Below are positions 1-64,000 of a stretch of DNA of 64,000 nt, piece by piece. Within the stretch, counting starts at the first letter, position 1. Every line of letters starts with the position of its first letter. The translations under genes were made by a program, and so were the position numbers. Origin of the DNA: Auanema rhodensis. Lineage: Eukaryota > Animalia > Nematoda. The stretch spans positions 14,136,001 through 14,200,000 of the forward strand of contig OZ059900.1 in assembly GCA_964057225.1 (NCBI GenBank). Direction: 5' to 3'. The notes under the pieces were generated by a model that was given only the letters and a program-made list of their open reading frames with translations, had not been told where the DNA came from and did no database searches.

Positions 1-538
1 ACGACTGAACGATTGACCTTGAAATGAAAAATCACCGTGACACGACAATTTTTCTCAAAAAATAAAAGAAAATTCATTAGTTTCCACACAATTGTCTAGG
101 TTATTGTCTAGTTCTAATCGAAGTAACAAGTAAGGTTGCAGATTCTGTTAGCTATGCTTTATTACTATATAACGTTTAAATACAATGCTGAATCTTTATG
201 CATTTCTAAACTAACTATGTTTGGTATCATTCTAACAAACTATTAAATGTATGCTTTTTTATATCAAGGGGGAACTTATATAAAGAATGAACGGAATGTC
301 ACGCCTACTGCTAAAACAAGATGGAAATCAAGAAGAACTGACTGGCTGATACGACCTTTACAGCATCTTCTTCACGAGTGAACAATTGGTCAACCAAGTT
401 GTATTAATTTTATAATTTTTACTTAACAAATAGTTCTGTGTTACCATAGATAATCGTTGTGCAAATACTAATTAGTGAATGAATCAGCAATCTCTAACTG
501 TTTCTGAGTTGGTTTCAGACTGCCTATTTCCTTTAATA

Positions 539-3500
539 ATGCTACACTTTTCACGTCTAATACCAATTCTGAGTATTTTATCATTATCAATAGCAGATGA
601 CGGATTTTATCGCACACTACTTTATGGAGAAAAATTAAAAGGATTTATTAAGGTAACATTTAATATATGAAATATTCAAATAAAAGCAAAATAACAAATG
701 TGTATCAGCTTGAATTTCATTTTTATTAAGGTAAATGAGCTCAAAAACGATAACTATGTTGTTTCTTTTGACATACAATTTTCGCAAAACGATGATGTCA
801 AATGGGCGCTGCATATGTCATCGGCACCGTATGATATGACAATCATGACCGATAATTGCAAACGAGTAAAAAAAAGTCCTCATCTCATGCGAAGTTTGCC
901 TTTGAATGAAACAATAGTGCCCGGTAATATATTGCATGGTCATACTATTGTTCTTAGTTCACAAATGGAGGTTTGAAATAGCTGATTGTTGATAAATCTT
1001 TATAAAACAGATTACACATAGGTATTAGCGTGTGCAACAATCATACTTCCAAAAAAACCTATTCTATCAGCTTCTTTTCATGCAGATATTTTTGAAGGTC
1101 ATATTCATGTTGTTCGTATGCTTGATAATCAAGTAAGTTTTATTTTAAGACAATAAAACTTCCACTATTGTAGGCTCGTTTGCTACCGGATTTACGTTAT
1201 CTAATGACTCTTGACGATTCAACTCTCTATAAGCAAACAATAGTTTGGGCATTTGTTGAAAACTGCTCTGAGAGTAATACAGATTCACTAACAGATGGAT
1301 CAGAGATTGGTATAGACTCTCGAACTACTATTACGACAGGTATATCGAAAGAGGGAAAAGTACATGTGAATTATAAGTTGCACATTTCAGAAGTTCCAAA
1401 TAATTATTCTCTTTATAACTTAGCCTTATATGCGGATTCAAAAGTTATAGCTTGCGTTCCCTTAGAAGATGTTGAACCTCGGACAGTTATGTCTGTTAAT
1501 CTAACACTAATTCAAGTATAGTTTTAATATTCAACAGAAAAAAAAACATTTCAAACACGTTACAGCGAAATCCATTTGAGCCTGTGTATTCAGAATCAGA
1601 ATTTCATCCTAACATTTTACATATTAGGCATGCTCATAAGTAAATATATCAGAAATAATTTTCTTTAAATCTTTAGAGACGATTGCTTGGATTTGTCAAC
1701 TGAATCCATACATAATGCGTTTGATAACTATTACCCTTCGGTAACCATTTTTGGAAGTGAAAGCATTATTTTGAAGGTTATATATATGTAATACATGTAT
1801 AACTTGTTTACTTTTAGTCATTGTATGCCGAAGATCTATGCAGTGTTCTTCGACCACATTTTCCACGCCCTGCTTCTACAACATATCTCATGCATCCGGT
1901 TAACGGCAGGTATTTGTTTTTCAGGATAACTATCAGTTCAAATGATTCAAAATGCAGAATAACACTACTTGATACAGAAGATGAGATTTTGGTAACAGGA
2001 GAGCTGCGCCATTCCTTAGAATCGTCTTCAAGTCGAGCCACAATACAGGTTTTTTTTATTTTTATAAATATGAATATGATAACGTTAGATAGTTACCAGA
2101 AATTTTTTTGAGCGACTAAGCAATACTGAACATTGACTAACTGCTTTGTTACAGTTTTCGTCGCAGTTAATTCGAGCTGATGCATGTACTGATGATGTTG
2201 TTTGTGTCGAATGTAAGGAAATAACTGATGTTGCTGTTATTGTTGGTAAAAATGAGAAAATGGGTTAGTTTGATTTTGAACATATGTTTCACTGAAGTTT
2301 GTTATACAGTTTCCCTTAGTGGAGTGATGAGTTGGTTCGACATACGAACTATTCGTTCTGCAATTATAGATCTTCAATGGACTAAGGTTTTGTCATTTTC
2401 TTTAAAATCATAAAACGTAGATTTGAAGATATGCTCGAATTTCACATATCTACCAAATGGTTCCATATCAGCACATGCTCTTATTAAGAGTTTATCCACT
2501 ACAACCAGCAAGACAGTCGCATCAATTGTTGCGATGGAATATCCCGCTAATAACTATACTGAAGTAATATAATCTATTAATATATCCATAAGTTATTTTA
2601 TATTTCTCAGGTTATTGTAAACAAGCGTCAAACATTTGACTCTGCTTATGCACGCACTAGACCAATAGATATGTCCATAACTAGTGGCCATCCGTGTGGC
2701 GAGCAAAACATTGGCCCTATCAAATCAGTTTTTTGGGCACCTCGTTTGGCTCAAATTTTATCTAGTACATCAAATGATACAAGGTAAAAGTAGAAACATA
2801 CATAATAATCTCATGAGCTATATACAGTGTCTTCATTTGGTTTAATATGATTACTGGGCCTATGAGTGTACTTGGAACATCTATTTTACTATCAGATGAG
2901 AATAAAATATTTTGTGGAGATTTCAAACCATTGGCTGAAAACACGGTTGCGATGGTGACGTTCAATTCATTGTTTCATGGATACATAAAAATGGTTAGAA
3001 ATTGATTTACTTACTAAGAATAAACTATATTATTGTAGACACAATATTTCACTTCAAATTGGGCATTCGGAATGCCTACTGAAGCGTACTACATGCTGAA
3101 TACAACAGGAAAGAAAAATAGACAGCTTACTTCAAAGCACTCGCAGGAAGTACTCAATAAAAGCGTTTTTTCCAATTTTTATCATTAATTAAGGAAATTA
3201 TTTGGGATATTGTGAAAGATGACTTCAAGTCTTGTGATACTGCTACTATTTTCAATCCTTTTGAAGTAGAGGTAAAAAACCCTATCTCTTACAAGCGTTT
3301 ACTGAGTTTTTAAAATTATCTTAGGATGCTTGTAATATCGAAACTATCGATTTTTGTCCATTAGGAAATGCAACAGCTAAGTCAAGATTATTACAAACTG
3401 GATCTCAATATCATATTTTGGTGAAAGATTTGCCTTTATCTGGTCCTTACTCAGGTTTCATTTTGTTTTCAATCACTAATTTTTCCTATATCATAATAGT

Positions 3501-4215
3501 AATTGGAAAATATCTGAGACTTCGATCTTCAAAAAACATCAGCATGGTAGAATGCCAACCTATTTATTTAATATCTGAGGTAAATTGTATAATAATATTG
3601 TGTACAACATTTAAGAAAAACCATTAATCATATTGTTGAACATGTTTAGACTACGTTCCGTTGGCAAGTTTCACAAAAAATTAATCTAAGAGAAGCACAA
3701 TTGGCTTTTGCATCAGCTGTAAATGTTCCAGAATACCAAGTAGCAATTACTTTAAGTAATAACTCAAAGTTTGTTTCCAGGTTGAAGTTGATTATACAAG
3801 AAAAACATTACAAGGAAATTGTGTTATATATAATATTAAACTACTTGGTAGGCTAAATTTAATATAATTCTATAATTCTATGACATTAATCAATTTCAAT
3901 TTGAAGCTATCTAGTAATTGTAATAATTACTAGATGGCTTCTATTCAAAAACGAAATTGTGCCGTTTTCAATTTTAGTTTAAACTAATTTTTAGCTGATG
4001 ATGGTTTAACCGCTCAAGTACAAGAAAGTTTTGATGTCGAACAGAATCATTTTATCAAAGGCCGTCCAGAAGAATGCAACATGGGTGATTTTTCATTATA
4101 TAATATATCTAATTCTTTATCGATTACTTCGTTGTCATCACCTCGTTTATTGATGAATAATGAGTATTATATTTTATATTTTATAATAATTTTATTGAAC
4201 ATTTTTATGATCTGA
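539..4215 (+). CDS. Secreted, probably GPI-anchored, degenerate Cu/Zn-SOD-fold repeat protein (CSRP/Rsod-like), multi-exon
   Basis: Starts with signal peptide MLHFSRLIPILSILSLSIA. The last repeat reads TFNSLFHGYIKMTQ...SCDTATIFNPFEVE..CNIETIDFCPLGNATAKSRLL...KDLPLSGPYSVIGKYLRL...ECQPI, which fits the SOD-repeat pattern (YNPF...C...C.GDLSGKHG...LPL.G..SIVGRS...CA.I). The final exon ends in a hydrophobic tail YYILYFIIILLNIFMI*, with TGA at 4213-4215. Confidence 0.6.
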
Positions 4216-4697
4216 CAAGGTTTTCATGCATTATTGAAACTATTTACTCTTTAATTTTTTTCAAAATTTTGAAAGAATAAACTATGATATTTTCGTATTT
4301 TTTACTATCAGAACTTGAAAAAACAATTAGTTTTTTAAAACCATTTATTGTGAAAGTCGTCTTATTTCTGCAAGAAAAAAATTATTAATATGAATTCGCA
4401 GAAAAGTATCACATGAGTTTACATTATCCATGACATGAACACTATTCGTTACTAGGTAACCGACATATAGTGGTCATTTAGGTCGATGATCGCACGCTTT
4501 ACGCGACTAGCTCATGCTCATTCACACGCACAGCAGCTGTCACCTAGTTTGCCTAAAACCAAATAGGAGGCATTAATATAGATTCGAATTTGATGTAAAT
4601 CTAGTATTGTTATATTAAAAATTTGAAATAAAATGATTTTTCTTTGTTTTCACTGTAATCCTGATAATGTAAACAAACTTTTTAATTTAATACAGGT

Positions 4698-6790
4698 ATG
4701 ACGAGATGCTATTGTGAAAGAATAATAGTTGTTTCACTGTTGTTCTTCCTTTCAGTAGTACAAAATGATCAGACTGTTGAAAATAATATGTGCTCAGGCG
4801 GTAAGTGATTGAGCTTGATCATCTTTATTTTTATTTTTAAAAATTGATAATAATATTCAACTTTTAGCTGAAATTACGTATGAAGCTACAAATGCTATTC
4901 AAAAACTAACTACACCAAATTATAATTTCGGCTTTTTGCCAAATAATTCAACATGCTCCATCATAATAAGAGCACCAGAAAATTCATCAGTTTGGATTAA
5001 AATAGAGCAGCTATCCATGGAACCACAACTATTCGATCAATGCTCGGATTTCATTAAAATTATAAATAGTTTGCTCTACATCATACATTTAGCGTATTTA
5101 CATATTTTCTTCAGCTTCATCGAAAACACCTCAAAAAGAAGACACCTTGGCAGTGTTGTGTGGTGCTGTAAACAATCGTCAAGTATTTTTTGTTTTCTTT
5201 CGATTTTGTTTATTTTTAAATTCAGTTTGTTTCGACAACTAATGTTTTAAGATTAGACATATTATCAGATATGCTAATTGAAAGCAAAGGAGCAGAAATT
5301 TCATATAGAGCTTTAGGTACCAAACTACACATATGGTATATCAATTTTATTTACAGAAAATAAGAAATGTGAAGATGGTTGGCATGAATTTAAGATGAAA
5401 TGTTTTTTTTTATCCGAAGAAAATAAAGAATTATCTTGGGTTGAAGCTCAAGTTTGCAAATTCTTAACTATTCAAGAACAACTATTTTCTAAATTACAGA
5501 GAGCATGTGTAGAGCAACAATCAAATCTAGCTTCAATTTCGCAATATACTGTGTATGAGGAAACATTAAGTGAGAATATAAAATAACATTTTTGTTATTA
5601 TCTTTACTAACAGATTGGCTAACTGAAGTGAATGCTAGTAAAACTTTATGGATTGGGATGCATGACGCTGTACAAGAAGGTGTTTTTGTTTCCATGAGTG
5701 GCAATCATGATTTTCCTTTCAATTGGGGGTATTCAAACTAACATTATCAGTTACATTCAATCGTTATTTAGTTCACCAAATAGTCTTCATAATAGTGATG
5801 TAAAAGATTGCTTATATCTAGATTCTCCCTTACATAATAGAACTGATGGGGATATGTTTCGTTTAGATGATTGTAGGAAAAAACGAGCGTTTTTATGTGA
5901 AAAATCAAAAGGTGATCCTCAAAGTGTTGTTAAATTTAATCTCTTTTCTCTCAGATGGAAAAACATGGACAGCTCCAGATCAGGAAGACATTGTTCGAAA
6001 TGGAGCCCAGTCTTGGAGTCTTGACCTAGCATTCTGGCTTTTATTTGCTTTAATACTTCTTCTCATAGCACTCATGTGTATTGCATGTGGATATGGTAAA
6101 TTCTAATGTAATTGGCAAATTTATCTTTATTCTAGCAATAACGCAAAAACAACGTCAAGCAAGAGTAAGTGCATTAGAAGGTCAGGGTAACCAAGCCCCA
6201 GCAAATACAATGTCAACAACTCCATCAGATCGTATTCAAATATGCTTTTTTATCTAGATTATTTCTTTGTTCTAGAACGTGCCGTTCGTCATCAACCAGA
6301 ACGAAGTGATACAATTCAAGAAACTGTAACTGAAGTACAAGATTTGATTGAAGTTCATTCAAGTTCACTTTACATCACTCACTACTTTTTGTAAATGTTT
6401 TTTTCAGATGATCATAAAATAAAAACGGAAGAGATACTTGACAAAAATATGAGAAATGTAGAAAGCGAAAAACATCCGCTTGAAATTAAAAGTACTGGAA
6501 ACGATTCTTTTCCTCTACATCAAGAATCTCCGAACCAAATTATTTATATTCGTGGAAAAGAGATTGCTGGCAATTATCAGGCAGGCACTAACAGTCGGGA
6601 AAGAACTTCGAATACATTTAACACTAGGTATGCTGTTTAATCGTTTAACAATATCGGATAAAATTTCAGAGATGAAAGTTTTTTGAAATCGAAAAAGGCT
6701 GCTGAGCTGTTTGGTCGTCCAAAAATGAATGTATTGGATAACGTGTCGGCCATATCGTTAGACGAATTTTGGAGTAATAAGCCTATGTAA
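4698..6790 (+). CDS. Type I membrane protein: signal peptide, CUB domain, C-type lectin domain, TM helix, cytoplasmic tail
   Basis: CUB-like segment TTPNY..FLPNNSTCSIIIRAPENSSVWIKIEQLSME...CSDFIKI. CTLD segment CEDGWHEFKMKCFF...SWVEAQRAC...LWIGMHDAVQEGVF...DDCRKKRAFLCEK. TM helix LAFWLLFALILLLIALMCIAC. Tail ends SLDEFWSNKPM*. Confidence 0.75.
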
Positions 6791-7267
6791 TCGAATCAAT
6801 TTCATTATCTTATAATTATTTGCTTAGCATAGTACGATTCAATATTTTCTAGTTAACAAAGTCTCTGTTAATTTATATTTCTCAAATTGATAGTTAATAA
6901 TTTTATTCTTCTTGCGAGTAATTAAGAAAATTGAAAATTATTCCGCAACTACTGAAGGTTTGAACGTTTTAATCATCTATAACATCAAGATCATTTTAAT
7001 ATGAATCAAAAGACATTAAAACTATATTTCTTTTCTTAATATTGTTTGATATTGAAAGTCTTCAAACATAATAATGAAATGTTATTTAATGAAAACGTTT
7101 TCAACAATTATATTAATAGTTAGCGAAGCCATTTGTTTATCATCTTTATAAATCTCCTTAGATGACTAATTTATTTTTATTTAAAGATTGATGTAAAACA
7201 ACTTAGATTAATAATTTTTATAGTTTTTTCAAACAATAAACAAGAAGATTCACAAAAAAATAAGTAA

Positions 7268-8503
7268 TTAGTTTTCTTTTTTTTTATCTTGCTGATTTTC
7301 TTGATATTGTGCAACCCGACGCTTGTGAATACCCAACATGATCAGAGGAACATAGAAAAATTTGAAAACGGAAAAAGAAAGTAGAGTTCCAAGTGCAATC
7401 TGAAAGGTAAAACTTATTCTTCCCAATTATGCAATTTAATAATACCTGAACATCGTGCTGGAAACAACCAGTTATAATACACCATCTACCTATTGCTCGA
7501 ACTGCTTGTTTAGCATAATTTTCAGGTGTTACGACAAAAATATTATTTGCTTCATTTTCCTCATAAGAAGCAACTTTTGTAGCTACTAGCATTGGAATCA
7601 GACATTGAATTTTCACATTAGTGTTTTTAAATTCGTCATACAAAGCGTCCGAGAAGAAGGATAATGCAGCTTTGCTTGCAGGGTAACTACTAATGTATGG
7701 CAGAGGACGCCAGCCCTGCAACAATTTTTTTTCTCAAATTCAAGTTTTTAATCACCAACCGTCACTGATGAGACATTGACAACAACTCCCTCATTTCTCT
7801 CAATCATGCCAGGCAGAATGAGTTCCAGCATCTAAAAATATCACAGAAATTATTTTAACTTTTCAATTTTTTACCTTCGTATGCGACATCAGATTAACCT
7901 GGAATATTTTAGATGCTAAATTAGCTTCGTTTTCGATGAAGTTGCCAACTTTAGTTGGAGCAATGCCAGCGCAATTCACTGAAATTACTTTTTATATTTT
8001 TTATTTCTGGCGGTAAGATTACATAATATTCCAACTTTTATAGTTGAAAGTTCGCTGGGGAGAGTACTGAAATCAATTGATTCGAAATTAAAAACAGCTG
8101 TCCTAATTTCGGCATTGTATCTCTCTTCTTAAAAAAGTTGAAAATTATTACAATAAATAAACAGATGATTTATACCCAATTCCTTTTTAACTTTTTCCAG
8201 CTTTTCAGAGTTTCTTCCAATTAGGTAAAATTTCCGCATACCACGTTCTTTTGCAAGCTCCTCAATGTATGCTCGTCCAATACCATCAGTTCCTCCAGAT
8301 ACCACTGTTAAAATAATTGGTTAACTCATATATACATTTCCACAAATACCTGTCCATGAATCTTTCAGATGATCCAAGCTATATATAGGCATCAAACAAT
8401 GCACACATACAGATTTTACTATTATAAATAAAAATTTCAAAAGACGCACAACTGCATAAGACAAAATACAGAAGTAAAACCAATCAAATAGCCACACGAA
8501 CAT
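7268..8503 (-). CDS. dhs-27: Short-chain dehydrogenase/reductase, 17beta-HSD12/LET-767-like
   Basis: N-terminal TM segment; Rossmann motif [11 protein letters not shown]; VNCAGI; catalytic YPASK; ends ...QDKKKEN*. The symbol comes from recalled similarity and the unc-78 neighbourhood. Confidence 0.8.
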
Positions 8504-9623
8504 AGTCCTGAAAGCTTTAAAATTTTTTAAAAATAGTTCGTTTAAACACTTCTTTTAAAAATCAAACGTTTTTAACACTGAAAATAAAAGAACGATAAAA
8601 ATGAACGAATGAATAAAAACATATAAATTACAAATAACATTAAAAAGACATGTTATCTTTTTTAAAAATCTTTAACTTTTGCAATGCAATATAAAAAATG
8701 TTCTATATTTTTAATGTAAACGACTATTATTACTATCTAATTGTACCCTAGTGATCTACACGATGATAACAATGTTGAAAATAGTCATTTCTTGCGTTAC
8801 TCATCAAAACAAGACAACTGAGGTTGAATGGAAAATTTAATTTGAGATACGAACACTTGTTGCAACACGAAATCAATACAAAATGGTTACACAGAGTTTT
8901 GACAAAAATGGATGTAGCAATTCATGACCTTGAGATGAGGTAGTAGTAAAGCGAAGGTCATTACACCCCAGGGACAACCTTGATACAATTTTTATATGGA
9001 ATATGGTCTTGACCTAGCGATATAATTTATAACATGAGTTAATTCACTAAAGTCAGGGAAAGATAAGAAAAAAAGGTATTATCAATTACGAAAACAACCA
9101 GTAAATATACATAAAATTGCAATTCAAGATTAGTTGAAAAACCTACGAAAATCTTATATCTGTTTATGGCAATTTGATAAATGCATTTATCGTTTCAGTG
9201 AAGTTATATTGATTTCAAAAACATAGGATTCCGGATTTTGATCAAAAGTGTAATATCTAAATTAACTAATTAATACATAAGGCAAATTCATTCACAAAGG
9301 TTAGTTTTTTTTTTCATATTCCATAACTTATAGTGTATGTTATTTACAAAATAACCGGCAAAATATAAAAAATAACAGTTTTGAATTACAGTATACAATC
9401 AATAAATAACTCACTTTATTATTAATTTAGAGTTATATTATGATTATATGAAATCTTCAAGATTCAAACGCAATTTTGTGATAATTTAATTTTTGAAAGC
9501 TTTAAAAAGTTCATATGTTAAAAAATATTTTTATTCTTTGCATTTTAGCGTGTTTGAACATTTTTTGAGAACTTTATCAATATGTTCTAGGAGTTTTAAT
9601 TAGTTCTAAAAAAATTAGTACTC

Positions 9624-10777
9624 ATGGACAATGGGTCGACAACAAGCGGTAATGATTCAGCTTCAGAGAGATGTGACAGTGGACTTACAAAAAGTTTATC
9701 ACCTGACCAACGTTCTTCTCCGGAATCACCGATATCGAAAGTAATAGAAGTTTAGAAGTAGATTTATAAATCTCAAAATATTTTTGTAGAAACAATCACG
9801 CTTTCTAGTTACTCATGTATCAAACCATCAACATAATCTAGGTCGGCATCCGAACGTTCCAAAAGTTCAGAATACACTTTTAAACCTGGTGAGTTAGTGC
9901 AAGGTTTTGTATGTTATCTCTAAACTTTTGTCCAATTCGAATAAATTTGATTGGGTCTTTATCATATTTCAGAAAACACCAGATCAACGATCTTCTCCTG
10001 AATCACCTGTGTCAAAAGTACTTTTCAACAATTTAAAGAATATTTTTATTTTATTCTAGAAAAATTCAAGGTTTCTTGTTACTCGTGTTCTAAATCATCA
10101 GCAAGTTCAACCTAAACATTCACCTTCTACAAAAATTCATGAAACACCACACGCACAGGTTTTTTTCATTTTACACCTTTTGTCTCATTTTTATTTTCCG
10201 AAAAGAAGTTAATCATTATAACTTTAATAACATAATTATAGAAACCTATCGACAAAAAAAGTAGATTTATCGTTACACCAGCACGAGAAAATATAGGTCA
10301 ACCCAAAGCGGAAAGCTCAATAAAGGTAATAACAATACATCAAATTTATAGTTAATCCTTTTTGTTGTAGGTTTTATATATGGCAAACAATACACCAAGC
10401 AGTCCACAGAAACGTCCTTATGTTATGACTAAATCGTTCTGCTCTCGAGCACCCCCAAGTGCTCAAATTCACAACAAAATTGAGCAAGCTTTAGTAAGAT
10501 ATTTTAATCACATTTTGTAATTTATAACTTTACGATATGTTATATTGTTTTTAAACTTTTCAGGATTTAGTGAAGTCTCATCTCACCTTAGCTGTTAGAC
10601 AGGAAGTCGATACAATGAAAAAGACAATTTCACAACTAGAGATAAAAGCACGTTTCAATTATTTTCAATACTTATCATGTTTAAGGCTAATTTTTTCAGG
10701 TTGCATCATTGGAGGCAGAAAATAAAATGCTCAGACAACATGCAGATGTATTACAATCTATAATTCGGCGTTGCTAG
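9624..10777 (+). CDS. TSC-22/DIP/Bun family leucine-zipper protein, long isoform with RFxV motifs
   Basis: TSC box and zipper IHNKIEQALDLVKSHLTLAVRQEVDTMKKTISQLEIKVASLEAENKMLRQH, built from spliced exons that are absent from the ORF track. N-terminal motifs SRFLVT (twice) and SRFIVT. Confidence 0.85.
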
Positions 10778-11582
10778 ATTAAGGCAAAGATAAATGTGCC
10801 AATGCCAGATCGTACTGAATATCCCTCTGCTGTTCTATACTTTGGCCGCTTAGTTTACTATGGGTTTTTGTACCGGTTTATGTATTTTATTTTTTCAACT
10901 TTCCAAAACTTTATGATGCAGTTTGTCTAGTCCGTGTATGAAGTGATCTCTTCACGTTTCTTTGTGATGATAGCACTATACAGTAGTGCCAATTGTTCTT
11001 TATATTTTAATTCCGATAACACTATAAACATTGATTGACTTGATGAAAATTTTTTATGAAACCTTGAACAAAAAAATTGCTTTAACGAGCAATCGCAGGG
11101 ATTATCATTTTTGGAATATGGCTAAGAGCCTTGAAAAAAAGTTAAATGAAAGATTTGTGAAATTTCCGGTTTGAGGTATTCAATTTTCATGTCATAAAAC
11201 AACATATTTTTTAGTTTTTATTTAAATCTAATTCGTTAAATAATATAATCTACATAGGTAACATTGAAAAAAAAAACGAAATACAATATTTATTGATAAA
11301 GACATACCCGTATAGAAATTGAATCATTCATAATAAAGCCACATATTCTTTCATTTCATACTGCAATGTATAGAATTATACAATGCAAGACATTCATATT
11401 AAAACAATATGCAACATTTCGAGAAATAACAATACTGACCTGAGTTTGAGAGAAATGACTACTGATGCCGAGCATCATTATCAAGAAATAAAAAAATTAG
11501 ATCAGAAAACAAAATCAGGAGATATTCGAAAACTAATCATATGAAAACAATATACAACCCTAATCAAGTGAAAAAGAAAGCA

Positions 11583-14500
11583 TTATGCATAGTCATAATC
11601 TGGATCTGGTATAGCCGTAAAATTAATAGGAGTTAGTTTGTTAATAACTTTTGTTTCTGCTGGAAAACTAGCAAGAGCCTAAATATGATATAGTTAGCAG
11701 AAACAATATTAAATCCTATGTTTATGTTACCTTTTTCTCTTTTGTTAAGAAAAGACGTTGAGCATCTCTTGACTTAACAACTTTGGTTTCATTAAGAACA
11801 AAAAGAAACAACTGTAAAAACATTATTATACAAGTTGTACTTTTTTCTAACCTTCTTTTTCTCTTCAAAATTTTTTTCAATGGGATTGTTTTGATACAGT
11901 GGATTAAATTCAAGTCTCAGCTTCGTAGCCGGTCGTTTTCCACTTTCAGCTGAAATTTCGTTCCCATTCATTTTTGAATTACGATTTTTTTTCCCACAAT
12001 CTAAGAATCTATCATGCATCCTAGATGCAAACCGCATTAATCTTCTAGTTATACCAGATTTCGAATCTTCTATAGCCCGATAATTTTTTTTCTTCAAACT
12101 GAAAACTCTCGTAAAATATTTTAACTCAATATATGTTTTACCGGGCAAGTAAATCATATTGTAAACTGCCCGATATTATTCCTTTATCAACATTACTCGA
12201 CAGATGAGAACAGTATTGATCTAATAGTTTTCGTTTAACGAGACGGGGACCGTATTTTTTTATAAAAATCCGCTAAAATTGAACAATGCATGTTTTTGCG
12301 CCCTTTGTAGATCACCTACGTGTATCATATAATACCCTAATTGGATAAAAATTTTTCGTCCTAGAAGTAGTATGAACTGATTCCAGTACGACATATATTC
12401 TTTAGTTTGTTCATCAACATCCATAAAATCTAGTACTTGCTGAAACAAACTACCTTACAATTATAGTTTAACCTTTAGCTTAGAACTTCGTTAATATATC
12501 GAACAGTATCCTCGTATGCAGGTTGTGGTGTTTGATTTGGATGAATATCATCCTTTCCGTACGTTCTTAATGCCAATCCCGTTTGTGGGTGTATATATCT
12601 CGTGTAACTAAAGGATTTTATCGAAAAATCGTCAGTACTTCATTTTGTCATGTCTCACACAGATTTTTGTTCGAAAATCATATCAGTAGATTTAAGTGAA
12701 TGTGTAAAAATAGTTAAATCCATTCTCATCTGCTTTCTTAATGTACGTCCATGCCATCTACAAACAATTCGTATAAATTGTTCACAATTTCAAAGTTTGA
12801 ACTTACGGAGTTACGAGAAAATATGGATACGGTTGGGTTGCCGTCTCTCCAACCGATACAGATCTCACTTCCATAACTTCATTGAAGTTCGGGTTGAGGC
12901 TGACATCAATTCTAGTTTCCATTTCAGAAGAATTCAATTCCTGAAAAATGAAATAAATTCCAATTGGAAAAATTGATACAAGTACTTTAGGCATGCCAAA
13001 TGTAAACGAGAGTCGTGGATAACTTAAATTATAGTGAAGCATAAGGAAAAATAATGTTGGATATTCTCTGAAAAAATACGATTATTCGAAGAAAATATTA
13101 ATAAACAAAGTAACCTTTTACATATAATACAACAGTTTGGAGATTCAGTTTGAACGACTGTAACCCAGTTGGGTTTTTCCATTTTGTGAAGTTCAGTAAT
13201 GCTAACTTTCTGAAACATTACTTTTGCCAATTTATAACGAAAACGCACTAACTTCTGGATTTTTAAAAGACCTTGCTTGATCTGCGGTTAACTTTTTGGT
13301 TGTTTCAGCGCTCAATCCAATAATCCGATAACTAAAATTTTAAAATTAAAAAATTGATCTAAGGTAGCATTCTTACTATAAAGCGTTGGGAAACTTAATA
13401 GGAAAAAGCCTATGCAGGATCGATCGAATATCTCTTCTGTTAAGAGCATCTCGGTTGTAATCTTAAAAGTTTGCTATATGAAAATAACTTAAAACACAAC
13501 GTACAATCTTCCAGAATTTTTCTAGCATTTACATATTTACCTCGTTGATTAGGATATTTTCCAAGATAATCATCAATATTCATACGGATTGGGCCATTAT
13601 CAGTTCGCAGACGCTTCGCTGATTTAGCTGAATGTACATTATAAAACCAATTTGGGATGAAAAATCAAACATTTTGTTTCTCTGATGACTGATGCTTTAA
13701 TAATTCGTCGCCTTGACCGGCGAAGAGTAGGTTCAGCACCATCTTCAGGTTCATCAACCTTTAAAATAGATTCAGCTGATTTCAACATTGAAGTCGATGC
13801 TGTCGAATATTCATCTACAGGACTAATACTGCCGCTATCTGCCACATATTTTATATCCTCATTTCGATTTCCGCAAGTACAAGGTTGACCAGAATTTTGT
13901 GAACAATTTGGAGCACCACATGTTTCCATTGGAGATCTAAAAAATAAAGTATAGACAATTTTACAATGTAAGAAGGATACATTTTCATATCAGAAAACAA
14001 ACCATCAACAGTAAGAATATTTCGACTCAGCATTAATAAAATTACAGGATTTCTGTACGAACTCTAAAGTGGAATATTTATGAAATTCTTTAATGAACAA
14101 GACAAACTTTTTCCTTATATTCAATATTTTCAAAAAATCCAGTTTCTTCCATTTGAAATTTAAGTTCTGTTTCTTCACTAAAATAAAGGAAAATATGGTG
14201 AAAATGGACGTTTCTTACATTAAAAGCATATTAAAGTTTCCAGTATAGTATTGTTTTGTATCTCTTTCAGGAAAATATATTTGACGGAATCCATAAAAAC
14301 ATTGCTGAACAGAATTATAAAAGTTTCTTTTATTAATCTAAGTTCAATTACCTTAGCTGAAACATCTTCTTCAGGTTTCTTTTGTGGTGATTCTTCAGCT
14401 TCTGGTAAGGTTGTTGATAAAACTTTAACAACTATACTGGCTCCTGCTATTCCTGCAGGCAAATTTCTTGGGTTCGGTATATCAATAACTTCATCTCCAG

Positions 14501-15762
14501 GGTCAGGAAAAATACGTGAAACTCTAGCTTCTGGGATCATTTCCTTAATTTTTCTGATTAAAACTTATTAAACTGATTTTATTACAATAATGTGTGATCC
14601 ATCGCTATTGAGATAAGCCATATAAAATTCAATAGTAGCAAAAACTCTTTTCACTTTTTTTTGAAATGACAAGTTCCTATAATTATCATAAAACAATATA
14701 AGCAGATATAGCATTTTTGAAAACCTTAGTTTGATAGACCAATATAAAACTGCTTCAACTGCAACTTCTTCTTTCACTTTATGTGTATGAACTGATTCTT
14801 GATCTTGTGAGCTGCTTCTTAAAGAGCTTTCTCTTCTAGATCGCGTTTCATTTTCAGCCATCTCTAGATAATAATCCGGTTGCCGAGGAGGAACAGGCTT
14901 AAACGAAAAATTACTTTGAAAAAAAAATTAACTGACCATGTTACGTATGGCTAAGTATTTTCTATATGCTCTATCATTTGCTGCTGCTTCCGGTCCTAAT
15001 ATATTTATTAGAGCTAACGTAGCGATACCAAATCCAAAGTCCAAGTCAGGAAAATGTTCTTGAATCTGAATGAATATAAATAATAACTAGAAAATTACAA
15101 AAAAAATTACATATAATTGAGTTTCCGGTAACTCCTTTAAAGTTGATACTATATCTTCTAGTCTAGCTTTTTTTGATGATACATTTAAACAGCGACTTGA
15201 ACGTGGTTTATGCACAAATGCTAACGGTGGCTCATCCTGCCCAAGAACAAAGTCTTTTATGTTCTAAATATAAAAGTTATATATAATTAACTGATCAATC
15301 TAACTTTTCGACGACATTCAGTCATAAATAATAAATTCTTATTTAGATAAATAGGAGAATGCCCTCCACTGGCTCTATTACGAACAGATAAATATTTATA
15401 AACACGCAATGAAGCTAAAAATAGGCTATAAAAATATTAAATTTGAATCTCACTAACCAAAAACTTGTTGACGATATTCAGTTTCCGAAAAAACGTTTGG
15501 TGATAAATCTTCCAACGGCTAAAATAAACATTTAAATTAAAAAGAAAACAAAAATCTTACAGTTGGCGATTTAGCTTTTCTTTTTCTTATCATTCTTTTA
15601 CTAGTTGCCACTTCTATAGATTCTGCAGGAGTATGAGATTTGGGTCTAGGTATACAGACTGTATCATCAGCTTCTTCTTCCTGAGAAGAATTAATTATGC
15701 GTTTAATAAAGTAACCGTGTATGTACCGAAGATGACAGTTCTGTACGTTCCTCATTCCACAT
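11583..15762 (-). CDS. Large uncharacterised multi-exon protein with Cys-rich patches
   Basis: Run of minus-strand exons with GT..AG introns from MWNEERTELSSS to ...PDPDYDYA*. Contains CGAPNCSQNSGQPCTC and CCIICK. No family recognised; it could be more than one gene. Confidence 0.5.
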
Positions 15763-16241
15763 CCCAAAAAAATTGTGATGTTTCTACAAAATATTTTCTA
15801 GAGTTATGAAAGTTAAATTGGATGAAAAAAAAATACAAAAAATTCAAAAATACTATATAATAACAAATTTTGTTTTTCCCGGCACATTAGCGCACCACTC
15901 GTCCTAAATATTGAACGCTATCGACTGCGCGTGGTAATCTATACGCATCTGCTGTTCGCGCGCAATACTTAATTTGCGTACATTTCCAGAAAAAAAAGAA
16001 AAATATTTTTGATAATCTTCATACATTGGATTTACAAACAATAGAATTGACACTTTATTATTTTTTTTTATAAATCACAATCAATTTAATAAAGGCGAAT
16101 GGAGACACCTTTCAGAAATATATGACACATTTTGAAAATAATTGAAAGATCTGACACATTTGAGCGTAGCAGGACACAAATTTGAACATTGACGAAAAGT
16201 TTTGAAATAATACTTTAAGCATATTATCTAATTATTTGTTC

Positions 16242-19200
16242 TTATGTTTGAACAGGATGTAACTTGGGTCGCACAGGTTGAAATATGGACTGTTTGAGAT
16301 TGCGGTTATTTTTTTCAACACCATTTGCTTGAAATGATGCAGTATATGATGAAGCTATCGGTGCCATCCAACTGAAAAAATAATTCTTTCTTTAATTAAA
16401 AATCTCATACAAATATAAATATTAAGAACAGTATTTTACCTAGCTGCCTTCTTGCCCTGTTGCATGCATATGTCATTAGAAATGCTAGATATCACGGTTG
16501 GTAGCCATGAACACAAATTTCTAAGAGTTTGATCATATATAAAATTAATAGATGCCGAGGTTGTTTGATTCTGTATATTCAAGGTATTTTGCCGATTCTG
16601 GCCTGTTTCTTGCTGAAATAAATTGAATTCATATTGAAATTTCAACAAGGATAAACATTTTGAGTGATATGTTTAGACATTGATGGAAGAGTAGATGACT
16701 GCGACATTTGTGCACGAAGCCACCATGGCTGAGCTGTTGTTGATGACATTAGAGGCCACCATCGCGGGATTTTTGAGCTTTTAATATTGTTTGGCACTAA
16801 TAAAAATAGAATAATAAATTAATGGAAAAAATCAAACCTTGTACTGAAGTTGGATTAGGAGAGGTTGTAGCAGTAGCGGTAGATGCAGGCAACGTCGTTG
16901 TTGATGCTGTCTCAATAATTTTCTTCTCTGCTACAGTAGCAACTCCGATAGAAGGTGTGAGAGTGGAAAAATTACGATTTATTTTTGAAGCCGTTGTTGT
17001 TGCTTCTTGTTTTGATAGAAAAGATGAAGCTGTGTGTTGTACTTTAGATTTCATATTTTGAGTAGCAGCGAATTTTGGAGTAGAAGCATAGGGAACCTGA
17101 AAACTTTTTTTAACTATTGCAACATTTTTTTGATTATCACACCTTCTTTCCTTCTTTTCGTTGGCTGTTGTAAAGATTGACTTGGAATCCTGAGGCTAAT
17201 CCCAATTCTTCTTTTGAATAAAATCTATAAAGAGAAATTTTTATTCTGGAAATAAAAATTCTGTAACCTATTGTGGAAACCAAATGGAATAGAGATAGGA
17301 ACGTAAGCCCTTCCTATTTCTTTCATGGTTTCTGCAGAAATCACTAACAAAACTCCTTTGTTCTCTGTTGTATCCAAAGCACGAATCAGTAGAACACCAT
17401 CATCTTCACTGCGACTATTTGGGCTAGGAACAAACCACGGCTCGTGTAAAATGAAAGATGATTCAGCTTTGAATTCCTTGTTTCGGCTTCCGCTAGGATC
17501 ATCAACATTGAGCTAAACAGTATAATTCAAAGAAGAGATGACGAAAAACTGAATACTTTAACAATTTTGTTGTCAGAAGCATAGGGATGCTCAACAATGT
17601 ATGTCCATTGGTACGGTTTCTGCTCGTAAGCTCTATTGATCTGTGGAAAATCTCCAGGAATAGTTTCCTAAAAGTGAAATATATCATGCAAATGAGAAAT
17701 TAGCTACTTAAATAGTATATTAGTCAATGTTTACCTGAGGTGTCAAATAATTATACATAACACGATGTTGGGAAGCATCGAGTGTAAACCGTAAAATTCG
17801 AGCCGTTGCAGGATAGAGATTATTCATCAAAAAGTCTGTGTAGAAATACTTCATGTATGGATCCGGTGAATCATACACAACCTTGAAAAGAAAAACAGAT
17901 TTGTTTTTTTAAATTTGTTTTACCATATCCGCAACGATATTTCCGTCTGGTTTCTCAAATGCATTAATTTGATGTGTTACAAACATGGAAGGAAAAACTT
18001 CTAGAGGTTTTTGAGTAACAAAAGTATTGGTTTTTTTATTGAAAATGAGAAAACGAATAGGGACCATATCGTGGAAATCCATTCCCCATAGTCCACCAGA
18101 TTGCACTGCTGATCTTATATTTGTCATAGGTGGTTCCTATAACAAAAATAAAATATCTGCCGTTGTGAAAGTTTGTTTTCAATACCTTGAACTTGCATGG
18201 ATTTATTAATAAAGAAGTTATTGGAATAATAACAAAGTTTTCGGTAGAGGTGATAGAATGTATGTATCCCGGCAATAACGTTTTGTCACCTAGAAGGAAG
18301 AAGTAATGCGGTAAATGTAAACAAAGCAATTTTCTTTGTCGTAAAGCATAAAAACATAAAATTATTTGTGAGCACAATTTAACACCGTGAAAAGATCATT
18401 TTTGCAAATAAAGGTAAGGGTGTGACACGCTTGCTCTGGGTCACTCACAAATATCACAAAGTTTAATACCTTAAGTCAACTTTTAGGAACACTAGTTACG
18501 TTCTCATTTCTATTTGCTTACCAGTAGTGCCCAGACTACTTTAAGAAAACAAGTTGTCAATTATCACTCATCAGATAAAACATTTGTGGCGCTCACCAAC
18601 AAATTTTAAATTATAATTACCTATGTATTCATCATTAGTTCCGCAAGAATTGGTGTCCCAAACTCCATAATCGTACATTCCCACTACTTTTCGAACACCA
18701 TTTTTATCAACAGTGAAGATTCCCTAAAACATTTAATTAATTAAATAATTAGAAGAGTTAAAAAAACAAAAAGTTTTTTAAAATAGTCGAAAGATTTGGA
18801 AAATTTTATTCTTAATACCTGATAAAATCGTTGCTCTTCAAAGTTCATGGCAGAAAAAGATCCCCAGATTGTTCCGTTGGAATCATTCCGTTCATGAATT
18901 GCCATAGAAATAGGAATCATTGGTGAGTTCTTTGATTGGAAAACATTATTGTCTTCAGTGAAATTGAATAATTTGAAATTGCTTAATGACTTCACCTAAG
19001 ATATATTGTTTTAAAAAAACGACTTGTTAATATATATTTTACATCAAACTCATAGCCAACCCAATGAGGAGCTTCGGTTCCAGCAACAATTCTATTACCA
19101 ACTTTCCAAAAATCAAGGTTTGGATGAAATCGAGCCGTATTAGGATTTGCAGGTACCTACATAAACAAAAACATGAAAAAGTCATCACTATTCCATCATG

Positions 19201-19654
19201 CCTGTTCCCAACGTGTCATAGCTGTTAAATTATAATCTGACCAACCAGCCCAAGGTACAGATGCTAGTGACATATTTCGATCATAGAACTCCCATATTTT
19301 GTATGGAAGGGACGGATAATATTGAGATGAAAAAATAACTTCGCCATTTCGTATATGGAATGATCCAATGGCGCCAATAGCATCTATCATATGTGTTAAT
19401 TTTTCTCCAGGAGCTGCATTCTTGTCCCCATAAGATGCAGACAACTGACACATAAAATATCCATCTACATATTAAATATATATTAATTTCAAACAATGGA
19501 AGAAAAAACCTAAAAACTTGGGAATATTTTTGCTTGGACAGTAGAGCTCTTTGTATTTATCTCCATCCCAAGCTTCAGGAAAGCCAAGATATGTTTTTGA
19601 AAAAGATTGTCCCAAAACGAATGGTAGATAAAAAACAAAGATCCAAATCTTCAT
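16242..19654 (-). CDS. Carotenoid cleavage oxygenase (RPE65/BCO family) with signal peptide and S/T-rich C-terminal extension
   Basis: Starts MKIWIFVFYLPFVLG after a TTTCAG acceptor. Motifs THMIDAIG, MAIHER, YIHSITSTENF, FVTHQINAFE, FLHEPWFVPSPNSRSEDDGVLL and IPFGFH cover the four Fe-ligand His positions. Confidence 0.85.
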
Positions 19655-21225
19655 CTGAAAAAAAGGAATAAGAAAATTGAATTCAGGAATATGAAGATGT
19701 TTTTTCTGCACACACTGCAGAGAAGTACATTTTAAAAATATATAGTGAAAGAAAAAATGAATATCACAGAAGAGCAGACCAACGACCGCTGACCAAGTAG
19801 TATTCATTCTACATTTGTTGAAGTCTCAAAGAAAAGTAGGAGGAGTAACTTATTTTATCCGCTTACGATTTTCCTTGTATGCATAGACGCTGCGTGCTCA
19901 GATTAAAATTTGCGAATTTTGGTTTAGATCGTGTGCAGTATTAGGCACAAGGCGTATCCCGTTCTACAAACTTTGTTAAATAAGTTGTACGCTTTAGAAA
20001 TCTACAGTGTTGTAAGCTAAAAAATAGAAAAAAAAGATATTAATCTTTGATTCTTTTTACTGATTCTATTCAAATTCCAGTATTTGATTCAATGAAAATT
20101 TAATGAATGTTTTCAACATAATTATTTTTCATATGAGAGAAAAATTCGAATGTTTCATATGTAAACAAATATATTATTTTTTAATAAAAATAATTTTTCA
20201 TATTTTCCTAATAAGAAGAAGGTATCTACAGTTAGGTCTTTTATAAACTTATTCATTCAAACCGTAAACCATGGTTTGTGTTCAAAGTAGCGAGCCGAAA
20301 TACAAACATTTCCGTTTACACTTTTCCTCATTTCGTACCCTATTCCGCCAGATTTCATTTCTTTCTTCAAACTAACTGCTCACGTTCTATATAATATGAA
20401 AAACAAACAAAGAAATAATAAAGAGTACCGATGCTTACGGAGTGACCAAGTTGTGTCGCGTGCTGAAGTAAAAAAAAGAAAATAGCGAATTGACAAAAAG
20501 GGAAACTGTACAATAACTTGCTTTTTTCAAGTATTCAGTTTTAATCCTGATTAATTATTGTATTTTTCAAATTGATCCTTTTTTTGTGAAATATTCGCTG
20601 GACATATTTTGTTTTTGGTGAAAATATTCAGCAAAACGTTGAAGAAATATTTTGAAAATTAAATATTCTCAGATATTATGCGTTTATTGTGAGAATAAAG
20701 TGCGTTTGACAATGCACTTTGTTTTTTTTTTTGTGAAGAAGATTCCTTAAATGAAGTTGTGTGAAATTATCTATTTGCTTTTCTTTAAATCCTTTTGTGG
20801 ATTAAGTTATGCTAATTTGCACGATGAGACTATCGAAAAAAGATTTCTACTTCTATACAATAAAGTTATTTTTCACAATAGTAGTTTGGTGCCAATTGTT
20901 TCTATTAGTACTCTTTTGTCATATCCTTTATTGAATTTTGGCTATTTATTCACCTCGTACTCAATTATTCTTTAGAATTTACAGCTCCAAGATAGAAGTC
21001 AACAAAAGGTTGGGAGTTTTAGTAAATATAGCATTAAGTAATCTATTCGACATATTTTTGTCATTTTTTTTTGTTTATGAAACCAAAACTACAATACTTT
21101 TTTTTAACAAAGAATGTATTAAGAACAATTTATTAAAAAAATATTCTTTTAAAGTTATTTAACATATTTTTGAGAAGAACTGCAGACATAGAAGACAATG
21201 CTCTAATGTAAAGCTTCCAGGATGA

Positions 21226-22296
21226 TTATTCATTGTATTCCAGAAAATCTACAAGGCTTCTTTTTCCAAAACTGCAAAAATGACGTAAGCCCAACTTAAT
21301 ATGTCTTAGTAAGAAACTTACCGAACCATACTGGATCGATCAAGTGGAGCACGTTTGCTGAAAATTGAAATTAAGAGTCCTATGTTTCAAAGTATATTAA
21401 TTTTGGAAAAATTATGTGAAGTATAAAAAGATCAATATTTCAATGTTTGTGAGTTATTTCTTTTTTTTAATAAAACTTACAAATACGGGTTAAAAGAATT
21501 TTCACCAGACAGTCGTTTGCCAAATCTAAAAGTAATGTTATAGTTTTTATATGATTTTACATAATGCATTCATATTTGAATTATGTTACAATTTGCTTTT
21601 TTCTTCATAAAAATGAAAATATTCTAATTAATCAATGTTATAATGCTTTTTTTCATGTATTATATATATTTATATGTAAACTTGCCGAATCATAGCAGAT
21701 CTGTCCATAGGTGCTCGTTTTCCAAAACGCACCATACTCGAACGATCCAATGGATCTTTTAGATATCTTAATTCAGTAGATGAGAATTTTATTGAAAAAG
21801 TAGGCAATAGTTTAGTCTTACTCCGTGTGATTATTTGATAAATGGCAAAAGAAAAAAATTAAAATAAGAAAAACCTTTTAATTCTTTATATCATATATTA
21901 TTATAAAGTTCTTATTCAAAAGATGAAGTTTGTTCTTCATTTTAATTTATTTCATATAACCAAATTATTTCTCGTTTTCAAATGTAAAAGTGGACATAAA
22001 ACTGACTGGTGTATTAGTTTCATAAATTAATGTTGAGTAGGAGTATAAGTTTTAATGGCTATTTTAATATTCATAAGTGTTTCATGCTACTTTGAATGAA
22101 GTGGCTAAGAAAATTATTTTATGAATATCTGGTGAGTGAAAAAAGTTCCTTAGTACAATTTTCATCGATGTAATGGAAATGTTCAAGTTTGAAATCTTTA
22201 AAAACTAGCTTACTCCTCAGCGGTTGCAGCAGAATTTGTGATTAATGCAAAAAGAATGATAAGTAATAAAATGGATGTTCTTTGGTGTGTTGCCAT
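21226..22296 (-). CDS. flp-7: FMRFamide-like neuropeptide precursor FLP-7
   Basis: Signal peptide MATHQRTSILLLIILFALITNSAA. Peptides DPLDRSSMVRFG-KR, APMDRSAMIRFG-KR and APLDRSSMVRFG-KR carry the FLP-7 signature PxxRSSMVRFamide. Confidence 0.9.
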
Positions 22297-22795
22297 TATG
22301 ATTTTAGCTAAAATACAACATATTAATCTGGTAAAAAAATTGTGAATGCATGTAAGAAAAGAAATGAAATTTGATTCAATGAATGACAAGAAATATGTAC
22401 CAAAGATCATTTAGAAAAGTTCATTAAATTTCAGAATACAAACGATCAGAATCAACATAATCACAAGGTTGGAAATGAGAAAAGTAAAAATCACGGAAAT
22501 GAGTCCATATGTTGATTGAATAAATGAAAGCTTTCGTCTCAAATTAATAGCTCTTTTCCTTGAATTTTGAAGTTTATCTCAACTAATGAAATTGAATTCA
22601 TCTATATAAATGTAACAATGTCAAATAAAAACACAAATTTTTAAGATTGGGTAAAAGAAACTAAAAATTAATTGAAAGTAAAAAGAATTGAAACATTGAA
22701 ACTTATAAAAAATTATATATCTGCATTTTGGGCGTTTTTCTGTCGTATAACTGAAATATTTGGCATTTCCGTATGGCGGCAGGCCCAGCCTTTTG

Positions 22796-24688
22796 TCACG
22801 AAGGCGGAGTTTTAACTGCCAGACTTTTGAACATGAACCATAATGAAGAAGGCAAGGGTGAAAAATTATGGAGATAATTCTTCATGTATTCCAGTATAAT
22901 AAAGGAAAGTAATATTAACCAAGGCAAATAAACATTCCTTAACAAAAAAATTTCTTTTATTATTGTTGGAATCATACTATCTTTCAACATTTTACATAAC
23001 AAAAAAGTTCTAATAGTGCTCTTAATAAAAATGCGAATTGGCTCATATGTATTCTCTAATATGCACAGAAATCTAAGAAAATTCCATGACGACAATTTCT
23101 CGATTATTAACATATTTTAATGGCCTGGTCACATTGAAATATGATCCTTAATATACATTACATTCTCGATAATTTCTGTATTTACTTCAATTCCTCATTT
23201 GTGTCACGGAATGTTTTGAAACAGATCTCCGCCATTTATTTTCGAAAAATTCATATCTTCATTGTATTTGAAGTGAGGGAAAAAGGCAATGTTATTATCT
23301 CACACATTTCTGTCAACATCACGAATTAAAATCATTTGACTAATTTATTAAGTCGGTTTTGGACATCAATCACATATAAATAAATATTTTTATAAATATA
23401 TATACATATGAATATTAGTCATTATCTATTTAGCCACCAAAGTTCCATGTATTGAACAATATGAAAAGGCATCAAAATTATCAAAATTTTCTGAATTTAT
23501 CCGATTTTCTTTAGAAATATATAGAACGTTGCGCGTAAGTGTTATAACCTTAATAAAAAAAGAATATAATGTCAAATGATTAATAAATTCATTTACCACA
23601 CAAATATCAAAATCAGACATATCGATTTCAAATTTTAAGGTTTTCTCTTCCGTAAACAATACATCAACATATTTTGAACTAAAATAAAACTGAATTAAGA
23701 TATGTTTGCCTATAGAGAATAATAACTCCTTGCCCAGAACAATTAGAGAAATTCCATCATAGGATGCAACAATTAAGCTATTATTCTCCCCCCACTAAAA
23801 AAAATAATAGCTGAATTAATTACCAATCAAACCTTTTGTTTTATGTTGTCCATTATAACCATAGGCTCATAGAATGGATGAGTTCGTTTCAGGATTTCAA
23901 GCGATAGCTTATCATAATGTAAAAGTGACGTTCTATCAAAAATATGAAATTCGTACAAAAAAACACTTACATATCACCACTCATGATGCCGTCATCAGCA
24001 TGAAGGCATCCATACTTAATTATAAATGTTTAATTAAGTGGAAAATTGAGTTACCATATGGGAAATTTCATGCAGTAGTTCTAAACATTTTTTTCGTCGC
24101 CCATGAAATAACCTTAAAGGAGTAATAAAATTCAAATAAAACACAACAGAGCCAGAGTGATGATAACTTTGACCAATATCCGTATGAAAAATAATCCATT
24201 TTCCGGGACAATTCTGACTAAAACAAACATGAATTCGAGAAAATGGAGGTAAACATACTGAACAGAATGCAAATCCGGGCTATCTTGTTCAGATTTAACT
24301 ATTAGCAAATTAATTCCAATATCCATTCTAATAAAGATCAAGCTCAGAAGAGAATTTGAATTTAAATTTTACGGTTTTTGTTGGATAAGTGAGTGTGGTT
24401 CCAGAAGATTAGCCATTATTGTAAGTGATTCACGGACTAAAAATTATACGCTGGTTATTCTCTAATTAGTGTATCGATTTCAACCTAGCTCTTCACAATA
24501 TTTTTTCAGAAAACTTTGATGTTCAGCAGCCCGAACATTCAGAACGAGTTTAAAGTTCAATTTGTAAGCACTCTGACTTTTATAGTTCGGTTTTTCATCT
24601 GTATATTGAAGAATCATAAGGGAAAATTAATTATTAGCAAACCAAATGCACAACTGTTATCCAAACATACACTTTTTTTTTGTTCCAT
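22796..24688 (-). CDS. Uncharacterised multi-exon protein with a possible BTB/POZ-like domain
   Basis: Spliced exons. The segment LIVASYDG...SKYVDVLFTEEKTLKFEIDMSDFDICVVNEFINHL resembles a BTB core. Boundaries are approximate. Confidence 0.4.
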
Positions 24689-25069
24689 CCAACGCAAGAA
24701 CACGAGATTTTCAACCTATTAAAGATTCATCATATGCTTTTCAAATAGACAAATATAACAAAAATAATATTGCGTATTAAAATATTTAAGCGATAACCAT
24801 TTTAATTGTTGTCTGTAAGCTGTTTACACAATTAACGCGGCTTAAGAATTCTTGTAAAACGAAAACTATTTTATTGTCTGAGTTACATAACTTAAAATAA
24901 TCTAATGACTTTGATTAAAAAATTGAATTGACTTTCTAATTTTTTTTTCATTTTATAATCAGTCACTCTGAAAAGAAAAGAGAGTGAAAGAAGGAATGTG
25001 GAAAAAATAATACACAAGTTGGCAAGACAACATATCTTGTTCAAGCAGAAAAAAATAAAATAAGATTAT

Positions 25070-27845
<2,776 letters not shown>

Positions 27846-28733
27846 GATGAAAGCGTTTAGGAATGAAGTATCTGCAGTAGATAAGAAGAATTTTCTTGCA
27901 GTCTTTCCGATGTTATATAAAACACTTAAATAGAAAAATAGATAAGATAACAGAGAACAACCAGTATTCTGTTTTGCGATGTTTTTAACGTGAAAAAAAA
28001 CGACAATAAAAGACAAATATCAGAGTTATTATTGTAGAATGTACCAAAAATGATTTTCTAAATTGTTGAAAAACAAATGACTTGTAGATTACAAAACGGT
28101 TCATATTTAGCGGGTAAAAGAATTACGTGTTTATATTTTGAACCGCAATGTGCGCGTTGCGTATTTTGATTCATGCATTTAAACCGATAAAATTGGCGGG
28201 ACGGGCTCATGTTATATGAATGACTTTTTATTCTTACGACATCCTCAGTTGTACAGCTGAGAGCTCCAAAAAAGGTTAAGCAGAATTTTTTCTTTCTATT
28301 TTTCTTATTCTCTTTTATTTAGTCTTGAAAATAACTTATAAATATACTTTAATGTATATTATATATGAGTTATATCATTTGATCGCTTTTCGTATATATC
28401 GTATCGCAATGAATGTTGAAAATGATAGGACTTAGTTTATGTTTAACTAGCTGAGAGAGATCTCTATTTACACAGGCACTTTAATCATCAAATGATGACA
28501 AAGTTGTGGCGCTAAACTGTTCTCAAATCATCATTTTCTTATCAACTCTAGTATAAAACATCCGAGATGAAAAATTAGTACTCAATGCGTATCAACGGTG
28601 ATTCTTGAATGTTTTCCCATGTTTATCTAGATTTGAACACATTTGCACTAATACTTATGCATTGTTTTCGTTTTTTCTCTTTGATTCAAATTGTTATTTC
28701 ACCAACTTTTTTAAGATTTGCTCTAAATTAACA

Positions 28734-29918
28734 ATGACTGTTGGAGGTCCATCTGTTGCACTTTCTAATGGAGTTAACATGCCATTAGTTGGCCTCGGTA
28801 CTTGGCAGGTTTTTACTACTACTCAGAATTGAAAGTTGTAAATATCCAATTATAGTCATCCGTTGAAGATGTTAAGCGTGCTGTTCATTCCGCTTTTGAT
28901 GCTGGATATCGTTTGATTGATACCGCAGCTGTTTATGCAAATGAAGATGCTATTGGGGAGGCTATTCAAGAAGCAATTACTGCCGGACAAATTAAACGCG
29001 AAGATGTTTTCATCACTACCAAGGTACAATTGTATATATATCTTTCTAGTTTTGATGAACTAATTTTAGGCTTGGGCCTCTCACCTTCATCCTGATGATA
29101 TTGAGCAACATCTTCGAGAATCTCTTTCAAAGCTTAAAACTGATTATGTTGACTTATACCTTTGTCATATGCCAGCAACTTTCAATGTAAGTTACACTTC
29201 AAACTTATAAAATTCTATTATTATCATTTAGAACGCGATGACTGAACAAAATCCATCTGTGTCTGTTGAAGATGTTTGGCGTGGATTGGAAAGCCTTTAT
29301 AAGAAAAAACTTGTTCGCGCGATCGGTGTTTCAAACTGGAGCTCTGAGCAAATTGAACGTGTTATGAAAGTAGCAACTGTACCAATTCACAATTGTCAAG
29401 TAGAGTTGTACTTGTACTTCCCTCAACATGAGCTCCATGAGACATGCAAGAAGCACAACATTAGTTTGACTTCATATGCCTCTCTTGGTTCTCCAGGACG
29501 TGTTAATTTTTCCCTTCCAAGTGGAGCGTACGTTTTGTTTGTTATTCATTGTAATACTTGAGTTTTTCAGTAAGCTTGAATGGGCCCCTGCTCCCAGTCC
29601 ATTGGAAAACGAATATGTTAACTCTTTAGCTAAGAAGTATAATAAGAGCGCTGCTCAAATTCTTCTTCGTTATGTCATGGACCGTGGAATTGCTATCATC
29701 CCCAAATCAATTAATCCTGCTCGTATTGTGGAGAATTTCAATGTAAATTTTATATTCTTTTTAGTTTTTTAGATTTACTTTTTCAGGTTTTTGACTTCTC
29801 TTTGACAAAGGAAGAAATTGATCAATTAGAAAAGGCTCCTTACAGACAAAGACTGTTCCTTCAAGACTTCATGGAAGGTCATCCAGAAGATCCTTTCAAG
29901 AGTGAAAGAAAACATTAA
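28734..29918 (+). CDS. Aldo-keto reductase (AKR1-like)
   Basis: Motifs MPLVGLGTWQ, GYRLIDTAAVY, REDVFITTK, YVDLYLCHMP, RAIGVSN and IIPKS. Ends HPEDPFKSERKH*. Confidence 0.95.
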
Positions 29919-30483
29919 AAATAGATTCAAGCATTATGTTTGTTGAATAATTTTAATAAAAATAAACTTTTTTTTAATGTGAAATAAGTGCAAAATAAAA
30001 ATAATACAAAAAGATATAATATCAGCAATATATGTCTAGAAAAAAGAGATAAGAAATTTGGCCTAAGGGCAACATTAAATTTCGTGATAGCCCGATGTCT
30101 TATATGAAAACATTTGATTTTCAGTTCAAATATTAATCGTAAAATAGATATAGATTGAAATGTGAATAGGGGTGCAATAATTAAAATTTTTAGATAGCAA
30201 TTTAAAGTGAAAAAAATTAAATTGAGCATACATAGTACTATGAAGTTTTTTCTCTTAATAAATAACAAATAGTGTTAAGATTTTTTCTGAAGATTAATCG
30301 TGCAGTACATTTCTTAATAATCGATAAAATGAATAGCGCCGGTTCATCGATCATTTTTGTGAAGGTCATTATACAACGCAGTGAGTTTCTTGTGTGCTGT
30401 GAACTGCCCATATTGATTTAACAACGTCAAGTTTAATAATAAAGGTTTAAAGCGTTAAATACGTTTATAAACAAATATTAAAC

Positions 30484-31262
30484 ATGTGGTTATTAGCTAT
30501 ATGGCTTTCATTCTTTTCAGTGACAGCAAGTGAGTATATGTCAGCAACTAATTATGACTTATCATCTACTTTTGCAGAAGATGATCCCTTATATTTTTTT
30601 ATTAACCATCCTAGTAAATTATCATATACGTATCAAATGCAACCCTCTACTCACATTGCTGCACCGTTTCCAATATATGCTATGAAGGTATTCAAAAACA
30701 AGTTTTTGGATCCATTTTAAAATCTTAGAGTGTGCAATTAACGTATTCTTATCCATCTCATGCTTGTGAACCATTAAAAAACCGGCTCGAGCCAAACCAG
30801 GTTGTGCTTATTGAAAGAGGGTATTTTTAAAAATTGTTAGAAAGGTGAAAAATTGGAATTTTAGTGAATGCTCGTTTATAACAAAAGTAAGATACGCGGA
30901 AGAAGCAGGAGCTGTTATAGCTCTTATTACAAACTCTAAACAAGGTATGTTTAATTTTTTGAGCATTTTTAATGTTTTCATGAAAAATGTTTTCAAGCGG
31001 GTACAGATGATTTTATCGATATGATTTCTGATGGAAGCGCTCCTAAAGCTAGTATTCCCGCAGCATATATTACCGGAGCAAGCGGGTAAGTTAATATTTT
31101 AAAATCATTTTAATTGACTTCTATATTTGAACAATCTGTAGAAGAAGAATTCGTGAATATCTTCTGTATAACAATGAAGCCATTGAAATAACTATCCCTT
31201 TGAATCATTCCCTCTCAATGTTACATGAAATAAGCAGCAAACCGCCATGGGAACTGTGGTGA
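30484..31262 (+). CDS. Secreted protease-associated (PA) domain protein, PRADC1-like
   Basis: Signal peptide; YPSHACEPL..; [23 protein letters not shown]; FIDMISDG; C-terminus KPPWELW*, as in PRADC1. Confidence 0.85.
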
Positions 31263-32194
31263 TTCGGAAAATTAGTATTTATTTATTTGTCTGTGATTTT
31301 TCTCTTGTTCTTAGAATGTATTGAAAATAAAAAATTTTTGAACAGTATCGTTGTAAAAAAATTGAACTCATATTTGTAATTTTCTTTTCTCTATTTTCAT
31401 TTTTAGCAGGAAAACAGAATGAGAAATCTAGACGTTCTGTATGAGAACACAAATCCTTTTTTCTTTGACTCGAATACTCTTTAATTCTTTCTTATGACCC
31501 AGAACAGGAAACAATTCGGATGGTTTAATAGAGAAGTGAAGTTTTCAATCTCAGAAAAATCTATTCTCAAGACCTATTGATCGATTATTCAGTGATCCGC
31601 AAACAACAAGCGACGTACTTTAAATAAACAATCTAACAGCTGTTATCGATTCATCACTGTTTAGATGAAAATAAGACGAAAGTTTTAAAAAATATGTATT
31701 CCTGAAATTTAATGTATTATATTTAACATTTATCGGTTCTTATTGATCAGAAATCAGTTATTGTTTAATTGAAATAATTTGTTTCATATTATTTGGCGCT
31801 ATTTTTGTACTGGTTTTACAAGTGTTTCATTATTTTTTTGAAATATTGTATATAATACATTTCTTATTCATGTTATAAAGTAAGTATACTAAAGAAACCC
31901 TTTTTTTCTAGAATTTTTTTGAAACGCGGTAAAATTGTTGATCAAATAAAATAGATAATTCCAGAAATATAATTTTTCAAACTACATAAATAATTTTGTT
32001 GTTGTTTTTATTTATTTTTAAAGCCACGCTATACCTTGCTCTATTGCTAAATATTTGCCCTACTGTAAACGTTATTTGAATTTGAATTTATTCGTCATCA
32101 ATTATGACTCATTTGTATTTCGTTCGTATCCTTGTCTCCTTGTTTTTCGTACTTCGTGATTTTTTTACATTAATGCTTTTTACATTATCTCAGA

Positions 32195-34695
32195 ATGAGT
32201 GAGAAACAAGAATTTGAGCATCTCCGCTCTTTTGCTTCTTTACCTAGAACTACTCGTGGATTACCTGTTGTTGTTGGGGTGAGCCCAAAAGGTGAAAAAA
32301 TAACGTATACAAATGGAAATTCTGTTTTCACTGTTAACTTGGATGTAAGTTCTTTCTTAAGTTTTGCATGTAACGCAAACATTCAGGATATCACCAAGCC
32401 TGACATTTATACCGAACATTCGGTTCCAGCTACTGTCGCCAAGATCAGCCCCAGCGGGTGACTTTTCAGTTGAAATAGTTTTGATTAGTTCTCTATATAC
32501 AGATTTTACTGTGCTTCTGGAGATAACTCAGGAAATGTGCGCATTTGGGATACTACTCAATCTACTCATATTTTGAAAGCTACGTATTCGGTTTGTTTCA
32601 CGTCTTTTTGATGTTACTTGAGTTTTTAGGTATTTAATGGGCCTGTACGCGACATAGCTTGGAATGACGATAGTAAGAGAATTGCGGTTGTCGGTGAAGG
32701 ACGTGAACGCTTTGGACATGTTTTTCTTTTTGATACCGGTACCTCTAATGGAAACCTCTCCGGACAATCTCGTCCGATGAGTAGCATTGATTTTCGTCCA
32801 ACAGTTAAATCTTATTTTTTATATATACTTATAAATGACTATTTCAGCGACCTTACCGTTTGATCAGTGGTTCTGAAGACAACACTGTTGCCCTATTCGA
32901 AGGTCCACCTTTCAAATTTAAAACGGTATCTCTGTTATAACATTTGTTCATGATTATTTTATTACAGACATTTCACGACCACTCTAGATTTGTTCATGTT
33001 ACGCGATATTCTCCTGATGGGTCTGTCTTTGCTAGTGCTGGTGCAGATGGCAAAGTAATTGTATATGAAGGAACAGAAGGAACCAAACAGTTCGAGCTTT
33101 CTGATGACTCTTGCAAGGTAAGTATTCTCATTTATAAAAGCACTGATAATAATTTAGGGCGCAGCTCATGGTGGAAGTGTTTTTGGATTGACATGGTCTC
33201 TAGATGGCAAACGATTGGCTACGGCTTCCGGGGATAAGACTGTTAAAATTTGGAATGTTGAGACACGATCTTTAGAGAAGTATATCAATTTTTGAAAGAA
33301 ATAGTTAATTTGTTGAACTTCAGAACTGTTACTTTGGGAAAAGACGTTGAAGACCAGCAGTTATCTGCTATTTGGACCAAAAATGGGGTGTTGTCTGTCT
33401 CGCTTAATGGATTTTTAAATTGCATCAATCCTGATTCTGGATCTATTGAGAAGGTATCCAGTTTCCTGCTTTTTTAAAAAATAATTTTATTGAAGGTCAT
33501 TTGTGGACACAGTAAACCAATAACTGCTGTTGCTATTTCTTTCAATAAAGATTATCTATTCACTGCTGATTTCGAAGGAAATATAAGTTTGTATTTATTT
33601 ATTACATTTTCATAGTATCAAATTTTTAGCGAGATGGAACTTAAAAGATGCAGAATCTAAGCGCTTAACTCCAAAGGTTCACAAATCTCAGATTGTTGCA
33701 TTGTTCATGACCAAAAGTGGAACTCTCATTAGTTGTGGATGGGATGACACAGTTCAATTTACTACCGGAGTTCTTGAGAAATGCGGTGAATATTTATATT
33801 TTAATTCATAGATATTAACGCAATATCAATTTCCAGATGGTATTAATTCAAAAACAATTGGTTTGCCTTCTCAGCCACTTGGGTTAGCAAGTGCAAGTGA
33901 TGGCTCAACAGTAATTATGTCATGTTACAAACACATGGTAGTTTTGAAGGTAATTAAAACAAATAATATTCAGTATTCACAAATTGTCTTATAGAATGAA
34001 CAAATTGTCAATACTCTTGCTATCGATGTCCAATCTACGTGTGTTGCATTTTCTGAAACCAAGAATCTTGTTGCTGCTGGAGCACAAGTATTTCATTTTT
34101 ACAAAGAATTAATGATTATTGTTGGTTTTAGAATTCGAAGATCATTATTTATTCTCTTGCTGAAAATGGTAATTTGGATGAAATCAAGCAGATCGTTCAC
34201 TCCGGGCCACTCACTTCTATTGCTTTCTCCGAAAACAGTCAGTACTTAGTTGCAACTGATGGAGCTCGAAAAGTAAGTTCACAACATAAAAGTTTTTTAA
34301 ATCATTATTCAGGTTGTTCCTTACGCTGTTGAAGACAGTTTCAAGTTGGCTTCTTTGAAAGAATGGACTTTCCATATGGCTAAAGTATTGTTACTTCATG
34401 TTTGTTTTATGCAAGATTTTTTAAGGTCAACTGCGTAGCCTGGAATCCTAACAACCGTTACCTAGCTACTGGAGGTTTAGATACCAATTTAATTGTGTGG
34501 GATTTGCAGAAAAGTGGAGAACATCCAATTATTATCAAAGGTTTTTATAGTAGATAGTACGTTATGCATGGTTTTGAAATTTTTCCAGGAGCTCATCAAA
34601 TGTCACCAATTAATGGAATTGTTTGGATAAATGAGAATGAATTAATTACGGTTGGACAAGATGCTAATGTGAAACATTGGCGTGTTTTTATTTAA
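32195..34695 (+). CDS. unc-78: Actin-interacting protein 1 (WDR1/AIP1), WD40 repeats
   Basis: Motifs [16 protein letters not shown]...[51 protein letters not shown] and [14 protein letters not shown]. Confidence 0.95.
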
Positions 34696-35125
34696 GTAGT
34701 ATTACTCCACATATTATAAGCTTTATTTAGCAAAACAGTGCTATTTCAAATTGTAATGCTTTCTTTGCTCTTTTGATTATAGTATAATAAAGTTATTTGT
34801 GAAATCAGTTTTAACTACAACAGTATACGTACTAAGATACTATTAAACGGTTTGTATACTCTATAGTAGACTTCGACAGAGCTTCGGTTTTTCTGATGTT
34901 TTCATACAGTTTATAATCTCCTGATATGAATATGAGAAATCAATAGAATAGATATACAATCTCCCAGAAACTAGTAGTATTGATATCTTCAATAAGTGTC
35001 AATAACTATATTGTAATAATCTATTATATTATAACTCTTTTGTTAAGCTTCGAAGGTCTTCTATATAGCTATCAATAGATATGTGCTGGTAAATTCAGTT
35101 TATTCACATTTTAAAGAAAACATAA

Positions 35126-36295
35126 TCATTGACAAATATTGTAACGACGAATAAGTCCTTGCTTGAAAGTATTCTCCAGTAGCATAGCTACGGTCATGGG
35201 ACCAACACCACCGGGAACAGGAGTGACATGTGAGGCAACCTGAATAATTATGATTAATAATTCATTTAATAGTAAATTTGCTCACTTTAAGTGCTTCTTC
35301 CGTATCGACGTCACCAAAGATTTTATTTTTTTTGCTACTGTCGGGGTTAGGTTCAACATTTATACCGCAATCAATAACGATAGCTCCAGGTTTTACAAAA
35401 TCGCCTGAAATTTCAAAAGTTTTAGTAAAAGATGTACTTGTCAATCTACCTTTGATGAATTGTTTTTTTCCTATAGCCACAAACAAAATGTCGGCTTTCA
35501 AACAATGCTCTTTCAGATTTACTGTACGTGAATGGCACACAGTAACAGTGCAATTTTCCCAAATAAGCATACTTGCAGCAGGTGCACCCACAATTTTTGA
35601 TCGACCAACCACTGTGACATTTTTTCCAGAAAGACTCTCGTTTCCTTTACGCGTTAATGTTAAAGTAAGAAAAAAATGTATTAATTGCTACCTAGTGCTT
35701 TCTTTATCAAAAAAAGACAGCCCCATGGAGTACATGGCATAATGGCACTTTTCTCACCTCGCATCAAGCGACCAGCGTTGAAACGAGTAAGTCCATCAAC
35801 ATCCTTAAAAACTCGATCAAAACAGAAATAACGTATCAAACAAACTTTTAGCGGGTGTATGCAATCAATAACAGAATCAACATCGAAATCAATCTCACAA
35901 TCAAGCGGCAACTGTGTTTCAAATAACAAATGATAAAGGACAAAAAAAATATACCTGAATAATTATTCCATCAATGTCATCATTTTCATTCAGTTTTTTT
36001 ATTTCATTTTCCAAGGCATCTTTGGTTGTGGAACGAGGCAGTTTTATAAGCACTCCTTCCATACCAACTTCGCGGGCTTTACGGATTTTCGCGTTAATAT
36101 ACACATTTGAATCAGAACGATCTCCAACCTTAAAAAAGTTTACAATCATATACAATAACAAAACATTTATACTTGAACAATGGCTAAAGTGGGAGTGAAT
36201 GCAGGTTTGTTTGAGCGAATATCTTGTAAACTATTTTTTAGGTTTTCCAGCACTTGCTTAGATCCTTCAATACCACTTAATAGCTGACCGGCCAT
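35126..36295 (-). CDS. dao-3: Methylenetetrahydrofolate dehydrogenase/cyclohydrolase (FolD-like; N-terminal half of MTHFD1)
   Basis: Motifs [50 protein letters not shown] and [15 protein letters not shown]. Has its own stop after ...RRYNICQ. Confidence 0.92.
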
Positions 36296-37739
36296 GTTCA
36301 ACTATTTACAATCTAAATAAAAAAAATAGATAAAAAAACTGAAAAAAAATGTACGAGAAAAAACAAAGCCACACAAGACACTGTTCAAATTATGGATACT
36401 GGCCGTGGCACAATCTTTATATAGCGCGCCATATCGATTTTATCGCATATAGTATTTTAACATCTTTTATTTTTACAAACAATTTGTTATCAAAGTAATC
36501 GATCAGATGACCTGGGTCAGGGTTTATGAACAACTTGTACTTTGGTTTTTGGATGATTAAAAATGATAAAAACAAAAATCTCTAGATCAGAAACGTTTTC
36601 AACTTTTGCATAATAGTTTTGAACAAAGCAAAGTTTTAATCTTATTCATCCATTTATAATTGTTTGTCATTTTTTCACTGTATGAGAAATTGCGTTTGTT
36701 TTTTATATGAAGATTCAAGATAATGTTCAAAGCTATGTTCTTTGCCGCTAATGCATCTACAAACTTGTTTTAGTCGCTCGTATAACTTAGGAAGGATTTC
36801 TTCTTGATTTAAATTAAATGCAGAATCCTAGAAAAGCTCAAAAATTGTTCGTTTTATCAACAAATCAGCGAAATGATTCATATTTGTTTTAGTCATTTCA
36901 ATCTCAGATTGCGTTAAGTCAATAGTTTTTTAGAGTCAGCTCACTCATTGTGAATGTACTATTAAAACTATTTTGTCTTTCCTAATTATGCTTAAACTCA
37001 TCCTTAAATTTGTAACTATTGTTCATTAAACTGATTGTACAAATAATCTTGTATGTTTTCATTTTAAGCTACTATAACTTTAAAAATTTTTTTTTTTAGA
37101 GAATGCTAGCTTGAAATGTAAACAGGTCAAACCCAACTGTACTCACACAAAGTGATGTACAATATACAAATGTAATAATCTAATTTTATTATACCTAATA
37201 AAGTCCTTTTTGTGAAAATGAACATTTTAAAGTAGCAAAAGAGGTATCGATTTGTTCTAACCACTTTGCGAAATAATTGCGGTCAGGACTATAGGACACG
37301 ACCTATTTATTTCAACTGAACTCTCCACATTTGACAGTAATCTCTTTCTTATTCGCTTCCTGAGATTCTAAATTCACACAGTCTCTCACCAAATCTTTTA
37401 TAGTGATTCCTTTTTCTTCTCGCAGTATTCAGTTCTAAATCTTCTGATTCTCTTATATGCGATCTTTTTAAAAATTTGTTCTGTGAATACGTTATGTTAA
37501 TGGCTTGTAATATTGTCAAAAAAATTATAAGCTTACTGAAAGTTATAATATTTTCTATAAGTATTTGATAAACTTTAATAATTTCATTATTTCCAAGTGT
37601 GATTGTGTTCTTAAAAACATAAAATGTTTAATTTTTTTGTTAAGTAACATTCAGAGCAAATATCGTATTAGACAATATATCTGCACTGACCTTTCTATTC
37701 AAGTTCTGGCGACAGATGGCATATAACCAATACTTCTGA

Positions 37740-37754
37740 ACACACACCCACACT

Positions 37755-37788
<34 letters not shown>
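37740..37788. repeat. (CA)n/(TA)n microsatellite
   Basis: acacaccca cactcacaca cacacacaca cacacacaca tatatata. Confidence 0.85.
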
Positions 37789-38511
37789 AAGACAAAGTGT
37801 AAGAACATGAATCTTCTCTTTTTCAAGTTTTGCATTTCAATATTGATGTCTACCATTTTATCTTATATAAAGCATCTCCATTGATTGACACTTTTTATTG
37901 TTCGACCTTCAAAACTTTAATTTTTCCTTCACTCTTAACGTTTGAATTCAGACAAGTTCATGCAAAAATGTTTTCATTTTATACCTTGATACTGTTTTGT
38001 TTCTTATTTTGCTGTCGATTAGTTTTATAATTTTTACAACTGCTTTTTCGTTTTGAAGCTGTATATGATAGAAAGTATAAGGATGATTTTATGATGCTTC
38101 TTAATCAAGTTTCATTAATTTTTTTGTTTAACAACTTTATCGAATCTCATTTAAGTTACATATGAAAACAACTGTTCATAAACTCAGTATTATTACGGTA
38201 TAAATATATTTGGAAAAAAACTTGTTTATAGATAATTTTCATATCAAGTTCAATTTTAAACTTTTATAGCCAAAAAGATAGACTTTATTGGAATTTTCTG
38301 CTGATGAATTTGCTAACAAACTTAAAATAATTTGGAAAAAAAAAGAGTTCAAAACAAAACTACTCATTTTTGTATCTGTATAAATAATTATTTTCTTCTT
38401 TCTATTTGTGTAGTGACCATGTATGATTCTCTGCCTTTTTCAAATTTTAGTCTATTTCCCGCGCATTCACTCCATCTTGTATTTTTTCAGAGCGTGGATT
38501 GAATTCCGCCA

Positions 38512-40154
38512 ATGCCAACAGATTCGGCACGACAAACCAAAAAACGGAAGCCACGCCAAGAAATTTCATCTTGTTTAAAATGGCTTGTCTGTTTTTTAAA
38601 TTTTCCTGCATTTGTGAGTTTGATATTTTTATATTTGATAGATATTTTTTTTTCGAAAATGTTTAACTTATAACTATGATTACAGCTCTTTGGTGTAGCT
38701 GTTCTAGCTCTAGGAGTATATTTATTTATTAAAGACTACACTGAAATTAATTTGTGGGAAATTTTTTTGAATCCTGCAACAATTTTAGCGTTTATTGGTA
38801 GGCCCTTGTATCATTTTTCATGTTAACTAAATAATTCTTAAGGATTTTTAATATGTTCTATTTCAATGATGGGTGCATTAGGAGCTCTTCGCGATAATAT
38901 TTTCTTGCTCAAATCGGTTTTTTCTTTTCTAATTTCGATGAAAAAGAACAAATCATTTCAGTTTGCCATTTCGATATTCGGAAGCTATTTGCTGATTGTA
39001 ATATCTACGCTGTTTGTTTTTATACTATTTTTTACTGATTCTATGGGAACATGGTCGGCAAAGAATGTTTTGCTTTTTGCCGTTAAAAACTATCATGCAA
39101 ATCGTAATATTGCGGAAATTGTTGACTCAGTTCAAGAAAATGTTTGAGTTGTAAATTGCTCTTAATTACCAACCTTGGGAATTTCAGTTTGAATGCTGCG
39201 GTGTTTTGTCTCTAGCACAAGGCTACAGAGATTGGAGCCTTAGTCATCAGTTCAATTGTTCTGTTGGAAATCCGCAACCAGAAAAATGTGGTGTACCTTA
39301 CTCGTGCTGCAAAAAGTCGGTCATAACTCAAGCGGTAAGCATAATGTTCTTTCATTGCATAAATAAATAAAAATTAGGTTGGCTCGTCTAATCCATTACT
39401 TCCGGCAATGAGGTCCTTGGAGTGTTGGCAAAATGCATTAAACCGGCGTCCATTAGAGCTTGAACATGACATCTACACACGAGGGTGCTTAGCACCACTT
39501 CGCTCTGCGTTCGAGTCAAATGCGATTCATGTGGGAACGATAATGGCACTTGTCATAATTCCAGTCGTATGTTGCTTCAAGTTTTGTATATTCATATATG
39601 ACTTTTTTCAGTGTGTTATAGTATGCTTAACTAATATACTAGCGAAACAGATTGATCATCAGCATTATTTACTTGAACGGGAAGCTATACGCTATGAACG
39701 AAGACAAAAGCGAAAACATTTGCGACCACGACCTAGAGAAATGATTTTACTTGAAAGTTCAGAAAAAGTAAAGACTGTTACAAAAGACCAAATAGAGGTA
39801 TTATTTGATAGATTTTGGTAGTTCACTCATAATTCCATGTTGTAGGCTGTACCAAAAACTTCTTCTAGTTCACCCCTTTCTGGTGTTCCAAAAAATTCAG
39901 AATCATCTCCGAAAAAAACTAGTAAGCAGCAACAGACGCAAGCTCCATCTCGAATATCAAATCCAATGCGATCAACCGCACCTGCGATGCCACCTACTAG
40001 CTCGATACCAACAAGAAAACATACACCAGCATCACAGATAAACCATCCTTTAACACAATCAGCAGTGAACGACGCTCGTTTTAAACAATGGATTTTGCAA
40101 CAATCAGATCTTTCAAAAATAAGCGAAGTGCCTCTTACACCACCTTTAAGTTAA
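38512..40154 (+). CDS. tsp-14: TspanC8-type tetraspanin with long C-terminal tail
   Basis: Four TM segments; GALRDNIFLLK; large extracellular loop ECCG..DW..FNC..NPQPEKCGVPYSCC..CWQN..IYTRGC with 8 Cys; lies next to ntc-1. Confidence 0.82.
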
Positions 40155-40636
40155 TTCGGGTCAGTGACTATATCAAGTTACTCAAGTCAAAACGTTTTTA
40201 TTTTAAAAAATGTTTGATGATCATTGCTATATCTATTCAAGTATTTTACACATTTTCTAGCAATTCATGCATAATATAATGTTCATACATGTATTTTTTG
40301 TCATAACTATTTTCTATTTTCACGAACAATTCTCGACATTATAATATTCGTAATGAAATTTTTCTCAACGAAAAGTATACAATATGTAATATATATGTAT
40401 TAGAATAATAACTTTTGATTTTTTCTGAGATTAGAAGTTAAGCAGATCTAGGAGATGTCAGAGATTATCAGCTCAAATCTCGCTTATATGTAGGTTTTGA
40501 ACGTTTTAGTAGTTTTTGCATTTGTGTTGAACAAAATGTAATAATATTTATTAGTACAACCATTCCGTCATAGTTCATAATTCATAAAATATTGTGGAAA
40601 AAGTATCGGTATATACTGCTGTTACAAGAAGAAAAT

Positions 40637-41100
40637 CTATAGACACATTATACTTTTCTTGCAAACAACTGTAACATCGGTCGATTATCAATGTGAAATA
40701 TCAGTTGAAACTAACCATTGGTGCAACATAGCTCGGATCCTATACATCTTCCAGGAATATGATTTATCTATAATATATGTGTTTGGAATAGAATGATTAA
40801 GATAACACCTTGCAGTATTGTTCTGGACAGACAGCTGTGTCTGAACAGTCACTTGTTGGGAAACACAGATGGTCAGTGCAGCATCTGCCTTCTGTCCTGC
40901 ATATGCCTTCACGACCAATTCCTTGATACAATAATTACAAAATATATTGAAATGCTTCAAAACAACTAACCACAGGATAAACATCTGATGTTACGGCCAT
41001 AACGTCGGTAAGGACATGAGTTAAGAAAACATGCTGTAGCTACCGTAAAAAAAGCAAACAAGTAAATCAAAAAATAGAATCTCCGCGATGAAAATATCAT
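40637..41100 (-). CDS. ntc-1: Nematocin (oxytocin/vasopressin-like) precursor with neurophysin domain
   Basis: MIFSSRRFYFLIYLFAFFTVATA-CFLNSCPYRRY-GR, followed by a 14-Cys neurophysin domain across 4 exons. Ends CKKSIMCL*. Confidence 0.95.
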
Positions 41101-41565
41101 TTTGAAAACAGTTGTGTTCATATTAGTGAATGCAGAATATATATATTCATTTCAGGATTAAAACAAAAGAGGTGTAAAAGGAACTATTTATACAAAGTTA
41201 ATTTTGAAAAGTAGATTTAAAATCCTCCAATTCAGTTATAAGAAGGATTGAGAATTGTTCCAAGATTATAAACTATTGTTGATTAGAATACGCCTTCAAT
41301 AATCTCCTATTTGAATATTGATAAAAATGAGGGAGATGTATTGAACCGGAAAAGGTGATTATATTCAAAAACATTTCATTTTGTTGTAAAAATTTTGAGA
41401 TTAGATTGAGAAACCACAGTTAAATTTGTATTTATAGATGTGGAAACTATTCTGAGTAAAAACACAACTGTAATTGAGTTATATCTCTGTCTAAATATAA
41501 ATTTTCAATGCTAATCTGTATCAAATATTGAAGCCAAGATGTTTTTATTTCTAATAAATAGCACA

Positions 41566-42483
41566 TTAACACTTCTTCGTTCTTGTGGTGTTGTAGCTTT
41601 GAACTTTCAGAAGAGCATTGACGTGAACTGTTGCACAAGCCCACACTGGGCATTTCATAGTCTGTAAAATTGAGAATTGAGATCAGCAGAACATGAAAAA
41701 CATTCATAAAAGTAATAAAACAGACATTTGCACATTTGGTTACAGTTTTTTGAACGAGATTTTTTGTAGCTGCAGCAGTAGCAAGTTTGTACATCTGGTC
41801 AAAGCATTTATCTCGCGGAGTATTATTTTTTTTGCATGCACCAACTTTGGTTTTTAACTGGAATATCAGTTGAAAAATTAGAAAAATCTAATTGAAAATA
41901 CTTGTGAATATGGAGGTTTTAAAGTTTCAGCAAGAACAGCACCAAATTGAGATAAAACATCCATTGTCTTCTCTTTCGCACCTCCATTTTTTAAACAGTT
42001 ATCGTCTAAACAATAGTTGGAATTAAACACATTATATTACTATAACTATATTATTATGGTAATATGAATAATCGAAATTGTATTTTAAATAGCAAGTTAA
42101 TAATATGCTGTAATGATCAAACTTACTTTTGCTCATTATTCCTAGTAAGGTAGAATATTTCAAGACTGGACATTCACTGACAATGTACTTCATACTTTCT
42201 AAAATAGAAACTTACTAACACGTTAAATTAATGAATAACTACTTTCAGCAATGTCTGGAAGAGAAAGGTCGTTGTAAATATCTAACCAAATTTTATCAAA
42301 TATCTAGATGCATTAAATTATACAGACTACTACGCTTAAAAAAACCTTTCCAAGCTCTTTTTCATTGAAGAAGGCAATAATAAGTTTAATCAATTTTTGA
42401 TTAAATGTGCTTTTGTTGTCGCATTCAATCAAGAAAAAAAGATTGACAGCAATAGCTAGCCCAAGAATTAATGAAAATCGCAT
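41566..42483 (-). CDS. Small secreted, Cys-containing, probably helical protein of unknown function
   Basis: Signal peptide MRFSLILGLAIAVNLFFLIEC; 6 phase-compatible exons ending ...TRTKKC*. Confidence 0.65.
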
Positions 42484-43362
42484 TCTGTAATCATAAGTTT
42501 ATTTCACAAGAACAATTAAATATGAAAATGAGCATTTTCATTCATAATCAGAAAACATATCTTCAGTATTTTTAAAAATTGTTAAATTAAAATGAAAACA
42601 AGCGAACATATTTTTGAATGGCTATTACATATTTTCATCTCTTTTTTATGTAGAATATTTGCAAACCAGCCGCATTAAGCTTAATTAAATCCCATTGTTT
42701 TTATGAATTATAGTCAATTAATGGAATTGTATGATGCTATCCATACGTGGCTCTGATTTCAGAAAATAAATTTTTTTATGAAGGATTTGAAAAATTTTTT
42801 TAATTGCTGTACAGATAATCCAATGCTCAAATTGACTAGATTTACCAATAGTATAACAACAATATACAAAACTTCAAACCCTCCAATAAACATTAATCAC
42901 TTATACAATTTTTCTGACCATATCGTTGAAAGTCTAAAACAGTTTCTATACACACTTTATGTACTCTTAAAAACTTCAATTTACAAAATAGAGTCCGATC
43001 GCTATTTCATAATAAATTGAAGTCCCGAATGGTGATACATAGAAAAATTTCACTTTATTTTAATATTGTCTATTCTTTCGTAAACGAGGTCGAATATTTG
43101 ACCCTATTTCATAGTTGACGATTAGAGACTCATGTACAAGGTGTTGTTGAAAAGGGTACAAATGAAGACACTAATATAGGTCGGATAGTGTTAGGACCTT
43201 GACCCAAACTGAGAAACGTCCCTTCTAACATTAACAATCAGTTACCCTAACCAAGCGCATACGGCTATAGGAAGAGCTACTCTAGCAGATCATCTTTTTT
43301 CAAATTGGTATGAATTTCTTAAAATATTCTTATTTCTTAACAACTATTTTCAGCTAGCTGAG

Positions 43363-45420
43363 ATGCTATCTCTTCTTGCATTTGTTTTCTGTTGTAGTAT
43401 AGCGCAAGCTTATGATTCAAACACCCCTGTTGTTATCAAACTTCCAGCCGGTAATCATGTTAACTTTATGGTAAAAGAATTTCATTTAAATTGAAGGAAA
43501 TATTAATTGATTTCAGGCTGTACCACCAAAAGCAATCCCTACACCTGAAACTCAAAGACCAGTAAATCCAGTTGCAATGCCAGCACAGGCACAACAAGTT
43601 CCTACTGTAGTTGTTCCTCCTGCACATGCTACAGTTGCAGCTCAACAACCAGTTGTAATGCAGGCAGGAGCACCAGGAAGTCAAAGCTTCTCTGGACGTC
43701 AAGTATGTGCTATTAAACTTATTTCTCAGTAATTATCAATATTTCAGCCAAATGTTGTTGCTGGACCATCAGTGACTATTCCACCAGATGTTCAGAACCA
43801 ATTAATTAAATTTTTCGGTCTTGATTCCTTTGGAATTCCAGGACTTACCGGTAACCACCCACAGGGAATTGCAGGAGCTCTTCAAGAAATGAGAGCATCC
43901 GGAATTCCTGTCGCAGGAATCCCAAACAACAATGACGCTGCTACAAATAATGGTATTTTAACTACTTCAATAGTAAAAGTTACATATATAATTTAAGATG
44001 TTCTGGCTCAAGCCAACTCTAATTTCACTAACCAGCTCACACAAATGGCTGAACAAACCAAGAACCCTGGACCATATCATCCAGGAGGATCACTTCCACT
44101 TCCTGCTGATACACCAGGAGAGAACGGATTCATTGGACTTTTATCAAACTCAATCCGCAAACTTGTTAAAGACAGTAAGCTTGATGTTTAGAAAAAGCAT
44201 TTACAATTGTATTTAGCTGGTGTATCCGATGCTCTATCCAATTCTCTTCCTTCTATTCTTGGAACTGGATCTTCTGGTTCATCATCAGCGGCCTCATCCT
44301 CAGCAGCCGACATTTCTTCCTCCAACGATGCTGATCCAGTAAAACACGTAAAAGGAGAAAATATCAGACGCAAACCATCTTCATCTTCCCCCACTCAAGG
44401 AGTTTTGTCTGGAATCGCAGCTGCTCTCGGAGGAGGTGAGATCAAGTATAGGAACTTTTTAAAATGCAAAACAATTAGGTGGAAAAAACTCACCAACACA
44501 TGCTGGACTCCCAAGAATTCCTGGAATTCCTCTGTTACCCGGTGGTATCCCTCGTAACTCTGAAGGACAAATCGATGTTGTTCAATTGATCGGTAGTGAA
44601 CTTTTGTCAAAGTATTTCATTCATAGCTTATTTTAGGATCCGTTACAAAGCGTATCTCAAACGGAACCACGTTGGCTGATGTACTTCCACCTGAGCAATT
44701 GCAAACTTTGGCTGATAATGTTACTGATGCTCTTCTCCCTGATGTGCCAAACGATTTCGATTTCTCTAAATTTATGGGAAGATGGTTTGAAGGAGTTAAC
44801 TCACCCCGTGCTACCGAACAAAGATGTGTTGTTCATCACTGTAAATAGATACTTTATAATATTTCATTAATTGAAAACTATAGATGGCGGTTTGACTAAG
44901 AACGACAAAACAGCTACTTTCACAGCTTTGAAGATTTATCGAGAAGGTTCTGAGTTTGGCCCTGTCAAGTACTCTATCGGATACGCCTTCCGTGGTGGAA
45001 ACAAAAATGCTATGCTCACTCTCCACACTTCCGAAAACAGTGATACTCAACCATGTAACTCTTTATTTAAAAAATTAGCTTATCAAATGATACACGTTTA
45101 GTCTGGATTTACAAGCTTGGACCTGAAGGCAAGGATCCATTCGGAAATCCTCAATATGAATACGCCATTGTTTCTAATTGGGTCAAATATCCTGTTACTG
45201 TATTGGTTCGTGATCCCGACACTTTCAAAACAAAATATCAGAAAGAGGTTTTTTCATATTAAGTAAACATTCGCTTTATAATACGAAATTGCAGGTGTTG
45301 ATCTGGCTTGAGAAGGAAGGATTCGTAAATGGATTCATACGTGCTTTTAACATGTTGCAACCAGCCTCTTATTCCAGTTGTCAATACGCTGATAGTACTT
45401 TCGAAGTGTTCGGAAAATAG
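43363..45420 (+). CDS. lpr-3: Lipocalin-related apical ECM protein, copy 1
   Basis: Signal peptide; Pro/Gly-rich region PDVQNQLIKFFGLDSFGIPGLTGNHPQG; lipocalin core DFSKFMGRWFEG...YEYAIVSNW...VLVRDP. Confidence 0.85.
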
Positions 45421-46471
45421 AAGCTAGGATCTAGTTTTAGAAAATCATTCTGTTCTAAAAATCATTGTTTTTCATATGTGATCTGATATAATAATAATTG
45501 ACAAACATTTTAATGAATTCAGTGATTTATCACAATCTAATAATAAGTAATTGTAATAATTATTGATAATAATATTCATAATAATCATATTAATAATTTT
45601 TGTAATAATGTATACTATAAAACTTGTTACTTCTCTAATGAAGCTTTTTAAAATCTTATTTTCATTCTTCTTTTTATCAATTTTCAACTGTATAAGTTTT
45701 TCTCAAAACTACTTGTTTGTTAGATGAATACAACAAAACAATCCAACTCATCACATATAAACAACTGACCCCTTGATTGGGAAGATTTTTTTTTGAAAAT
45801 ATGGAATAGTATTTATACTTTATAAAGTAACTTCAAACTTGATTCGGCTAAAACAATCAGTTTTGATATCATTGCAGCTATTTTTGTAATAACAAAAACT
45901 ATAAATACTAAGAACTACACCTACGTGCAGAGCAATTGTCGCAAGTTTCTTGTTATCAGCTTTACTAAACACACTTCGTACTGATAAATCGAAGAGCAAT
46001 GTCTTTTCTAGCTTCAAATCCATTCAGTTTGATCATTCAACATCCGATTTATCAGATATTTGATCAATACTATGAAATCATTTGAAGTAATTGTTCTTTT
46101 TGGTTGAAATATAGCCGGATGGTTTCATTTTAAACTTTTTATCTGTTCAGAAAAGATAATTCAAACAAGGTAATGGAATCGGTTAAGATCAATCTCATAG
46201 TGTATACTGACCCTATTTCATAGCTGGCGATTAGAGACTTATGTACAAGGTGTTGTTGAAAAGGGTACAAATGAAGACACTAATATAGGTCGGATAGTGT
46301 TAGGACCTTGACCCAAACTGAGAAACGTCCCTTCTAACATTAACAATCAGTTACCCTAACCAAGCGCATACGGCTATAGGAAGAGCTACTCTAGCAGATC
46401 ATCTTTTTTCAAATTGGTATGAATTTCTTAAAATATTCTTATTTCTTAACAACTATTTTCAGCTAGCTGAG

Positions 46472-48529
46472 ATGCTATCTCTTCTTGCATTTGTTTTCTG
46501 TTGTAGTATAGCGCAAGCTTATGATTCAAACACCCCTGTTGTTATCAAACTTCCAGCCGGTAATCATGTTAACTTTATGGTAAAAGAATTTCATTTAAAT
46601 TGAAGGAAATATTAATTGATTTCAGGCTGTACCACCAAAAGCAATCCCTACACCTGAAACTCAAAGACCAGTAAATCCAGTTGCAATGCCAGCACAGGCA
46701 CAACAAGTTCCTACTGTAGTTGTTCCTCCTGCACATGCTACAGTTGCAGCTCAACAACCAGTTGTAATGCAGGCAGGAGCACCAGGAAGTCAAAGCTTCT
46801 CTGGACGTCAAGTATGTGCTATTAAACTTATTTCTCAGTAATTATCAATATTTCAGCCAAATGTTGTTGCTGGACCATCAGTGACTATTCCACCAGATGT
46901 TCAGAACCAATTAATTAAATTTTTCGGTCTTGATTCCTTTGGAATTCCAGGACTTACCGGTAACCACCCACAGGGAATTGCAGGAGCTCTTCAAGAAATG
47001 AGAGCATCCGGAATTCCTGTCGCAGGAATCCCAAACAACAATGACGCTGCTACAAATAATGGTATTTTAACTACTTCAATAGTAAAAGTTACATATATAA
47101 TTTAAGATGTTCTGGCTCAAGCCAACTCTAATTTCACTAACCAGCTCACACAAATGGCTGAACAAACCAAGAACCCTGGACCATATCATCCAGGAGGATC
47201 ACTTCCACTTCCTGCTGATACACCAGGAGAGAACGGATTCATTGGACTTTTATCAAACTCAATCCGCAAACTTGTTAAAGACAGTAAGCTTGATGTTTAG
47301 AAAAAGCATTTACAATTGTATTTAGCTGGTGTATCCGATGCTCTATCCAATTCTCTTCCTTCTATTCTTGGAACTGGATCTTCTGGTTCATCATCAGCGG
47401 CCTCATCCTCAGCAGCCGACATTTCTTCCTCCAACGATGCTGATCCAGTAAAACACGTAAAAGGAGAAAATATCAGACGCAAACCATCTTCATCTTCCCC
47501 CACTCAAGGAGTTTTGTCTGGAATCGCAGCTGCTCTCGGAGGAGGTGAGATCAAGTATAGGAACTTTTTAAAATGCAAAACAATTAGGTGGAAAAAACTC
47601 ACCAACACATGCTGGACTCCCAAGAATTCCTGGAATTCCTCTGTTACCCGGTGGTATCCCTCGTAACTCTGAAGGACAAATCGATGTTGTTCAATTGATC
47701 GGTAGTGAACTTTTGTCAAAGTATTTCATTCATAGCTTATTTTAGGATCCGTTACAAAGCGTATCTCAAACGGAACCACGTTGGCTGATGTACTTCCACC
47801 TGAGCAATTGCAAACTTTGGCTGATAATGTTACTGATGCTCTTCTCCCTGATGTGCCAAACGATTTCGATTTCTCTAAATTTATGGGAAGATGGTTTGAA
47901 GGAGTTAACTCACCCCGTGCTACCGAACAAAGATGTGTTGTTCATCACTGTAAATAGATACTTTATAATATTTCATTAATTGAAAACTATAGATGGCGGT
48001 TTGACTAAGAACGACAAAACAGCTACTTTCACAGCTTTGAAGATTTATCGAGAAGGTTCTGAGTTTGGCCCTGTCAAGTACTCTATCGGATACGCCTTCC
48101 GTGGTGGAAACAAAAATGCTATGCTCACTCTCCACACTTCCGAAAACAGTGATACTCAACCATGTAACTCTTTATTTAAAAAATTAGCTTATCAAATGAT
48201 ACACGTTTAGTCTGGATTTACAAGCTTGGACCTGAAGGCAAGGATCCATTCGGAAATCCTCAATATGAATACGCCATTGTTTCTAATTGGGTCAAATATC
48301 CTGTTACTGTATTGGTTCGTGATCCCGACACTTTCAAAACAAAATATCAGAAAGAGGTTTTTTCATATTAAGTAAACATTCGCTTTATAATACGAAATTG
48401 CAGGTGTTGATCTGGCTTGAGAAGGAAGGATTCGTAAATGGATTCATACGTGCTTTTAACATGTTGCAACCAGCCTCTTATTCCAGTTGTCAATACGCTG
48501 ATAGTACTTTCGAAGTGTTCGGAAAATAG
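46472..48529 (+). CDS. lpr-3: Lipocalin-related apical ECM protein, copy 2 (appears identical to copy 1)
   Basis: Same sequence as 43363-45420 shifted by 3109. Confidence 0.82.
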
Positions 48530-49281
48530 AAGCTAGGATCTAGTTTTAGAAAATCATTCTGTTCTAAAAATCATTGTTTTTCATATGTGATCTGATATAA
48601 TAATAATTGACAAACATTTTAATGAATTCAGTGATTTATCACAATCTAATAATAAGTAATTGTAATAATTATTGATAATAATATTCATAATAATCATATT
48701 AATAATTTTTGTAATAATGTATACTATAAAACTTGTTACTTCTCTAATGAAGCTTTTTAAAATCTTATTTTCATTCTTCTTTTTATCAATTTTCATCTGT
48801 AGACTTGTAAGTTACTCCTGATAATTCAGGGTTTTCGATAAGTATTTCAATTCAAATTGATTTGTAACCGCGTTCAGTAAAATATATTAGTTTAATTTTT
48901 GTTCATCAATTTTAAGGTAAAATATTCTATTTTTCTCTATTTTTTCTATTGAAAATTCGGTTTTCTACGAATTCTAAATGTTTGACATAAATATTTTGAA
49001 GTATTTGCTCAGATGTATGACAAAGCAAAGCAATAATTTGTTCTTTTCGTTCTTTCACGGCTAATGGAAATGAGGCCACGGTATATTCAAATAGGTTTGT
49101 GTAATATTTCAAATAATATAGTACATTCTTCAGTTGACCTATGCGCCAGAGATCTCATTATGCTTTCAATTGTTCCGAAATTAGGTTGACCGGTTCCCTA
49201 CTACGTGAAGGTCATATCACAATTCGATCAGATAGAGTGGGGAACAGTAGCGGTCATTTCACCATTCATTCCTATACTAAG

Positions 49282-50573
49282 ATGATGCTATATCCCAGTT
49301 TGTTGGCTGCTTTATTTTTCATAAGTTCTGTCAATGCAATAGGAGAAAATGCTGTAAGTCATATATTTGCTGAAACGTTTATGCGTATGTTCAAATGCAC
49401 AAAGTGTTATTCTAAAGCTTTTTCATATTAACTATTTTACAGATGAATATTAATGCCATTACCGGTATAATAGGTGGTATTGGAAAGATGTTGGATAGTA
49501 AAATGGAAACAATCAACATTCCTACTGACTTGTTAATGGGAAAATGGTTCCAGGTCTAGTTCATAGCATTTGAAAAAACTTAAAATACCAATAAGTTCAG
49601 ATTTATAAAGCTTCTGTTAATTTTGATAACGTGCGAAATCAAATATATTGTCCCGTTTCTTATTGTAAGTTTTTAATCATATTCTAATAAACTAAACAAA
49701 TTATTAGTTTCACCAAACCCTATCATGGGAGAAGATGGATTCTCAATGGAGGAATCTTTTAGAGTTGTTTCTAAAAATGGACCAATTGAGACATATAAAA
49801 GGGATGTTAGTAAAGTAGGACCAGGACAGTACTGGCTTTATACCGAAGAGTACTTTTATCCAAAGCAATGTATGAATGCATTCCAAAAACAAGATTTTAA
49901 TATAAATTTGATTTAGTCAACATAATCGGATGCGGTCCTTCTTTTGTCAACAACACAAACGCTACATCTGAAGATGTTCAATATATAATTGCTACTGACT
50001 CAGGAAGAATGTCTTTATCTGTCTATGCGCGCGAACCAAATGTCTTCTTCCAGGTTTCTTTTATATATAGTTGTTTATATTGCGTGATATTTTTCAATTA
50101 TATTTTTATTAGACTTTTCAAGGTCAGAGAACACTCTCATCCAGTGTATTATTTAGGTCAAAAGTCAGCAAAATCGTGAAGAAATAACCTATATTACTTG
50201 CTTTGTCACCATATTACACTTTTTCTTTCAGGAATATAATAAAGAAGTTACTGAATTTATGGAGAGCAAAGGATTTGGAGGACGTGTCTTCTGGAACAGC
50301 CCAAAACCAGTATACCAAGGACCCGATTGTGATTGGCCTACCGAGAAAGAAGTTTTTGCAAGAAGGTAAGTAAAGAATGAATTATAATCAATGTTTTCAA
50401 AATTTTGTAGGGTTCTGAAAAATCAAGAAATATCGGAACAAGCCAAGAAGGAAGCTGCTAACCCTCAAAAGGAATCACATGTTCCAACCAGTGGACTGTC
50501 TTTATCTGATATGCTTCGTGATCCAAAATCCACATGGGAACGCCTTGTTGGTCCATTGTCTTTGAACAATTAG
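49282..50573 (+). CDS. Lipocalin-related protein, LPR-4/5/6 type
   Basis: Signal peptide MMLYPSLLAALFFISSVNA; LMGKWFQIYKA; GPGQYWLYTEEYFYPKQ; YIIATDSGRMSLSVYAREP. Confidence 0.85.
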
Positions 50574-50585
50574 TTTTTTATGTAC

Positions 50586-50613
50586 AATAATAATAATAAT
50601 AATAATAATAATA
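50586..50613. repeat. (AAT)n microsatellite in 3' region
   Basis: aataataataataataataataataata. Confidence 0.8.
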
Positions 50614-51182
50614 TTGCTAATGGTTACTCATGAATTCAAATACATAAATTGTCTTGAAATAACACGATATAACTATGAAACACAACAGACAATTTTCTAT
50701 TCCAACTATACCTTACTGTCCCCTAAACCCAAACAAAATGAAATATAAAGTTTCCATCGTAATCTTCTTCAACCAAAAGTTATTCATTTAACTTAGTCGT
50801 TTTAGAACCTGTGATTATACACAATAAACAAATTTAATTGTAAAAACCGAAGATTTACTTTAGTATTACAAAGATTATGACAAAATAGAAACTGGATATC
50901 TAATAACTACGAAAAACAGAAAATTCTGTAATAAGAGCAATATTGAAAAATAATTAAATCATATTTTCTTTTAAAATATAATGTAAATATAAGTATTCAA
51001 ATGAGGAAATGTATAATAATATAGTAGATCAAATAAGAAATAAGTGTTTGTATGAAAAGTAAAGCTTGATAAAAGTTATCAGTACAGAGAAAGGGTTTAT
51101 TTTAGCTGATGATACCCGTTTTAAAATAATTAAGCTTAATAGCACGAAACATCAGAAGCAATTTAGCTCAATAAGATAATGG

Positions 51183-53252
51183 CTATACAGATGATTCACT
51201 ACTGATTTTCAGAGTGAATTTACTGAGCGACGCACTTGATTGCTCAGTTAGATTGAAAAATGGTAACTCATTGATGGTACAGAGCAATTGAACACCTGAG
51301 TTGTCATCCTAAATAAAAATATATTTGTTAAATATGAAATTATATAAATATTCACTTTCGTGTGAGAACGTAATATGAAAGTTGTTCCATGTTGAATAGG
51401 AGAACATGCTTGCTCATCGGAAATTATAGACCATTTTGAAGTATCGAGGGTGTTCTTAATTTATCTTTTTTTTAAATATTTTATAATCAAATTACCTTTG
51501 GAGGATAGTGTGTGCTGAAGAAGCGTTGTAAAAAGGTTCTCGCGCTCAATTTCATACTGAGACACCTATAAACCAATATTATTGAAAATATTTACAACGA
51601 AATTATTAAATTTACCTTTCAATGTGATGAGTAACAGTTTCAGATGAATGTTTTTGCAATTGCCGGGTTAGTTTTAAGTATTTGTTTAGAGGCCTCACAA
51701 TGAGTGTAAATACACTTTGAGCAGCCGCCCAAGAATCCATGGGATCACCCAAGACCTTAAAAAAAAAGAACATCAGTCACCAGCGTATAAAAACTTACAT
51801 TTAATCTATTATGAACAGGCTGTGTCTGTGCATAACTCTGGACATGAGCAAAAGCATCTTCTGTTGAGACAATTAAGCGATATTTCCGTTTTTTTAAACG
51901 GCGATCCCATTCAAGCTCATCTTGTAATAGCTCGTTATGGCCTGTATGACGACGGCGACTCGCCGCTTCTAGTAAAGCACGAGCATTCACTTCACTCATT
52001 GCTTCTCGACCATCACCAAGACCTTCAATGTTATACATTTTGAAACCACCAGAATTATTTGATCCATTATTGGGTTTGCCAAATTTTGCCTGAAAATTTC
52101 AATAAACATTGAACTTTTCTACCCTAGTTTTACCTTATCCAATGCAGGATTATAGGAAGTGAACATAGTGCTATAAATTCTCAGAACTTCAATACCTGCT
52201 TCTTGTAGAGACATCATACCTTAATTTTTTGATTACAAAATTTAATTTTTTATAGTTATCACCTATATTGATACAATGTGATTCGCCATCAGGATCACGT
52301 ACTATTGTAATAGAAAACTCTGTACGTAGTTTTCGTAATTCTAATACAATCACAGAAATGTAGTGAGTATATAGTAGAGCATCTAACAACGATAAAGCAA
52401 ATGTGACCTGAATACTGTTACTACGAGTTCTCGAATAAGTTTCTTACCACATATGTATAGTTCTCTCTCTTCTCAAAAATGACCCGCACACTATAAAACA
52501 ACCAATATGCGAATAGTATGAAAACTACAAACATAGTTAATGCTACTCGAGCAAAATATCTGAAAAAAAAAGAATTACATAGTGGTGGGAAAATAATCTT
52601 ACAATCTTGGTAAATCAGCAGCTGCGCGTCGCCAGTACAAGGCAGCTAAAGCTACAATTAGTAGAAATGTTTTTATTACTAATAATAACATATAGCCTTG
52701 GCAGTCAATCTAAAAAAACAATACAAAAAGGTAAGATGACTTGTTATAAACTCACCCCGCATGTTGTTGGAGGATACTCAATTGCTAAATAATCCGCAAA
52801 ATATGGTATTAAACACATTAGTGGAGCTGAACTGACTGCTATTATAGATACTACTGAAGCTGACATCAGCCAAAACAGTCGAGAACATCTTCAAAAATTA
52901 AATGTAAAATTTTAAAAATATGAGAAACTATACTTCCTATTCACAATCCGACCTATTGGGGGCTCAAACACAGTTTTTACTGGTTCATCAAAAGAATGTT
53001 CACTTGTAGCCCCAGTCAGAACAGTTGTGTTTTCTCCCCATTCGTATTTTGATGTAGGTGCTTTAACACCCTGAAACAAAGCTTATTCGTATCAGTTGTG
53101 ATATATTAGAATACTTCACTAATGATAGCAGAGAATCTAGGTACAAACGGTTCTACAATATCAGATTGAGCAGATCTTTTAGCCCAATTATTATGATCTC
53201 GTCCTGAACTGCGGGATCCGGACCTGCGTCCGCCCGTTGACACAACAGACAT
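51183..53252 (-). CDS. vang-1: Van Gogh/Strabismus planar cell polarity protein
   Basis: WGENTTVLTGATSEHS; four TM segments; LLYTHYISVIVLELR; IVRDPDGES; LEAASRRRHTGHNE..EWDRRLKKRKYRL; C-terminal PDZ-binding ESSV*. Confidence 0.95.
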
Positions 53253-53696
53253 ATATTGTCTAGAAACATTGCAAATTTGTGAAAAATAAAGAAAGCTCTA
53301 CAACATGGTGAAAAGAACATAGCATTTCGCGGATATAAAAACATGGATTAAACTTCATGTAACAATGCAATTATTAACGATTTGAAAAAAGGTTCTAGAA
53401 ATTATGAACATGAATAAATATAAAAGAAGAAAAACACAAAAAGAAAATAACATTTTCCATTGAAATTATGAAAAAAGACGATTATGTAGTGTAGAACTGC
53501 AAAAAAAACAAAAGAAAACATATTGTAAAGTTTAAAGTATTCAACCACAAAGTGGATCTAATAGTTTTTTCTGCAAGATTGTATACATAATATATGTAGA
53601 AACTGTGTAAAAATAAGAAATAAATCGATTTAGACTCACATGGCACACACACTAAGTGTAAATTGATCTGAAACGGGTACATTGGAGGCACGCTCA

Positions 53697-53788
53697 TTCA
53701 AAGCCTGCTGGACGCCTTACGGAGGCCGTAATTGGCGGGAAAGCAGATGATTTGAAAATAGACGCATTGTGAGACAATGGTCTTTTTT
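53697..53788 (+). ncRNA. Candidate structured non-coding RNA (long interrupted hairpin, second hairpin, T6), unidentified
   Basis: Nested complementary blocks TTCAAA/TTTGAA, CTGCT/AGCAG, CGCC/GGCG and TTACGG/CCGTAA, then GAC-G-CATTGT/ACAATG-GTC and TTTTTT. It is a GC-rich island in AT-rich intergenic DNA. Confidence 0.35.
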
Positions 53789-55467
53789 AATTTGAGGATT
53801 GAGTATCAAATGATCAATCAAGATTGCATACAATGAATATACTGAGAAGTAGTTTATAAACAGAAAATAGTGAAGTGAACGTGTTCGAGGTTACACCACA
53901 TTCTTCACAAATTGAATATTCGAGTTTCAATCCATATTGTGTAACTGTATGATTTTTCTCGTTATAAGAAAACAATAAATTTGAATCGTTTATATAATTT
54001 TTTATTTTATCAAATCAGCATTCAAAATGTATTGCCGACAGATTGTTACTTCAGGATGTAGTTTCTTCATATATCCCTCCAAACGCATTGAAAATAATTC
54101 TAGTCGATTAGAATTTACACGATGACCTTGCGATAATATACCAGGTTGTCATTGAACGGAGAAAATATTATTCGACATGTGGCCATTACCCAGCATGTCT
54201 TTTTCGTTTTCCTACTATTCTTCCTTGGTTTTATTGCATATCTGTATATAGCAATCTATATCTTCATGTACGGTATATATATATATATATATATAAATAT
54301 AAATATATAAGGATAAAAAAGATATATGTATAGATTAATCTAGATCAATCACAACGGGATCTATTTTATATTCTTGTTAATGATTTGAGATAATAATGTC
54401 CTTGATTTTAGTACTTTCTAGTAAGAATATTAGTATGCTTATATATATATATATATATAAGTTGGAAATGCTCAAAACATTAGTTTATTTCCAAAGTAAA
54501 ATCTGATAAAAACTTGGAATAGTTAAGCGCAAAAAATTGTTAACTTTTTATGCTACTATTCTTTTGATTGTTGTGTTTTTCTACACATTTCTCTTTCTTT
54601 TTGCACCCTTCACTTTCCTTGTTCTTTCTGTGGTAAACGTCTCATCTTTTTCTTCTTTTTCTCTCACTTATTCTATAAGTCTTATTTGTCTTCATCTTCA
54701 CTAGTATAGTGACTCTATGTGCTATATTAGGCATTGTATCACAACTATCTTCTCCAATGCATTATCTCTCATCGGTAATGTCTATCTTGTTACTACCTTA
54801 TACTGCCATGTCTATTCTTGCGTGTTCTATGTGGGGTTGATGGGCGGAGCTAAAGACAGAAATGGTTGTCTAACTTAAGAAACTGTCCGATCAACACAAA
54901 CATTATGTGGCTTAATTCGGTATGGTGCGCTGAATAAAAATATCAGCTATATTATGTAAATGTATGTATATAAAACTTTTTTTTGTAACTTATTATTTCT
55001 TTTGAAAATTGAAATTCCCTCTTCAACTTAATCATTCTTGGCTCAATAAATATTTCTTCTTTTCGTTTCTCATCAATATCGCCACTGGACTTTTTCTTGT
55101 ATGTGCAGCCGACCACTTGTATTTGTTTTTGTGCGGACTAGTCCAATTAGTTTTCTATCAACCCTGCCTTCTAAGATCTGATTCACCCAAACTGTTTTTT
55201 CTTTTTATAACTTTGGTATAGTCTCACAAAACATGTACAAATTTTCAAATAGCTCAGTTTGAAGAAACATGTTTAGTTTTTTTACTTTCTTTCATTTCCA
55301 CATCATATGTAGACAATACAACTTTACAAAATCAACTACTTAATTTTTTTCAAGTATGACGCTAATTACATATAGAACTTTAATAGAATTGCTTCCCCCC
55401 AATTTTGTTATTTGACTTTTTTAGCAAAGTTTTTTCTCATGTTTTTATATTCCTCCTTATTTTCTAG

Positions 55468-55952
55468 ATGTGGACTTCTGCTATGGTTCTGTCTCTTGCG
55501 ACGGTGTCTGCTATAGTTGGTATTTCACTTGTTGGTATTGCCATCGCGACAGATAACTGGACAGAATTTCAGGTACGAATATTTATTTATATTATTATGC
55601 GTTAATAATGATCTTTTTTGATATGACTATTTATGCGTTTTAAATCTTAACCAAAAATTTGATTTGCAAGCATAGCACAATCTTTGCAATATTCTTCGTT
55701 GTCAAAAAATAGAAGTATATAGCTATTTGCACTTGACCTTCTACTGTTGACCTCTATTCTGAGCGGCTATTACTTTTTTCTCATATTCATAACCTTCATC
55801 GGTTAGCCTCAACCTTGTCCTAGGTTAAACGGCACAACTAAGATGTACCCCAAGAAGATTACTAACTGACGCCATCGGCTTGAGATAAACGCGCCGACCT
55901 TGTGATAAAATATGTACGAATAAATGCACTATAGCTGTATAAAAGAAACTTC

Positions 55953-55990
<38 letters not shown>

Positions 55991-58134
55991 TTTATAGAAA
56001 TATATATATATATATATATATATACTTATAATGATGAGATGTTGATGACCTCTTGGCATATAGGGCAGTTGTGCTAGGTAAATATTATTTATTGTGCATT
56101 ACTGCCTTTGCTGTCTCGCAATGCTGCAAGTGTACAATTGTAATCTATATAAAGCAAAAGCGTGTTTTGAATCTTCAGTTTTTCATAATACAATGCTTAT
56201 AAGCATTATTTCTCAGAAAAACCTATTTTAGTCTGAAGAAGACACAACGTCTTGTTGCCTATAATAGAAACGGCCTTGAACAGCCAACAACTTGTTTCTG
56301 AAGACAATGGTATAGTTAGATTAAGTGGTAAAGAGGAACAATGATAACGATCAATAAAAGAAAACCCCCAAGTAAGCTGGAAATCATGTAACTGAAATGA
56401 GGTTGAAAGGGAAAACTTGGTGTGAAGTGGGAACAAAATTAGAAACCATTATTCATTTAGTGTTAAAGAAGCAAAAACTATTTCAATTAGAATGTAAATC
56501 TATATGTAAACGTGATAATTCAGGTCAATCGACGTGAAATTATTAATGGATTCCAAAGAGACAAAGATCAAGATCTTAGTGTACGGCTAAAAGATGCTTT
56601 CAGCCATCAATTGATTTATTTCTCACGTAGCTATGGACTTTTTCAAATCTGCTTCCCAGATGCAGTTCCTTCCGGTATATTAGATTTTTTTTTCATTTTT
56701 TTCATTTTTCTCATTTCGATTCAGATATTGGTAGCTTCAACAAATTTGGCTCACCTTGCATTAATAACGAAGATTATTTCCCATTAGCATCTGAGCAAGA
56801 ACAATTTTCTTCGAATCAAACTGTACGCTTATATTTACTTCGCGCGACCGTTATTCTCTATGTTCTTGGTAAGCAAAACTTTTAATTTTCACTGATTCTG
56901 TTATGATAAAAAATAATCAATAATTTTTTTAAATATTTTCTGAAAATTATTTTTCAAGGAATTATTATGGTAGCCGTCTGTCTAATGACAGGAATCTTTG
57001 GTTGCTGGCGCCGATCTGCATCTCTAATTTCATCAACCGCATTATTGTTACTGTTTGCAGGTATGTAAATACAAATGTTATATCTTTGCATAATGCTTCT
57101 ATTATAGTTATGTTCTTGGCCTCTGGTATGATTGGCTGGCATATAGTCAATTATATGGAACGAAACATCCTTACAACATCTCCATATTATAAATCTTGGG
57201 AGCCAGTTAGTTTTTTTCGTGTTTTTTACATTCTCTTTAAAAAATAACCAATACAAATCATTTTATCAAAATATTATTTTTCGATAAACTATTTTGATTT
57301 AACATTTAATAACATGAAAAGTTTATATTACCGCTATTTCATATGCTTACTGTTCATATTATATACGGTAAAAAAATTTTAATTTTATGAATAGTTAAAT
57401 AACACTTTTTCTTCAGATTCTTAAGTCTACTACTCGATTTAATCACGGATTCTCGTATATTGCTTCATGGGTTGGAATCATTTTCCTGCTCATCTCCACC
57501 ATTTTTATGTACTTTGCCAAGAGAACGATTAAGGTAAATACAAAAAATCATGTATTATACTGTTCACGTTTAAAGCGTGACATGATATTTCAAAGACAAA
57601 GCATAGCAAATATTTTATCAAAGAACAACGAAAACAAAAGAAAATAAGTGTCACGTTCACATTGAACGCTATCGGAACTTATCGTGTAAGACAAATCTTA
57701 GTGAAAAAATAAAAATGAAATTTAGTTTTCTGATACTAGAAAGGGTTTGAGTTTACAAAGAAGTTTTTGAAGAGAAAATAAATTCTGACTAAAAAACTAA
57801 GGTTGACCTTTCTCACATTACAGAAGGAACACGAAATGATGTTGGCAGCCAAATCTGGAGCATACATAATGCCATACGACAAACCTGCTATGATGATCCC
57901 TTATGGATATAATACGTATGCTGGTGAGTTTTTAAAGTAATTGTAACTTAATTCATTACAATTCACGTATTATGTTGTTGATTTTATCAATAATTATCGA
58001 CTGTGTTTCAGGATACAATGGATATCCATACTACAATCAGCATTCTAATAATGGATATTATGGTTATATGACCTATGGCCGTAAGTTCAATCTTGAATTT
58101 GTTGAAAAAAAAATTTATAATTTTAGGAAATTGA
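55468..58134 (+). CDS. Claudin-like/PMP22-family four-TM protein
   Basis: TM1 followed by ATDNWTEFQ; SYGLFQICF...C (the W-GLW-C-C signature); GFSYIASW; Tyr/Gly-rich C-terminal tail. Confidence 0.85.
55953..56023. repeat. (TA)n microsatellites in the claudin-like intron (others at ~54274-54310 and ~54440-54459)
   Basis: Runs of tatatata. Confidence 0.8.
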
Positions 58135-59127
58135 AAAACTTTCAATCCATCTCCACAACTTAAGATTTATTGGGATTTGATTTCCAAACTCGCCATCACG
58201 ATTCATTGTTCAACTTTTCTGTTATTATCATAATCAAACACTCCTATGCATTTTAATGTGTCATTGTATCCTATTCACAAAGTCTCCTAGCCTATACGTC
58301 GATCACAAAGCAGATATATGAGTATATTTTTGATTTCAACTTAATTACTCTGCTTTATATTCTTACGGCGTCGAAAAAATGTTCATTATCACAATTTTTT
58401 TCCTTGCCTTACTGTTATAGTTATGTCCTAATTTGTCTTATGCTATTATACACACACGCACATACACACATATATATGTATATATATATGTATGTATATA
58501 TAATATATTTATATATACGTTTTTATAGTTGTGACTTTTTGAAGAATATCTTTTTTCGAATTTTCCAGCTTCAAAGTTTGCTTAAAAAGAAAGGAATGGT
58601 GCATATATTTCATTGATAAGTGGAAGTTTAAAGAAGTCGACATTTTAAAATGAAATGATTGGGTGAATGTAAATTTTGAGAAGGAGACCGAAAATACTAA
58701 TTGCTTCTTCCCGGTCCTCAAAGACAAGAAAGAGACTAGAAAGCGACATGTCCCGTTGGTTTTGTGAGAGTTCTAGATATCGGACTTGTTGTCGAGAAAG
58801 AAAAGTCAATAAAAACAGAAAGATTCCTGTCTTTGTTTGCTGAATGGATTGCAAAGCAACGGTATTTACGTTATTGTTGCTCAACGGCCAGTTAACGACA
58901 TCTCGAAAACGTTTATCAGCTTCTACACCACTTCTTATCCTGTTTATCCGAATATACACTGCTGCATTAATGCTCTACTTCATCAAAAACGTTGAAAATT
59001 CAAAAGTTTTTGATGTTTCAGTTTTTAATTTTTAAACTTACACTTTTTTCTATTTCACATGCTTTTATTGTTTATAAATCTCAAAAATCATTTCTTTTTA
59101 AAATTTTGTAGTTATTCAACAGTCCGT

Positions 59128-61773
59128 ATGTCATTGAATGCTCAAGATAGAAAACTTACTCCTCGTAATATAGCAAGCGATTTGAAAAGATTTTTACTTT
59201 CTGTTGAAAGTCCGACCGCAGGTAGGAGTGTACTTTCTGCAAATATCAATATCAATTTCTTCCAAAAATTCAGCAAACGTGTTAACATTATCTGATTGTG
59301 GTTATATATTATTAATTTTAAAGGATAAAGTTATTCATGACTCATCAAGGCAAGCCTAATTCAAAAACAATATCTTATTCAGTTAAGTTTAGAAATGGGC
59401 AGTTTATACGAGAATTTGTTTCTCGTCCAATTAATGGAATTGAAGTTCTCACTCGAGTTGTCATGACCTTACAAAATATTATCAACGGACCTAATGATTC
59501 CAATGTTTCACTTCCAGTGTCTGCGCACGGATTAAATACTACAAATAAAAAAAGAAAAGCAGCGGTTTAATTTGAGTTTTAATAAAAAATACACATTTCT
59601 ATTTGTTCAGGTTGCGGAAGCCGACTGTATAGAAGTCATTAAAATTTTTTTGGAAAAATCTGAACTTGGTTGGTCATACTTTTTAGAATCAGCAACTGGA
59701 ATGGATGCTGTTCTCTTATCGGTACACAGTCCTCAATTAGATTCAAAATGTTTTGCTTTAGAGGTGAGGATATATAGTTTTTTCTTTATACCTTCAAAAA
59801 TATTTTATTCTCAAACCACTGAGCTACTCAAATATCATTATTTTTCTTGTTACAAGTTTTTCATATTCGCAGATATTATTATTACTTCTCAACCAAGAAC
59901 ACGGATTTATTGTTTTTATGAGAGCTCTTACTGCAATGGCCACGAGAGTACGAGAATACCAACGATTATTGATATTTGTAACTCAGTTAAAGCATGGAAT
60001 TCATACGCAAAAATTACATATACAGGTATAATCATTGTTACAAACACACCTTTCTGATCATAGTATCCATTTTAGATTTTAGTTGTAAGATTATTCAATA
60101 AATTACTTAGCGCAGCTCCTAATGCTGCTCATCAAAATTTAATAATAGCCGAAGCATATTTAGCTCAATTCTCGCCAGATATGCTGGAGAAGGTTTTTGA
60201 AAAGTTTTTGTTATAAAAATCAAGTATTGTTTTTTTTCAGATTATAGCTAATCATAGAGGAGCATTAGATGGAGTTACAGTTTTGCTCGATGAACTTAAT
60301 CAATGGAAAATGTTTTCTAACAAATTAAGAGAGAGCTCTTTCTTAGAGAAGTAACATTGAAGATTGAAGTTTTTTACTAATGCTCTTGCATATTGCAGAT
60401 CTGACGACTTAGACATTGATATTCCAACTAGTGATACTAGTAGCAGACGCTCGAGAGCAGGTATAGGAAAGACATCAAATGTTTGTTACCAATTTTTATT
60501 CATTTCTCACCTTCATTCTTAGGGGTCGACTACTATGTCCAAAAGTGTGGAAAAACAAAAGGCAAAACGATTAAATGAAAGGGATTCTATAGGACGAACT
60601 GCGAACAGTGGTTATTATCCTTCGACTTATGGTTATAACACTCAAGGATCTTTTGTCTCAACAAGATCTGCACAGCCTATCATTAAACGTAATCATGGTA
60701 ACAAAACATAGACTTACAGCTTGAACTTTTTTTTTAAAGATGACCAGAATAGTCCTAAAACATGGAGTACAGTTAAACAATACGGTACAAACAAGCCTGT
60801 TTCGTCGAACGAGTTAGGTATCATGCGTCGAGCAAAGAGTGAAAGTTCCATGCTTGCAAGTCAAAGGTTTTGAAAAAGCAACATTATAATATAAAAATTA
60901 ATTTTTATTACTTTATAGAAATGATCAAGTTCAAAATCAATCAATGTGTCGTGGCTTAAAACGTTATGATACAAAGCCTGTAGAATCAAATGTTATATAT
61001 CATCCAATTCAACGCACAGGATTTTCTCGAAGGTAAACTGATGAAAAGAATTTTGCAAAGTCGTTTTCTTTAGTGTACATGATTTATCCAATTTTGAAGA
61101 CTCACCTCACAGAATAATATCTCCTCGTCCTTGTTCTGCGCTAACTCAGACATATATTCCTAGTTGTTCCAGAGTCGAGGAAAAGTTAGATAATACGTAA
61201 ATAACACTTCAAAACTACATTTCTATTGCATTTTACAGACTATATTCCCCCAGAGATCGGCCAACGTCATCCCAAGCTCGCTTTGCTGAACCATTAGTTA
61301 TTGAGAGCCAACCTCATGCTGGGTTCAGCTACCTATTCCCTCAACAACCTGTCGTATCTAGTGTGATAACAAAAAGGTCTACACTAGATAAGGATCAGAG
61401 AAAAGTAAATAAGCCCCATTTGATACAGTTAGTAATGCTGCGCTAAATTACAGTCTAGACTATATACACCGGCGTCTTCCCCTCCTATTGGTCATTTTTA
61501 TGCTAACAACACAGGCATTATTGATCCGGAAGACTACCACTCTAAATATATGTCGCGAAGCGATAGCAGAGCTCAATTATACCATCCAGTTGAGAAAGGA
61601 GTTATAGGCAAGTTAATAGAGGAAGAGTAGTGCATCACTTAAATTTTTCAGGAGAAGATGTATTAGATGCTCTAAGTCAGTTCGACTATTTAGATGATTA
61701 TGATCATGCTACAAAATTAGATCACATGGACAAAAAAGACTTCAATTACTCTGTCACATTTCAGAAGCTTTAA
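59128..61773 (+). CDS. Formin GBD/FH3-domain protein lacking FH1/FH2 (Multiple-wing-hairs-like)
   Basis: FRNGQFIREFVSRPINGIEVL...AEADCIEVIKIFL...LDSKCFALEILLLL...RLLIFVTQLK...LVVRLFNKLL resembles Drf_GBD/FH3. It is followed by a low-complexity tail with no poly-Pro FH1 and no FH2. The 5' exon structure is uncertain. Confidence 0.65.
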
Positions 61774-61964
61774 ATAGCAATCTCGAATACTGTTTATGAA
61801 TTGTTAAAAATGGAAAGCGCAAGCTTATTTACGAAAACATTTAATTATTACAGAATACTTTGAAATAAAATTTTATTATATAAGCTTAGACATTAGCGAA
61901 GCGTTGACAAATTTTTTAGATATTAGTACATAATCAAGCGACAATTAAAAAAAGCTGCTTCTAA

Positions 61965-64000
61965 TTATTTTTTCTTTGGCTGTGGGTTGCGCGCTCCTTG
62001 AGTCGATTTCCCTCCTACTGATCCTTGACGACTAGTTGGCGTTGTTGAAGTGGTTGTTGCTTTTGTAGAACCATTGGTTTTAGCATTTTTTCCATCTCTA
62101 TTCGCAGCATTTTCCGCCTTGAAACATGATTATAAGCTGAGAACATATTTTTCAATAAAACGAACTTTTGCATTTGTTCTTTCCCGATCCCAAAATTGTC
62201 TTAAATGTCGTCTGAGAATTTTTCCACAAGTGCTACGTGGTATTTCCGGTATGAAGAATACTCCGCCGCGCAACTCTTTGAATGTTGCTATTTTACCTGA
62301 TACATATTGTCTTACTTCAGCGGAAGCTAAGAGTGGATGTCCAGGGTTTTTGACAACAAAAGCAGCCGGAACCTTAATATCAACAAACAGCATATTGAAT
62401 TACTCATCTTCCACGTACTTCTCCAGAAACATGATCTTGACGTCCAACTACAGCGCAGTCATCAATTCCTGGATGAGCGCGAAGAATTAGTTCTACTTCG
62501 GACGGGCATACCTAAACCAAAAATAAATAAAAAATGTTGTCTTTTTCAGCCGTAACCAGTGTTCCTTTATATTTTATTATATCTTTAATTCGATCCATAA
62601 TATATATTTTTCCTGATTCATCATAATAAGCAGCATCTCCTGTATAAATGAACATTTTTAGTTTTTATAAAAACCTTACCTGTCTTTACATAACCGTTTG
62701 AATCTAATAGCTCTCCTGTGGCTTTCTGATTCTTAAAATATGTTGGCACGACCTGTGGTCCCATTATCAATAATTGTCCTGGCTTTCTCGGTTGACAAAT
62801 AGTTTTATTTTCCCAGTTCACAATCTTATAAAGATTTGGAATTAATTTTGATTTCCTTTATTCTTACTTTGATTAGCATTCCAGGTAATGGATGACCAAC
62901 ACTAGACAACGTTTCACTTTCATAAGGAGGTAATGTACTCAAACCTCCCAATTCAGTCATTCCATATGCTAAATAACAAATTTTGTTCAAGAAAAAAAGC
63001 GAAAGTTATACTTTGTCGTAAATCTTTTATTTGTAACCTTTCTTTTGCTTGATGCAATCTATTTGAATCAATCGGTGCTCCACCTACTAGTACGCTACGT
63101 AATTGAGGAACAGTAATATCTTTCATGCATGCTTCTGTGGAAAGCCAGTGAATCATGGATGGTGTTATATGAGCAACATTAATCTAAAAGTGAAATGTGT
63201 ATTAGTTCAAGAAACACTCAACTATATTACCTGCATATTCATTAGTGCGTCCATAAGAGTTTTTGGTTGTACTTTAGATAACATATACACAACAGCTCCA
63301 TTTACAAGAGCATAATATGCAGACATGGCTCCAAATATATGTGACAGAGCTAATGGTAATAAAAAACGTTCTTTTGGCTGAACAGGTCCGTAAAGTGGTA
63401 AGCTCATCTGCTGGATGTTGATAATCAACGATTTATGAGCTAATTCACATGCCTAAAGTATTGTGCATAACTGCCTTTATCCAAATATCTACTCACTTTA
63501 GGAAGTCCTGTTGTTCCACTTGTAAAAAAGATAAGCATTGGATTTACCGCCGTCATGGATTCAGAGATATTAGTCGTATCTTGTGAATCATTCTCAATGT
63601 CATCATTCTCCTTTTCCTGAAATTGCTCATTCACGCTCACAGATCATATTTATAAAAAAACAAACTATTTTCGCACCGTCATCTGAGTTTTGTGATATTT
63701 TTTCTTCGTTATCTACTGGAATTCTATAATTAAAATTTTTAGATTTGAAACAGTTTTTTCTTGAATTTTTAAAAAAACTACGAACGGTAATGCTGCCGAT
63801 GATTGTTCTTTTTTCATGACTGGCCTGAAAAGTAGCATTTTTAAAAAAAGTTAAATTTGTTCTTTACCGTTTGCGTTCTTCATTTGCAATTGATTCTGAA
63901 GTCAAAACATCGTCAATAACTCGAATATGTTTTATCCGGCCACCAGTTCTCATTTGAGCTTTTCTTCGTACATCATCAGCCTAAACTATTACCAATATTA
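61965..64000 (-). CDS. mec-18: Luciferase/4-coumarate-CoA-ligase-like AMP-binding enzyme, 5' end outside the window
   Basis: Motifs [37 protein letters not shown] and [12 protein letters not shown]. An acidic insert before the P-loop and a low-complexity C-tail suggest MEC-18 (symbol from recall). Confidence 0.7.

What the first reader, a model, noticed from the sequence alone, without database searches (positions are those of the whole stretch)
539..4215. Cell-surface SOD-repeat (CSRP/Rsod-like) protein whose copper histidines appear lost: a candidate nematode pseudo-enzyme
Seen in sequence: a long spliced protein with a signal peptide, a C-terminal hydrophobic GPI-type tail and several units that look like Cu-SOD beta-barrels (GEKLKGFIKV..KWALH..; FHADIFEGHIHV..; FNSLFHGYIKMTQ..). 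The last unit matches the repeat pattern best: TIFNPFEV..C...FCPLGNATAKS...DLPLSGPYSVIGKYLRLR...ECQPI. Established knowledge: CSRP/Rsod proteins are secreted, GPI-anchored tandem Cu-only SOD repeats with HxH, GHYNP, GDLSGKHG and SIVIH motifs. Inference: in the last unit those His sites read LFWDI, TIFNP, GNATAKS and YLRLR while Cys and the fold residues are kept, so it is probably a catalytically dead scaffold. An FTZ-F1/NHR-25-type TGACCTTGA lies upstream at 14-22, hinting at an epidermal or apical-matrix role. I am not aware of a characterised nematode member.
Basis: partly seen in the sequence, partly recalled or inferred. Interest (0 to 1): 0.75.

Follow-up and report, generated by a model that had tools for sequence, protein, structure and literature searches.

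The report
Copper-less nematode CSRP/Rsod orthologue
This roundworm gene encodes a cell-surface protein built from six copies of the superoxide-dismutase barrel, none with its copper site; it appears to be the counterpart of the CSRP/Rsod protein that a 2026 review says has not been identified in nematodes.

Summary
Window 539-4215 (+) is one 19-exon GT-AG gene of 882 codons. It has an N-terminal signal-like segment and a hydrophobic C-terminal tail.

- **Orthology:** it is the single-copy orthologue (about 45% identity) of C. elegans F47G3.1, an uncharacterised family with no Pfam match, seen so far in rhabditid nematodes.
- **Fold:** AlphaFold models of two orthologues show the SOD fold. The last repeat matches the Cu-only SOD5 of Candida albicans (Z 15.0). 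Repeats 1, 2 and 5 match SOD or CCS domain II (Z 9.2-9.9).
- **Link to CSRP/Rsod:** a profile of the nematode family aligns end to end with insect Rsod (hhalign 95.9%, E 6e-9; reversed control 0.4%). Seventeen near-invariant Cys columns are shared, and the window protein has Cys at all 17.
- **Copper site:** the loops and histidines that form it are deleted or replaced in every repeat, so canonical SOD chemistry is very unlikely.

A 2026 review states that no CSRP has been identified in Nematoda. I read this as a copper-less, loop-trimmed variant of a known family, probably a GPI-anchored non-catalytic scaffold.

The NHR-25 site and epidermal role are not supported. The joined spliced protein was never searched or folded; full-length orthologues stood in for it.

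The parts
539..4215 (+). Whole coding region: 19 exons, 882 codons plus stop
   Evidence: Phase-consistent GT-AG model, collinear with orthologues. The family profile hits only these exons in the whole genome.
539..652 (+). Exon 1: start codon, signal-like segment (about 539-595), start of repeat 1
731..970 (+). Exon 2 (repeat 1 core, Cys codon at 857)
1022..1132 (+). Exon 3: end of repeat 1 (VLACATI, Cys 1031) and start of repeat 2, with His codons at 1079, 1100 and 1106
1174..1515 (+). Exon 4 (repeat 2, Cys 1264 and 1453; start of repeat 3)
1566..1639 (+). Exon 5 (repeat 3)
1677..1776 (+). Exon 6, corrected 3' end (repeat 3; includes SVTIFGSESIILK)
1818..2048 (+). Exon 7 (end of repeat 3, start of repeat 4)
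2155..2263 (+). Exon 8 (repeat 4)
2310..2386 (+). Exon 9 (repeat 4)
2429..2563 (+). Exon 10 (end of repeat 4, start of repeat 5)
2611..2783 (+). Exon 11: repeat 5. Reads ARTRP where insects have YHIHxTP
2828..2993 (+). Exon 12: end of repeat 5 (SVLGTSILLS..FCGDF) and start of repeat 6
3039..3149 (+). Exon 13 (repeat 6)
3194..3271 (+). Exon 14 (repeat 6: EIIWDI, TIFNP)
3325..3454 (+). Exon 15 (repeat 6: FCPLGNATAKS, LPLSGPYS)
3500..3579 (+). Exon 16 (repeat 6: IGKYLRLRS, ECQPI)
3650..3739 (+). Exon 17 (C-terminal alpha/beta domain)
3781..3847 (+). Exon 18 (C-terminal domain)
3995..4215 (+). Exon 19: end of the C-terminal domain, Ser-rich linker, hydrophobic tail (about 4165-4212), stop
617..1060 (+). 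SOD-like repeat 1 (genomic span, introns included)
   Evidence: Mapped from C. elegans residues 38-145. In the Necator model this repeat matches CCS domain II at Z 9.2.
1061..1467 (+). SOD-like repeat 2
   Evidence: Mapped. Matches SOD5 at Z 9.2.
1468..1859 (+). Repeat 3, heavily truncated (about 83 aa against 178 in insects)
   Evidence: Low pLDDT in the model, so the fold is not verified.
1860..2461 (+). Repeat 4
   Evidence: 59% to insect R4. No SOD structural match was obtained for it on its own.
2462..2930 (+). Repeat 5
   Evidence: C. elegans model residues 455-579 match CCS domain II at Z 9.9. The copper ligands are lost.
2931..3664 (+). Repeat 6, the best-preserved SOD barrel
   Evidence: Z 15.0 to SOD5. 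Profile against PDB SOD, E 0.0014. hhalign 88-97% to insect R3-R6.
3665..4089 (+). C-terminal alpha/beta domain with two conserved Cys
   Evidence: A weak SEA-domain resemblance, Z 5.4, is a lead only.
14..22 (+). TGACCTTGA 9-mer, 517 bp upstream of the ATG
   Evidence: Present; 3 copies in the window against 0.47 expected. No functional evidence.

Best explanation
The gene encodes the nematode counterpart of the animal Cu-only SOD repeat protein (CSRP, called Rsod in insects). The protein has a signal peptide, six tandem SOD-type beta-barrels each pinned by the family's conserved disulfide cysteines, a small C-terminal alpha/beta domain, a Ser-rich stalk and a GPI-type hydrophobic tail.

Compared with insect Rsod, the nematode proteins have lost the loops and histidines that build the copper site in every repeat. 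The protein therefore cannot dismutate superoxide through the canonical site.

It most likely works as a non-catalytic, GPI-anchored extracellular scaffold or binding module. The precedent is CCS domain II, a SOD-fold domain that lacks the catalytic site and is used for protein docking.

What is shown:
- the gene model
- orthology to F47G3.1
- the SOD fold in repeats 1, 2, 5 and 6
- collinear homology to Rsod
- loss of the copper ligands

What is inferred:
- GPI anchoring
- absence of any metal binding
- the scaffold or binding role
For: - **Gene model and orthologues:**. About 45% identity to C. elegans F47G3.1. Single copy in the genome.
- **Fold, C. elegans model:** residues 581-759 match C. 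albicans Cu-only SOD5 at Z 15.0, rmsd 3.1 over 130 aa, and human SOD1 at Z about 14. Residues 455-579 match yeast CCS domain II at Z 9.9.
- **Fold, Necator model:** in an unbiased scan of 48,161 chains the top 14 hits were all SOD fold. Repeat 1 scored Z 9.2 and repeat 2 Z 9.2 to SOD5. The Foldseek hits of the full-length C. elegans model given probability 1.00 were all Cu/Zn SOD.
- **Sequence, SOD level:** the family profile against PDB sequences has Cu/Zn SOD as its top hit, E 0.0014.
- **Sequence, Rsod level:** the only non-nematode hit of a 5.8-billion-sequence search was bee Rsod, E 0.058. hhalign against insect Rsod gave 95.9%, E 6.2e-9, over 756 columns spanning both families end to end. 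The reversed control gave 0.4%.
- **Cysteines:** 17 of 18 Cys columns are shared and near-invariant in both families, and all 17 are Cys in the window protein.
- **ESM Atlas:** 29 of the 30 nearest clusters are roughly 1000-1140 aa Sod_Cu proteins (a lead).
- **Ligand loss:** insect repeat 5 H707, H709 and H794 map to T/Q, H (R in the window) and K/S, and GHWNP is deleted. Repeat 6 reads W-x-I, FNP and RLR.
- **No other CSRP here:** neither PF00080 nor the insect Rsod profile finds another CSRP in this genome.
- **The protein is made:** the orthologue was detected as protein in Litoditis marina (PMC9025465).
Against: - No member passes Pfam Sod_Cu; full-length orthologues give zero Pfam hits.
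- Repeat by repeat, only repeat 6 is strongly significant against insect repeats. Repeats 1, 4 and 5 are moderate (59-86%, and repeat 5's best partner is insect R1). Repeats 2, 3 and the C-terminal domain are not significant alone.
- Repeat 3 is modelled at pLDDT below 50, and repeat 4 has no SOD structural hit of its own.
- Cys-Cys pairing is partly favoured by the aligner's scoring.
- The window's own joined protein was not folded or searched; the structures are of orthologues that are roughly 45% identical to the window protein.
- The signal peptide and GPI signal rest on hydropathy only.
- Conserved nematode-specific histidines, notably H152/H159/H161 in repeat 2, leave room for a non-canonical metal site.
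- There are no expression or localisation data for this species.
Confidence: 0.8

Rival explanations
1. The protein is still a metalloprotein, possibly redox-active, through a new site. The nematode-specific invariant histidines on strands 1 and 2 of repeat 2 (ASFH..GHxH; window codons at 1079, 1100, 1106) would form an H-x-H plus H site on neighbouring strands. Carbonic anhydrase and the SOD copper site itself use this geometry.
For: H152 and H161 are invariant, and H159 is His in 16 of 17 sequences. All three are present in the window protein, and insect Rsod does not conserve His at these columns (S/T; N/Y; 3 of 15 His at the H161 column). The i/i+2 plus adjacent-strand arrangement follows from the SOD strand order; that step is inference.
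Against: Model coordinates could not be inspected, so the geometry is untested. By alignment to SOD1 these positions lie on the outer face used for dimer contacts, so they could equally be a domain interface. No known SOD-fold protein uses this site.
Confidence: 0.12
2. The family is an independent nematode invention: tandem duplication of an ordinary extracellular Cu/Zn SOD followed by decay. On this view it only resembles CSRP/Rsod by convergence.
For: Repeats 2, 3 and the C-terminal domain show no significant similarity to insect repeats on their own. There is no Pfam hit.
Against: The global alignment is collinear over 756 columns with six-for-six repeats, 17 shared Cys columns and a matching C-terminal extension. 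The best structural match is a Cu-only SOD, not SOD1 or EC-SOD. The only cross-phylum sequence hit is Rsod. Nearest clusters in ESM Atlas are CSRP-sized Sod_Cu proteins.
Confidence: 0.05
3. The region is not a functional gene: a pseudogene, or several unrelated genes.
For: None beyond the lack of transcript data for this species.
Against: The frame is open across 19 phase-consistent exons. Orthologues are full length and conserved, with 40-65% identity among genera. Orthologue protein was detected in Litoditis marina.
Confidence: 0.02

Closest known systems
Animal Cu-only SOD repeat proteins (CSRP; Rsod/CG31028 in Drosophila, BmSOD6, fish CUSR, amphibian SOD4)
   Same: Secreted or GPI-type architecture. 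Six tandem SOD barrels with short linkers and a conserved disulfide pair in each repeat. The N-terminal repeats lack copper. Collinear profile alignment (95.9%, E 6e-9), with 17 shared Cys columns and an aligned C-terminal extension.
   Different: About 870-886 aa against about 1130 aa, because the loops carrying the copper-site elements are trimmed, most severely in repeat 3. No repeat keeps the four His ligands or the E110/D113 signature. It fails Pfam Sod_Cu. It is found in a phylum where the review PMC13017621 says no CSRP has been identified.
Fungal Cu-only SOD5 (Candida albicans; PDB 4n3t, 5kbl)
   Same: Best structural match of repeat 6 (Z 15.0). Extracellular and GPI-anchored, with no Zn site or electrostatic loop.
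   Different: SOD5 is a single-domain active enzyme with copper ligands His75, His77, His93 and His153 (numbering from my own knowledge, not checked here). The nematode repeat reads W-x-I, FNP and R at the equivalent positions.
Domain II of the copper chaperone for SOD (CCS; PDB 1ej8, 1jk9)
   Same: A SOD-fold domain without a catalytic copper site, used for protein-protein docking. It is the best structural match of repeats 1 and 5 (Z 9.2 and 9.9).
   Different: CCS is cytosolic, has a single SOD-like domain and has flanking metal-binding domains. No specific sequence relationship was found.
Canonical nematode Cu/Zn SODs (sod-1, sod-4 and sod-5 type)
   Same: The same fold superfamily. This genome has them on contigs C3 and C5.
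   Different: They are single-domain, pass Pfam Sod_Cu at 54-71 bits per exon and keep the metal ligands. The gene studied here is not hit by that model at all.

Membership tests
CSRP / Rsod (Cu-only SOD repeat proteins) | Four to twelve (usually six) tandem SOD-fold beta-barrel repeats joined by short linkers | tested here: met
   Six units are collinear with the six of insect Rsod. The SOD fold was verified in orthologue models for repeats 1, 2, 5 and 6. Repeat 3 is low-confidence and repeat 4 was not matched individually.
CSRP / Rsod (Cu-only SOD repeat proteins) | Conserved intradomain disulfide cysteine pair in each repeat | tested here: met
   17 Cys columns are shared with insect Rsod, near-invariant in both families, and all are Cys in the window protein. 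The disulfide bonding itself is inferred.
CSRP / Rsod (Cu-only SOD repeat proteins) | Significant sequence homology to known CSRP/Rsod | tested here: met
   hhalign of nematode against insect profiles: 95.9%, E 6.2e-9, 756 columns. The reversed control gave 0.4%. Bee Rsod was the only non-nematode hit, E 0.058.
CSRP / Rsod (Cu-only SOD repeat proteins) | No Zn site and no extended electrostatic loop | tested here: met
   The best structural match is Cu-only SOD5. In the SOD alignment the Zn-loop ligand positions are not His or Asp. Most repeats are only about 83-126 aa; repeat 6 is about 150 aa (186 aa in the C. elegans model, which carries an extra insertion).
CSRP / Rsod (Cu-only SOD repeat proteins) | Secretion signal and GPI anchor, or secreted form | tested here: inconclusive
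   Hydropathy shows a signal-like N-terminus and a terminal 16-residue hydrophobic tail after a Ser-rich stretch. Orthologues end the same way. SignalP and NetGPI were not available.
CSRP / Rsod (Cu-only SOD repeat proteins) | At least one repeat with an intact copper site (four His) and the E110/D113 signature | tested here: not met
   The repeat 5 ligands map to T/Q, H (R in the window) and K/S, and GHWNP is deleted. The EMGD signature has no counterpart. Repeat 6 lacks them too. It is therefore a homologue of the family but not a Cu-only SOD in the enzymatic sense.
Pfam Sod_Cu (PF00080) | Score above the gathering threshold (28.9 bits) | tested here: not met
   No hit for any exon, for full-length orthologues, or in the six-frame scan of the genome at this locus.
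Pfam Sod_Cu (PF00080) | Eight-stranded Greek-key SOD barrel | tested here: met
   Structural matches of Z 9.2-15.0 to SOD-fold chains, which rank above all other folds.

The most novel reading that the evidence does not exclude
The conserved core function of CSRP/Rsod across animals is not superoxide dismutation. It would instead be a copper-independent job at the cell surface, such as scaffolding, adhesion or ligand binding. Nematodes would show this by keeping the six-barrel, disulfide-locked architecture under purifying selection after discarding every copper site, and perhaps by gaining a new three-histidine site on repeat 2. C. elegans F47G3.1 would then be the first genetically tractable entry point to a protein family whose function is still described as unknown (PMC9524095).
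Probability: 0.3. Interest if true: 0.75.

Novelty: new variant of a known kind. Interest (0 to 1): 0.6.

Why it matters
CSRP/Rsod is an ancient, widespread animal protein whose function is still unknown. Recent surveys and a 2026 review state that none has been identified in nematodes, flatworms or rotifers.

Nematodes appear to keep a single-copy, well-conserved orthologue that has lost all its copper sites. Three things follow:
- It fills a reported gap in the family's phylogenetic range.
- It argues that the six-barrel scaffold has value independent of catalysis.
- It names a C. elegans gene (F47G3.1) in which that function can be tested by knock-out, reporter and rescue experiments.

It is also a warning for domain-based surveys, because the family is invisible to Pfam.

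Tried and rejected
- **Pfam, exon by exon:** only chance-level hits.
- **PF00080 over the whole genome:** finds only the ordinary SOD genes.
- **Insect Rsod profile over the genome in six frames:** nothing at this locus and no other CSRP.
- **hhalign among the nematode repeats themselves:** only weak matches, P 0.006-0.07, though always in the C-terminal-motif register.
- **Repeat-by-repeat hhalign against insect repeats:** does not give a clean diagonal, so one-to-one repeat orthology rests on the global alignment and not on single repeats.
- **Foldseek on the two-repeat model:** no hit at E <= 0.001; the VIA wide scan was needed.
- **ESM Atlas, unnamed clusters:** nothing usable.
- **NHR-25/FTZ-F1 idea:** one 9-mer upstream, 3 in the window against 0.47 expected, with 1 of 100 shuffles reaching 3. 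Conservation could not be tested, so I do not adopt it.
- **Tan et al. 2025 table entry 'Nematoda: Lineus':** Lineus is a bootlace worm, which is a nemertean, so this is not prior art for nematodes.
- **Joined spliced protein:** Exons were searched by reference and full-length orthologues were used instead.
Full report
**Gene model**

Reading the region and checking phases by script gives a 19-exon gene on the + strand, from the ATG at 539 to the stop at 4213-4215. Every intron is GT-AG. Aligning the exon translations to full-length orthologues showed that exon 6 reads through my first donor and ends at 1776, adding SVTIFGSESIILK, which all orthologues have. The corrected model is 2649 nt, 882 codons, with introns of 37-147 nt.

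The first 19 residues are signal-like. The last 16 are strongly hydrophobic, end the protein and follow a Ser-rich stretch. Orthologues end the same way. This pattern fits a GPI signal, but no dedicated predictor was available.

The joined protein was never sent to a search or a fold; full-length orthologues returned by the tools stood in for it.

**Relatives**

- Pfam sees nothing in any exon.
- The Sod_Cu model scanned over the 181-Mb genome finds only the ordinary SOD genes on other contigs.
- phmmer with exon 4 against 1.84 billion representatives found six proteins, three of them nearly full length (770-867 aa).
- A word-indexed search from one of these defined the family. It contains C. 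elegans F47G3.1 (NP_508432.1, 886 aa), other Caenorhabditis, strongylids, Mesorhabditis and Pristionchus. Nearly all are named uncharacterised or hypothetical, apart from a few evidently spurious automatic names, and the only precomputed Pfam domains belong to a fused neighbouring gene.
- Full-length members also give no Pfam hit.
- The window protein is about 45% identical to F47G3.1 over about 805 aligned positions.
- The family profile hits only this locus in the genome, so the gene is single copy.
- In the literature F47G3.1 is listed only as 'unknown function' (PMC2689271). Its Litoditis marina orthologue was detected at protein level (PMC9025465).

**Fold**

| Model | Region | Best match | Z |
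|---|---|---|---|
| C. elegans F47G3.1 (17-sequence alignment, mean pLDDT 70) | residues 581-759 (repeat 6) | C. albicans Cu-only SOD5 | 15.0 (rmsd 3.1, 130 aa) |
| same | residues 581-759 | human SOD1 | about 14 (20-23% identity) |
| same | residues 455-579 (repeat 5) | yeast CCS domain II | 9.9 |
| Necator fragment, repeats 1-2 (pLDDT 74) | repeat 1 | CCS domain II | 9.2 |
| same | repeat 1 | human SOD1 | 8.6 |
| same | repeat 2 | SOD5 | 9.2 |

- For the C. elegans model, the Foldseek hits given probability 1.00 are all Cu/Zn SODs.
- For the Necator model, the top 14 of 48,161 chains scanned without any prefilter were all SOD fold. Among other folds, one DUF3244 beta-sandwich reached Z 7.8 and the generic Ig-like folds start at Z 6.7.
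- Repeat 3 is modelled at pLDDT below 50.
- Repeat 4 gave only generic beta-sandwich matches, because each SOD chain is reported once at its best domain.

The fold is therefore shown for four of the six units.

**Link to CSRP/Rsod**

- The family profile against PDB sequences has a Cu/Zn SOD as its top hit (3ce1, E 0.0014), covering repeat 6.
- A search with repeats 5-6 of the Pristionchus protein returned, outside nematodes, a single protein: bee Rsod, E 0.058 for a 5.8-billion-sequence database.
- hhalign of the nematode alignment against that one sequence gave 91%, E 1e-6.
- Against a 15-species insect Rsod alignment it gave 95.9%, E 6.2e-9, over 756 columns running from repeat 1 to the C-terminal domain of both families. 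The same run with the insect alignment reversed gave 0.4%, E 0.15.
- In that alignment 17 of the 18 Cys of each reference protein pair up. All 17 columns are invariant or nearly so in both families, and all are Cys in the window protein. Shuffling aligned partners gives 0.4 expected pairs, although the aligner itself favours Cys-Cys matches.
- ESM Atlas gave 29 of 30 nearest clusters as roughly 1000-1140 aa Sod_Cu proteins. This is a lead, not a test.

One caveat applies. Taken one at a time, only repeat 6 is strongly similar to insect repeats (88-97% to R3-R6). Repeats 1 and 4 reach 67% and 59% on the diagonal, and repeat 5 matches insect R1 (86%) and R4 (54%). Repeats 2, 3 and the C-terminal domain are not significant alone. 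Homology of the whole protein to Rsod is well supported; strict repeat-for-repeat orthology is likely but not proven.

**Copper site**

Among the six insect repeats, I found the full pattern only in repeat 5: YHIH, GHWNP, VVIH and EMGDLSGK.

| Insect repeat 5 element | Nematode family | Window protein |
|---|---|---|
| H707 | T/Q/S/E | Y |
| H709 | H in 15 of 16 | R |
| GHWNP | deleted | deleted |
| H794 | K/S/G/T | S |
| E-x-G-D signature | no counterpart | no counterpart |

- Repeat 6 reads W-x-I, FNP and R-L-R at the ligand positions.
- The nematode repeats are shorter than the insect ones, mainly where the active-site loops lie: repeat 3 is 83 aa against 178, repeat 4 is 119 against 177, and repeat 5 is 126 against 157.
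- No repeat retains a canonical site.
- Neither PF00080 nor the insect profile finds another CSRP in the genome.

**What it probably does**

The architecture is kept under clear constraint: a single copy, 17 fixed cysteines, and 40-65% identity between genera. The chemistry, however, is gone. The most economical reading is a non-catalytic, GPI-anchored extracellular scaffold or binding module, comparable in principle to CCS domain II, which repeats 1 and 5 resemble most closely.

One observation keeps a rival open. Three nematode-specific histidines on strands 1-2 of repeat 2 are invariant or nearly so (ASFH..GHxH) and are kept in the window protein. Their i, i+2 plus neighbouring-strand arrangement is a classic metal-binding geometry. 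I could not inspect model coordinates, so this remains inference.

**Novelty**

- The 2026 review of the family states that no CSRP has been identified in Nematoda, Platyhelminthes or Rotifera (PMC13017621).
- A 19-species survey that included C. elegans describes no C. elegans Rsod in the passages I read, and calls Rsod's function unknown (PMC9524095).
- The 'Nematoda: Lineus' entry in Tan et al. 2025 refers to a bootlace worm, which is a nemertean.

I therefore class this as a new, copper-less, loop-trimmed variant of a known family, in a phylum thought to lack it.

**Not supported or not testable**

- TGACCTTGA at 14-22 is real, but it is a single 9-mer. There are 3 in the window against 0.47 expected, and 1 of 100 shuffles reaches 3.
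- Nothing here bears on an epidermal role.
I did not check this; it would fit a rhabditid.

Noticed in passing
window 1079-1108 (exon 3): Three histidines in repeat 2 (ASFH..GHIH) are invariant or nearly so across the nematode family and are not conserved as His in insect Rsod. They form an H-x-H plus neighbouring-strand pattern that could be a new metal site or a domain interface.
   Followed up: partly
window 4698-6100 (+): The next gene downstream starts with a signal-like exon and has a CUB-like exon (Pfam CUB E 6e-4, 20.5 bits, just under the cut-off) and a C-type-lectin-looking stretch (WIGMHD...). Two Caenorhabditis gene models of the F47G3.1 orthologue are fused to CUB plus Lectin_C domains, so the neighbourhood looks conserved and those models are probably mergers of two genes.
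   Followed up: partly
window 44207-44557 and 47316-47666 (+): Two ORFs with identical 116-aa translations, Ser-rich, lie about 3.1 kb apart. This looks like a recent tandem duplication.
   Followed up: no
window 1620-1690 (exon 5/6 junction): The window protein reads LHIRHAHKDDCLD where all orthologues read LHIRDDCLD. The four extra residues (HAHK) depend on the 37-nt intron chosen, and no alternative GT donor restores the shorter form.
   Followed up: partly
P0010 (C. elegans NP_508432.1) residues about 626-661: The C. elegans reference protein has an insertion of about 35-40 residues in repeat 6. It is absent from all other species and modelled as low-confidence helix. It may be a retained intron in the gene model or a species-specific insert.
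   Followed up: no
C. elegans model residues 757-838; window 3665-4089: The membrane-proximal C-terminal domain is alpha/beta with two conserved Cys. Its best structural match is weak: the SEA domain of a mouse transmembrane protease, Z 5.4. It lines up with the C-terminal extension of insect Rsod in the global alignment but is not significant on its own.
   Followed up: partly
window 8925-8933 (+) and 50118-50126 (-): There are two further copies of TGACCTTGA in the window. The total of three compares with 0.47 expected.
   Followed up: no
PMC12217663, Table 1: The table of CSRP distribution lists 'Nematoda - Anopla - Lineus'. Lineus is a bootlace worm, which is a nemertean, so the entry is a labelling slip and not a nematode CSRP.
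   Followed up: yes
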